NCBI GenBank assembly: GCA_963743525.1
Contig: CAVUQH010000002.1
Coordinates: forward strand, 128,001 to 192,000
Length of the DNA stretch: 64,000 bases
Direction of reading: 5' to 3'
DNA from: an uncultured delta proteobacterium
GTDB lineage: Bacteria; Myxococcota_A; Polyangia; Haliangiales; Haliangiaceae
Made by a program: the position numbers and the translations under genes. The notes under the pieces are model-generated. The model was not told where the DNA came from. It made no database searches and saw only the letters and a program-made list of their open reading frames with translations. Every line of letters begins with the position of its first letter. Within the stretch, counting starts at the first letter, position 1. Of this stretch, positions 1-64,000 are shown in pieces.

Positions 1-1158
1 GAGGTCGACGAGTGCATCCCCGGCCTGCGCCCGACCCTGCTCGGCGACGGCGGCGCCAGCGGCACCACCAGCGGGACGTCGAAGTTCACCGGCAGCTGCA
101 CCACCTACAGCGGCGGCGCACCGGAGGACGTCTACCAGTACACGGTGGCGACCGACCTCCTCGACCTGTGGTTCTCGCTGGACGGCTCGTCGTACGACAC
201 CGTGCTGTACGTGCGCGGTCCGACCTGCGGCAGCAGCAGCGACGAGCTGGCGTGCGAGGACACCTTTCCCGGCCACGAGACGGTGACGCTGACCACCCCG
301 GTCACCGGCCAGAGCTACTTCGTGTTCGTCAACGGCTACCAGGACAGCGGCGCCTACCAGCTGAGCGTGGGCGGCACCGTCGCCGCCGGCGGCGCCTGCA
401 ATCCGGCCAGCACGACGTTCGCCTGCGAGACCGACTACCTGTGCAAGGCCAACGTCTGCGCGCCGACCGCCTGCAACGACGGCATCGACGACGACGCCGA
501 CGGGCTGGTCAACGCCCTCGACCCGGGCTGTGCCAGCATCGCCGACGACGACGAGAGCGACGACACCTGCGTGGCGATGCCGGCGACCTGCCCGCAGTGC
601 GCCAACGGCAGCGACGACGACGGCGACGGCGACGCCGACTACCCCGCCGACCTCGGCTGCGTGAACGCCGCCGACGACGAGGAGAACGCCTGCGCGGTCG
701 AGAGCGACCCGATTCCGACCCTGGCCAAGGCGACCACCAGCGGCGACACCAGCGCGCTGACCGACGACCTGTCGCCGTCGTGCCAGGCCAGCTCGACGGC
801 GCCGGACCAGGCCTACTATCTCTACCTGCCCGGCACCGCCAGCTCGCTGCACCTGGACACCACCGGCAGCTCGTTCGACACCGTGCTGATGGTCAAGCAG
901 GCCGAGTGCGCCAGCAGCGACTACGCCTGCAACGACGACGACGCGACCACCAGCCAGTCGACCCTGGACCTGACCGGGGTGCCGCCGGGCCTGTACGTGG
1001 TCATCGTCAACGGCTACCAGAACGAGGCCGGACCGTTCACCCTGCACACCAGCGGCACCATCGCCGCCGGCCAGCGGTGTGACCCGGGGCAGCCGTTCCT
1101 GACCTGCGCCGCCGGCACCAGCTGCACCGACCCCGGCGGCGGCTACGTCTGCAACTAG
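1..1158 (+). CDS. Cys-rich secreted/surface protein (5'-truncated by the window) with two repeated beta-sandwich (PPC-like) modules and Asp-rich putative Ca-binding motifs
   Basis: Frame 1 is open from base 1 (EVDECIPGLRP...) to TAG at 1156-1158. It has two copies of the module 'GSS(Y/F)DTVL.V...C......AC.D...V(N/D)GYQ' and the motifs CNDGIDDDADG and CANGSDDDGDG, typical of myxobacterial proteins. Confidence 0.75.
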   Translation, partial: EVDECIPGLRPTLLGDGGASGTTSGTSKFTGSCTTYSGGAPEDVYQYTVATDLLDLWFSLDGSSYDTVLYVRGPTCGSSSDELACEDTFPGHETVTLTTPVTGQSYFVFVNGYQDSGAYQLSVGGTVAAGGACNPASTTFACETDYLCKANVCAPTACNDGIDDDADGLVNALDPGCASIADDDESDDTCVAMPATCPQCANGSDDDGDGDADYPADLGCVNAADDEENACAVESDPIPTLAKATTSGDTSALTDDLSPSCQASSTAPDQAYYLYLPGTASSLHLDTTGSSFDTVLMVKQAECASSDYACNDDDATTSQSTLDLTGVPPGLYVVIVNGYQNEAGPFTLHTSGTIAAGQRCDPGQPFLTCAAGTSCTDPGGGYVCN

Positions 1159-1171
1159 CGCGGGTGACGCG

Positions 1172-1638
1172 CTAGGCCGCGCGCGTCGGGCCGTGGCGCT
1201 CGGCTTCCTCGAGCAGCGCGGCCATGCGCGCGTTCATCTCCGCCTCTTCGGCGTCGTCGCGGTGGTCGTAGCCGAGCAGGTGGCACAGACCGTGGGCGGT
1301 GAGGAACAGTAGCTCGGCGTACAGGCCCCGCTTCGCCTGGCGCGCGGCGGTGTCGAGGGAGACGACGACGTCGCCGAGGAGCTCGGGGTTGAGGTCGGCG
1401 AAGTCGCCCTCGCGCTGGGCAAAGGCGAGCACGTCGGTCGGTCGGTCGACGCCGCGGTAGTCGCGGTTGAGCTCGTGGATGGTCGGGTCGTCGGTGAGGC
1501 GCACGGCGACCTCGAGCTCGCGCTCGGTCTCCTCGCTCAGCCAGGCGGCCTTGACCATGCGGCCGACGCGGGCGCGGTAGCGGGCCAGCTCATCGGCAGA
1601 CAGCCGCCCGCGGACGGGCGGGTCCACGTCGATCGAGA

Positions 1639-1642
<4 letters not shown>
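1172..1642 (-). CDS. ybeY: rRNA maturation endoribonuclease YbeY
   Basis: Motifs [25 protein letters not shown] and [11 protein letters not shown]. The GTG start at 1642 overlaps the upstream TGA (GTGA). Confidence 0.95.
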
Positions 1643-3600
<1,958 letters not shown>

Positions 3601-3666
3601 CGCTCCCGGCCCAGCTCCTTGAATCCCCGGCGCTGAGCATAGCACGGGGCCGTGGCCGCGCGCGCG

Positions 3667-4710
<1,044 letters not shown>

Positions 4711-4787
4711 GTAGGTGGGATCCTCCTGGTCTCCTGGGTTTAGCACAATTCCCCGGGCATCAGGCCGGCGCGCTATGGTGACCGGCA

Positions 4788-5606
4788 ATGGACCGCACCG
4801 AACCTGCCGAAACCAGCCGCCCCGGGGACAGCTTCGCCAACCTGGTGGAGGTCATGCGTCGCCTGCTCGCCCCCGACGGCTGCCCGTGGGACCGCGAGCA
4901 AACCCTGGACAGTCTGCGCCCGTTCCTGGTCGAGGAGACCTACGAAGTGCTCGACGCCATGGAGCGCGGCACCGCCGACGACCACTGTGAAGAGCTGGGC
5001 GACCTGCTGATGCAGGTGGTCTTCCACGCCGCCCTGCGCCAGGCCGAGGGCGCCTTCGCCATCGACGACGTCGTCGGCGGCATCGTCGAAAAGCTGGTCC
5101 GACGCCACCCGCACGTCTTCGCCGACGCCACGGCCGAGACCGCCGAAGCGGTGCTCGAGCAGTGGGACCAGATCAAGGACGCCGAGAAGGCCGAGCGCGG
5201 CGCCTCGCCCAAGGGCGCGCTCGACGGCGTGCCGCTGGCGTTGCCGCCGCTGGCGCGGGCGCAGAAGCTGGGCCGGCGGGCGGCCAAGGTCGGCTTCGAC
5301 TGGCCCGATACCGACGGGCCACGGGCCAAGATCGTCGAGGAGCTGGCCGAGGTCGACGAGGCCGTGGCCGCCGGCGACCGCGCTGCGATCGAAGCCGAGG
5401 TCGGCGATCTTCTGTTCGCCGTGGTCAACCTGGCGCGCAAGCTGGACATCGACGCCGACGGCGCCCTGCGCTCGGCCAACGGCCGGTTCGAAAATCGCTT
5501 CCGCTTCGTCGAAGCGCGCGCGCGCGACGGTGGCAACGAGCCGCGCGATCTCGATCTCGACGCGCTCGAGGCGTTGTGGCAGCAGGCCAAAGCCGAGGGA
5601 ATCTGA
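4788..5606 (+). CDS. mazG: Nucleoside triphosphate pyrophosphohydrolase MazG
   Basis: Motifs [32 protein letters not shown] and GFDW; tandem MazG domains. Confidence 0.95.
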
Positions 5607-5740
5607 CAGCAGTAGTGAGAGCAGCCGATCGCTCGTCGGCGTCGCGCGCGCGACGCAAAACTGACGCATTTTTGAGCAAACCACCTCGCGCCCCCGGCTC
5701 GTCGGCGATCGCCGACCCGCAGCACAGAGTTGCCCCCAAG

Positions 5741-5852
5741 TTGTCCACAGGTCGTGTGGAATCACCCCCACGCCTGAGGGGGACTCACAGTATTTCTCGG
5801 GAGTTCGGGAGTGCCCGGAGCCCGGAAGAGGGCCGGGTTGACATGTGGACGA
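5741..5852. promoter_or_regulatory. DnaA-box-like 9-mers upstream of rpsT
   Basis: TTGTCCACA at 5741-5749, an inverted degenerate box TGTGGAATC at 5755-5763, and TGTGGACGA at 5844-5852 (reverse complement TCGTCCACA). Confidence 0.45.
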
Positions 5853-5917
5853 AGGCAGGGTAACTAGGCGCGCTCGCCCCCATAAGATTCGACGGACATC
5901 TCGTCAGGAGCAACACA

Positions 5918-6169
5918 GTGCCCAACCACAAGTCGGCGGAAAAACGCGACCGCCAGCGCGAAACGCGCCGCCTTCGCAATCGTCTCGTCCTCGGCAACAT
6001 GCGCACCGCACTCCGGAGCGCCAAGACCGCGGTCGCGTCCAAGGCTCCCGAAGCCCAGGAGCTGGTCAAGAAGGCCGTGTCGTTGATCGACCGCGCCGTG
6101 ACCAAGGGCGCGCTGAAGCGCGGCACCGCGTCGCGCTACATCTCGCGCCTGACCCGCAAGGCCAGCTAG
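5918..6169 (+). CDS. rpsT: 30S ribosomal protein S20
   Basis: MPNHKSAEKRDRQ...RN...IDRAVTKGALKRGTASRYISRL; SD-like AGGAG upstream. Confidence 0.97.
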   Translation: MPNHKSAEKRDRQRETRRLRNRLVLGNMRTALRSAKTAVASKAPEAQELVKKAVSLIDRAVTKGALKRGTASRYISRLTRKAS

Positions 6170-7180
<1,011 letters not shown>

Positions 7181-7204
7181 GGGCGCAGTCTACCCCAACG
7201 CGAG

Positions 7205-8554
7205 ATGGTAAAAGGCGGCGTGCACGACACGGTGGTTTTCGAGGCCGACGCGGCGGTGGTCGCCGCCGGCCAGGCGCGCGGGCCGACGGCCGTGCTGGCG
7301 CAGGACGGCGCCATCGTCCTGGTCGGCGATCCCGACGAGGTCGCCGCCGACCCCCGGGCGGCCGGCGCGCGGCGGGTGCGCTTCGCCGACAAGGCGATCT
7401 TGCCGGGCACCGTCAACGCGCACAACCACAGCTTCCAGTCACTGCTTCGCGGCATCGGCGACGACCTGCCGTTCCTCGACTGGCGCGACAAGGCGCTGTA
7501 CCGCTACTCGCCACGCCTGGACGCCGAGGGAATGGCGACGGCTGCGCTGTTCGCCTTCGGCGAGATGCTGCTCCACGGCGTCACCACCGTCTGCGACTTC
7601 TACTACCTCAACGCCGGCGGCAACGAGCACGCCCGCGCCACCATCGAGGCGGCGCGGCGCCTGGGCATGCGCGTGGTCCTGGCCCGCTGCTTCTACGACT
7701 GGGACGGCGCGCCCGAGAGCTACCGCGAGGACGTGCCGACGGCGGTGCGCAACTTTGAGGCGCTGCACAAGGAGTACGCCGGCGACCCGATGGTGCGCAT
7801 CCAGCCGGCGCCGCACAGCCAGCACGGCGCCAGCCCGGCGATGATCGAGGCCGGCGCGGGGTGCGCCCGGGACGCCGGTGAGCCGTGGCACATCCACCTG
7901 GCCGAGGAGGCCTACCAGGTGGACCAGTCGCTCGAGCGCTTCGGCGCCCGGCCGCTGCACGCGGTCGACGCCCTCGGGGTGATCGACGAGCGAATGATCG
8001 CCATTCATGGCTGCTGGTTCGACGAGGGAGAGCGGGCGCTCCTGGCCGAGCGCGGCGCCAGCCTGGTCTACAACCCGGCGTCCAACATGTTCCTCGGCGA
8101 CGGCATTACCGACGTGGTCGACCTGCGCCGGCGGGGCGTGGAGGTGGCGCTGGGCACCGACGGCGGCTGCTCGAACAACCGGGTTTCGGTGCTGGACGAG
8201 ATGCGAATGTGCGCCCTCCTGCAAAAGGTCGCCCGGACCGACGGCCAGGCGATCGACGCGGAGGAATGCTTCGCCATGGGCACCGTCGGCGGCGGACGGG
8301 TCCTGGACCTCCCGGTGGGTCAGATCGCCCCCGGCCAGCGCTGCGACCTGATCGCGGTGGACCTTCACGACCCATCGATGTGGCCGCTCCAGGCCCTGGC
8401 GAAAAATGCAGTCTATTCGCTATCATCTCGCGCCATCACAGATGTCGTGGTAGATGGTCAGAACGTCGTCGGCAACCGGCGACTGACGCAGGTCGATGAG
8501 TCCGAGATCGAAGCCCGAGTCCGTAGCCTCACCGGTGACTGGCGCCGTGACTGA
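7205..8554 (+). CDS. Metal-dependent amidohydrolase (MTA/SAH- or guanine-deaminase-like)
   Basis: Motifs PGTVNAHNH, GVTTVCD, PAPHS, HIHLAE, IHGCW, YNPASNMFLGDG and LGTDG. Confidence 0.88.
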   Translation: MVKGGVHDTVVFEADAAVVAAGQARGPTAVLAQDGAIVLVGDPDEVAADPRAAGARRVRFADKAILPGTVNAHNHSFQSLLRGIGDDLPFLDWRDKALYRYSPRLDAEGMATAALFAFGEMLLHGVTTVCDFYYLNAGGNEHARATIEAARRLGMRVVLARCFYDWDGAPESYREDVPTAVRNFEALHKEYAGDPMVRIQPAPHSQHGASPAMIEAGAGCARDAGEPWHIHLAEEAYQVDQSLERFGARPLHAVDALGVIDERMIAIHGCWFDEGERALLAERGASLVYNPASNMFLGDGITDVVDLRRRGVEVALGTDGGCSNNRVSVLDEMRMCALLQKVARTDGQAIDAEECFAMGTVGGGRVLDLPVGQIAPGQRCDLIAVDLHDPSMWPLQALAKNAVYSLSSRAITDVVVDGQNVVGNRRLTQVDESEIEARVRSLTGDWRRD

Positions 8555-9035
8555 AAAGCCCGCGAGCAGCAAGAAGCGCCGGTCCGACGCCGCCCCGTTC
8601 GAGGTCACGCTCGTCCACGCGCGCAAGACCAACGCCGGCTGGGCGCTGTTCGGCCTGATCCTGGGCATCGTGCTGTTGTGGAAGCTGGCCATAGTCGGCC
8701 AGGTGGTCGGCGTCATCTTCCTCCTCGTCGCCGCGCTGGCGGCCAAGAGCTTCATCTTCACCGTGCTCAACCCGCCCGGGACGATCGCGGTCGAGGACGA
8801 CAAGTTGGTGCTACCCGACGGGTTGTGCCGCGGTCACTCCAGCGAGTTCACCTACGATCAGGTCAAGCACGCCTTCTTCCTGCGCCGAGCGGTGCCGTGG
8901 ACCCGGGCCGGCCCGGTGCTGGTGGTCGAGGCCGGCGATCTGGCGTTTACCTATCCCCGCGACTGGTTCACCTCCGAGTCGGAGCAGCGCCGGGTCCTTC
9001 ACGGGATCCTGCGCCGGCTGGGGCAGAACGACTGA
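8547..9035 (+). CDS. Hypothetical membrane protein (2 TM)
   Basis: Two hydrophobic helices and GC3-biased codons; GTG start overlaps the previous gene's end (start uncertain). Confidence 0.7.
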   Translation: MTEKPASSKKRRSDAAPFEVTLVHARKTNAGWALFGLILGIVLLWKLAIVGQVVGVIFLLVAALAAKSFIFTVLNPPGTIAVEDDKLVLPDGLCRGHSSEFTYDQVKHAFFLRRAVPWTRAGPVLVVEAGDLAFTYPRDWFTSESEQRRVLHGILRRLGQND

Positions 9036-9565
9036 TGCGCGCCGCGGCCGTGGCCGCGTCCATCGCCGTCGCCGTCGCTGCGCTGCCCGCGCTGGCGGCC
9101 GAGCCAGAGCCGTACCGCAACGCCGATCACCACTTTCAGATCGCGCTGGGCGACGGCTGGAACCCCACCGAACCGGGCACCGGCCCGGAGCAGCTTCTCC
9201 TGGCCCGCGCCGCTTCGGACGGACGCGCGCTGGCGGTCACCCGGGTCGCTTATCCCAACCCTCGCCGCCGCGACCACGACTACCAGAAGCAGATCGAGGC
9301 CGGCGTCGAGGCCGCGGCCCGCGGCTACCACCGCCTTTCGCACAAGGTCAGCCGCGCCGGCTACGTGGTCGTCATCGACGTGACCTACCGGCGCGACACC
9401 GACGGCGGGCGCGAGGTGGTCGCCAGCCGCTTCCTGCTGTTCCGCACCTTCACCCTGGTGCTGTCGGTGGCGATGCCGGCGCGCACCTGGCGCCACCAGC
9501 GGCGGCCGACGCAGAAGCTGGTCCGCTCGTTCGTGCCCTACTTCGCCGACGGCGACGAAGGCTGA
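9035..9565 (+). CDS. Hypothetical exported protein
   Basis: TGATG coupling at 9033-9037; signal-peptide-like MRAAAVAASIAVAVAALPALA. Confidence 0.7.
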   Translation: MRAAAVAASIAVAVAALPALAAEPEPYRNADHHFQIALGDGWNPTEPGTGPEQLLLARAASDGRALAVTRVAYPNPRRRDHDYQKQIEAGVEAAARGYHRLSHKVSRAGYVVVIDVTYRRDTDGGREVVASRFLLFRTFTLVLSVAMPARTWRHQRRPTQKLVRSFVPYFADGDEG

Positions 9566-10833
9566 CCGGCGCCGCCTGCCCGTCGCGCGATTTGCGGCGC
9601 CGACCAGCGGCAGAACAGGTCGCTGCGGTAGCGCGTACCGTCAGCGTGGAAAAACGCGAGGCGCTCGCCGTCGCGCTCGACACGGAGCTGCCCGCCGTGG
9701 ATTCGCCGGTGGTGCGTCGAACAGAGCAGCACCAGGTTGCCCGGCGCGTGATCGCCGCCGCGGGCGCGAGGGCGGATGTGGTGGACGTCGAGCCAGCTCG
9801 CGTTGCCGCAGCCGGGCACCGCACAGCGATGGTGAAACGCGCGGACCACCGCGCGCCGCACCGACGGTGGAATCGTCTGCGTCGCGCGGCCCTCGAGGGA
9901 CGCCGGGATGCCGGTGTGGTCACATTCGATCGCCGCGACCGTCGCCGAATCCAGCTGCACGCTGCGACCATCGGCCTCCGCAAACACGCGCGCGCAGTCG
10001 TCGCAGCGACTGACCGCAACCTGGTAGCCCGGCCGGCCGCTGTCCCGGTCCCGATCGTCGCCTGCATCCACCTCCCCGTTTCCGTCCCCGTTTCCGTCCC
10101 CGTTTCCGTCCCCGTTTCCGTCCCCGTTTCCGTCCCCGTTTCCGTCCCCGTTTCCGTCCCCGTTTCCGTCCCCGTTTCCGTCCCCGTTTCCGTCCCCGTC
10201 CCGCTCGTCACCCGAACCCGCGCACCCCGCGAGAAAGCCCCGCGCGATCATCGACAGCGCCACGTCGTCGTCAACCGGCCCGTCCCCCGCGCCATCGCCC
10301 AACCCAACGCCCAACCCATCGATTGACTGCCGCGCCACCCGGATCGCCTCCCGCACCATCGCGTACGTCTCCGGCGACACCTCGAACGCCAGCGTCCGCG
10401 GAAGCTCGCTGCGATCCGCGATCGTCCCCGGCCGATCACCCCGCGCCAGCCCCGCGACCATCTCGGCCACCTCCCGCGCACTCTGCCCGCGCGCCGCGAC
10501 CAGCCAGTCGTCCTCGGTGTCGCCCGTCGCCACCCGCGACAGCTCGCGCACATGCGTCCACGCGATCTCGCCGTCGGCCAGCGCCTCCGCCATCGACGGC
10601 AGCGCCGCCAACGCCAGCGCCACGCGGATCCGCTCGCGCCCCGTCTTGCGACCATATCCGAGCACCGCTTCCAGATACGCCGCATAGCTGGCAAAGCCAT
10701 ACGCCTCCCAGATCCGCACCGCATGCCCGGCGCGGAGATAGTGCGCCTCGGCCGCATCGAGCTCCGCACGATCCCGTCCCAGCGCGCGAAGCTGCCAGTG
10801 AATGTCGCCGATCTCCAACATCACCTCGCCCAT
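9538..10833 (-). CDS. HNH endonuclease with a DUF222-like N-terminal region and a (GNGD)n linker
   Basis: C-terminal RCAVPGC...LDVHHI...GGDH..GNLVLLCSTHHRRIH is a zinc-HNH motif. The N-terminal 'GFASYAAYLE..LG....RERIRVA.AL..LP....AL..GEI.W..VREL.RVAT' resembles myxobacterial/actinobacterial DUF222-HNH proteins. Confidence 0.85.
   Translation of the reverse strand: MGEVMLEIGDIHWQLRALGRDRAELDAAEAHYLRAGHAVRIWEAYGFASYAAYLEAVLGYGRKTGRERIRVALALAALPSMAEALADGEIAWTHVRELSRVATGDTEDDWLVAARGQSAREVAEMVAGLARGDRPGTIADRSELPRTLAFEVSPETYAMVREAIRVARQSIDGLGVGLGDGAGDGPVDDDVALSMIARGFLAGCAGSGDERDGDGNGDGNGDGNGDGNGDGNGDGNGDGNGDGNGDGNGDGNGEVDAGDDRDRDSGRPGYQVAVSRCDDCARVFAEADGRSVQLDSATVAAIECDHTGIPASLEGRATQTIPPSVRRAVVRAFHHRCAVPGCGNASWLDVHHIRPRARGGDHAPGNLVLLCSTHHRRIHGGQLRVERDGERLAFFHADGTRYRSDLFCRWSAPQIARRAGGAGQPSSPSAK
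10073..10199. repeat. Perfect 12-bp tandem repeat (CCCCGTTTCCGT) x10 plus a partial copy, inside the HNH gene
   Basis: Read directly; encodes (GNGD)n in the HNH frame. Confidence 0.97.
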
Positions 10834-11042
10834 ACACCGTCGTAGCACGCGTTTTTCACCCGCTCGGATCACCCACGCAGCGCGCCGCCACGCCGAGAAC
10901 CCACCCCGCCGACACAAAAACCGACCCGCGCCACGCACCAACCGCACACATCGCAACCGAGTCCCGCTGACGATCGATCGCGACCGCGTTGACCGTTCGC
11001 GCCGAAACCCGGTCAAGGCGCGATCGAAAAAAGTGTGTCAGG

Positions 11043-11088
11043 TCAGTGATTTTGTCACCCCTAACTGCTCAGTGATTCTGTCACCCCT
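11043..11088. repeat. 20-bp direct repeat pair TCAGTGATT(T/C)TGTCACCCCT
   Basis: Copies at 11043-11062 and 11069-11088 differ by 1 nt; each holds a GTGA-N5-TCAC dyad. Confidence 0.9.
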
Positions 11089-11160
11089 TCCAATTCCCGA
11101 GTGGCTCGCCATTCCGTGACGCGCCGCCTTCGCTTTCTCGCGCCCAGCGGCGCTCGCGAT

Positions 11161-11292
<132 letters not shown>

Positions 11293-11348
11293 CGCCGCCG
11301 CCCACCCACCGACCACGCACACCACGCCCCCCCCGCTCCCGCCCTCGC

Positions 11349-11520
11349 GGCCGCTCGGGGTGGGGTCCTCACCCAAGCTGGGACCCCACCCCGAGCGGCC
11401 CGCGGGCGCCGGTCGCAACCCACCCACCCCGAGCGGCCGCCGGCGCCACACGCAACCCACCCACCCCGAGCGGCCCGCGGACAGCCATCCACCCACAACC
11501 GCAGCCCACCCCGAGCGCCC
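11349..11520. repeat. Perfect 20-bp inverted repeat plus three further direct copies of the arm core (REP/BIME-like cluster)
   Basis: GGCCGCTCGGGGTGGGGTCC (11349-11368) pairs with GGACCCCACCCCGAGCGGCC (11381-11400) around a 12-nt loop. The core CCCACCCCGAGCG starts at 11385, 11423, 11460 and 11505. Confidence 0.88.
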
Positions 11521-11560
11521 CGCGGCCCCGGGCGGCCGCGCGCGCCACGCGCAACGCCTA

Positions 11561-12817
11561 CTACCCCCCGCCGTTGCGCCCGTGCGCCAGCACCAGCACC
11601 ACCTCGACGTGGGCGGTCTGCGGCATCATGTCGATCGGCCAGGCCCGCACCGGGACGTAGCCGGCGTCGACCAGCACCGCGGCATCGCGCGCCAGGGTCG
11701 CCGGATCGCAGGAAACGTACACTACCTGGGTGGCGCCCAGCCGAGGCAGCAGCCGGCAGGTCTCCGCGGCGCCCGTGCGCGGCGGATCGAGGACCACCAG
11801 GTCGAAGGTCTCGCCGTGGCGGGCGAGGATGCGCACCTCTTCTTCCGCGGCGCCCTGGCGGAACGACACGTTGCCACCCTCCACCGCCGCCGCCGGCTGC
11901 GCGCGTTCGACCGCCACCACCGCCGACGCGCCGTCCGCCAGCACGCGAGTGAGGTTTCCGCTCCCCGCGTAGAGCTCGAGCACGCGACCGCCCTTGCGCG
12001 CCGCCGATGCGAGCTCGACAGTCTCGAGCAGGGCCGCGTTGCCGGTCGCCGAAGCCTGCGCGAAGTCGCCAGCCTCGGCCTCGAGGCCGGGCTCCAGCGC
12101 CACCGTCGCCGCGCCGAACTGCCGCCGCCCCAGACGCACGCCGGCGACCTCCGGCGCGTCTGCCAACGCGCTCGCCGCCGCCGGCGCGCACGGACCGCGC
12201 ACGGTGACGTGAACGCCGCCGCCCTCCCCGGCGACCAGGTCGATCTCGCCGCGGCCGGTCAGCGCGGGTGCCAGCACCCGGTGGATGGCAGCCAGCGCGG
12301 CGCCCAGCGCCGGCTCGAGCTGCGGGCACGCGTCGACGTCGGTGACGTGGCGACTGCCGGGCGCGAAGAAGCCGATCAGCGCCGCGTCGGCCCGACGCGT
12401 ACGCACCCAGTGCAAGCGGGCGCGGCGCCGCCAACCCAGCGCCGGCACCGGCGCGCGCAGCGGCTCGATGACCAGCCCGGCGTCGACCAATCGGCGCAGC
12501 GCCGCACTGACGATCGCCTGCTTGGCCTGGCGCTGGGCCTCGGCCGACAGGTGCTGCCACTGGCAGCCGCCGCAGGCGCCGCTGGCGAACAGCGCGCAGG
12601 GCGGCTCGACCCGCCCCGGACCGGCCTCGAGCACGGTGTCGAGCTGCGCGCGGGCGAAGCTCTTGTGCTCCTCGGTCACCGTCGCGCGCACCCGATCACC
12701 GGGCGCCGCGCGGGGCACGAACACCACCCGTCCACCGGCATCGCGGGCGACGCCGTCGCCGCCCGCCGCCAGCGACTCGATCGACAGCTCCAGCGAACTT
12801 GCGGCTTCGTTGCTCAT
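11561..12817 (-). CDS. rlmD: TRAM-domain RNA m5U methyltransferase (RlmD/TrmA family)
   Basis: N-terminal TRAM domain, C...CGGCQWQH Fe-S motif, [29 protein letters not shown] and [10 protein letters not shown]. Confidence 0.88.
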
Positions 12818-13569
12818 GCCTCGCGAACCTCGACCGGATCGCCGCGGCCGGCGCCCAGCTCGGCGGCGGCGTTGCCCTCGCGCACCGCGATCTCGAGCGT
12901 CCCACCCGAGCCGATGTACGCGACCAGCTCGCCGCGTTCCACGCTTTCGAAGGTGGTCGACAGCGAGGCAATCGTGCGACCGGCGACGACCAGCACCGGC
13001 GAGGCGGGCAGCTCGTCGGCGCCCAGATCGGTGATCAGGTTGCCGAAAGCGTCGACGTGGATGACGGTGCCCTGGGCGCCGTCGGCGGCCCGCGGCAGCG
13101 TCAGGCAGCCGAGCAGCTCGACGGCGGGTCCGACCTCGGACGGCGCCGCGCCCGCGGCCAGGCGTGCGGCGGCGACGGCAAAGACGTCGCGCCCGTGAAA
13201 GGTCGCCGACGGGTCGGCGCGGAGGAAGCCGGCCGCGCGAATCGCGTAGGCCGCCACCGGCTCGGACGCCACCAGCGAAAAGACGCCGTTGTCCGGTCCG
13301 ACGAAGATGTGATCGCCGGCGTCGACCACCACGCCGGCACGCTCGCCACCGACACCGGGATCGATGACCGCCACATGAATGGTTCCCTCGGGGAACTGCG
13401 GTGCCGCCTGAGCCAGCGCAAACGCCGCGGCGGCGATGTCGTGGCGGGGGATGTCGTGGCTGATGTTGACCACCTGCGCATCCGGCGCCAGCCGGGCGAT
13501 TACCCCCTTCATCGCGCCGACGTAGCCGTCAGCCGTGCCGAAATCGGTCGTCAAGGTCACCCGCCGCAC
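12814..13569 (-). CDS. SAM hydrolase/halogenase family protein (DUF62)
   Basis: Motifs [39 protein letters not shown] and [14 protein letters not shown] overlap with the methyltransferase. Confidence 0.92.
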
Positions 13570-13621
13570 CGGCCCATCGTACTGAATTCGGCACACATTG
13601 ACACTAAAGAGACCCTCCACG

Positions 13622-15244
<1,623 letters not shown>

Positions 15245-15304
15245 GAATGTTACGCTTTGCCCTGGACCTGCGGTACGATGAACCGGCTGCAGTCGGGGGG
15301 GCAG

Positions 15305-15628
15305 ATGCCAATCACCAAGTCAGATCTGATCGAGCAACTATCCGAGAAGCTTCAGCTCCAGCGTGGGAAGGCGGAATCTTTCGTAAACACCATGTTCGAC
15401 AGCATGGTGGCAGCGTTGCAGAAGGGCGACCGCATAGAGATACGCGGTTTCGGTAGTTTCGAGGTCAGACACTACAAGGGCTACGAGGGTCGAAACCCGC
15501 GCACCGGCGAGCCGGTGCAGGTGAGGCCGAAACGGCTGCCCTTCTTCAAGTGCGGCAAAGAGCTGCGAGAACGGGTCAACGGCGGCGTCGACCCGGACAA
15601 CGGCCACAACGGTCACGACGACGACTAG
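15305..15628 (+). CDS. ihfB: Integration host factor beta / HU family DNA-binding protein
   Basis: TKSDLIE...[14 protein letters not shown]...[26 protein letters not shown]. Confidence 0.88.
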
Positions 15629-15644
15629 CCCGCGCCGGCCTCGC

Positions 15645-16880
15645 TCACGACGGGGACGGCAGCGCAGGCAGTGACGGGGCTGCGCCGGCCCCGGCCAGGC
15701 GCAGCTGTTGCCGCCGGCGGCGTGCCCGCAAGGCGTGGCGAATCAGTGCCTTGTACAGGCGCAGCTTCTGGTCGGCCAGGATCTGCGAGCCGTCCACCCG
15801 GCTGGCGTACATCTCCAGCACCTGCGGGTCGTACAGCACCAGCGATAGCCAGCGCTCCCAGTTCTTGCTGCGATAGAGCAGCCAGGCCAGCCAGCGGTCC
15901 AGGGCCAACTCGCGGCCGACCGTCGCCTTGCGCAGGCGGCGGCGGTAGCTGGCGAGCGAGAAGTCGCCGGTGCGGAACGCCTCGTCGATGCAGTCTCCGG
16001 CGACCAGCGCCTGTTCCAGCGCTACGGCGATCCCCTCGCCAGTGAGGCCGTCGATGCCGGCGGCGTCGCCGATGGTCAGGACCCGGGGCGCAGCCACCGC
16101 CTTGCCCGGGTGATAGCCCCAGACCGGCCAGCCGCGGGTGCCCTTGTCGGGCAAGGTCAGGCCCAGCTCGGCCAGGCCGTCGCGAAGCATGTCGATCAGC
16201 GCCGGCCCGCCGAGCCGCGACGACGGATAGTGCATGAGGCCGACGTTGACCCGATTGCCCGGCACCGGGAAGACCCACAGATAGCCGCGCAGCCCGCGGC
16301 GCATCGGCGTGAAGTCGTAGAGCATGGCGTCGTCGGGGGCCGTGCCGGGCAGCGCCAGCTCGGCGCGGAACAACCGGTGGGGCAGCGCCTTCTCGCCGAG
16401 CAGCTGCTTGCGCACCACCGACGCCGCGCCGTCGGCGCCGACCAGCACCGAGGCGGTGAGCGCGCGCCCGCGCGACGTGTGCACGACCACGTGGTCCGGC
16501 TCGACGGCGTAGCCGGTGACGCCCTCCCCTTCGACGATGTCGACGCCGCGACGCCGCGCCTGATCGGCCAGGTTGGCGTCGAGCTCCTCGCGGCGGACGA
16601 CGTTGACCGGCTTGTCCAGCGTGACGACGCGCTCGAAGCTACCGTAGCGGACGCGCGCGGTCTTGGCCGGCCAGGCCGGCACCTCGAGCTCCAGGCCGAG
16701 CTCGGCCATGGCCGCGTCCATGTGACCCGTGAGCCCGCCGCCGCACGGCTTGTCGCGGGGAAAGCGGTAGCGCTCGAGCACCAGCACGCGATCGGCCGGC
16801 CGCTCGCGCACCAGGCGGGCGGCCATGGCCGAGCCACCGGGGCCGGCCCCGGCGACGATCACGTCGAACTGCGGTCGCAC
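15645..16880 (-). CDS. Geranylgeranyl-reductase-family FAD oxidoreductase
   Basis: Motifs GAGPGG, FPRDKPCGGG, VGADGA.S, GYLWVFP and GDAAG..GLTGEGI. Confidence 0.88.
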   Translation of the reverse strand: MRPQFDVIVAGAGPGGSAMAARLVRERPADRVLVLERYRFPRDKPCGGGLTGHMDAAMAELGLELEVPAWPAKTARVRYGSFERVVTLDKPVNVVRREELDANLADQARRRGVDIVEGEGVTGYAVEPDHVVVHTSRGRALTASVLVGADGAASVVRKQLLGEKALPHRLFRAELALPGTAPDDAMLYDFTPMRRGLRGYLWVFPVPGNRVNVGLMHYPSSRLGGPALIDMLRDGLAELGLTLPDKGTRGWPVWGYHPGKAVAAPRVLTIGDAAGIDGLTGEGIAVALEQALVAGDCIDEAFRTGDFSLASYRRRLRKATVGRELALDRWLAWLLYRSKNWERWLSLVLYDPQVLEMYASRVDGSQILADQKLRLYKALIRHALRARRRRQQLRLAGAGAAPSLPALPSPS

Positions 16881-16918
16881 GGCGTGTTTCTAGCACGCCG
16901 CGCGGCAACGTGGGGCGC

Positions 16919-17612
16919 TCAGAGGTTGGCGTAGGCGTCGACGGTGACCAGCGAGTCGAGCGCGCCGTTGGGCACCGGATCTCCGGCCGAAACCGTCACC
17001 TGGCCGCCGACGATGACGTTGAACTCGGTCTTCCAGTCGCCCATGAACTCTTCCAGGTTGGCCTGGCCGTCGGCGGTGATGACCACGTCGCGGTCGGTCA
17101 CGGTTTCACCGGCCGCGATCGGCTGAATGGTGCCGACCAGCTTGGCCTGCGGATCGCCGGGTGCAGTCACGCCGACTGGCGCGACATAGAGCGACAGCTC
17201 CGGCGTCGGCACGTTGAGCGAGTTGGGACTGACCGAGTAGTGGACACGCTCGACGTGGACCTCGATGAGCGGCTGCTTGGCAACCGTGTTGAGCTCGGGA
17301 CGCTCGTTGGCCAGGTTGATGGTCTGGAACAGCGACACCAGGATCAGCGCCTTGCAGTTGGTGCCGTCGCAGCTGCCGAAGCAGGCATCGGCGTTGCCGC
17401 AGGCCTGGCTGATGCCGGCCGAGCAGACGCCCTGGTTCTGGCTGCAGTCGATGGCCGGGAAGGTCGCGTCGCTGGTCAGCTGCCACTGCGCCGAGTTCGA
17501 CGGTGAACTTCTTGTCGGAGACGCGCATGTCGAAGCGCGTGATGTCCGAAGAGATGAGCCCACAGCCGCCGAGCGCCAGCAGCGCCGAGAGCGAGAGGAT
17601 CCAACGGGTCAT
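16919..17612 (-). CDS. Cys-rich lipoprotein, interrupted by a +1 frameshift near 17495-17501 (probably a consensus error)
   Basis: The lipobox N-terminus (LALGGC) is in one frame and the body (SAQWQLTSD...AYANL) in another; the span is 3n+1. Removing one base of GTTCGAC gives KFTVDSAQW. Confidence 0.75.
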
Positions 17613-17771
17613 AGTCTAAGTCCTCCTGCAGCTGCCCGATCAGGACAGTCCTACCAGGGTATCACCCGCTACACCCGATCGCGACCCACACCCGCGGGGC
17701 CAGTGACCGCGGTCACCGGCAGCTCGAGCGCCGACTTGCAGATCCGACGCCGACGACCGACACTTCGCCGC

Positions 17772-19691
17772 ATGAGCGAGCGGATGTGGGAGCCGTCGCC
17801 CGAGCGCGTCAGCGCCGCGAAGTTGAGCCGTTTCATGGCCGGGGTCGGGCAGTCCGACTACGCGTCGTTGTACCGCTGGTCGATCGAACGACCGGCCGCG
17901 TTCTGGCGGGCGGTGTGGGACTTTTGCACAGTGATCGCGGAGACACCCGGCGACGAGGTGGTGCGCGATCTCGACCGCATGCCGGGAGCCAAATGGTTCC
18001 CGGACGCGCGGCTGTCGTTCGCCGAGAACCTGCTCCGCTACCGCGACGAGCACATTGCGCTACTGGCACGCGACGAGCGCGGGCGCTCGCGCCAGGTGAC
18101 GTACGCCGAGCTGTACGCGGAGGTCGCGCGGGTCGCGCGGGCGCTGCGCGCGCACGGCGTCGTCGCCGGTGACCGCGTCGCCGGCTTCGTGCCCAACATC
18201 GTCGAGTCGGTGGTGGCGATGCTCGCGGCGACCAGTATCGGCGCCATCTGGTCGTCGTCGTCCCCCGACTTCGGTCTGGCCGGTGTGCTCGATCGCTTCG
18301 GGCAGATCGAGCCGCGGGTGCTGTTCTGCGCCGACGGCTACTCCTACAACGGCAAGGAGATCGACTCGCTCGAGCGGGTCCGCGGCATCCTCGACGAGCT
18401 GCCCAGCGTGGAGAAGACCGTGGTGGTGCCGTACACCGGGCGGCCACTGTCCCTGGACGGCATCCGCGGCGGCGTGTCGTGGCGCGACTTCGCCGGTGAC
18501 GACGACGCAGGCGAGATCGAGTTCGCCCGCCTGCCGTTCGATCACCCGCTCTACATCATGTACTCGTCCGGCACCACCGGCGTACCCAAGTGCATCGTCC
18601 ACGGCGCCGGCGGCACCCTCTTGCAGCACCTCAAGGAGCACGTGCTGCACACCGACATCGGCCGCGACGACAAGCTGTTCTACTTCACCACCTGCGGGTG
18701 GATGATGTGGAACTGGCTGGTCAGCGGACTGGCCAGCGGCGCGACGGTGATGCTGTTCGACGGCTCGCCGGCCCACCCGGGTCCGGACGTGTTGTGGAAG
18801 TGGGCCGAGGAGACCGGCATGACCGTCTTCGGCACCAGCGCCAAGTACCTGTCGGCGATCGAGAAAGCCGGCGTCCGCCCCGCCGACTTCGAATTGTCCG
18901 CGCTGCGCGCGGTGCTGTTCACCGGCTCGGTGCTGGCGCCCGAGCAGTTCGACTGGGTCTACGACGCGGTGAAGAAGGACCTGCAGCTGGCGTCGATCTC
19001 CGGCGGCACCGACATCATCTCCTGCTTCGCCCTGGGCAACCCGATCGGCCCGGTCTACCGCGGCGAGCTGCAGACCCGTGGTCTGGGCATGAAGGTCGAG
19101 GTCTACGACGAGAACGGCCAGTCGGTGGTCGGGCAAAAAGGCGAGCTCTGCTGCACCATGCCGTTCCCGTCGATGCCGATCTACTTCTGGAACGACGAGG
19201 GCAACCAGCGCTACCGCGACTCCTACTTCGCCCGCTTCCCCGGCGTCTGGTGTCACGGCGACTTCGCCGAGCTGACCAACCACGGCGGCCTGATCATCTA
19301 CGGCCGCTCCGACGCGACGCTCAACCCCGGCGGCGTGCGCATCGGCACCGCCGAGATCTACCGCGTCGTCGAGACCCTCGACGACATCGTCGAAGCGGTC
19401 GCCGTCGGCCAGGAGTGGGAGGGCGACGTCCGCGTCTGCCTGTTCGTCGTCCTGCGCCCCGGCGCCGAGCTGACCCCCGAGCTCGAAAAGACCATCCGCA
19501 CCCGCCTGCGCGCCGAGGCCTCCCCCCGCCACGTCCCCGCCGTCATCCGCGCCGTCCCGGCAATCCCCCGCACCATCAGCGGCAAGATCGTCGAGCTGGC
19601 CATCCAGAACGTCCTCCACGGCCGCCCAGTTAGAAACGTCGACGCCCTGGCCAACCCCGAAGCCCTCGACCACTTCAAGAACCTCATCTAG
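17772..19691 (+). CDS. Acetoacetate--CoA ligase
   Basis: Motifs [69 protein letters not shown] and NPEAL. Confidence 0.95.
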
Positions 19692-19828
19692 GGTCAGATC
19701 CAACTTTTGAAACTTGCATCGGCCAACCCACCGAAACTGCAGCTGTTGCCTCGTTCCGGTGCCTGAACCGGGTTTCGAGTGATTCCTGCCGGTTGCGAGG
19801 CGTAAGTTTCAGAAGTTGGATCTGACCC
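19691..19828. mobile_element. MITE/REPIN-like element with 25-bp terminal inverted repeats
   Basis: GGGTCAGATCCAACTTTTGAAACTT (19691-19715) matches the reverse complement of 19804-19828 (GGGTCAGATCCAACTTCTGAAACTT) at 24/25. It is AT-richer than its flanks and lies between convergent genes. Confidence 0.75.
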
Positions 19829-19833
19829 CGGTG

Positions 19834-20790
19834 TTAGACGCGGTCGAGGATCTGTTCGGCGGCGGTGTAGGGATCCAGGTCGCGTTGGGCGACGCGGTCG
19901 GCGAGGTCGTCCATGCCGCCGAGGGCGGCGAAGGCGGTTTCGGCGCGGTCGGCGAGGAGGCCGCGGACGAGCTCGGTGACGTAGGAGAGGGCGCGGATGC
20001 GGGCGCGGCGGGTGCCGGTGTCGCCGGCGGAGGTGAGCTCGCGGTGGCGCTCGACGGCGTCGGCCAGGTCGGCGATGCCGGAGGTTTCCTTCATGCCCTG
20101 GGTGGCGATGGTCTGAATGATCTCGACCTCGCGACTCGCGTGGCCTTCGCTGCCCGGGCGCAGCTCGAGCATGTGGATCAGATCGCGGACGGTGCGGTCG
20201 GCGCCCTCGCGGTCGGCCTTGTTGACGCACAGGACGTCGGCGATCTCGAGCAGACCGGCCTTGATCGCCTGGATGTCGTCGCCCAGGCCCGGCACGGTGA
20301 CCACCACCGACGTATAGGCCGAGCGCATGACGTCGATCTCGTCCTGGCCGACGCCGACGGTCTCGACCAGGATGCGGTCGTAGCCCATGGCGTCGAGCAC
20401 GCTGACGACGTCGAAGGTCGACCGCGACAGGCCGCCCAGGTGACCACGGGTGGCCAGCGATCGAATGAACACGCCCTCGTCCAGGGCGTGGCGCTGCATG
20501 CGGATGCGATCGCCGAGGATGGCGCCACCCGAGAACGGCGACGTCGGATCGACGGCGACCACGCCGACGGTCTCGCCGCGGGCGCGATAGGTGCCGATGA
20601 GCGCGTCGACCACCGTCGACTTGCCGGCCCCCGGGTTGCCGGTGATGCCGACGATGTAGCCGCGACCGGTGTGCGGATACAGCGCCTTGAGGTCGTCGAT
20701 CGCCCCGGGCATGCGGTCGTCGATGTCGCGCATCAGGCGCGACGCCGCTCTGATGTCGCCGGCAGCGACCAGATCTGCGCGCTTGCTCAT
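19834..20790 (-). CDS. meaB: Methylmalonyl-CoA mutase-associated GTPase MeaB
   Basis: Motifs GITGNPGAGKST, VDPTSPFSGGAILGDRIRM, FIRSLATRG, ETVGVGQDE and VNKAD. Confidence 0.95.
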   Translation of the reverse strand: MSKRADLVAAGDIRAASRLMRDIDDRMPGAIDDLKALYPHTGRGYIVGITGNPGAGKSTVVDALIGTYRARGETVGVVAVDPTSPFSGGAILGDRIRMQRHALDEGVFIRSLATRGHLGGLSRSTFDVVSVLDAMGYDRILVETVGVGQDEIDVMRSAYTSVVVTVPGLGDDIQAIKAGLLEIADVLCVNKADREGADRTVRDLIHMLELRPGSEGHASREVEIIQTIATQGMKETSGIADLADAVERHRELTSAGDTGTRRARIRALSYVTELVRGLLADRAETAFAALGGMDDLADRVAQRDLDPYTAAEQILDRV

Positions 20791-20795
20791 GCTTC

Positions 20796-21977
20796 CTACT
20801 TCTGCGGGGCCGGCGCGAACCGCTGCTCGGGCCCGCTGGGTGTGTAGAACTGCACCGCCTCGACATCGCTGGCGGCAACAAAGGAGTGCTGCAGGCCGGG
20901 CGGCACCTGCACGACGATCGGCGCTTCGATCGGGAACTGCCGCTTGCCCACGGTCATGGTGCCCGAGCCTTTGTAGATGTACAGCAGCTCGGTCTCTTTG
21001 CCGTGGCTGTGCGGCGGCACCTGAGCGCCGGCAACCATGCCGATGATGCCGGCGTAGATACCGCCGCCGCTGGCCTTCGCCGACGCCGGCATCTCGACCC
21101 AGCCCTTGCCGCCGGCGATCGAGATCGCCTCGAGCTTGGCGGTGTCGAGCACCGTCATGACCGGCGCGTGGCGCTTCGCCTTGGCCGGCGCATCCACAAT
21201 CCGCACCGCCGCCGGGGCGATCACGCGAACCAGCTGCAGCGCCTCGTCACCGGTCTGAGCGATGTCGTAGACCGCGTTGGCCGGCACCACCACCATGCTG
21301 CCGGTGACCAGCGGATGGCCGCGCTTCACCCCGCCTCGATCGTACGCAACCCCCTGCCCCGCAGCGACGTAGAAGACCTGCGCGCCGTCCGGCGTCACGT
21401 GCAGCCCCAGGTCGAAGCCGCCGGACAGCTCCATCAGCGTCATCGACGCCGCGCTGTTGCCGCTGTTCTGCGGCGTCAGCACGCGCCGGTAGACCATCGT
21501 CTTCGGCGCCGTGCCGCTGGTCTCCGCCGGAATCAGCGCCGGGTCGACAGTGTACTGCCCGCTCGGCGCGTCGAACTGCACCGGCACCTTGATGGTGGTC
21601 GAATCGTCGAAGACCGGCGGCCAAACGTAGGCCTTGTAGCCGTCGACCAGGCAGCGGGTCAGCGCCGGGTCGTTGGCCGTGTCCTCGGTGGCCTCGACCC
21701 TGGTCGGTGCGCCCCTGGCGCCCAGCGTGATCGACAGGACCACGCGCCCGGACAGGCGGAAATCATCGGCCGCGCCGACCGCCCAGCAGTGCTCGCGCAG
21801 CGCGGCGGTGTCCTCCATCACGTGGACGAACGCGGCCGTGCGCACGTCCTCGAGGTTGGGCCCGGCGTCCGCCTGCGCGCCGGCAGCTGGCTGCGGCGGC
21901 GCCGGCGCGGGCACCGGCGGAGGTGGGCTGGCGCAGGCCGCGGCGAGAGCCAGGCTCGAGGCCAGCCAGCGGATCAC
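20796..21977 (-). CDS. Lipoprotein with an AgmX/PglI (TonB-C-like) domain fused to two cupin domains
   Basis: GTG start overlaps the upstream TGA; lipobox LAAAC and a Pro-rich linker; 'LREHCW...LSGRVVLSITL...D.ALTRCL...WP...PVQF'; C-terminal cupin PPHSH...ELLY...PPG.QH. Confidence 0.75.
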   Translation of the reverse strand: MIRWLASSLALAAACASPPPPVPAPAPPQPAAGAQADAGPNLEDVRTAAFVHVMEDTAALREHCWAVGAADDFRLSGRVVLSITLGARGAPTRVEATEDTANDPALTRCLVDGYKAYVWPPVFDDSTTIKVPVQFDAPSGQYTVDPALIPAETSGTAPKTMVYRRVLTPQNSGNSAASMTLMELSGGFDLGLHVTPDGAQVFYVAAGQGVAYDRGGVKRGHPLVTGSMVVVPANAVYDIAQTGDEALQLVRVIAPAAVRIVDAPAKAKRHAPVMTVLDTAKLEAISIAGGKGWVEMPASAKASGGGIYAGIIGMVAGAQVPPHSHGKETELLYIYKGSGTMTVGKRQFPIEAPIVVQVPPGLQHSFVAASDVEAVQFYTPSGPEQRFAPAPQK

Positions 21978-22402
21978 GAGGCGGCAGCCTCCACCTTGGG
22001 ACGCAGCTCGCCTTCGACCCAGTCGATGATCTCCTGGGTCGATGCACCCGGCGTGAACACCTTGGTCACGCCCATCTCGCGCAGCGGCTCCATGTCGCCG
22101 TCGGGAATGATGCCGCCGCCGAAGACCACCACGTCGCCGGCACCGCGCTTCTCGAGCGCGTCGATGACCGCCTTGAACAGGGTCAGGTGGGCGCCGGACA
22201 TGATCGACAGACCGACGGCGTCGACCGCCTCCTGCACCGCCGCCGCCGCGATCATGTCGGGGGTCTGGTGCAACCCGGTGTAGACGACCTCGTAGCCGGC
22301 GTCGGCCAGCGCCCGCGCCACCACCTTGGCGCCGCGGTCGTGGCCGTCGAGCCCCGGCTTGGCGACGAGGATCCTCAGCTTGCGCTTGTTTTCCTGGGAC
22401 AT
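21974..22402 (-). CDS. Cobalamin-binding small subunit of acyl-CoA mutase
   Basis: Motifs AKPGLDGHDRGAKV (DxHxxG), GLSIMSGAH, GGIIP and VFTPG. Confidence 0.95.
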   Translation of the reverse strand: MSQENKRKLRILVAKPGLDGHDRGAKVVARALADAGYEVVYTGLHQTPDMIAAAAVQEAVDAVGLSIMSGAHLTLFKAVIDALEKRGAGDVVVFGGGIIPDGDMEPLREMGVTKVFTPGASTQEIIDWVEGELRPKVEAAAS

Positions 22403-22411
22403 TGCTACCTC

Positions 22412-23564
22412 TCAGGCGCCCAGCTCTTTGACGAGCTGGCGCGCGATGACGATCCGTTGAATCTCGCTGGTGCCCTCGTAGATGCGGGTCACGCGAACGT
22501 CGCGATAGGCGCGCTCGACCGGAAAGTCGCGGGTGTAGCCGTAGCCGCCGTGGACCTGGATGGCGATGTCGCAGATCTGGCACGCCTTCTCGCTGGCGAA
22601 CAGCTTGGCCATCGACGCTTCCTTGGTGAACGGCAGCCCCTTCTGCTTGCGCCAGGCGGCGCGCAGGGTCAGCAGCGTGGCCGCCTCCAGCCAGGTGGCG
22701 CAGTCGGCCAGCATGTTGCCGATCGCCTGGTGGCGGATGATCGGCTGGCCGAAGGTCTCGCGCTCGGTGGCGTAGCGCGTGGCCGCCTCCAGCGCCCCGC
22801 GCGCGGCGCCGATCGCCTGCGACGAGATGCCGATGCGACCGCCGTCGAGGGCGACCATCGCCAGCTTGAAGCCGTCGCCGACCTGCCCCAGCACCGCGTC
22901 CTCGCCGACCTCGACGCCGTCGAGGGACAGCTGCACGGTGGCGCTGCCGCGCAGGCCCATCTTCTCCTCGGCCTTGCTCACGGTCAGCCCGGGCGCACCG
23001 CCCGGCACCAGGAACGCCGAGATGCCGCGGTGGCCGGCGCTGGCTGTCGGTGACCGCCCAGACCACCATCACCCCGGCGCGGTCGCCGCTGGTGATCCAC
23101 TGCTTGGTCCCGGTCAGCTTCCAGCCGGTGGCGGTGCGCTGGGCGCGGGTGCTCATCGCCGCCGGATCCGAGCCGGCCTGCGGCTCCGACAGCGCAAAGC
23201 TGCCGGCGATGTGCTCGCCCGAGCAGAGGCGGGTGACGTGCTGCTGCTTGTGCGCATCGCTGCCGAAGCGCGAGATCAGCTCGGCGACCATGTTGGTCAC
23301 CGACACCTCGACCGCCACCGACGGGTCGACCCGCGCCAGCTCCTGCATGACCAGGGAGAAGGCGACGGCGCCGGCCTCGGCCCCGCCCCACTTTTCCGGC
23401 ACGTTGACGCCGAGCAGACCCAGCTTGGCCAGCTCGCGGTGCTCGTCCAGCGGCCGCGTCTCGTCGACGTCGCGGCGCGCGGCCAGCGGCGCGAGCCGCC
23501 GCTCGGCGAAGTCGCGCGCGGTCTTGCGGATGAGCTCCTGTTCCTCGGTGATCGCCAGCTCCAT
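22412..23564 (-). CDS. Acyl-CoA dehydrogenase (+1 frameshift near 23042-23048, probably a consensus error)
   Basis: The N-half (MELAITEEQ...FALSEPQAGSD...GTKQWIT) and C-half (EKMGLRGS...QVHGGYGY...RIYEGTSEIQR) are in different frames; the span is 3n+1. Confidence 0.88.
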
Positions 23565-23566
23565 GA

Positions 23567-24352
23567 CTACTGCTCGACGGCCTCGGGCGCGTAGCGGAAG
23601 CTGGCCTTGGCGATCTTGCCCCGCGGATCGGACAGCTTCCACGCCTGGATCGCCTGCGCCGCGCAGGTGGCCCAGTCGTCGCTGATGGCGGCACCGCTGG
23701 GCGCCGAGAAACCGGCCGACAGCACCTTGCCGCGGGTGCCGACGTACAGCGTGACCCACGCGTCCGCCGGCGCCGGCTGACACGCCGCCAGCTCGGTCAG
23801 CTTGGTCGCCACTTCCTGGTCGGCCTTGTCCTCCTCCCACCAGGTCACGGCGCGCTTGCCGCTGAACTCGAGCGGGATGTCGAACACCGCCTCGCCGCCG
23901 TGAGGCCTGGCGAAGGTCATCGCCCGAGCGACCCCCAGCAGGCACGCCTCGATATCCCACGAGCCCAGGTCGCTCTCGCCGACGTTGACCGCTTTGACCG
24001 TGCCGTCGGGATTGACCACGAAGTCGAGGCGAATCTTGCCACCGATGTAGTTGCGCCTCTTGATCCGCGAGGTGTAGCAGGCGCTCAGCGCGCCCCGGTG
24101 CGGGTCGAGGCCGTGGCGGATGTCGTACTCGTCGAGGTGACCGCGCAGGCCGGCAACGGCGAGCCCGCTGCCGTCGTCTTCGTCGTCGTCGAGCGTCGGC
24201 CCGGTCGACCGATGGTCGGTCGGTCGGTCGCCCAGCTCCATGCGGTTGTCCTCCGCGGCCTTGGGCTGTTGGGTCGCAGGCTTGTCGGCGCCGCCACACG
24301 CGGCCAGCGGCAACGACAGGAGCAACAACAGGGCGGACGAGATGGACTTCAT
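23567..24352 (-). CDS. AgmX/PglI C-terminal-domain (TonB-C-like) lipoprotein, two domains
   Basis: Lipobox LAAC; 'CY......GG.I.L.FVV..DGTV..V....SDLG...IEACL......MTF..P.GG....IPLEF'. Confidence 0.75.
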   Translation of the reverse strand: MKSISSALLLLLSLPLAACGGADKPATQQPKAAEDNRMELGDRPTDHRSTGPTLDDDEDDGSGLAVAGLRGHLDEYDIRHGLDPHRGALSACYTSRIKRRNYIGGKIRLDFVVNPDGTVKAVNVGESDLGSWDIEACLLGVARAMTFARPHGGEAVFDIPLEFSGKRAVTWWEEDKADQEVATKLTELAACQPAPADAWVTLYVGTRGKVLSAGFSAPSGAAISDDWATCAAQAIQAWKLSDPRGKIAKASFRYAPEAVEQ

Positions 24353-24362
24353 GGGACTCCTA

Positions 24363-24799
24363 CTACAGGTTGGAGAAGCCGAAGGTGAAGGAGTAGTCGA
24401 GCGGCTTCTCGAGGGTCGTGATCTTCCAGCGCTTGGCCTTTTCCAGGACGCAGCGCTCGAGGGTCTTGGACTTGGGCTCTTCCTCGGTGATCTTGATGTT
24501 GCCGACGGTGCCGTCGGTCTGCACCTGGAAGCTGAGCGTCATGTGACCGCTCTGGCCGGACTTGACCTCGCCCGCCTCGAGCGCATCACCCCAGCAGTAG
24601 GCGACGAAGTTGCGCTGGCGGTCCATGTAGCGCTGGACCGCATCGAGCTTCTCCTGCGGGACGATGTACTCCTCCGGCTGGTCCTGCTGACCAGCCCCAT
24701 CATCGTCCCCGGCGACCGGCTCCTCCACCTTCTTGTGTCCGCCGCCACACGCCGTCGCTCCCACGCCCAAAGCCAGAATGATCGCCGTCGCCATTGCCT

Positions 24800-24803
<4 letters not shown>
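24363..24803 (-). CDS. AgmX/PglI C-terminal-domain lipoprotein
   Basis: ATGA overlap; lipobox ATAC; 'CW.DAL..GEV...SG.MTL.FQV..DGTV....I......LERCV......W'. Confidence 0.75.
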
Positions 24804-25951
<1,148 letters not shown>

Positions 25952-25990
25952 GGTCGAGTACCTCTCTTGAACGGCGCGGACCGCGCCAGC

Positions 25991-26773
25991 TTACTTGCCC
26001 TGGAAGGTCGGGCTGCGCTTGTCGAGGAAGGCGCGCATCCCCTCGGTCTGGTCGTCGGTGTCGAACAGACTGGCAAAGCTGCGCTCCTCCAGGAGGATGG
26101 CCGAATCCAGGCTCATCGACTGGCCGACGTGGATGAGGCGCTTGGCCTCGGCCACCGCCACCGGGCCGTTGGCGGCGATGGTCGCCGCGGTCTTGGCCAC
26201 GGCGTCCATCAGCTGATCGGGCTCGAACACGGCGTCGGCCAGACCGATGCGCAGCGCCTCCGCGGCGTCGATGACGTCGCCGGTCAGGATCAGCTGCTTG
26301 GCCTTGGCCACGCCGACCCGGCGCATCAGCCGCTGCGTCCCGCCGAAGCCGGGGATGACGCCGAGCTTGACCTCGGGCTGGCCGAAGCGGGCCTTGGACG
26401 ACGCGTAGATGAAGTCGCAGGCCAGCGCCAGCTCGCAGCCACCGCCGAGGGCGAAGCCGTTGACCGCCGCGATCCACGGCTTGGCCGACGACTCGATCGA
26501 GCTGCCCAGGTTGGCGCCCATCTCCGACAGCGCCTGGGCCTCCATGGGGCCCAGCTCGACCATCTCGGCGATGTCGGCGCCGGCAACGAACGCCTTGGCG
26601 CCGGCCCCGGTCAGCGCGACCACGGCGATGCCGTCGTCGAGCTCGAGCTCGGCCGACGCGGTCGCCAGCTCGGACAGGACCTCGCTCGACAGTGCGTTGA
26701 GCGCCTTCTCCCGCTGCACGGTGACCACCGCGAGGTGGTCCCGGTGCTCGACCGAAATGTGCTGGTAGTCCAT
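25991..26773 (-). CDS. crt: Enoyl-CoA hydratase (crotonase)
   Basis: Motifs ALNAL, FVAGADI, AVNGFALGGGCELALACD and GQPEVKLGVIPGFGGTQRL. Confidence 0.92.
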   Translation of the reverse strand: MDYQHISVEHRDHLAVVTVQREKALNALSSEVLSELATASAELELDDGIAVVALTGAGAKAFVAGADIAEMVELGPMEAQALSEMGANLGSSIESSAKPWIAAVNGFALGGGCELALACDFIYASSKARFGQPEVKLGVIPGFGGTQRLMRRVGVAKAKQLILTGDVIDAAEALRIGLADAVFEPDQLMDAVAKTAATIAANGPVAVAEAKRLIHVGQSMSLDSAILLEERSFASLFDTDDQTEGMRAFLDKRSPTFQGK

Positions 26774-26790
26774 CGCGCCCCTCTGCCGGC

Positions 26791-27669
26791 TCAGGAGCCG
26801 GCGATCTTGTTGCCGCGCTCGTCGTAGCGGTGGAAACCACGCCCGGTCTTGCGCCCCAGCCAGCCGGCCGCGACGTGCTGCCGCAGCAGCGGGCACGGCC
26901 GGTATTTGTCGTCGCCCAGCTCGTTGTGCAGCACCTGGGCGATGGCCAGGCAGGTGTCCAGGCCGATGAGATCGGCCAGCTCGAGCGGCCCCATTGGATG
27001 GTTGAGGCCCAGCTTGACCCCGATGTCGATGTCGTCGGCGTCGCCGAGGCCCTCGTACAGGGCGTAGCAGGCCTCGTTGAGCAGCGGGATGAGCACCCGG
27101 TTGACGATGAAGCCGGGGATGTCGCGAGCGGCGATGGTGGTCTTGCCGAAGCTCTTGGCCAGCGCAACCGTGGTCTGGTAGGTGGCGTCGTCGGTCGGCA
27201 GCCCGCGAACCACCTCGACCAGCTTCATCAGCGGCACTGGATTCATGAAGTGCATGCCGATGACCTTCTCGGGCCGCTTGGTGGTGGCGCCGAGCTTGGT
27301 GATCGAGATCGACGAGGTGTTCGATGCCAGGATCGCGTCCGGCTTGGTTACCTCTTCCAGCTTCTGGAAGATGGCGACCTTGACCGCTTCGATCTCGGGC
27401 GCCGCCTCGACCACGAAGTCACACGGCGCCAGCGCGGCGTAGTCGCCGGCCGGCGTGATGTGACCCATGACCGCGTCGCGGGCGGCGGCGTCAATCTTGC
27501 CCTTCTCGACCAGCCGGTCGAGGGTCTTGCGGATCTTGCCGACCCCCTTCTCGGCCAGCGCCTGATCGGCGTCGAGGACGATCACGTCGAGGCCGGCCTG
27601 GGCGGCAACCTGGGCGATGCCCCGGCCCATCTGCCCGGCGCCGACCACTCCCAGCGTCTTGATCTCCAT
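26791..27669 (-). CDS. hbd: 3-hydroxybutyryl-CoA dehydrogenase
   Basis: Motifs VVGAGQMG.GIA, LASNTSSISIT, GMHFMNPVP, PGFIVNR and HPMGPLELAD.IGLD. Confidence 0.95.
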   Translation of the reverse strand: MEIKTLGVVGAGQMGRGIAQVAAQAGLDVIVLDADQALAEKGVGKIRKTLDRLVEKGKIDAAARDAVMGHITPAGDYAALAPCDFVVEAAPEIEAVKVAIFQKLEEVTKPDAILASNTSSISITKLGATTKRPEKVIGMHFMNPVPLMKLVEVVRGLPTDDATYQTTVALAKSFGKTTIAARDIPGFIVNRVLIPLLNEACYALYEGLGDADDIDIGVKLGLNHPMGPLELADLIGLDTCLAIAQVLHNELGDDKYRPCPLLRQHVAAGWLGRKTGRGFHRYDERGNKIAGS

Positions 27670-27670
27670 C

Positions 27671-28850
27671 TCAGCCCTCCCGCTCGACCAGCAGGGTGAT
27701 GCCCTCGCCGCCGCCGATGCACAGCGACGCGCCGCCGGTCTTCTTGCCCAGCCGCTTCATCGCCGACAGCAGGGTGACCAGGATGCGGGTGCCGGAGGCG
27801 CCGATCGGGTGGCCCAGCGACACCGCGCCGCCGTGGACGTTGACCTTGGCCTCGTCGAGGCCGAGGGTGCGGTTGTTGACCAGCGCGACCACCGCGAACG
27901 CCTCGTTGATCTCCCAGAGATCGACCTCCTTGGGGTCCCAGCCGGCCTTCTTGCACGCCTTCTCGATGGCGCCGGCGGGCGCGGTGGTGAACCACTCGGG
28001 CGCCTGCGCGTGCTGGCCGTGGGCGACCAGGGTGGCGATGATCGGCAGGCCGCGCTTCTCGGCCACGTCCCTGGCCATCAGCACCACGGCGGCGGCGCCG
28101 TCGTTCAGCGTCGAACGCGTTGCCCGCGGTGACCGAGCCGTCCTTCTCGAACGCGGCGCGCAGCGACGGCAGCTTGTCGATGCTGCCGCGGCCGGGCTCC
28201 TCGTCGGTGTCGACCACGACGTCGCCCTTGCGACCCTTGATGGTGACCGGAGCGATCTCTTCGGCGAACCAGCCCTGCTTCTGCGCTTCCAGCGAGCGGC
28301 GGTAGCTCTCGGCGGCGTAGCGATCCTGTTCCTCGCGCGAGATCTCCTTCTCGCGGGCGCACAGCTCGGCGCAGTTGCCCATGTGCTGATCGCCGTACGG
28401 ATCCCACAGACCGTCGTGGACCATCGAGTCGAGCGCGGTGATGTTGCCGAACTTGACCCCCTGGCGCAGCTTGGGCAGCACGTGCGGGGCACCGGACATC
28501 GACTCCATACCGCCGGCGATGGCGATGTCGCAGTCTCCACTGGCGATCGCCTGGGCGGCCAGGATCACGGTCTTGAGGCCGGAGCCGCACACTTTGTTGA
28601 CCGTGGTGCAGGGCACACCCTGGGGCAGCCCGGCGCCGAGCGCGGCCTGCCGTGCGGGAGCCTGGCCGAGACCAGCAGGCAACACGCAACCCATGTACAC
28701 TTCGCCGACGTCACCGGGCTCGATCCCGGCGCGCTCGAGCGCGGCGCGAATGGCTACGGCACCCAGCTTGGGCGCGGCGACGCTCGAGAGCGATCCGAGG
28801 AAGCTCCCAATCGGTGTCCGCGCGGCCCCAACGATGACGACTTCCCGCAT
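27671..28850 (-). CDS. Acetyl-CoA acetyltransferase (thiolase), +1 frameshift at 28110-28116
   Basis: ARTPIGSF, NKVCGSGL and GGMESMS are in one frame; LNDGAAA, EINEAFA, NVHGGAVSLGHPIGASG and SLCIGGG in another. Removing one base restores the conserved TAGNASTLNDGAA. Confidence 0.92.
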
Positions 28851-29058
28851 GCTTGGCCTCCTTGATTCGGCCCCGGGCCGCTGCCACAATGGGAGGCGGC
28901 GCGGCTCCAAAAAACCTGAACGCTTTTGAAAGTTTGACGGATGCCCAGCACGATGCCGCGCGCTGGAATCACGGCGCATGGATAGCCCACGCTTCGGCCC
29001 CGAGTCAAGCCGGCGGATCACGCGCCGAGCGGGCTTCAGTGCATTGTTTTCTGCGAGG

Positions 29059-30882
29059 TTGGCTCAGCTCGCGCTGGCCGCCGTGGGCCTGCTCGGCGGG
29101 GCCGGCTGCAGCGGCGACAGCAGCCTGACCACGGTCGACTTTCGCGTGGTCGGGCCACCGGCCGAAACCGGCGATGGCCGCTGTCCCGAGCTGATCGCGC
29201 CGGCCCCGGTCGACCTGTCCGGCGCCGACCGGGCGCGGTTCACCTTCCGCCGGCCCGGCGGCGGCCCGTTCCTGTGCGATGTCGTCCTGCCGCTGTCCGG
29301 TCCGGCTCGCGCCGTGGTCATCCCCGCCCTGGCCGACGAGCCCGGCCCGGTGGTCATCACCGTCGAGTATTTTGGCGACTTCGGCACCGGTCCGATGCTG
29401 CTCGGCCGCGGCGACACCACCGGCGAGCCCAACACCGATCGAACCATCGACATCCACGTCACCCCGACCGGCGACTTCAGCTGCACCGACGCCAGGCCAC
29501 ACACGCCGCGGGCCTTCCACAGCCTGACCACCCTGCCCAACGGCGAGCTGCTCATCGCCGGCGGCGTCGGCGCGGGCCCGGACGGCGACGGCACCGTCAA
29601 CCCGGCGGTGGCCGCCGGCCAGCTGTTCGCGCTGGGTGACCTGGAGATCTTCGACCCGCTGGCGGGCACCGTGCGCACGCTGGCGGCCCCCTCGCTCACG
29701 CCGCGGGCGATGCACGAGGCGGTGGTGCTCCCCGACCGCGCCGACGGGCTGATCCGCGTGGCGCTGATCGGCGGGCTGACCGTCAACGGCGATCCGGAGG
29801 CGCTGCCGGTGCTGCGGCCGGGCACCGCGGCCGAGGCGTTCCGGCTGATGCCGACGGCTGACGCGGTACCGGCGCCGACCGAGGTCATCACCTACGACCC
29901 GACCCGTTTCACCGCGGCGGTCGAGCGGATCGGCGCAGTGGCCGGCACCGGCATCCTGCCCGCCGCCGGCGCCGGTGGCGGATCTCCGGTGCCGTCGCCA
30001 CCGGTCGTCTTCGGCGGCTTCGCCGACGCGACCCTGGCCGCCGGCGCGACCGCGTTCAGCGCCATCGACACCGCGTCCGGCGCGGTCTCCGGTTCCGGCA
30101 CGGCGGTCACCGCCCGCGTCGGCGCGTCGGTCACGCCGCTGGGCGACAGCCGCACGCTGGTCTGGAGCGGCGCCATCTTCGGCGCACTCGATGCCGGCTC
30201 GCGGGCCGGCGAGATCATCTCCAACGACGGCTCGGGGCCGGTGGCGGCGGCGGTGGCGTTGTCGACGACCAGCGCCGGGCCGACCCCGAGGGCGTTCCAC
30301 CGCGCGGTGCAGGTCGGTCCCGGCGAGGTGCTGATCGCCGGCGGCTTCTCCGTGGCGATGATGACCGCCCAGACGCCGGCGCCGCAGCTTGGCCAGATCG
30401 TCCACGTCGACACCGAGGTGACGGTGGAGAACCTGAGCGCGGGCGCGCCGGCGACGCCGGTCGGCTACCCGTCGCTGGCTCCGCTGGCCGGCGGCGGCGC
30501 TCTGCTCAGCGGCGGCTCACCCGACGTCGGCGCCGACGGCTGCCTGCCCGGCGACACCACCGGCCTCGGCTGCGCGGTCGCCAGCGCTTACGTCTACCGG
30601 CTGACCAGCGGCGGTCTGGCGCCAACCGGCAGCCTGCGCGTGCCGCGCTATGGCCACCGCGGTGCGCTGCTGCCCGACGGCCGCGTGGTGGTGACCGGCG
30701 GGCTGCACGCCGGCAACGCGCTGGAGCTGATCCCGGACGCCGAGATCTACGACCCGCGCACCGTCGCCGACGACCCGCTGGCCGACCTCCGCCCCGAGGT
30801 CGTGCGCGCCCCCGGCGACATCGCCCGCGACTGGCAGAGCCTCGACCCGGTCGCCGAGTGCCAGGTCATCGAGATCCCGTAG
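29059..30882 (+). CDS. Kelch-repeat lipoprotein
   Basis: Lipobox-like GAGC; repeated kelch-type motifs (PRAFHS.T.LPNGELLIAGG, PRAMH, PRAFH, PRYGH..ALLPDGRVVVTGG, AEIYDP). Start uncertain. Confidence 0.8.
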   Translation: MAQLALAAVGLLGGAGCSGDSSLTTVDFRVVGPPAETGDGRCPELIAPAPVDLSGADRARFTFRRPGGGPFLCDVVLPLSGPARAVVIPALADEPGPVVITVEYFGDFGTGPMLLGRGDTTGEPNTDRTIDIHVTPTGDFSCTDARPHTPRAFHSLTTLPNGELLIAGGVGAGPDGDGTVNPAVAAGQLFALGDLEIFDPLAGTVRTLAAPSLTPRAMHEAVVLPDRADGLIRVALIGGLTVNGDPEALPVLRPGTAAEAFRLMPTADAVPAPTEVITYDPTRFTAAVERIGAVAGTGILPAAGAGGGSPVPSPPVVFGGFADATLAAGATAFSAIDTASGAVSGSGTAVTARVGASVTPLGDSRTLVWSGAIFGALDAGSRAGEIISNDGSGPVAAAVALSTTSAGPTPRAFHRAVQVGPGEVLIAGGFSVAMMTAQTPAPQLGQIVHVDTEVTVENLSAGAPATPVGYPSLAPLAGGGALLSGGSPDVGADGCLPGDTTGLGCAVASAYVYRLTSGGLAPTGSLRVPRYGHRGALLPDGRVVVTGGLHAGNALELIPDAEIYDPRTVADDPLADLRPEVVRAPGDIARDWQSLDPVAECQVIEIP

Positions 30883-30893
30883 GCGACCGCCCC

Positions 30894-32040
30894 TCAGCGA
30901 AACTGTCGTGCTCTCGCGAGGATAGCCGGGATCTCTTCGAGCACTACGGCAACTTCGTCGAGAGTCGTCTCCGGCCCGGTGGAGAAGCGCACAGCCTCGG
31001 CGGCGCGCTCGGCCGACAGCCCGGTGGCCAGCAGCACCGGCGAGGGCGCCACGGTTCCCGACGTACAGGCGGCGCCGGTCGAACACGGCCACGCCGGCCA
31101 GGTCGAGGGCGGTGACGACCACCTCGCCCAGAGCGCCGTCGAAGCCGGCGTTGACCGTGTTGCCAACCCGGCGTGCGCCCCCGCCGTGGATGCGCACGCC
31201 GTCGATGGCGAGCAGCCCGGCCTCGAGCGCTGCGGCGGCGCCGTTGGCCGCGGCCCGGCGCGCCTCGCCGTCGGTGCGGGCCAGCTCGGCCGCCGCGCCG
31301 AAGCCGACCGCGCCCAGCAGGTTCTCGGTGCCCGGACGTCGTCCCCGCTCCTGGCCGCCGCCCGCCGGCGGCGCTGCCAGCTCGACGCCGCCGGCGATCC
31401 ACAGCGCGCCACAGCCGGCCGGGCCGCCGATCTTGTGCGCCGAGACTGCCACCGCGGAGGCGCCCAGCTGCGCGACCGCCAGCGGCAGCTTGCCCAGCGC
31501 CTGGACCGCGTCGGCCAGCACCGCCACCCCGTGCCCGCGGGCGATCGCCGACAGCGCCGCCACCTCCTGCACCGTGCCCAGCTCGTGGTTGGCCACCTGC
31601 AGCGTCAGCAGCGCGGCGCCGGCGGCACATTCGCGGGTCAACGCGTCGGCATCGACCACGCCGTCGGCATCGACCGGCAGCTCTTCCACCGCGAAGCCGT
31701 CTCCGGCCAGCGCCCGGCACGCCCCGGTGACCGCCGGGTGCTCGATGCCGCTGGTCAGGATCCGCGCCGGCCGCCCGGCCGCACGCGCCGCCCGGGCCAG
31801 ACCGCGAACGCCCAACAGGTCGGCCTCGGTACCACCGCTGGTGAAGACCAGCTCGCTGGCCGCGGCCCCGAGCAGCGCCGCAACCTGGGCGCGCGCGCGC
31901 TCGAGTCGGTCCCGGGCCGCGCGCCCTTCCGCGTGCACACTCGACGGGTTGCCGGACGGGGCCTGCGCCAGCTCGGCCACGGCGCGGCGCACCGCCGGCG
32001 GCATCGGCGCGGTCGCGTTGTAGTCGAGATAGATGCGCAA
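30894..32040 (-). CDS. Cysteine desulfurase (NifS/IscS family), +1 frameshift at 31078-31084
   Basis: Motifs IYLDYNAT, GNPSS.H, FTSGGTE, SAHKIGGP and RPGTEN. The catalytic loop STGAACTSG...PSPVL is in the next frame and is restored by removing one base. Confidence 0.9.
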
Positions 32041-32141
32041 GAGCGGAACCTCCCGGGCGAAATTGACAGGGTGGCGGGGGAGACATCATGATGATGTCCC
32101 GTCCCTTTGGCGGGTTTTTCTCTAGGTTTTTCGGGAATCTC

Positions 32142-34112
32142 GTGGCGGATGGAGCCGGGTCCCTACTCGTTCGATCGAAGCTGATCGGGGAAGAGCAGCT
32201 CGCGCTCGCTCGGGAGGCCAAGACCTCGCGTGGCGGCTCGGTCGGCGAATACCTGGTCCTCGGTGGCGTCAACGACGAGCGGCTGACCAACTTCTACCAC
32301 ACGCGGCTCATGGTCCCGCGGCTGGATCCCAACCTGCTCGCGCGCATCCAGCAGCGGATCATCGCCAAGATCCCGGCCGACATGGCCGCCGAGTTCCGGG
32401 TGGTGCCGGTCGCCCTCGACCGCGACCAGAACCTGACCGTGTGCATGAGCGACCCCAGCGATACGCACGCGATCGACGAGATCGGATTCTTCACCGGCTG
32501 CTACGTCATGCGCGCGGTCGCCACCCAGCGACAGATCGCCTGGTGCCTGGCCCACTACTACGGAATCATCACGGAGCTCGGCGAGACGCTGCTCGAAGCG
32601 CGGGAGCCGGAGCCGCAACCGACCGAGCCGGAGCCGAGCCCGGCCGATGGCATACCGCGCCCGGTCAGGCGCCCGGGACCGGTGACGCAGAAGGTCGAAG
32701 CCAGCCGCCACAAGGTGGTTCCGCCCGAGGCCGCGGAGAGTTCCCAGCCGATCGAAATCACCATCGGTCCGGCGCCGACCGAGCGCGAGGAGACCGGCCC
32801 GACCGGACCGGTCCCGCGCCGCCCAACGCAGGAGCCAAACCCGCCCGAGCTGGGCGAGCGCGTGGGTGAAGTCGAGGTCCGCAGCGAGACCGACGCGACG
32901 CCGGCCTCGAGCCGCTCGGACCTGCCAGCGGTCGTGCTCGGGTTCGACGAAGACAATCCCATCGACACCATCATCGAAGAGGACGAGGGCGACGAGGTCG
33001 TGATCCTCGATCGCCCGCGCTCGCCCAGCAGCGAGCCGCCGCCCTCGGTCGAGATGGTCGAGTCGAGCGGCGCCGCCTCCGACGACACCGACGTGGTGGT
33101 GCTGGATCAGCCCAAGCGCCGGCGCCGCGAGTCGCGCAGCACGCAGCTGGGGCTGGGCATCGTGCCGGCCGCGCGCCCGCGACGCGAAGCGGCCGACAGC
33201 GGTGCGCTGCCCGGTGTCGCCCCGGCCGCCGAGACCGAGCCGCCCGCCACCACCGAAGCGGAGACGCCCGCCGCCGCTACCCGGGCCGAGCCGCCCGCTG
33301 CGGTCGCCGAAGCGGACGTGCCCGCCGCCGTTCCCCAGCCGATCGCCGACGAGACCACCGACGCCAACGCCACCGGACGCCACCGGCGGATCGACTACGA
33401 CGAGAGCGGCTGGGGCGACGACGACTTCGGCCCGCCGGGCACGACCATCCCCCCGGCCTATCTGGGCGCCATGCCCGACACCGAGTCGACCGGGCCGCAC
33501 AACGCCATCCCGCTCAACGTCCCCGAGGACGAGAGCGGCGCGGTATCGGTGCCGGTACGCGCGCCCAGCGGTGAGAAGGTCGCCACCCTGGCCGCGACCA
33601 TGGAAGATGTCGCCGACTCCCAGCGCGAGCTGGAGCAGTCGTCCATCCGACTGGTCGAGACCCTGCGCGCGCTCGACGGCGCCAGCACTCGCGACGCCAT
33701 CGTCGAGGCGCTGCTCGATCACGCGGCGATGTCGTTCAAGCGGACGGCGTTCCTGGTGGTCAAGGGCGGCAAGCTGGTGCCGTTCAAGCACAAGGGCAAG
33801 GGGATGGCCGGCGGCTTCAAGACGGCCAGCCTGGCGCTGGGCACACCGTCAACGATTCGCGACGTGGTCCAGGCGCGGCTGCCGTTCCGCGGCCGCCTGC
33901 CCGACCCGCTGTCGCAGGACTTCATCGCCAGCGTCTTCGGCAACGTCCCGCCCGAGATCCTGATCCTGCCGTGCGCGGTGCGCGACCGGCCGGTCGGCGT
34001 GCTGTGTGGGACCGACCGCTCCGGGCGCATCTTCCACGAGCACCTGTCCGTCGTGCTTCGCGGCGCCGGCGACGCCTTCGAGCGCATCCTCAAGCAGCGC
34101 AAGGGCAGCTGA
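32142..34112 (+). CDS. GspE/PilB N-terminal (MshEN-like) domain protein with a long acidic/Pro linker and a C-terminal GAF-like domain; no ATPase domain
   Basis: GSLLV..KLI.EEQL...., IPADMA.EFRVVPV, CMSDPSD; C-terminal LILPCAVRDRPVGVLCG; no Walker A motif seen. Confidence 0.7.
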   Translation: MADGAGSLLVRSKLIGEEQLALAREAKTSRGGSVGEYLVLGGVNDERLTNFYHTRLMVPRLDPNLLARIQQRIIAKIPADMAAEFRVVPVALDRDQNLTVCMSDPSDTHAIDEIGFFTGCYVMRAVATQRQIAWCLAHYYGIITELGETLLEAREPEPQPTEPEPSPADGIPRPVRRPGPVTQKVEASRHKVVPPEAAESSQPIEITIGPAPTEREETGPTGPVPRRPTQEPNPPELGERVGEVEVRSETDATPASSRSDLPAVVLGFDEDNPIDTIIEEDEGDEVVILDRPRSPSSEPPPSVEMVESSGAASDDTDVVVLDQPKRRRRESRSTQLGLGIVPAARPRREAADSGALPGVAPAAETEPPATTEAETPAAATRAEPPAAVAEADVPAAVPQPIADETTDANATGRHRRIDYDESGWGDDDFGPPGTTIPPAYLGAMPDTESTGPHNAIPLNVPEDESGAVSVPVRAPSGEKVATLAATMEDVADSQRELEQSSIRLVETLRALDGASTRDAIVEALLDHAAMSFKRTAFLVVKGGKLVPFKHKGKGMAGGFKTASLALGTPSTIRDVVQARLPFRGRLPDPLSQDFIASVFGNVPPEILILPCAVRDRPVGVLCGTDRSGRIFHEHLSVVLRGAGDAFERILKQRKGS

Positions 34113-34145
34113 GGCCCGCGCGCGGCGTCGATCGGGCGACCGCGG

Positions 34146-35492
34146 TCAGTAGGTGCCGACGCTGGCCGACGGGCTGGCGGTGCCGCTGTTGTTGAACGTC
34201 GTCGAAGTGATGATGCGAATGCGGCCGACGCCGCCGCCACCGCCGCCGCCGTTGCCGTTGTCGGGCGCGTCGCCGCCGGTCTGCGGACTGGCCGCGCCGG
34301 TGCCGCCGTCGCCGCCGGCCGCGCCCAACGTGCCGCCGGCGTTGCCGCCCGCCGGCGCGGTGAGCGACAGGGTGCCGTCACCGCCGGCCTGGCCGTCATT
34401 GCTGCCCGCGCCGCCACCGCCGCCGCCGCCGTGAGCCGCCAGCGTACCCGACAGGTTGACCGTGGGTGCCTGCAGGAAGATCGCACCGCCGGAGCCGGCG
34501 CCCGCCGCCGCACCCCACTGATTGGTGCAGCTGATGCCCTTGCCGCCGCCGCCACCGCCGGCGTTGATGCCGCCGGAGACGGTGATGGTGAGGCCGGCGT
34601 AGATCTGCACCGCACCGCCGCCGGCGCCAGCCGGATCGGAGACGCAGTTGATCGCCGCGCCGCCACCGGAGCCGCCCTGGAGTATGTCCAGAGTGCTGTT
34701 GCCGTAGGCGCTGCCGGCGGCGCCGCCGGCCAGCGTGCAGTTGAAGCCGCAGTTGACGTTGCCGCCGCGGGCTCCAGCGCCGCCAAAGCCACCGCCGCCG
34801 CCGCCGGAGTCGCGATAGAGACCACTGTGCGCGCCATCGCTGCCGGCACCGCTGCCGGCCCCCGCGGCGCTGCCGCCGGCGCCCGCGGTGTCGTGCTTGG
34901 CGCCGGCATCGAGGGTGCCCTCGATGGTCACGGTGCCGCTGGCGACGATGACCAGCGGCCGGCTGCCGACCACGGTCACCGTCTGCCCGCTCTGCACCGT
35001 CAGCGAGCGGACGTGGAGCACGGCCACATCGGGACCGGTCGCCGGATCCTGGGTTGACGTGTCGAACACCGCGCCACCCGGCGGCGTCGTGCCGTCGATG
35101 GTGAGGTTCGAGGTATCGATGGTGACGCTGGCCAGGCTCAGGTCGGCCCGGGTTGCGTATTCAGCCGACGGCGGCAGATGAACGACGTCCTCGGTGATCG
35201 GATCCGGGCCCATCGCGTCGGGCGTGCCCGCGTCCGGCGTCTGCATCGCGTCCGGCGTCTGCATCGCGTCCGGCGTCTGCATCGCGTCCGGCGTTCCCGG
35301 CGCCGCGTCGATCGTCACCGCCGCGTCGGGCGTTCCCGGCGCCGCGTCGATCGTCACCGCCGCGTCGGCGGGCTGGCGCGCATCGACCGATGACGACGCA
35401 TCGTCACCGCCGAAGCCGACACCTCCCTGATCGAACGAGCAACCGCTGGCTGCAACTGCCAGCCCGAGCGTAATCCATCTAATGACGGGCAA
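34146..35492 (-). CDS. Gly-rich exported lipoprotein with a PDA-repeat stalk
   Basis: Lipobox ASGC; repeats DAAVTIDAAPGTP x2 and DAMQTP x3; GGSGGG, GGGAVQI and GGGGGVGRIRI motifs. Confidence 0.8.
   Translation of the reverse strand: MPVIRWITLGLAVAASGCSFDQGGVGFGGDDASSSVDARQPADAAVTIDAAPGTPDAAVTIDAAPGTPDAMQTPDAMQTPDAMQTPDAGTPDAMGPDPITEDVVHLPPSAEYATRADLSLASVTIDTSNLTIDGTTPPGGAVFDTSTQDPATGPDVAVLHVRSLTVQSGQTVTVVGSRPLVIVASGTVTIEGTLDAGAKHDTAGAGGSAAGAGSGAGSDGAHSGLYRDSGGGGGGFGGAGARGGNVNCGFNCTLAGGAAGSAYGNSTLDILQGGSGGGAAINCVSDPAGAGGGAVQIYAGLTITVSGGINAGGGGGGKGISCTNQWGAAAGAGSGGAIFLQAPTVNLSGTLAAHGGGGGGGAGSNDGQAGGDGTLSLTAPAGGNAGGTLGAAGGDGGTGAASPQTGGDAPDNGNGGGGGGGVGRIRIITSTTFNNSGTASPSASVGTY
35215..35370. repeat. 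Coding tandem repeats (18-bp x3 and 39-bp x2) in the Gly-rich lipoprotein
   Basis: TCCGGCGTCTGCATCGCG x3 and a duplicated unit containing GGCGTTCCCGGCGCCGCGTCGATCGTCACCGCCGCGTC. Confidence 0.85.
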
Positions 35493-35528
35493 TGCCCGGA
35501 TGTTATCACGTGCCGGCGATCGGGCAGC

Positions 35529-36611
<1,083 letters not shown>

Positions 36612-36620
36612 GTCATGCTC

Positions 36621-37832
36621 CTAGCGAGAAAGGTCAGTCAGCTCGAGGCCGAGGATTTCGGCGCTCTGCTTGCGAATCTCGTCGAGCCGGTCGGTGGCCG
36701 GCTGGTCGTCCAGGCGGATCCGCGCGCACGCGGTCTCGCCACCCTCGAAGATCAGGTTGTCCATCTCCTCGACGTTGATGCGCGACTTGCTGAGCACGTC
36801 GAACACCACCGCGAGCACGCCCGGGCGATTGCGATGGCGCACCGTCAGCATGCAGGTGGCAGGGCTGCGCACGGCGCGGTTGACGCAGTTGGGCACCTCG
36901 CCGGTGTCGCGGTAGGTGCGGACCACGCGCACCGCTTCCATGGCGATCGCCTGTTGTGCCTGGTCCGTCGACGCGCCGATGTGGTGGGTGCCGTAGACGC
37001 CGGGATCGGCGACCAGGTCCGACTGCCACTCGGCAACCCCCGAGCCGGGCTCGTTGGCGTAGACGTCGAGGCCGGCGCGCAAACCCTTGTCGGCGATGCC
37101 CTTGCGCAGGGCGGCCTCGTCGACCACCGCGCCACGCGAGGTGTTGATCAGGTACGCGCCCGGCTTCATCGCGTCGACGAAGGCGTCGTCGATCAGGTTG
37201 CGCGTCTCCGCAGTCAACGCGACGTGCACGGTGACGACGTCGGCGTGGCGAGCGACGTCAACCGGCGTCGCCGCGTGGCGCACGCCCAGCGCTTCGGCGT
37301 CCTCGGGGGTCAGGCTGCGCGACCACGCGACCACCGGCATGCCGAAGCCGCGCGCGCGCACCACCACCTCGCGAGCGATGGTGCCCATGCCCAGCACGCC
37401 GAGGGTGCGGCCGAACAGACCGCGCGCGACGCCGTACTCCTTCTTGTTCCACTTCCCGGAGCGCAGGTCGCGGGTCTGATCGGGCACGCGGCGGTCGCAC
37501 GAGAGGATCAGCGCCCAGGCCAGCTCGGCCACGGCGATGGCGTTCTTGCCCGGGCAGTTGGCGACGAAGATGCCGGCCCGCGACGCGGCCACCACGTCGA
37601 TGGTGTCGTAGCCGGCGCCGGCGCGGACCACCAGCTTGAGCCGCGACCCGGCAGCGATGGCGTCGGCGGTCACCTTGGTGCTGCGGACGATCAGGGCATC
37701 GGGGTCGTGCTCGGCCAGGGCCGCAGGCAGGGTGTCGGCGCCCAGAGACGGATCCGATACCACCTGGCAGCCGATGTCGGCGAGCCGTTGGCGCCCGACC
37801 TGTTCGAACTTGTCGGCGATGAGGATCTTCAT
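36621..37832 (-). CDS. serA: D-3-phosphoglycerate dehydrogenase with C-terminal ACT domain
   Basis: Motifs VRAGAGYDTID, NAIAVAEL, INTSRG.VVDE, HHIGAST.QAQ and the ACT-type HRNRPGVLA; adjacent to serC. Confidence 0.88.
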   Translation of the reverse strand: MKILIADKFEQVGRQRLADIGCQVVSDPSLGADTLPAALAEHDPDALIVRSTKVTADAIAAGSRLKLVVRAGAGYDTIDVVAASRAGIFVANCPGKNAIAVAELAWALILSCDRRVPDQTRDLRSGKWNKKEYGVARGLFGRTLGVLGMGTIAREVVVRARGFGMPVVAWSRSLTPEDAEALGVRHAATPVDVARHADVVTVHVALTAETRNLIDDAFVDAMKPGAYLINTSRGAVVDEAALRKGIADKGLRAGLDVYANEPGSGVAEWQSDLVADPGVYGTHHIGASTDQAQQAIAMEAVRVVRTYRDTGEVPNCVNRAVRSPATCMLTVRHRNRPGVLAVVFDVLSKSRINVEEMDNLIFEGGETACARIRLDDQPATDRLDEIRKQSAEILGLELTDLSR

Positions 37833-37894
37833 CGCCGGCATCATAGTGGCGCCGATAGAAAATGAAAGGGGGGTACCGGCGCAGCAGCGGCCGG

Positions 37895-40294
37895 CTACAC
37901 CATTTGCGTGTCGCCGGTGACGATCTGGTTGTTTTCCAGCTGCCGGCGGTTGGCCTCTCGGCGCACCTCGTCCCAGAGCAGCGGGTTCTCGGCCACCACC
38001 TCGTAGAAGTCGCGCGGCGACATCACCGCCAGCTCCGTCGGTCCGACCGCTGTCACCGAAGCGTTGGCGACGCTGCCGCGGAGCAGTGACATCTCGCCGA
38101 AGTAGGCGCCCTCGCCCAGCGTCGCCAGCAACACCGACCGGCGCGCCCCGACCCGTTTGGTGATCTCGACCGACCCCAGGACGATGAGATACAGGCCGCC
38201 GGCCGGCTCACCCTCGATGACGATGCGCTGGCCCGACTCGGCGCGCACGGGCTGGAAGCGGGCCAGCAGCTCGGAACGGCGGTCCTCGGGCAGCGGCTTG
38301 AAGAACGGCGCCGTCCACATGAGGGTGGCCAACAGCCGCTCGCGATAGAAGCGCTCGAGCGCCGGGCCGACGTCGGCATAGGTTGCCGCCAGCTCGCGCA
38401 AGAGCCGGCGCGGAATCTCGTAGATCTCCGACGGCACGACCGCCTGCACGGTGGCGTGGCGGCGACGGTCGGCGAGCAGCGCGAACTCGCCGAACAGCGC
38501 ACCGTTGCCCAGTCGCGCGACCTCGAGTGGCTCGCCGCCGGGCTCCAGCGGGTTGCGCTTGAGGATGCGCACCTCGCCGTTGGCCAGCACGAAACAGGCG
38601 TTGCCCGGATCGCCCTCGTTGACCACCACCTCGCCCGCGCCGAAGTGGCGCAGAGTCATGCGCCGAGCCATCTCGGCCAGCGCTTCTTCCGGCAAGGTCG
38701 AGAACAGCTCCAGTGGCAGATCGATGACCGCGCCGTCGGGAGCCAGATGCGACAGCGTGTCGCTGAACGGCCAATCGAAGGCGCGCAACAGACGCAGGTC
38801 GTCGGCGCTCTCGTGGATGTCCGGCTGGGTCGCGCGATCGGGCCGGACGCCCGGCTCGCCCGGGTTGGTCGGCTCGGCGTCATCCTCGGCGGCCAGCTGC
38901 GCCAGACGCCCGGATGGCTCCAGCGCCGGCAGGCCGGGAATGACGTCGGCGCGGGTATCGGTGATGCCGGTGGTCTCACCGGTGGGAATCTCTTCGAAGT
39001 CCGACTGCCCTCGCGGCCCGGGCGCGCGCCGCGGCGGCGGCGTATCCAACGCGCCTATGATCGGCCGGGTCTCGCGCGAGAAGGCGGCCGGATCCGCGAC
39101 TCGGCCGCCGCGGCGCACCGGCCCCGGCTCGCGCGGCAGCGGCGGCCGGCCGGGGATGGTCGGTCGCGGGGCCACCCGGCGAGCCACCGTCGCGCCCTTC
39201 GGCGGAATCACCTGCGGCACCGTCACCGGCCGCGGCGGCGTCACCGGCCGCGGCGGCGTCACCGGCCGCGGCGGCTCGCGCACGGGAAGGTCGTCGGCGA
39301 TGAGGCCGGCGAGCAGGCCCGACTCGTCGGCCACCGTGGTCATGGCGTCGTCGTCCTCGCCCGACCGCGGCGGCGCGATCGCCAGCTCCGGCGCGATCCG
39401 GGTGGGCGCGTCATCGGCCTCGGGCAGCGGCGCGGTGACGCCGTCGAAGTCGGCTTCGACGTCGATCGCCTCCTCGGCCACCGGCTCGATGGCAATCGGC
39501 AGGCCGCCCAGCCGGTCGTCGGCGATGCGGGTCATCTCGTCGTCCTCGTCGAGCGGCGGCAACGGCTCGGGAGTCATGACCCGCGGCGGCAACGGCGGCG
39601 GACGGCCCATCGGCATCCGCCGCACCAGGCTGTCGTCGTCGCTGTCGTGCATCGCCAGCGGCTCGGGCAGTGGCGTCGGCGTGAGCAGCGGCCCGCTGTG
39701 GCGCCGCGGTGCCTCGCGCATCCGCTCGGTGGTGCGCGGGTCCGGCGTGACCGCCCGCGCGCGGGAGCGCAGCTCGGCCATGCGCGGCGCCAGCTGGTTG
39801 ACCGGTATCACCCGTTCGGAGACATCACCTCGCGGCGTCATGCCCGAGCCGGGACCGAAGTCATCCGACGGCGGCGGCTGGGCCACCGCCATGCCCGGCG
39901 AGGTGCGGCGAGGCCCCGGCGTGTGCGCCTTGGGCGGCGGCAACTGACTGGTCTGCGACGGCGACAGCGATGGGATGTCCTGGCCGGCGGCGGCGACGTC
40001 CTCGGCCGCCTGCGCCTCGGCGGCGTTCTGCCGCATCTGGTCGAGCTCGGCGAGCAGGCGCTGGGTCTCGGCCTGCGACGGCTCGATCTCGAGCACGCTC
40101 TTGCACACCGCGATCGCCTGAGCCAGCCGGCCCTGCGCGTGGTAGGCCACGGCGACGCTGCGGTAGAGCTGCACCGCATCCTGCGTCCGCCCAGCCTCGC
40201 GGTACGCAGCCGCGAGCCTGAGGCGAAGGACCAGATTCTCCTGGTCCTTGCGGAGCTGCTTCTCCAGCTCCTTGATGGCCTTCTTCGGGTTCAT
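37895..40294 (-). CDS. TPR + long Pro-rich linker + tandem cyclic-nucleotide-binding domain protein
   Basis: N-terminal TPR (AIAVCKSVLEIEP); two cNMP domains (FGEFALL..RRRHATV and FGEMSLL....ANASV); (RPVTPP)x3 in the linker. Confidence 0.88.
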   Translation of the reverse strand: MNPKKAIKELEKQLRKDQENLVLRLRLAAAYREAGRTQDAVQLYRSVAVAYHAQGRLAQAIAVCKSVLEIEPSQAETQRLLAELDQMRQNAAEAQAAEDVAAAGQDIPSLSPSQTSQLPPPKAHTPGPRRTSPGMAVAQPPPSDDFGPGSGMTPRGDVSERVIPVNQLAPRMAELRSRARAVTPDPRTTERMREAPRRHSGPLLTPTPLPEPLAMHDSDDDSLVRRMPMGRPPPLPPRVMTPEPLPPLDEDDEMTRIADDRLGGLPIAIEPVAEEAIDVEADFDGVTAPLPEADDAPTRIAPELAIAPPRSGEDDDAMTTVADESGLLAGLIADDLPVREPPRPVTPPRPVTPPRPVTVPQVIPPKGATVARRVAPRPTIPGRPPLPREPGPVRRGGRVADPAAFSRETRPIIGALDTPPPRRAPGPRGQSDFEEIPTGETTGITDTRADVIPGLPALEPSGRLAQLAAEDDAEPTNPGEPGVRPDRATQPDIHESADDLRLLRAFDWPFSDTLSHLAPDGAVIDLPLELFSTLPEEALAEMARRMTLRHFGAGEVVVNEGDPGNACFVLANGEVRILKRNPLEPGGEPLEVARLGNGALFGEFALLADRRRHATVQAVVPSEIYEIPRRLLRELAATYADVGPALERFYRERLLATLMWTAPFFKPLPEDRRSELLARFQPVRAESGQRIVIEGEPAGGLYLIVLGSVEITKRVGARRSVLLATLGEGAYFGEMSLLRGSVANASVTAVGPTELAVMSPRDFYEVVAENPLLWDEVRREANRRQLENNQIVTGDTQMV

Positions 40295-40394
40295 CCCTCG
40301 CCCCGGCCCCCGATCTTACCAGCGCTGGACCCGAAGTGCCGAAATTTCACACGATTAGGGCCCAGACGACGTGGCGAGGGACGCGCGCGACGGC

Positions 40395-40967
40395 CTATTG
40401 CGGGGTCAGCTCGACCGAGGCCCGGAAGGTGAGCGACTTGGGCGCCGACGGAATCGTCCAGCTGCTGGTGACGCCCTTCATGCACGCGGAGAAGTGGTCG
40501 CTGATCCGCTTGTCCATGCTCACGCCGGTCAACTTGCCCGAGGTGTTGAACTTGACCGAGATGTTCAGCGTGATGCTGCGCGCCTGGAGCGAAGAATCCT
40601 TCTTGAGCGCAGTCTGGTAGCACTTGCGGATGGCGCCGCGCGACCCGTTCACGTGCGCCCAAAACGCCTTGGCGTACTTCTCGACGTCAACCTGCGGGCT
40701 CGGATGACTACTGCCGGTGTCCTTGCCGCTGATCTGGATCGGGTCGGTCATGGTGACCGTGAACTCGTCGGCGCCCTTGGCCTCGAGCTCGGTGACCCGC
40801 GCCTGCAGCTGCTGGATCATCTTGTCCTTCTCGCCGACGAAGCTCTCACACTTGGTGAGCTTGTCGATCGTCGCGGGCGAGTCCTTGAACTTCGTCTCGC
40901 CTTTGCAGGCACCCAGCGCAGTGACGGCGACCAGCACCGCGATCGCGCATCCCGAGAGCTCCCTCAT
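40395..40967 (-). CDS. AgmX/PglI C-terminal-domain lipoprotein
   Basis: Lipobox LGAC, a coiled coil, and 'GAIRKCYQTALKKD.SL.....FSACM.....W.IP'. Confidence 0.78.
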   Translation of the reverse strand: MRELSGCAIAVLVAVTALGACKGETKFKDSPATIDKLTKCESFVGEKDKMIQQLQARVTELEAKGADEFTVTMTDPIQISGKDTGSSHPSPQVDVEKYAKAFWAHVNGSRGAIRKCYQTALKKDSSLQARSITLNISVKFNTSGKLTGVSMDKRISDHFSACMKGVTSSWTIPSAPKSLTFRASVELTPQ

Positions 40968-41359
40968 TCGATCTTCTCCGTGGGTGTTACCGGCGTCGAA
41001 ACTATGTGAGGCCGGCGAATCAGACGGCGCACGATGCGACCCTCTCGGATGTGCGAGTCGGTCAGCTCCGCGACATCTAAAGTAGTCACGCCATTATACA
41101 ACGCCGAGGTGCCCCGCCTTCCCGGCAGGGCGGCAAACACGAACCGCTCCGGCTGCGGCCGGGGCACCAGCTCGCGGATGAGGCAGTTCGGACCCTGCGT
41201 GCAGCGACCGAAGCAGCTCTGCCAGCCCAGCTCGACCCGCTCGGCGATTCCCCGGTCGAGCAGGATCCGCCGGAACTGCTCGTAGATGGCCCGGGAACCG
41301 CGGCGCTCTCCACACTCGGGCCCGCGACAGACGAGCACTCTGAAGCGGCGGCCGCTCAC
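40964..41359 (-). CDS. Thioredoxin-like [2Fe-2S] ferredoxin
   Basis: VCRGPEC...G and CFGRC.QGPN, Y.GV, and H...G.IV..L; ATGA overlap with the downstream gene. Confidence 0.85.
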   Translation of the reverse strand: MSGRRFRVLVCRGPECGERRGSRAIYEQFRRILLDRGIAERVELGWQSCFGRCTQGPNCLIRELVPRPQPERFVFAALPGRRGTSALYNGVTTLDVAELTDSHIREGRIVRRLIRRPHIVSTPVTPTEKIE

Positions 41360-41437
41360 CGTCCACCAGGGTAGCCCGTCCCCGCGCCCGGCGCCACGGG
41401 CGGGAGTACACCCTCCTACCCCGGTCCAGGGTCGCGC

Positions 41438-43303
41438 TTACTTGGAGCGCGCGGTCAGGGTCAGCGCCCGCGAGGCGTATTCGGCCACCGAACGCTGGGT
41501 CCGCGGGTCCTGGGCCACGTACGCGACCAGCTCGCGCTCGCCCGCACCACCGCCGGCCAGCAGCGCGTCGATGGTCGCGCTGAGCGTGGCCACCTGGCTG
41601 CCCAGGCTGGGATCGGCGCGGTAGGTGATCAGGAACTGCCGCAGCGGGGCGATTTCGCCGCCGCCGCCGACGACCTTGAGCGCGCGAACGATCGCCGCCA
41701 GATCAGCCGGCGAGCTCTCCGGCGCGCGCAGCTGCGCGACCAGTGCGTCGGTCGCCGTCTTGCGCTGGGCCGGATCGATCGAGGCCGGGTCCATCGCGCC
41801 GATGGCGCGGGCGACCACGCCCACCGCCTTGGGACGGGTGCCGGCGATGAAGTCGTAGGGCACCGCCAGCGCGCCGACCAGGTCGGGCAGCCCCGACGGA
41901 TCCTTGCGCGCGACCAGCGCCTCGACCGCGCTCTCGTAGATCTTGGGTGGCGTGCGCGGATCGGCGAGCAGCGCCAGGATGTCTTTGGTCACCCCTTCGC
42001 CCGGCAGCTCGGCCAGCGCGCCGATGGCGAACCGCTTGACGTCGTTGTAGCGGGCGTCGCGATCGCGGGCGATGGCCGCCAGCGCCGCGACCGTGCTCTG
42101 CCCCTGATCGGAAGCGTCGGCCTCGGACGGGTGCCAGCCCTCGGCGTCGAAGGTCGCACCCAGCAGCTGGCCGTCGAACTTGGCCCTGTAGATACGCTTG
42201 CCGGTCGCCGGGTCGAGGGCGCCGATGTCGCCCATGGTCAACACGAAGTCGATCGACGGACCGGCGTGGAACGACGCGACCACGTCAACGCGGGGATGGT
42301 TGTAGGCCCAGCGCAGCTTGCCGGTGCTGACGTCGAAGGCGAAGAAGAAGCGATAGGTGTGAACCACCACTTCGCCATCGGAGAACGCCAGGCCGTTGTC
42401 GGCGGCCTTGCCCCGCCACAGGATGCGGTTGCGATCGTAGGCCGAGTAGCCGGCCTGGACCGGATCGAACGCGTCCCAGTAGTAGTTGGCGCGGACGAAC
42501 GCCGGCAGCTTGGCGGTGCCGTAGGTCGACGCCGCCCGCTTGCCCGAAGCGGCCTTCTGATCGAGCAGGAAGACGCCCAGCTTGGAGCCGAAGAAGACCT
42601 GGTCGCTGGTCGCGCGGACGAACGCGATCTCCTCGTCGATGCCGCGGATGCGGGTCAGCTGCTTGCCGGTCCTGGCGTCGAGCACGGCCAGCCACTGCTT
42701 GAGGAACGGGCTGAAGACCAGCCCGCCGCGGGCGGCCGGCGCCCCCAGCTGGCCGGGCGCATCGGCGCGCCACAGCTCGGTGCCGCTCTTGCCGTCGACT
42801 CCCACCAGCCACCAGGTCGGCTTGCTGCCGCTCTTGTCGGCGTAGACGTAGTAGGCGCGAGTGGCATCGGCGGCGGCGCCGATGAACTCCTTGCCCACCG
42901 GCTTGCTCCACAGCTTCTTGCCGGTGGTCACATCGCGACCGACCAGGCTGTCATCCTCGCGCAGGATCAGGAACGCCGCGCCGACCGAGACCTTGGAGGC
43001 CACGTCGGCCGGCTGCGACCACAGCGTCTTCTTGTCGGCCAGGTCGTAGGCGACCAGCTTCTGCGGCTCGCCCTTCTTCTTGTCGGCACGGGTGACGAGG
43101 AACGCCATCGGCTTGCCGGTCTGGTTGATCGGCTTGCCCGCCGACGGCGGCTGCATCTCCTGGAACGCCGCGGCCAGCGCGGCAGGGTTGTTGTCGTCAC
43201 TGGTGAGCGCGAACGCGCCCGAGCCGCCACACGCGGCCAGCGCGCTCATCGCCGCCAGCGCGGCGACGCCGCCCCACATCCGGTAGCCCTGTGCCCGCGC
43301 CAT
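41438..43303 (-). CDS. PQQ-like beta-propeller lipoprotein with C-terminal HEAT-like repeats
   Basis: Lipobox LAAC; repeated 'D..TGK.LW' blades; helical C-terminus; TGATG coupling to the upstream gene. Confidence 0.8.
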   Translation of the reverse strand: MARAQGYRMWGGVAALAAMSALAACGGSGAFALTSDDNNPAALAAAFQEMQPPSAGKPINQTGKPMAFLVTRADKKKGEPQKLVAYDLADKKTLWSQPADVASKVSVGAAFLILREDDSLVGRDVTTGKKLWSKPVGKEFIGAAADATRAYYVYADKSGSKPTWWLVGVDGKSGTELWRADAPGQLGAPAARGGLVFSPFLKQWLAVLDARTGKQLTRIRGIDEEIAFVRATSDQVFFGSKLGVFLLDQKAASGKRAASTYGTAKLPAFVRANYYWDAFDPVQAGYSAYDRNRILWRGKAADNGLAFSDGEVVVHTYRFFFAFDVSTGKLRWAYNHPRVDVVASFHAGPSIDFVLTMGDIGALDPATGKRIYRAKFDGQLLGATFDAEGWHPSEADASDQGQSTVAALAAIARDRDARYNDVKRFAIGALAELPGEGVTKDILALLADPRTPPKIYESAVEALVARKDPSGLPDLVGALAVPYDFIAGTRPKAVGVVARAIGAMDPASIDPAQRKTATDALVAQLRAPESSPADLAAIVRALKVVGGGGEIAPLRQFLITYRADPSLGSQVATLSATIDALLAGGGAGERELVAYVAQDPRTQRSVAEYASRALTLTARSK

Positions 43304-44172
43304 CAGTTGCCTCCACCCAAACGCTGCTCGACGATGTTCTCGGCCTCGCGCCGCGACTGCCGCGGCGGATTCTCCGGCACCGAGTCGATGTACGACGTCA
43401 GCTGCTCGATCGCCTCGTTCGAGGGAATCTTGCCCAGCGTGCGCACGACCTGCACGCGCGCCGCTTCCGGCTTGAAGTCCTTGCGCATCAGCACCAGCCC
43501 CAGGCAGCGCGCCAGCACCGCGTCGGGGGCGACGCCGATCAGCTCGCCCAGGCTCATCGCCATGTCGGCGTCGGCCATCGCCGCAATCGCCTCGGCCGGC
43601 GCCTCGTCGCCCTTCTTGAGCAGCGCCATCATCGGCTCGATACCGCGCTTGATCTTGCGCTCGCCGATCACCAGGACGGCGGCAGCGCGGACGTTCTTCT
43701 GCAGGTCGTGCAGCGCGGCCAGCACCTTCTCCACCGCGCGGCTGTCGTCCAGCGCGCCGACGGCGCGAACCGCGGCGGCGCGCACGCGCGCGTCGCGATG
43801 CGACAGGTACATGGCGGTGATGATGTCGTAGCCCTTCATCGTCGGGTGCGCGGCCAGACCGTCGAGCGCGGCAACCGCGACCTTGGGCGCCAGCCCGGTG
43901 GCCAGCGCTGCGAGCAACGCCTCGGAGGCGGCCGGGTTGCCCACCGAGCCGAGCCGCTCGGCGGCGGTCTTGGCCCGCTCGGCGTCGCCGCCGACCAGCG
44001 CCGCGGCCTCGACCTTGACGTCGACCTTCGCCGGTTTCGCCTTCGCGGGCTTGGCCCTGGCCGCCGCCGGCTTCTTGCCCTTGCCCTTGGGTTGGGCGTG
44101 CGCCGTACCCACCACCAGCGCCAGGGCGGCGACCACCCCGAGCCAGACCTGTATCCCGCGTCGATCGACCAT
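43303..44172 (-). CDS. Exported HEAT-repeat protein
   Basis: Signal peptide (TAHA), Lys/Ala linker, and repeats 'D..VRAAAV.A.G'. Confidence 0.8.
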   Translation of the reverse strand: MVDRRGIQVWLGVVAALALVVGTAHAQPKGKGKKPAAARAKPAKAKPAKVDVKVEAAALVGGDAERAKTAAERLGSVGNPAASEALLAALATGLAPKVAVAALDGLAAHPTMKGYDIITAMYLSHRDARVRAAAVRAVGALDDSRAVEKVLAALHDLQKNVRAAAVLVIGERKIKRGIEPMMALLKKGDEAPAEAIAAMADADMAMSLGELIGVAPDAVLARCLGLVLMRKDFKPEAARVQVVRTLGKIPSNEAIEQLTSYIDSVPENPPRQSRREAENIVEQRLGGGN

Positions 44173-44277
44173 GCGTTGCTCCCCAGGCGCCCGAAATCTG
44201 GGCCACCCCAGGGTTCGGTTGGTACCCCATCCGGCCCGGGGATTCAACGCCCGTGAGGGCTCTACCTTACGAAGCGG

Positions 44278-45195
44278 TCAGCGAGAGTTTGCCCGCCGGA
44301 CCGCCGGCGCCTCGCCCCGGAGCAGTTGCTCGATGGCGTCGAGGTCGGTGGAAGACGGCGCCTCGGCGCCCTCAATCCGGCGCGCCAGCTCGACCGTGCG
44401 CAGACCCAGCTCGCAGTAGAGCGGGCGCAGCTCGGCCGGCAGGACCTCGAGATGACGGGCGACGGTGGCGCGATCGCCCCGCCGGATCGGCCCGGTAAGG
44501 CCGGCTACGGTGCCGTGCTCGCGCACATTGGCCACGGCGCCGGCGGCCAGCGAGCCCAGGGCTGCCGCGGCGTCCTCGGCCGGTACGCCACTGGTCCCGA
44601 GCAGGGTCACCGCGGCGTCGAGCAGCGCGACCACGTAGTTGGAGGCCATGGCCGCGGCGGCGTGGTAGGCGGCCATCCGCTCCCCGCGCAGCTCCAGCGC
44701 CCGCCCGCCGAGGGCGGCGACCAGATCCCGGGCCACGTGCAGCCCGCGCTCGTCGCCCTCGATACCGAACATGGTGCCGGCCAGCTCGCGCATCGCCGTC
44801 CGGCCGTCGGCGATCGCCCGCAGCGGGTGCAGCGTGGCCACGCCGCCGACGCGATCGCGAACGTCGGCGAAGACGTCGGCCGCCGACAGCGCGCCCGAGC
44901 AGTGCAGCAGCACGTGCTTGCTGCTGATCATGCCGGTCGCCGTCAGCGTCCGCGCGACCTCGGCGATGGCGCCATCGCGCACGCAGATCAGCACCGCGTC
45001 GGCTTCGAGCAGCAGATCCGGCGGCGCGGCCGAGTACGACGCGACGCCGGCAACGGCGCCCGCGTGGCGAGCCGCGGCGGGCCTGCGCGCCCACAGACCG
45101 AGCACGGGAACGCCGCCGGTGCGCAGCGCGCCAGCCAGCGCGGTGGCCACCGGCCCGGCGCCGACGACGAACGTGTTGGGCGTACGGGAGGTCAT
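44278..45195 (-). CDS. Rossmann-like + DUF2520 oxidoreductase (PanG-like)
   Basis: Motifs VGAGPVA, V.DGAI, LHCSGA, HPL, YHAAA.MASN and LTGPIRRGD..TV..HL. Confidence 0.88.
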   Translation of the reverse strand: MTSRTPNTFVVGAGPVATALAGALRTGGVPVLGLWARRPAAARHAGAVAGVASYSAAPPDLLLEADAVLICVRDGAIAEVARTLTATGMISSKHVLLHCSGALSAADVFADVRDRVGGVATLHPLRAIADGRTAMRELAGTMFGIEGDERGLHVARDLVAALGGRALELRGERMAAYHAAAAMASNYVVALLDAAVTLLGTSGVPAEDAAAALGSLAAGAVANVREHGTVAGLTGPIRRGDRATVARHLEVLPAELRPLYCELGLRTVELARRIEGAEAPSSTDLDAIEQLLRGEAPAVRRANSR

Positions 45196-45752
45196 CGGTA
45201 CAGTCCTCGCTCCGCGATATAGTTCATCACGGCCCGCGGCACCAGAGGAAGCGCGCTCTGTCCGCGCGCGAGCCGCGCCCGAACCTCCGTGGAGGAGACG
45301 TCGGGCAGCTCGAAATCGCCGGGCCCGGGGTAGCCGCGCCGGCCGACGACGATGGGCGGGGCCAGGGCCTCGATCTGGTCCCAGCGGTGCCATTTGTCCC
45401 GTTCAGCCAGGATGTCGGCGCCAACGACCACGCGGAACCGGGCCGCGGGGTGGCGCCGCACCAGCTCCTGAAGCGTGTCCAGGGTGCGACTCTTGGGTCG
45501 GCCCAGCTCTTCCTCGACCCGGGACACCGCGACCCGCTCACCGAGGGCGGCAAACGCCAGCTGGCACATGCGGAACCGGTCGTCGAACGGCACCAGGTGC
45601 TTGTCGAAGGCGTGGCGGAAGGTCGGCACCACCCACAGCCGGTCGACCTCCTGGGTCTCGAGCACGAACAGGCAAGCCATCTGGTGGGCCACGTGGGGCG
45701 GGTTGAAGCTGCCGCCGTAGAGGGCAATGGTGCCCGTGACCGGCTCGCTCAT
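45192..45752 (-). CDS. nadD: Nicotinate-nucleotide adenylyltransferase
   Basis: Motifs YGGSFNPPHVAH, VVGAD, WHRW and VSSTEVR. Confidence 0.92.
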   Translation of the reverse strand: MSEPVTGTIALYGGSFNPPHVAHQMACLFVLETQEVDRLWVVPTFRHAFDKHLVPFDDRFRMCQLAFAALGERVAVSRVEEELGRPKSRTLDTLQELVRRHPAARFRVVVGADILAERDKWHRWDQIEALAPPIVVGRRGYPGPGDFELPDVSSTEVRARLARGQSALPLVPRAVMNYIAERGLYR

Positions 45753-46933
45753 GAGTACAGCAACCAGGCGCCGCGGCGGGCGCGAAAGTCATCCTCCGCG
45801 GCCCGCCAGGTGGCGGCCAGCTCGACCAGCGACGCGCCGCTGTCGATGCCCTCGCGCAGCGCCGCCGAGCCGGCCAGGAGATCGAACGCCGGCACGTCGT
45901 CGACGAACTCGTACGCCCGCGTGCGCCAGCGGAAGGCGTCCGGATCCAGCGCGCGCACCGCGCGCACGAACGCGACCCCGGTGAGGTAGGGACGAAACGC
46001 GCCCGCATCGGTGACGTGGAGCTGCACGCCCCCGCACGCCCGGCCGGCGTGCTTCTGAAACGTGGGTGTGAAGGTCAGCGGACGGACCGCCAGCCCCGGC
46101 AGCTCGTCGCGCGTCAACGCCGCCGCCAGCGCGTGGCCCGCGACGTGCGGCGCCCCGGCGATCTCGAACGGCCGGGTGGTGCCCCTGCCCTCGCTGAGCT
46201 CGGTGCCTTCGACCAGACACATGCCGGGATAGACCAGCGCCGTGTCCAGCGTCGGCATGTTGGGCGACGGCATCACCCACGGCAGCCCGCTCTCGCCGTA
46301 CGACATCGAGCGCCGCCAGCCGCGCATCGAAACGATCTCGAGATCGACGTCCAGCTTCTCGGTATCCCGGGCAAAGCGCGCGATCTCGCCGGCGGTCATG
46401 CCGTGGCGGTTGGGCACGTTGCCGAGCCCGACGAACGAGTAGAAGCCGTCCTCGATGGCGCCGCCCTCGACCAGCTCGCCGCCGATCGGATTGGGCCGAT
46501 CGAGGACCACGACGCCGACGCCCGCACGCGCACACGCGCGCATCGCGTACACCAGCGTCCAGACGTACGTGTAGTAGCGAGAGCCGACGTCCTGGATGTC
46601 GAACACCACCGCGTCGAGCCCGTCGAGCGACTCCGCCGTCGGCGCCAGCGACCCCTCGTCGGCGCCGTACAGCGAGTAGACCGGCAACCCGGTGTGCGGG
46701 TCCTCCCGGTCCGAGTCGACCGTGATCATGTCCTGCGCGTCACCGCGCACCCCGTGCTCGGGCCCGAACAGCACCCGCAAGTCGAAGCGCGGATCCGCGT
46801 GCATCGCGTCGGCAACGTGGCGCAGCCCCGCGTCCACCGACGTCGGGTTGCAAATCAGCCCCAGCCGCCGCCCGTCCAGACCGCGCACCTCTCCGTCGAG
46901 CACCAACTGCAGCCCCGTCGCAACCCGAGTCAC
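45749..46933 (-). CDS. namZ: Exo-beta-N-acetylmuramidase (DUF1343)
   Basis: Motifs LFGPEHGVRG, PVYSLYG, FDIQDVGSRYYTY, LDRPNP, HGMTAGE, PSPNMPT and SEGRGTTRPFE. Confidence 0.92.
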   Translation of the reverse strand: MTRVATGLQLVLDGEVRGLDGRRLGLICNPTSVDAGLRHVADAMHADPRFDLRVLFGPEHGVRGDAQDMITVDSDREDPHTGLPVYSLYGADEGSLAPTAESLDGLDAVVFDIQDVGSRYYTYVWTLVYAMRACARAGVGVVVLDRPNPIGGELVEGGAIEDGFYSFVGLGNVPNRHGMTAGEIARFARDTEKLDVDLEIVSMRGWRRSMSYGESGLPWVMPSPNMPTLDTALVYPGMCLVEGTELSEGRGTTRPFEIAGAPHVAGHALAAALTRDELPGLAVRPLTFTPTFQKHAGRACGGVQLHVTDAGAFRPYLTGVAFVRAVRALDPDAFRWRTRAYEFVDDVPAFDLLAGSAALREGIDSGASLVELAATWRAAEDDFRARRGAWLLYS

Positions 46934-46984
46934 GCGGGGAGAGTATCGCGTCTTGCCACCCGAAGGGACTCCAGCCCCCCACTG

Positions 46985-47211
46985 CCCCGGCCCCGGCCCC
47001 GGATCCGGACCCCGACGCGGATCCGGACCCGGACCCGGATCCGGACACGGACCCGGATCCGGACACGGATCCGGACACGGACCCGGATCCGGACACGGAC
47101 ACGGACCCGGATCCGGACACGGACACGGACACGGACCCGGATCCGGACCCGGACCCGGACCCGGACCCGGACACGGATCCGGACGCGGATCCGGACGCGC
47201 CCCCGGACCCG
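46985..47211. repeat. Degenerate hexamer tandem array (about 37 units of ACCCGG/ATCCGG/ACACGG/ACGCGG/CCCCGG) directly downstream of the four-helix-bundle gene
   Basis: Read directly; 6-nt register throughout; begins about 4 nt after the TAG at 47216-47218. Confidence 0.96.
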
Positions 47212-47215
47212 CCCT

Positions 47216-47533
47216 CTACCGCGTCAGCCTGAACAGCGTCGCCGTCACCCGGTCGAAGCGATCCATCAGCCCCGCGTCGAGCGCCCCGACGTAGCCCATC
47301 GCCTCCGCGACCCGCAAATTCGCCACCGTCTCCCGCGCCGAGCCCAGCGCACTGTCATACCGCGCCCGCCGCGTACCGCCCCGACTCCCCTCCCCCTCGG
47401 CCAGATTCAACACGATCGACGTCGCCGACCGCCGCAGCTGCCGGGCCTGGTCCCTGTCGAACTTCCCGATCTGCCCGGCCAGCGGCCTCACATCGCGCAC
47501 CAACTCGATGCAAACAGTGTGAATACGAAGCAT
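47216..47533 (-). CDS. Four-helix-bundle protein (23S rRNA IVP / Avd-like family)
   Basis: D.A.QLRRSATSIVLNLAEG.G......R..Y..A.GSARE....L.VA...GY is the family signature; SD-like AAGGAGAGG upstream of ATG 47533. Confidence 0.9.
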   Translation of the reverse strand: MLRIHTVCIELVRDVRPLAGQIGKFDRDQARQLRRSATSIVLNLAEGEGSRGGTRRARYDSALGSARETVANLRVAEAMGYVGALDAGLMDRFDRVTATLFRLTR

Positions 47534-47582
47534 ACGATCCTCTCCTTGCGAAAGTGAGGTCTCCCTCACCGCCCAGCGCGCA

Positions 47583-47641
47583 GGCGGGGTCAAGGGCGCG
47601 AAGCGGCGCGCGCTCCGCGCGCGCGAACCCTTGACGCCGCC
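47583..47641. promoter_or_regulatory. Long hairpin in the leader of the four-helix-bundle gene
   Basis: GGCGGGGTCAAGGG (47583-47596) pairs with CCCTTGACGCCGCC (47628-47641) with one mismatch and encloses an inner GCGCGCG/CGCGCGC stem. Confidence 0.65.
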
Positions 47642-47794
47642 GAGCACTGGGCGACGATCGAGACTCACGAGCGCGAGCCCAACCCTCCGCCCCCCCCTGG
47701 ACTCCGGGCCCTTCCCGCCCTCCGCTCACGACGATCGGCAAGAAAGGCGAGCCCAAGCGCACGCGCACGGGCGATCTGCAGCTGGCGGATCTAT

Positions 47795-49294
47795 CTAGAC
47801 GATCGGAACCGGCTTCAGACTGACCTTGCCGTCGGCGACGACGACCTTGAAGCGGATCGCGCTGCACTGATAGCGCGCCTTGAGGTTGGACTCGTTGATC
47901 CGCAACTTGGTGACGAAGCTGTCGAACGTGACGCCTTCACTGTCCAGCCCGACCTGATCGCGCGCCGCGACGTACTCGCCGTAGATGCGCTTGTAGTAGT
48001 CGGGCTCCGGCTCCTGCGCCAGGCGCACCGCCTCTTCGTCCTTGTCCGACAGATCGGTATCGAAGTCGAGGCGGTTGGGCTGAACGATGTTGCCGTCCTC
48101 GTCGTACTCCTCTTCGCCCGGTTCCGGACGTCCGAGCAGTCGCGCGAGCATGACGTTCAGGCCGTTGGCCACACCGTCGAGCTCGGCGCCGACCGAGCGG
48201 AACGAGTAGTCGAGGTTGCCGTTGATGATCTCGGCCAGACCCATCTCGATCTGGTCGGTCTGCTGCGTCACGCGCCGACCCGAGAACCACAGCGCCAGCA
48301 CGGCGATGATGATGGCGCCGATGCCGACGAGCAGGATGCCCATCTTGGCCGCGCCGACCGGCTCGAGCGCGTCGTCGAGCGAGATCAGCACCATCGCGCC
48401 GACGTTCTGCTGCGGATAGTCGGAGGGGAAGCCTTTGCTGGAGAAGCGGACCAGCCGCCCCGCGGCGGCGATGTAGCGATCCCCACCGACCTCGATCTCG
48501 ACCGGATCGGCCAGGCCGCTCTTGGACGACAGTGAGGCCTTGGACAGCCCGGCGGCCAGCGCCTTGGACAGCTGCGCTTGCTTGGGCGTGTCCTCCAGCT
48601 TGGTCCCGGCCTTGCGGAACGACGTCGCCGCCGCCCGGTCGCCCTCGAAGTACGCGACCTCGGCGCCGAGCATCGACGACTGCCGCTGGGCCTCCTCGTG
48701 CGACAGCACGTAGGCGACGACCACGGCACCCGCGACCTGGTTGGAGTCGTAGTCGACCACCGGCGCGACGCCGACCTTCATCAGGCCCTGGCCCTCGAGG
48801 TTGAGGATGTCGCTGACCATGTGCGCCTTGGTCGGATCGGGATTGAGCGCCAGCTCGATGCTGCGGTACTTGAGCCGGTCCCCGTCCTTCCACGCGCCGG
48901 GATTGGTGATGCGCGTCGGCTCTCCCTGGAGATCGAGCACCACCAGGTCGCCCTCGCGGTCGAGCAGCGCCATGATGTCCACGCTCTCACCGCCGCCGGC
49001 GCCGGCGCGGTAGGCCTGGAACGCCATGCCGGCCCGCTCGAAGGCGACGTCGTCGGTCTCCGCCTTGAGCGCCGAGAGCAGATTCTCGTCGCGGCTGAGA
49101 TCCTCGACTCGCTTGAGCAGACTGAGGCCCTCGAGCTTGCTGTTCTGAATCAGCAACTCCTGGGCCTTGGCCACGCGAACCTTGACGTCGCGCTCCAGAC
49201 GGCTATCCAGCCGCGACGTGGTCACGAAATAAGCAGCTCCGGTCAGTACCAAGACCAAGAGCGTGACAGCTCCCCCGATGATCGCCCGAGACAT
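47795..49294 (-). CDS. MXAN_5187-family membrane protein (periplasmic sensor-like domain, HAMP-like region, MXAN_5187 C-terminal domain)
   Basis: Two TM helices; C-terminal 'YYKRIYGEYVAAR...G.....VTFDSF..KL..NE..L...Y.C..IRFKV.V.DGKVSLKP.P'. Confidence 0.78.
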   Translation of the reverse strand: MSRAIIGGAVTLLVLVLTGAAYFVTTSRLDSRLERDVKVRVAKAQELLIQNSKLEGLSLLKRVEDLSRDENLLSALKAETDDVAFERAGMAFQAYRAGAGGGESVDIMALLDREGDLVVLDLQGEPTRITNPGAWKDGDRLKYRSIELALNPDPTKAHMVSDILNLEGQGLMKVGVAPVVDYDSNQVAGAVVVAYVLSHEEAQRQSSMLGAEVAYFEGDRAAATSFRKAGTKLEDTPKQAQLSKALAAGLSKASLSSKSGLADPVEIEVGGDRYIAAAGRLVRFSSKGFPSDYPQQNVGAMVLISLDDALEPVGAAKMGILLVGIGAIIIAVLALWFSGRRVTQQTDQIEMGLAEIINGNLDYSFRSVGAELDGVANGLNVMLARLLGRPEPGEEEYDEDGNIVQPNRLDFDTDLSDKDEEAVRLAQEPEPDYYKRIYGEYVAARDQVGLDSEGVTFDSFVTKLRINESNLKARYQCSAIRFKVVVADGKVSLKPVPIV

Positions 49295-49340
49295 CAGTCC
49301 TCCTGCGCCGTTGGATTATCAGAGCCGGGTGTGACGGCTG

Positions 49341-51020
<1,680 letters not shown>

Positions 51021-51021
51021 G

Positions 51022-51945
51022 TCAGCCTCGGGCGGCGCCGGCGACCTGCGCGTCCGGCTGGTAGCCGGGCACACGCGACAGGAAGTCGAGGAGCTCTTCC
51101 TGGATCACCGCGGGGAACTCGACGGGGGTGTAGTGGGTACCGCCTTCGATGATGACCAGGCGCGAGCCCGGCACCAATCGGTGGATCTTCTCGGCGGTGA
51201 ACGGCGGAGTGAGGATGTCCTTGTCGCCGGTGATGACCAGGGTCGGGATGTCGATGCGCGGCAGCAGGTCGCCGGCGTCGTGGTCGCCGAGCCGGGAGAT
51301 CAGGTCGGCGTAGTTGGCCCAGTCAACGTCGCGGAAGCCCTCGGCCACGGTGCGGAAGGTGTCCACATCGACGGTCGGCGAGACCACGCCGAAGCGGCGC
51401 ATCATCTCGACCAGCCCATCCCAGGCGACCACCCGGGCGGTCGCCTTGCCCATGAACGCCGACTGCGCGCGGATGGCGCGGAGGATGACCGGGATGACGA
51501 ACTTGACGAAGCGCGACGACAGCGCGGTCGAGAACGGGTTACCGGAGGTGCCGTTGATGGCGACGATGCCGGCCATCCGCGCGGCCCGGCGGCGGAAGAA
51601 CTCGAAGTTGACCTGCACGCCCATCGACCAGCCGACGAACAGCGCCCGGTCAATCTTTTCGTGGTCGAGGATCTGCTCGAGATCGTCGCACTGGTCGGAG
51701 ACGGTCAGGCGGTCCCGGTCAACCGGGGTGCCACTGCGGTAGAGCCCGCGGTAGTCCCAGCACAGGACCCGGTACTGCTCGCCCAGAGCGCTGTAGACGT
51801 GGCGAAACGCCTCGTAGGTCCCGCCCAGACCGTTGGCCAGGACCACCGCCGGCCCGTCCCCGCGCACCTGGTAGGCGATCTCGGTGCCATCGGCAACCCG
51901 GATACGCCGGTGCTCGAGGCCTGGAACCATGGCGAAATCATACAT
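51022..51945 (-). CDS. Alpha/beta hydrolase
   Basis: Motifs NGLGG, WDYRG, nucleophile elbow GWSMG, GDKD and GTH. Start uncertain. Confidence 0.9.
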   Translation of the reverse strand: MYDFAMVPGLEHRRIRVADGTEIAYQVRGDGPAVVLANGLGGTYEAFRHVYSALGEQYRVLCWDYRGLYRSGTPVDRDRLTVSDQCDDLEQILDHEKIDRALFVGWSMGVQVNFEFFRRRAARMAGIVAINGTSGNPFSTALSSRFVKFVIPVILRAIRAQSAFMGKATARVVAWDGLVEMMRRFGVVSPTVDVDTFRTVAEGFRDVDWANYADLISRLGDHDAGDLLPRIDIPTLVITGDKDILTPPFTAEKIHRLVPGSRLVIIEGGTHYTPVEFPAVIQEELLDFLSRVPGYQPDAQVAGAARG

Positions 51946-52049
51946 GAGCGGGCCAATCTCGGCCGCGATCCGGAACGCGAAACGGCGCAGAGTCCCCCTG
52001 ATCAACAGAAGGGTTCTGCGCCGCTCGCCGGCGGGCGGAGGGTGCCTGC

Positions 52050-52907
52050 CTAGAAGTAGAGGATCGCCGCGAGGCGCGCGCGGGTGTAGCGCTCGGCCTG
52101 ATTGTTGCCGGTGTCAACCGGCTGGCCGCTGCCGCCGAAGGCGACCGCGCTGGGCTGGTTGACGTCGTGGGCGCCGGCGCGGAGGTCACCGGCGATGTGC
52201 AGGCGATGGGTCAGGCGCCAGGTGAGACCCGCGCCGACTTCGGCATAGGCGCCGCCGTCCCAGCTGCCGAGCGCGCCCAGGAGCTGCGGCGAGATCGTCG
52301 ACCGCGACGCCAGGTCCCACACCAGGCCACCGCCGATGCGGCGGGTATCGCCGCTATCGGCACGGGTGCGCGACAGCTCGCCCTCGAGGGCCAGACCGCG
52401 GGTCATGCGGAAGCGGCCGAACAGGCCCAGATCGTCACCGCTGGTGTCGGCGGTCTTGACCCCGCCGGCGAACACGCCGAGGCCCAGGCGCGGCCCCATC
52501 GGCTCGATCACCGGCGGCGGCGCGACCACGACCGGCGGGTTGGCCGGCGGCGGCGACGAGTAGTAGTAGGCGGGGACGTCGCAGTCGTACGACGGAGGCG
52601 GCGGAGGCGGCGGAGGCGTGGCGTAACCGCCCACGTAGACCGAGCCGCCCAGATAGACGCCGCCGCGAATGTGCAACCGAGGCCGGGGCCGCGGTGTCAC
52701 GTAACCCCGATGATCCCGGACGACCACCCGCCCGGCGCCGCGAACGTGGACGCGGACATGGGGCACGCGAACGTGCACGGAGCCGCGGACTCGCACGCGG
52801 ACGTCGGCCGCGGCGTCGCCCGAATGGGCGAGGAGCGGCAGCGCAAAGGCGGCGGCCAGGCCGCCAATGGCGAGCGCGTGAAGGGGTCGGCGGAGAAGCT
52901 GATTCAC
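52050..52907 (-). CDS. Exported protein with an Arg/Val/His-rich segment, polyproline and a probable small outer-membrane beta-barrel
   Basis: Signal peptide, VRVRVRGSVHVRV..., P8 tract, alternating beta-strands and a terminal aromatic residue (ILYF). Confidence 0.7.
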   Translation of the reverse strand: MNQLLRRPLHALAIGGLAAAFALPLLAHSGDAAADVRVRVRGSVHVRVPHVRVHVRGAGRVVVRDHRGYVTPRPRPRLHIRGGVYLGGSVYVGGYATPPPPPPPPSYDCDVPAYYYSSPPPANPPVVVAPPPVIEPMGPRLGLGVFAGGVKTADTSGDDLGLFGRFRMTRGLALEGELSRTRADSGDTRRIGGGLVWDLASRSTISPQLLGALGSWDGGAYAEVGAGLTWRLTHRLHIAGDLRAGAHDVNQPSAVAFGGSGQPVDTGNNQAERYTRARLAAILYF

Positions 52908-53156
52908 AGGGTCGTCCTTTCTGGCCGGGTCTCTAGCCTAGGTACGCACGAGACTGGCGGTTCGATTCAAATGCACGCCGCGCGCCATCATGACGGGGCC
53001 GCGCGCCGGGCGCCGGGCCGAGTGATTGCGAGGCGTTGCACCAGGGGAACGAGATGCGCCGGCGGGCCTTGCGTGAACCCGCCTTCACAGCCTGCGTGGC
53101 CCCTGTGCAACAGCCCCCTCGCACGGCCGCAGACCATTGGAATGCTTGTGCTATCC

Positions 53157-53185
53157 TTGACAGCAAAATCCTGCACCTATATCGT
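53157..53185 (+). promoter_or_regulatory. Sigma70-type promoter
   Basis: TTGACA (53157-53162), 17-bp spacer, TATCGT (53180-53185); SD GGGAGG at 53199-53204 before TTG 53210. Confidence 0.7.
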
Positions 53186-53209
53186 CCCGTCTCCGATTGG
53201 GAGGTCCCC

Positions 53210-54415
53210 TTGAGCCAGTCCGCGAAACGCCCGGGCGTGCGTGATATCAGTGATCTGAAAGCCCGTCTGGGATTGAAGAAGGCGGCGCCGGCGAAGCCCG
53301 CCCGCGGCGTCGTGCCGCCCCCAGGCGTGAAGGGCTCCGTGCCCGCCCCTCCCGGCGCTCAACCCGCCGGACCCAAGGTCTCCGATGATCCCTTCGGCGC
53401 GCTGAACGCCGCCGCGACCTCTGCCGCCCGTGCGCCAGCTCACCACGGGCCGGAGATCGTCGTCATCGAGAAGGGCGAAGCGATCGAGAGCGTCGAGCAC
53501 AAGGGCGCCGCGATCCGCTTCGCCAAGATCGCCGGCCTGGTCCTGATCCCGCTGATCGTCGGCGTGGCCATCGGCGAGATCGGCACCAACTCCAAGCAGT
53601 TCAACCGCACGATTCACGACGCCGGCAAGATCGCCAAGGAGATCACCAAGGGCCGCAAGTCGCTCAAGGGCTACCAGTACGCGTTCCAGAACGCGGCCGA
53701 AGGCGGCTTCAAGAGCTTCGACCCCGATCTGACCAAGAAGCTGGAAGCCGTCGAGGCCTCGAGCTTCGACGACTCGGTGATCTACAAGTCCTGGCTCTAC
53801 GAGCTGGATCCCGATCTGGTCGCCGACACCCTCTACTTCGCCAGCGAGCAGACCAAGCTCATCAAGGACATCAAGGCTCACATCACGCTCACCAAGCGTG
53901 ACGAGAAGTACTTGCTGGAAGCCAAGGCGAACAAGAAGAAGTCGGCGCCTCCGGCGAACGACACCGGAACGCAATACACGGCGTATCGCTACGCCATCAT
54001 GGTCCAGGTTCCCTCCGAGCAGGAAGCGCAGCAGGGCAGCAAGCCGTTCGGCACTCAGGTGGTCGAGCTGGGCATGCCCTACTGTGGCGACAAGCTGAGC
54101 GAGACCGGCGACTGCGGCACCTCGTCGCCGACCGCCTTCGCCTACCGCACGGGCCCCGACGAGCCGTGGAAGAAAGGCGAGCCGCAGCCCGCCGCCGGCG
54201 CCCTCGAGGACGGCAAGCTGATGCTGATCCTGCCCGACGGCACCATGGAAACCCTGGCCCGCGGTACCAACCCCGCCTACGCCGAGAAGGAGTACCTCGA
54301 GCGGGTGAAGAACCTCGCCGAGAAAACCTCCGAGCTGGTCGAGCTGGCGGGCAAGCTCGAGAACGACCTCAAGGCCAAGTCCGGCGCGGGCGAGAAGTTC
54401 ACCTTCTTCCTCTAG
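53210..54415 (+). CDS. Hypothetical single-pass membrane protein
   Basis: Strong codon bias; Pro-rich N-terminus, one TM (IAGLVLIPLIVGVAIG) and a helical C-domain with a Cys pair. Confidence 0.85.
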   Translation: MSQSAKRPGVRDISDLKARLGLKKAAPAKPARGVVPPPGVKGSVPAPPGAQPAGPKVSDDPFGALNAAATSAARAPAHHGPEIVVIEKGEAIESVEHKGAAIRFAKIAGLVLIPLIVGVAIGEIGTNSKQFNRTIHDAGKIAKEITKGRKSLKGYQYAFQNAAEGGFKSFDPDLTKKLEAVEASSFDDSVIYKSWLYELDPDLVADTLYFASEQTKLIKDIKAHITLTKRDEKYLLEAKANKKKSAPPANDTGTQYTAYRYAIMVQVPSEQEAQQGSKPFGTQVVELGMPYCGDKLSETGDCGTSSPTAFAYRTGPDEPWKKGEPQPAAGALEDGKLMLILPDGTMETLARGTNPAYAEKEYLERVKNLAEKTSELVELAGKLENDLKAKSGAGEKFTFFL

Positions 54416-54449
54416 CCCGCAGAGAGCGAAACACAGCGAATGCATGAAC

Positions 54450-54482
54450 GGCAGCCGGGCTGAAAGCGCGGCTGTCTTTTTT
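54450..54482 (+). terminator. Rho-independent terminator
   Basis: Stem GGCAGCCG/CGGCTGTC followed by T6 at 54477-54482, downstream of the 53210-54415 gene. Confidence 0.8.
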
Positions 54483-54506
54483 CGGGCGGCACGCTAGTTC
54501 GCGAGC

Positions 54507-56032
54507 TCAGTGTCGGCCGGCGCCAATGCTGACGAACCAGCGCAGGCCGTAGTCGCGTGTGGCGCCGCTAACGCGGCTGCCCGCGACTTCCATCGTCATA
54601 CCCACGTCGCCGGCGACCCCGCCGCAGATCCGCGGGACGAGCTCCGTCATCAACGAGAAGCAGCCGCCCGCGTAGGCGCCGATGCCGAATCCGCCAACGT
54701 TGTTCTTCGCCGGCGTCATCGGATTGTTGTCATCGTCCTGGCTCTCGGAGAGCAACGTGATCGGCACGGGCACCGGCCCCAAGGACACGCGCAGGGCATC
54801 TTGAGCACCAGCGCGCCGTAGATGAGCGGCACATGCGCGGAAACTCTGAGCGCGCTTCCGTGCAACTTGCCGACCCGGGTCTGCCAGGTGCCGAGGTCTA
54901 TGTGACTCAACGCGACCGCTCCCGCCCCGGCGGCACTGGCACGAGCACGGACGGAGGCTGCCGCAGGCGCGACTGCCGTCCGGGTCTCCGCAGCCGCGGG
55001 CATCGCCGTCGAGCGCGAAGCGAAGTGCCCGAGCTCGGCTAGCACGATGCACGAGCTCAGGGCGCGGAGGGCGAGCGTGAGGGCGAGCGTGAGGGCGAGC
55101 GCGAGGGCGAGTTTGCCTCCGACCAGGCTCAACGGATTGGGCGAGGTCGCTGCGTAGGTCTCGGGGCACCCGTCGTTCAGCTCGCCCCGCAAGCGCACTT
55201 TGTAGAAATGGGTATCGAGGACGACCGTGGCGACGCTCGGGCCGGAAAGCGAGAAGGGGTGCGTCGGTTCCTGGCCGCATGGCATCGAACGCAACTCCTC
55301 CCCTCCCTCGCGCTCCAGAAACGCACAACTCATCGGGGCGTCACTCGCGTCCAGGTTCTCGAATTTCGAGACGCTGATCGTCGCCTTGGTGACGGGGATG
55401 GACTGCTCGAATTTCCCGTATCGGACGACGAACGCTCGCTCGTCCACACCGAATCGCGCGATGCGCAGACATTTCTTGTCGCCCTTCAGCAATAGGGCGT
55501 CCCTTCCGCGTGACGTGTCCACCTTCAACGCGTCGGGGATGTGCATCACCTTTCCGCCGCGTTCCGGACAGGCCTGCAGAGTTCGCTGAGTCGAACTGGC
55601 GTAGAACGTCAGTTCGCCGGAAACAGCGTCCTTCTCCTTGAGCCCGAGAATCGTTCGGATCTGAGCCAGGTCGATTGCCCCGTCGCGCACGAAGGCAAAG
55701 GGAAGGCTCTGCCAGTCATCCTTCGCGCGGACCCACTCGTCGTCGAAGCTGATCGTGCAGGTCTGGCCACTCGCGTCCGTAACAGTCCAGGCGTACCCGT
55801 CCGACAGGCGCAGCGAGAAGGTGCCGTGCAGTTGCACCTTCGTCGGCGGCTGCAACGACTGATTGACGACCGTAACGGAGGCATCCGGTCGCACCGTTAC
55901 CTCTATGAGCGCCGGCCCTTTCAGGTTAACCTCCACGCCAGGTGGACAACCCCTGGGATCCGCTACTGCGGAGCCTGCCAGGAATACGAGCAACGCGCAG
56001 GACAGCACTGCGCATAGAGCAACTCTAAGCAT
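54507..56032 (-). pseudogene. Compositionally atypical exported orphan gene, apparently frameshifted near 54800
   Basis: Signal peptide MLRVALCAVLSCALLVFLAGSAVA. The protein-like C-terminus (ALRVSLGP...WFVSIGAGRH) is in a different frame and the span is 3n+2. More A/T-ending codons than its neighbours; internal 12-bp repeat GAGGGCGAGCGT. Confidence 0.5.
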
Positions 56033-56317
56033 CCCCTCCCCTTTCATCGGCCCGCATGGGCCAAGTCGTTTCCAACTGCGCTTGGAGCCCCGAGTTGATC
56101 GTGGCCCGGGATCGAGCCGAGGCTCAACCCTGTGGGGAGGATTTTCCGGCGTCGGCGCGAAGCCAGCGATCTACCGACCCGCAGCTACGGGAGATGCCGG
56201 ACACGGCGTCCGGGAGAACACCTGGACTGTCGCGGGCGAGACCAGCCCGCGCCCACCGATTGTGGCGAGCACACCAGCCCGACCATCCTGGCCAAGCCGG
56301 TTACACGTGATCGTGTC

Positions 56318-57817
56318 CTACGGGTTGATCGGGATGTCGGTCGGGTCAACGAAGTCCTTCACCGGCGTCCCATCCGCCCGCTCGACCACCAGGCTCGAGC
56401 TCACGACGTTGGAGAACACCAGGTCGAATCGCGTCCCCGCGGGCAGCGTGCCGCCACCAGCCGGAGCCGGCGCGGTGAAGCGCCAGTACTTGGTGTAGCC
56501 GGACCGATGCGCCAGTCCGGGCGGCTCGGGCTCGTTGGAGTAGAAGACCACGTTGTAGCAGTCGGCGTTGCCGCGCTCGTTGGGCGCATCGCCGATGACG
56601 CCGGTAGTGGTGATGTCGGCGAGGTTGGCGTTGAAGAACAGCACGCAGTTGCCGCCCGACAGCGAGATCGCGTTGCCGCCGCCAATGCCGATCGGCTCGG
56701 AGAACTCGACGTCAACCGTCTGCGTGGCCGCGTCGCGGACGACATTCGACACCGTGACATCGCCGACGCCGGCGGTGAAGAACGCGCCGGAGAAGTCGCC
56801 CTCGACCAGGGTGTCCCCGACGTTGGCCACCGCGTGGATGACGATGTTGTACTCGTTGCCCGGCGACAGCGGATTCTGGCCGAAGCCGATCGACAGGTTG
56901 TCGTCGCTGGGCGTGACGGTGGGCTGATTGGACAGCGGAGTGCCGGCCTCGTCCATGACCGTGACGGTGGCATCCACCAGCGGAAGATTGAAGGCGACGT
57001 GGATGGTGTCGCTGATGCCGACCACGGTGCCGGTCGTGCTCGAGCCGGGCGGGTTGTACAGGTCGGCGACCGTGCTGGCGCGGATCGACAGCGACGCGGC
57101 CAGGTTGGGATCGAGGATGACGTCGGGCGATGGGTCGCCGTACGCGCGCAGGTTGACCGTCTGCGAGCCGCCCGGGTAGACGAACAGGCCGTTCTCCTCC
57201 ACCGGCGGCAGGAGCAGTACGCCGGTCGGGTTGATGTCCGGGCTCAGGGCGTTGAACGGCGGCATACCGGTGAAGGTCGCGCGTCCGTCGGTGCCGGTGG
57301 TCGCGGACATCACCACTTCGCCGCCGTTGTGCGACAGCCCGCTCGAGAAATCGATGTACTGGACGAAGTGGCGCAGCGTGATCGGATACATGCTGACCGG
57401 CCGACCCTCGGTGTCGAGCACGCGGATCGTGTAGTCGCTGCCGGCCGCGATCAGCCCGATGCCCAAGGTGATGGTGTTGTGCGCGGGGAAGTTGCCGGCG
57501 GTGTCGTCGAGAAACCCGTGGATGAACGCCTGCTGGTAGCCGGCATCGGTGGGGCCGTCGATCATGATCAGCACGTCACCGGCGCGGACATTGTTGATCG
57601 AGAAGTGGCCGTCGGCCTTGGTCGTCGTCGGCCCCTTGGACTCGCCGCCGGCGATGACCGAGACGGTCGCCCCTTCGAGCGGCATGCGCGTGACCGCGTC
57701 CACCACCAGGCCGCCGATCGACCCGCGCGGCACGGTGTTCTGGACGTCCAGAGAATCGCCGCAGGCGCCGGTCGAGATCAGTGCCAGGATGGCCAGGCTT
57801 CGCAGGGTCGTGGACAT
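56318..57817 (-). CDS. Lipoprotein with carboxypeptidase-regulatory-like and Ig-like domains
   Basis: SD AAGGAGA; lipobox TGAC; 'G.VVDAVT..PLEGATV.......TTT.ADGHF.I'; beta-rich throughout. Confidence 0.8.
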   Translation of the reverse strand: MSTTLRSLAILALISTGACGDSLDVQNTVPRGSIGGLVVDAVTRMPLEGATVSVIAGGESKGPTTTKADGHFSINNVRAGDVLIMIDGPTDAGYQQAFIHGFLDDTAGNFPAHNTITLGIGLIAAGSDYTIRVLDTEGRPVSMYPITLRHFVQYIDFSSGLSHNGGEVVMSATTGTDGRATFTGMPPFNALSPDINPTGVLLLPPVEENGLFVYPGGSQTVNLRAYGDPSPDVILDPNLAASLSIRASTVADLYNPPGSSTTGTVVGISDTIHVAFNLPLVDATVTVMDEAGTPLSNQPTVTPSDDNLSIGFGQNPLSPGNEYNIVIHAVANVGDTLVEGDFSGAFFTAGVGDVTVSNVVRDAATQTVDVEFSEPIGIGGGNAISLSGGNCVLFFNANLADITTTGVIGDAPNERGNADCYNVVFYSNEPEPPGLAHRSGYTKYWRFTAPAPAGGGTLPAGTRFDLVFSNVVSSSLVVERADGTPVKDFVDPTDIPINP

Positions 57818-57837
57818 GGTCTCTCCTTGTAGTCGAA

Positions 57838-59121
57838 TCAGAACCGCAGCACCGGCAGGATGCTGACCTTCTCTCCGTTGCTCAGGCCGTGGGTGGCGAT
57901 ACCGACCACCACCGCGACCACTACTACCCCGGCGGCCGCGCCGACCGCCGGCCAGAAGTATTTGTGCTTCCAGATGGGCGGCTTCTTGGGACCCAGCGCG
58001 ATGCTCGGCTTCCACGTCACCGTCGCCATCAGCTGCCCGCCGAGCTCCTCGGCATCGGGGCCGGTGCGCGGCAGCGTATCCTCGCTGCGCCCGACCAGCG
58101 CGCCGCTGCGCAGGTCGTAGACGTAGGCGACGATCCCAATCTCGTCGCCGTGGGCGGTGGGCAGCGCCAGCACCAGCGCGTCGGCGCCCAGGTTCTTGGC
58201 CGCCCGCGCGATGGCCGGCGCGGCGTGAGGCCTGCCGACGTCGCCGCGGGTCTTGGCCAGTGGGCCGCGGTCGACGCTCTTGGGCGTCTTGACCGCGACC
58301 TTGACCGTGACCACGTCACCGCCGCCGGCGACCTGGCCGATCGCGATCACCGGCTCGGCACCGGGCGTCACCAGCGACACGACGTTCGGCCCGGCGGGCA
58401 GATCCTCGACCGTCACCGGTGCGGTGCCGCGGTCGACACCATTGATGTAGACCGTCGCCTTGCCGGCGCCGTCGGCCTCGACGTGAACCGTGCCGCGCCC
58501 CAGCTCGTCGTGGTAGAGGCGCTCGTTGACCACCAGTTTCTCGAGCTGCGGCGGAAAAATCGTGCGGTCGTAGTCGAGGTCCGGGTCGAGCACGAACGCC
58601 TTGCGCAGCGCCTCGGTCGCCGACTGCTCGTCGCCATTGAGATAGCTGGCGATGGCGGTCCGCTCGTAGACCTCGATCAGCTTGCCGGCGTTGCCGTCGC
58701 GCGCCATCAGCTGCGGCAGGTAGCGCTGATACTCGTCGGCCGCCCAGTCGAGGAGGTCGAGGGCGCCGTCCTCGAGATTGCGCATCCGCTTGATCGCCTC
58801 GGCCAGCCCTTTGTCGCTGCGCTCCAGCGCTTTCTCCGCGGCCTCGGAGATGGCCCCTTCCGGGGTGGCGGCGGCAACGTGGGCGCCGTGCATGGCTCTG
58901 CCGACGCCTCTGGTCAGGGAGCGCTCGATGGCCCGCCGCTCGGCTTCGCTCAGACCGTCGGCGGCATAGGCCTTGACCACCACGTGCCGCGGCGCGGACG
59001 GCGCTCCGGCGGCAGCCGACGCGGCGTTCCCGAGCAGCACCATCACGGCCAGCGCGGCGGCCGCTCCCCCTCGAACCAGCACCGCGGGCGATGGTACGCA
59101 CCCGTTGAACGGGCGCGTCAA
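57838..59121 (-). CDS. PEGA-domain exported protein with a C-terminal hydrophobic anchor
   Basis: ATVYINGVDRGTAPVTVEDLPAG (PEGA); C-terminal 'PIWKHKYFWPAVGAAAGVVVVAVVVG'. Start uncertain. Confidence 0.8.
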   Translation of the reverse strand: MTRPFNGCVPSPAVLVRGGAAAALAVMVLLGNAASAAAGAPSAPRHVVVKAYAADGLSEAERRAIERSLTRGVGRAMHGAHVAAATPEGAISEAAEKALERSDKGLAEAIKRMRNLEDGALDLLDWAADEYQRYLPQLMARDGNAGKLIEVYERTAIASYLNGDEQSATEALRKAFVLDPDLDYDRTIFPPQLEKLVVNERLYHDELGRGTVHVEADGAGKATVYINGVDRGTAPVTVEDLPAGPNVVSLVTPGAEPVIAIGQVAGGGDVVTVKVAVKTPKSVDRGPLAKTRGDVGRPHAAPAIARAAKNLGADALVLALPTAHGDEIGIVAYVYDLRSGALVGRSEDTLPRTGPDAEELGGQLMATVTWKPSIALGPKKPPIWKHKYFWPAVGAAAGVVVVAVVVGIATHGLSNGEKVSILPVLRF

Positions 59122-59182
59122 GCGGTCGTCATCACAGGGGATCTCGCCCGACAGCCGCAGCGGGTCGAGCGACGCCGCGCGA

Positions 59183-60055
59183 CTACTTGCCCTTGGTCAG
59201 GGAGTCGATGGTGTTGGCGTTGGCCTTGAGGTCCGGCTCTTTGCCGTCGTCCTTGATCGCCTCGATGATGTTGTCCTTCTTGGGACCATCGGGGGCGTTG
59301 GCCTGACGCACGGAAGCCAGATCGGCCTCGGAATCGAGGTCGGAGATCGCCAGACAGAAGGCGCCGTACAGGCCCATCTTGTTGATCGCCTGGGCGTGCA
59401 GCTTCTTCGACCGCCACTCGACGCGGCCGTTGATGTCCGCGCCGGGACCGAAGCGGCTCTCCATCAGCTGGCGGAAGTAGTCGAAGCCCTTGTCCTCGGC
59501 GCCCGCGATCGCCGACGTGTTGAGGGCGAGGAACATCTTGTACAGACGGCCGCGGAAGAAGAAGAAGAAGCGGCGCTGGTCGCGGCCCTCACTGGTCTCC
59601 CAGTGGACCATCATCGCCTCGCCGGTCTTCTGCTTGAACTGGTCGTCGATGATCGACACGTCCCAGCCGGTCTTGTGGCCTTCGAACTCGATCCACGACT
59701 TGCGGAAGCGCTTGATCTCCTTGTCGCGCTTGCGCCGCAGCTTGTCCTGCGCGTAGACGTCGTCGGTGTTGGCGATGGTCTCGGCGTAGCGTTCCTTGAT
59801 CTGCTTGCCGACGACCTTGACGACGTCGTCCTTGCTCATGCCGAACTTGAACGCGCCCATGAACGCGTGGACCGCTTTGGCCTGCTCGGCGTTCATCATC
59901 GCCGGCACCGGCTTGGCCGGCGCCTTGGCCTTCTTCTTCTTCTTGTGGTGCCGACCGGCGTCCGCCGTTCCAGCCGAGATCACCAGGATCGCCGCCAGGG
60001 CAGTGGCCATGAGGCCCCAAGTCCGCGCACCACGCATCGCTTCAACCCTCCGCAT
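59183..60055 (-). CDS. Hypothetical exported basic protein
   Basis: Signal peptide (TADA), Lys-rich linker and FKFGMS motif; strong codon bias. Confidence 0.78.
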   Translation of the reverse strand: MRRVEAMRGARTWGLMATALAAILVISAGTADAGRHHKKKKKAKAPAKPVPAMMNAEQAKAVHAFMGAFKFGMSKDDVVKVVGKQIKERYAETIANTDDVYAQDKLRRKRDKEIKRFRKSWIEFEGHKTGWDVSIIDDQFKQKTGEAMMVHWETSEGRDQRRFFFFFRGRLYKMFLALNTSAIAGAEDKGFDYFRQLMESRFGPGADINGRVEWRSKKLHAQAINKMGLYGAFCLAISDLDSEADLASVRQANAPDGPKKDNIIEAIKDDGKEPDLKANANTIDSLTKGK

Positions 60056-60150
60056 ACTGAGCTCCCGGGAGCATAGCCCCCAAAATCCGGACCTACAAGG
60101 CGCTGACGTGCGGTGGGGCGGGGAAATTCAATAAAAATCCCGCGGCGTTT

Positions 60151-63130
<2,980 letters not shown>

Positions 63131-63189
63131 GGGAGTCATCGATTGTACCCCGGGGGTGGGCGATGAAAAACGGGCGGGCGAAACGGCAG

Positions 63190-63227
63190 CGGCGCGCGAT
63201 CCGGTTTGTGCCCCGGATCGCGCGCCG
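63190..63227. terminator. Perfect 15-bp intergenic hairpin (terminator or mRNA-stabilising stem)
   Basis: CGGCGCGCGATCCGG (63190-63204) pairs with CCGGATCGCGCGCCG (63213-63227) around an 8-nt loop, just downstream of the HEAT gene; no immediate U-tract. Confidence 0.55.
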
Positions 63228-63251
63228 ATTCACGAACGCTTTGACAATGCG

Positions 63252-64000
63252 TCAGCGGAGGGCGCGCTTGGCGACCTTGGCGGTGGCCCTGACCAGCGAC
63301 GACTCATCCTCTGTCGCCTTTTGGAGTACATCCGCCGACGCCAGATCACCGATCTGGCCCAGCGCCCACGCCGCGTTGCGGCGCACGACCGGGTCGGGAT
63401 CGTTGAGCACCTGCGCCTCGAGCGCGGCGCGGCCGGCCGGGTCGCGGAACTGGCCGATGCACGCGGCGGCCTTGCGGCGCACCTGGGTGTTGGCATCGTT
63501 GACCAGCGCCACTGCCGGGGCGGCGTTCTTCTGCCCGCGGATCTCGACCCACGCCGTGACCGCCTGCAGGCGGACGTCGGCGCTGGAGTCGGACATGCCC
63601 GCGGCCAGGGTGTCGTCGGCAGTGATGTAGCCGATGGTTCCCAGCGCGAACATGATGTGCGAGCGGGCCTCGTCCGACAGGCCGCTGCGCTGATACGCGG
63701 TGGCCAGCGGAGCGATCGCCTGCGGGTGGCGGAAGGTGCCGAGGGCGTCGGCGGCATTGCGCACCTCCACCGAGTTACCGGTGGCCAGGCGCTGCAGCGA
63801 CATCTCGGTGACCTGCTTCTTCTGCGCCGGACGGCGAGCCAGCCACCAGGCCGCGACTTCGCGGACGGCGTAGCGGTCGTCGTCGAGCAGCTTCATGACC
63901 GGCGCGACGCAGGCCGGGCAGATCAGGCGCTCGGCCTGCTCCAGCTCGCCGATGATCGACTCGACGCCGCCGGTGTTGATGGCCGTCATCACCCGGCTGT
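63252..64000 (-). CDS. HEAT-repeat protein (5' end outside the window)
   Basis: Repeats VREVAAWWL, VRNAADALG, VRLQAV, VRRKAAACIG and VRRNAAWALG. Confidence 0.85.
   Translation of the reverse strand, partial: SRVMTAINTGGVESIIGELEQAERLICPACVAPVMKLLDDDRYAVREVAAWWLARRPAQKKQVTEMSLQRLATGNSVEVRNAADALGTFRHPQAIAPLATAYQRSGLSDEARSHIMFALGTIGYITADDTLAAGMSDSSADVRLQAVTAWVEIRGQKNAAPAVALVNDANTQVRRKAAACIGQFRDPAGRAALEAQVLNDPDPVVRRNAAWALGQIGDLASADVLQKATEDESSLVRATAKVAKRALR

Follow-up and report, generated by a model that had tools for sequence, protein, structure and literature searches.

We found that the gene for a small four-helix-bundle protein in the 64,000-nucleotide stretch of DNA analyzed here (the window) belongs to a compact cassette, which is present in multiple copies and was very probably mobile, being gained and lost between related genomes. 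On balance, we favor a reading in which this cassette of array, fold-back leader and gene spreads via single-stranded DNA, with the fold of its antisense strand as a predicted sigma-70-type promoter. The source genome (G000, 8.55 Mb) contained 17 intact copies and one decayed copy spread over seven contigs, and these were 56-91% identical to the gene at 47533..47216. The parts of the cassette at this site and the two flanking host genes are as follows.

45749..46933, minus strand: flanking host gene namZ, outside the cassette (PF07075 and PF20732).
46962..47775, minus strand: whole insertion relative to the empty site of the congener G001, about 0.82 kb, with approximate ends.
46986..47211, minus strand: hexamer array of 37 units (repeat finder), GGGTCC, GGATCC, GTGTCC and GCGTCC on the gene strand.
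47533..47216, minus strand: four-helix-bundle gene, 105 aa (PF05635/TIGR02436), one of the 17 intact paralogues in the source genome.
47540..47547, minus strand: Shine-Dalgarno-like AAGGAGAG, found in the sequence, outside the conserved stem and unpaired in the consensus structure.
47554..47679, no strand assigned: conserved leader, made up of the imperfect fold-back 47554-47668 and the GGCTCGCGCTC start; a predicted single-stranded-DNA promoter when the plus strand of the window (antisense to the gene) folds.
47554..47596, plus strand: predicted template arm, with the complement of the invariant TTGAC (47589-47593) and a variable stretch unable to pair with the -10 box (comparison of 39 leaders).
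47631..47636, plus strand: -35-like hexamer TTGACG in the predicted non-template arm (leader comparison).
47653..47658, plus strand: -10-like hexamer GACGAT, 16 nt past the -35 hexamer and matching 3/6 of the consensus here (leader comparison; missed by a consensus promoter scan).
47694..47739, minus strand: degenerated REP-like palindrome of the CTGAGCG...GTCGAAGG type, whose counterparts at this position in the metagenome relative L125 and in the G001 copies are intact.
47746..47769, minus strand: possible leftover of an upstream hexamer run, about four degenerate units, seen in the sequence only and below the repeat-finder threshold.
47795..49294, minus strand: flanking host gene with an MXAN_5187 C-terminal domain (domain match), outside the cassette.

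The coordinates, family scores and predicted fold confirmed that a 105-aa four-helix-bundle gene lies between namZ and an MXAN_5187-type gene, as stated in a preliminary description of this DNA. The protein scored 42.7 bits against PF05635 (cut-off 33.8) and 43 against TIGR02436 (cut-off 24), and its predicted structure consisted of four helices with a pLDDT of 94.8. The top structural match of the model was Xcc0516 (2GSC) with a TM score of 0.87, and the comparison with Avd (4DWL) gave a TM score of 0.71, an E value of 0.29 and 14% identity. The R, S, N, E and G residues of the motif RxxxSxxxNxxEG were invariant across 20 sequences. Purifying selection on the copies was evident from a median dN/dS of 0.31, with values below 0.5 in 125 of 136 pairs. 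The neighboring MXAN_5187-type gene matched in its C-terminal domain, and the whole-family model scored under its cut-off. One RNA run yielded a single contig, which was located on the gene upstream of the cassette. The contigs from the 4 sequencing runs covered, of 20 listed, did not span the array. A search of 46500-48200 revealed no rRNA or Rfam family at gathering score, only sub-threshold hairpin matches, and no PF00078 reverse transcriptase was matched in the source genome, which is 97% complete; the absence of both rRNA and reverse transcriptase thus agreed with the preliminary description.

Comparison with G001 revealed the empty site directly, as namZ lies next to the MXAN_5187-type gene in this congener with no cassette between them. 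The distance from the upstream stop codon to the namZ start was 36 bp in G001 versus 861 bp in the source genome. Among 29 other loci of the upstream gene, namZ was found within 1.5 kb in 22 and the cassette in none, which identifies this copy as an insertion; the gene is not a fixed syntenic core gene with an array added sporadically. Eleven of the 18 source-genome sites were compared with G001: eight showed no trace of a cassette, one was non-syntenic and two held deletion remnants, so that part of the absences reflect losses. A G001 copy with an internal deletion occupied a site that is empty in the source genome. At the locus L077, the empty G001 site was a clean junction with 3 bp between convergent stop codons, and neither target duplications nor terminal inverted repeats were found at the compared junctions, including this one. 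In L125, a cassette was present at the same namZ site; its protein was 88% identical and its array was shorter, with partly different units. Two further differences between genomes were observed. At C12:642394-644188, the source genome has a frameshifted 5'-nucleotidase-like region (by eye) where G001 has its intact cassette, and the metagenome relative L131 carries a cassette with tandem REP-like units right behind the gene at window 53036-54415 (about 54428), where the source genome differs.

Most insertions start only a few bases from the stop codon upstream, and 13 of the 18 cassette sites were convergent junctions, compared with 20% of junctions overall (classes read by hand). The inferred leading strand carried 13 of the 18 copies. 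A GTAG/TAG target preference was considered and rejected, since TAG stops make up 53% of the background at convergent junctions anyway. No constant target motif of 4-5 nt was found at the junctions, which are blurred by flanks that are 83-93% identical. No circular form was found. In the youngest pair of copies (dS 0.006), the array stood on opposite sides of the two copies, a pattern compatible with a circular stage or with gene conversion. This near-identical pair looked mosaic at the C-terminus, which favors some gene conversion, and gene conversion may thus mimic recent jumps.

Homologues were found in 20 of 41 searched genomes (source genome included), with up to 15 matches per genome. 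In a species-level scan, a Kofleriaceae MAG was the sole named genome to contain full-length close relatives, so that the host is likely a myxobacterium of that group. Outside the source genome, 35 of 53 homologue loci had an array no more than 450 nt upstream or 300 nt downstream, compared with 0 of 26 control flanks, which were partly coding. The count was 32 of 50 after removal of two loci taken twice and one near-identical copy, and 21 of 31 among the loci with full flanks. A leader profile found 18 full leaders in the source genome, all fused to the gene, plus one short remnant; no orphan full leader was found there. Thus, both the array and the leader were present at all 18 copies of the source genome, and the expected enrichment of flanking arrays and leaders at homologues was observed. 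As all 18 copies carry leader and array and empty sites exist, the proposal that leader, gene and array form one unit was upheld. No relative of the cassette was found among 26 candidate stretches of viral contigs. A REP-like palindrome (CTGAGCG...GTCGAAGG type) stood 5' of the leader in several copies; a strict REP pattern found 11 copies and missed degenerate ones beside cassettes. At this site, the array occupies the place of the short GC-rich 3' hairpin that is found in most copies. An orphan remnant at C20 ~19410-19535 consists of a REP-like unit, the first 40 nt of the leader and the 3' hairpin, with the gene deleted.

The array at 46986-47211 spans 226 bp with a period of 6 and 37.7 copies and starts 4 nt past the stop codon. 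These values reproduced the array of about 227 bp reported earlier at about 4 nt after the stop, and its small alphabet of units was the same, read on the other strand. On the gene strand, the 37 units comprised GGGTCC (12), GGATCC (10), GTGTCC (9), GCGTCC (2), GGGGCC (2) and others (2). The unit order had been described as non-periodic; no period was found, but the order was not random, as it contained 11 repeated trigrams versus 5.5 in shuffles (P 0.004), and GGATCC never followed itself. Such repeated blocks beyond chance are what block slippage would give. All 18 cassettes had an array within 70 nt, 15 upstream, six downstream and three on both sides. The claim that the array begins right after the stop codon was therefore not borne out as a rule, with an array downstream of the stop at only 6 of 18 copies and upstream at 15 of 18. 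The unit families tracked the gene tree, namely GGRTCC in the clade of this copy and GCGCCC/GCGCTC, GGGGAY and GGGCGC/GTGCTC in others. The array was hypervariable and changed even between orthologous copies. The CCGGATCCGG palindromes, to which the preliminary description had drawn attention, were not conserved, as other copies use GGGGAY, GGGTTT, GTGCTC and GGGCGC; the palindromes were therefore rejected as a functional feature. Mirror-image arms were likewise rejected as a rule, being present in 1 of 18 copies and at a divergent gene on contig C3 only. The latter (L088, C3:251287-252437) is a divergent PF05635 gene flanked by mirror-image GTTGAC and GTCAAC arrays, without this leader.

Short-repeat arrays were not confined to the cassette. 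The source genome contained 145 arrays of short period and at least 70 bp, of which 21 touched a cassette and 124 lay elsewhere, and about 60 other non-coding arrays were counted per 5,379 genes with a rough gene finder. Similar arrays flanked unrelated multi-copy genes, namely DUF222-HNH genes, RAYT-like genes and a second hairpin family. Together with the array changes between orthologous copies, this lends no support to the earlier suggestion that the protein would bind its own repeats. The DUF222-HNH gene at window 9541-11525 carries a 12-nt array within it, along with an upstream hexamer array, a GGGGTGGG...CTCACCC hairpin and a conserved hairpin leader of the form TTGACC-N16-GGTCAA, and it is one of about ten such multi-copy elements in the source genome. 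An IS3-type element was found inside a hexamer array three times (C8:780513-782004, C8:916840-918279 and C2:120228-122138), and at the first of these sites the array halves around the element now differ (GCTTGG versus GTTTGG). These observations raise the question of whether any dedicated system is involved, as a small gene and its promoter could have been scattered by repeat-mediated recombination into gene-end sites rich in microsatellites and other elements. The 124 arrays away from cassettes, the arrays around DUF222-HNH and Y1 genes, the IS3-type insertions into arrays and the preference for convergent junctions all agree with this explanation. We nevertheless consider it improbable, because the eight empty sites carry no array, the array type tracks the gene tree and the leader structure is under selection. 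The empty sites without arrays also indicate that the array arrives with the cassette.

All 18 copies shared a leader of about 125 nt. Folded as DNA, the fold-back at 47554-47668 had a free energy of -52.1 kcal/mol (z -4.66), and none of 200 shuffles was as stable. The hairpin with a 14-bp stem noted earlier before the gene was indeed present with 13 of 14 positions paired, but it was merely the inner part of this longer imperfect fold-back. In a consensus structure from 21 leaders, 7 of 33 pairs were compensatory, and hence the leader was conserved with covariation. The leader also has an internal loop, GAGCAC/TGCGC, that is invariant. We then compared 43 leaders (18 from the source genome, one from G001, three from the Kofleriaceae MAG and 21 from metagenomes), of which 39 could be anchored; the decayed copy, one divergent leader and two truncated leaders were left out. 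On the antisense strand, all 39 anchored leaders contained TT(G/T)A(C/T/G)N-16-(G/T)ANNNT. The -35-like hexamers were TTGACN (27), TTTACN (8), TTGATA (3) and TTGAGG (1), and there were 11 different -10 hexamers, with TANNNT in 12 of 39. Position 2 (A, -11A) and position 6 (T, -7T) of the -10 hexamer were identical in all 39 leaders with no parsimony changes, compared with 15 changes at positions 3-5 on the gene tree, and neither -11A nor -7T was ever Watson-Crick paired in the fold. Sigma-70 reads these two bases as unpaired non-template bases. The TTGAC of the partner arm was likewise found in 39 of 39 leaders with no changes, compared with eight in the opposite arm, and was retained even where pairing breaks. 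The duplex re-formed 4-7 nt past the -10 box in 34 of 39 leaders. Among the non-canonical cells of 19 stem columns, G·T occurred 16 times on the antisense fold and once on the sense fold, or three times if the pairs beside the internal loop are included; these counts are not independent, as the leaders are related. A composite promoter pattern matched 17 times in 8.55 Mb, always at intact cassettes; as it was built from these same leaders, this shows specificity and not function. In its strict form the pattern was absent before HNH and Y1 genes.

We consider it likely from these features that the leader is a Frpo-like single-stranded-DNA promoter aimed at the gene. In an alternative to the DNA fold, read-through of the upstream gene would yield a gene-strand RNA that folds into a structured leader, and the pentameric protein would bind either this leader or the repeat RNA. 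The stem covaries, the sense RNA folds well (z -3.04), and 17 of 18 copies are oriented as the upstream gene (read by hand), although 13 of the 18 sites are convergent, so either orientation matches an upstream gene. RNA binding by pentameric Avd is also described (10.1101/2023.10.23.563531). An RNA leader accounts poorly for the 16:1 wobble bias toward the antisense fold, the promoter-like conservation and the retention of the partner TTGAC despite broken pairing; moreover, the Shine-Dalgarno sequence lies outside the stem and the array units vary among copies. The conservation of the leader, which had been taken for an RNA element, appears from these comparisons to fit an antisense-strand DNA fold-back promoter better, and the RNA explanation seems quite unlikely.

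Several observations speak against the promoter or the antisense fold. The -10 box of this copy matches the consensus at only 3/6 positions, and for this reason a consensus scan calls no promoter here. The spacer measures 16 nt, and GC-rich sequence occupies the loop that precedes the -35 box, with no AT-rich UP element. The folding energy of the whole leader as DNA favored the antisense strand in only 25 of 43 leaders, and the -11 column forms a G·U wobble in the sense-strand RNA in 36 of 39, which suits an RNA leader. In more distant four-helix-bundle subfamilies, the leaders form long hairpins, and no TANNNT box was noticed by eye in the portion inspected. In these subfamilies (L004, L005, L023, L024 and L027-L030), a GTCAC-N5-STGCGC motif was noted by eye, with a spacing like that of the TTGAC-N5-CTGCGC of this family and like a sigma-54 site, and some of the genes occur as convergent pairs. 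A sigma-54 reading of the AC-N5-TGC motif was rejected, as this subfamily is without the GG.

The base composition of the genes was also strand-biased. Four-fold sites were G+T rich on the sense strand (G.605 and T.122, versus.40 and.05 in the genome), and 15 of 17 copies lay above the 97th percentile for this skew on either replichore. The same skew was found in array-flanked Y1 and HNH genes and was absent in most distant four-helix-bundle subfamilies. This skew sits badly with the single-stranded model, because cytosine deamination would skew the single-stranded strand, which here is the strand opposite to the folding one; a possible explanation is that the template is selected to be poor in G and to fold weakly. 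The homologues L013, L014 and L028 have C-rich four-fold sites (G+T fraction 0.12-0.31) and C-rich arrays on the same strand, so the skews of gene and array seem to be linked.

Outward firing from duplex DNA is also conceivable for the boxes. In one explanation of this kind, they would form an ordinary duplex promoter that drives transcription outward across the upstream array, the hairpin would be an end recognized in trans by a HUH/Y1 transposase in the style of IS200/IS605 or REPIN, and the gene would be a passenger. The -35 and -10 boxes are collinear on one duplex strand and no target duplication was found, as this explanation would have it. No Y1 transposase lies inside the cassette, and the source genome has seven PF01797 matches elsewhere. 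RAYT-like genes resemble the cassette in both their array-plus-palindrome layout and their G+T skew; Y1 genes of this type preceded by hexamer arrays and REP-like palindromes were found at C2:232286, C4:459019, C14:753837, C17:15899, C19:360072 and C22:29511. Co-occurrence was weak, with Y1 in 17 of 20 genomes with the gene versus 11 of 21 without it (P 0.043, kin not independent), and the cassette-rich genomes G006 and G014 had no Y1 match at E 1e-4. The explanation also leaves unaccounted for the invariant partner TTGAC, the bubble on the -10 box and the purifying selection on a mere passenger, and no constant junction motif was found, the share of TAG stops being that of convergent junctions in general. 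We regard it as unlikely.

The preliminary description had further suggested mobilization in trans. In a retro-mobile unit, read-through RNA would be copied into antisense cDNA by a reverse transcriptase acting in trans with an Avd-like cofactor, and the arrays would be reiterated tails. The promoter is predicted to fold on the very strand that such a cDNA would supply, the copies begin right after stop codons, and Avd is a reverse transcriptase cofactor. However, PF00078 was matched in none of the three searched genomes with this subfamily (G000, G001 and G010), reverse transcriptases showed no association across the 41 genomes (12 of 20 versus 12 of 21), and the protein is nearer to Xcc0516 than to Avd. 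With no such enzyme found in these three genomes and no association across the 41, a reverse transcriptase was rejected as the mover, and the retro-mobile explanation is highly improbable.

To place the cassette among known systems, we compared its parts with those of related elements. MITEs and mobile insertion cassettes are defined by terminal inverted repeats and target-site duplication, neither of which was found at the compared junctions here. Non-autonomous elements of the IS200/IS605, REPIN and MITE type bear hairpins, have no transposase of their own, favor gene ends and convergent junctions and, as hairpin-type elements, leave no target duplication. The cassette resembles them in its hairpin, its lack of a transposase and its sites, but it carries an intact gene under selection, a predicted single-strand promoter and variable microsatellite flanks. 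IS200/IS605 and REPIN elements have a constant 4-5 nt target motif at the left junction and hairpins at both ends; a 3' hairpin was present in most copies of the cassette and absent from this one. Retrons (msDNA) are defined by a cognate reverse transcriptase beside msr-msd, and the genome of the cassette has no PF00078 match. Intervening sequences of 23S rRNA lie inside the 23S rRNA gene and are excised by RNase III; the cassette sits between protein-coding genes with no rRNA match and has its own conserved leader and arrays. The cassette protein shares the PF05635/TIGR02436 family and fold with Xcc0516 (2GSC) and BT_0352 (2RLD), and the arrays of this subfamily are mostly not inverted arms around the gene. 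To our knowledge, pentameric nucleic-acid binding in PF05635/TIGR02436 proteins is known for Xcc0516 and Avd only. PMC4990558 describes ORF-bearing 23S rRNA intervening sequences as selfish inserts with a protein of this family. In PMC10053308 and 10.1101/2023.10.23.563531, Avd is an accessory protein of diversity-generating retroelements (DGRs) that binds nucleic acid as a pentamer. The fold of the cassette protein is related to that of Avd, but no reverse transcriptase was found in the cassette genome, and no template/variable repeat pair was seen.

The closest parallel to the leader was Frpo/ssi (ssp1, ssp2), which PMC9849209, PMC11541004 and 10.64898/2026.01.09.698686 describe as single-stranded DNA promoters of conjugative plasmids. 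Directly before a gene, a long imperfect stem-loop of Frpo restores both the -35 and the -10 box once its template strand has become single-stranded (PMC9849209 and PMC11541004), and an AT-rich UP element upstream of the -35 box served as a search criterion for Frpo (PMC11541004). Promoters of this kind lie in the leading region of a conjugative element and fire from single-stranded but not duplex DNA. The template-strand fold-back of the cassette leader would similarly rebuild both boxes before the gene, with the weak -10 box of this copy noted above. In contrast to Frpo, the cassette leader is chromosomal and multi-copy, with one per small gene, is predicted from sequence, and has a GC-rich loop instead of the UP element; no oriT or transfer genes were seen beside the cassette, whose flanks are conserved chromosomal genes. 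The cassette would work like a Frpo-driven gene within a non-autonomous element. As a unit, it did not clearly show the defining features of rRNA intervening sequences, DGRs, retrons, MITEs or IS200/IS605, and its parts are of known kinds. A description of such a cassette was not found in the literature searched.

In the single-stranded reading that we prefer, the antisense strand would fold back with the -35 box paired, the -10 box unpaired and the duplex re-formed near +1, which would place the start of RNA polymerase about 25 nt upstream of the ATG. In duplex DNA this promoter would be off, as the gene strand offers a -35 box but G-rich sequence in place of a -10 box. Production of the protein would then be limited to the time when a copy is single-stranded, and its action would fall mostly on that same copy, as a consequence of which dispersed copies would stay intact and the deleted copies observed would each be unique. 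The arrays would be carried along with the cassette and change quickly through slippage, and would not serve to store information. For cutting and joining, the cassette would depend on an enzyme whose gene lies elsewhere; the Y1/HUH (RAYT-like) transposases of the genome and host recombination are candidates. A bolder and doubtful extension is that the cassette represents a new class of minimal mobile element, in which a single strand is released, the fold-back end recruits host RNA polymerase for expression and second-strand priming, the pentamer drives its own copy into gene ends, and each hop makes or lengthens the arrays as tails. If a Y1 transposase is the mover, the claim to a new kind of unit falls.

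TIGR02436/PF05635 genes are scattered through many bacterial genomes, and we know of no function for them outside diversity-generating retroelements. In the cassette described here, the family takes a self-contained, polymorphic form, and this site contributes an insertion with its empty counterpart, an orthologous copy whose array has changed and a comparison of the promoter resolved by strand. Were the minimal-element reading true, the orphan TIGR02436 family would gain a function, and Avd would be a domesticated mobility factor. If the single-stranded model holds, single-strand promoters would not be confined to conjugative plasmids, and a class of transposase-free elements would have been missed so far.
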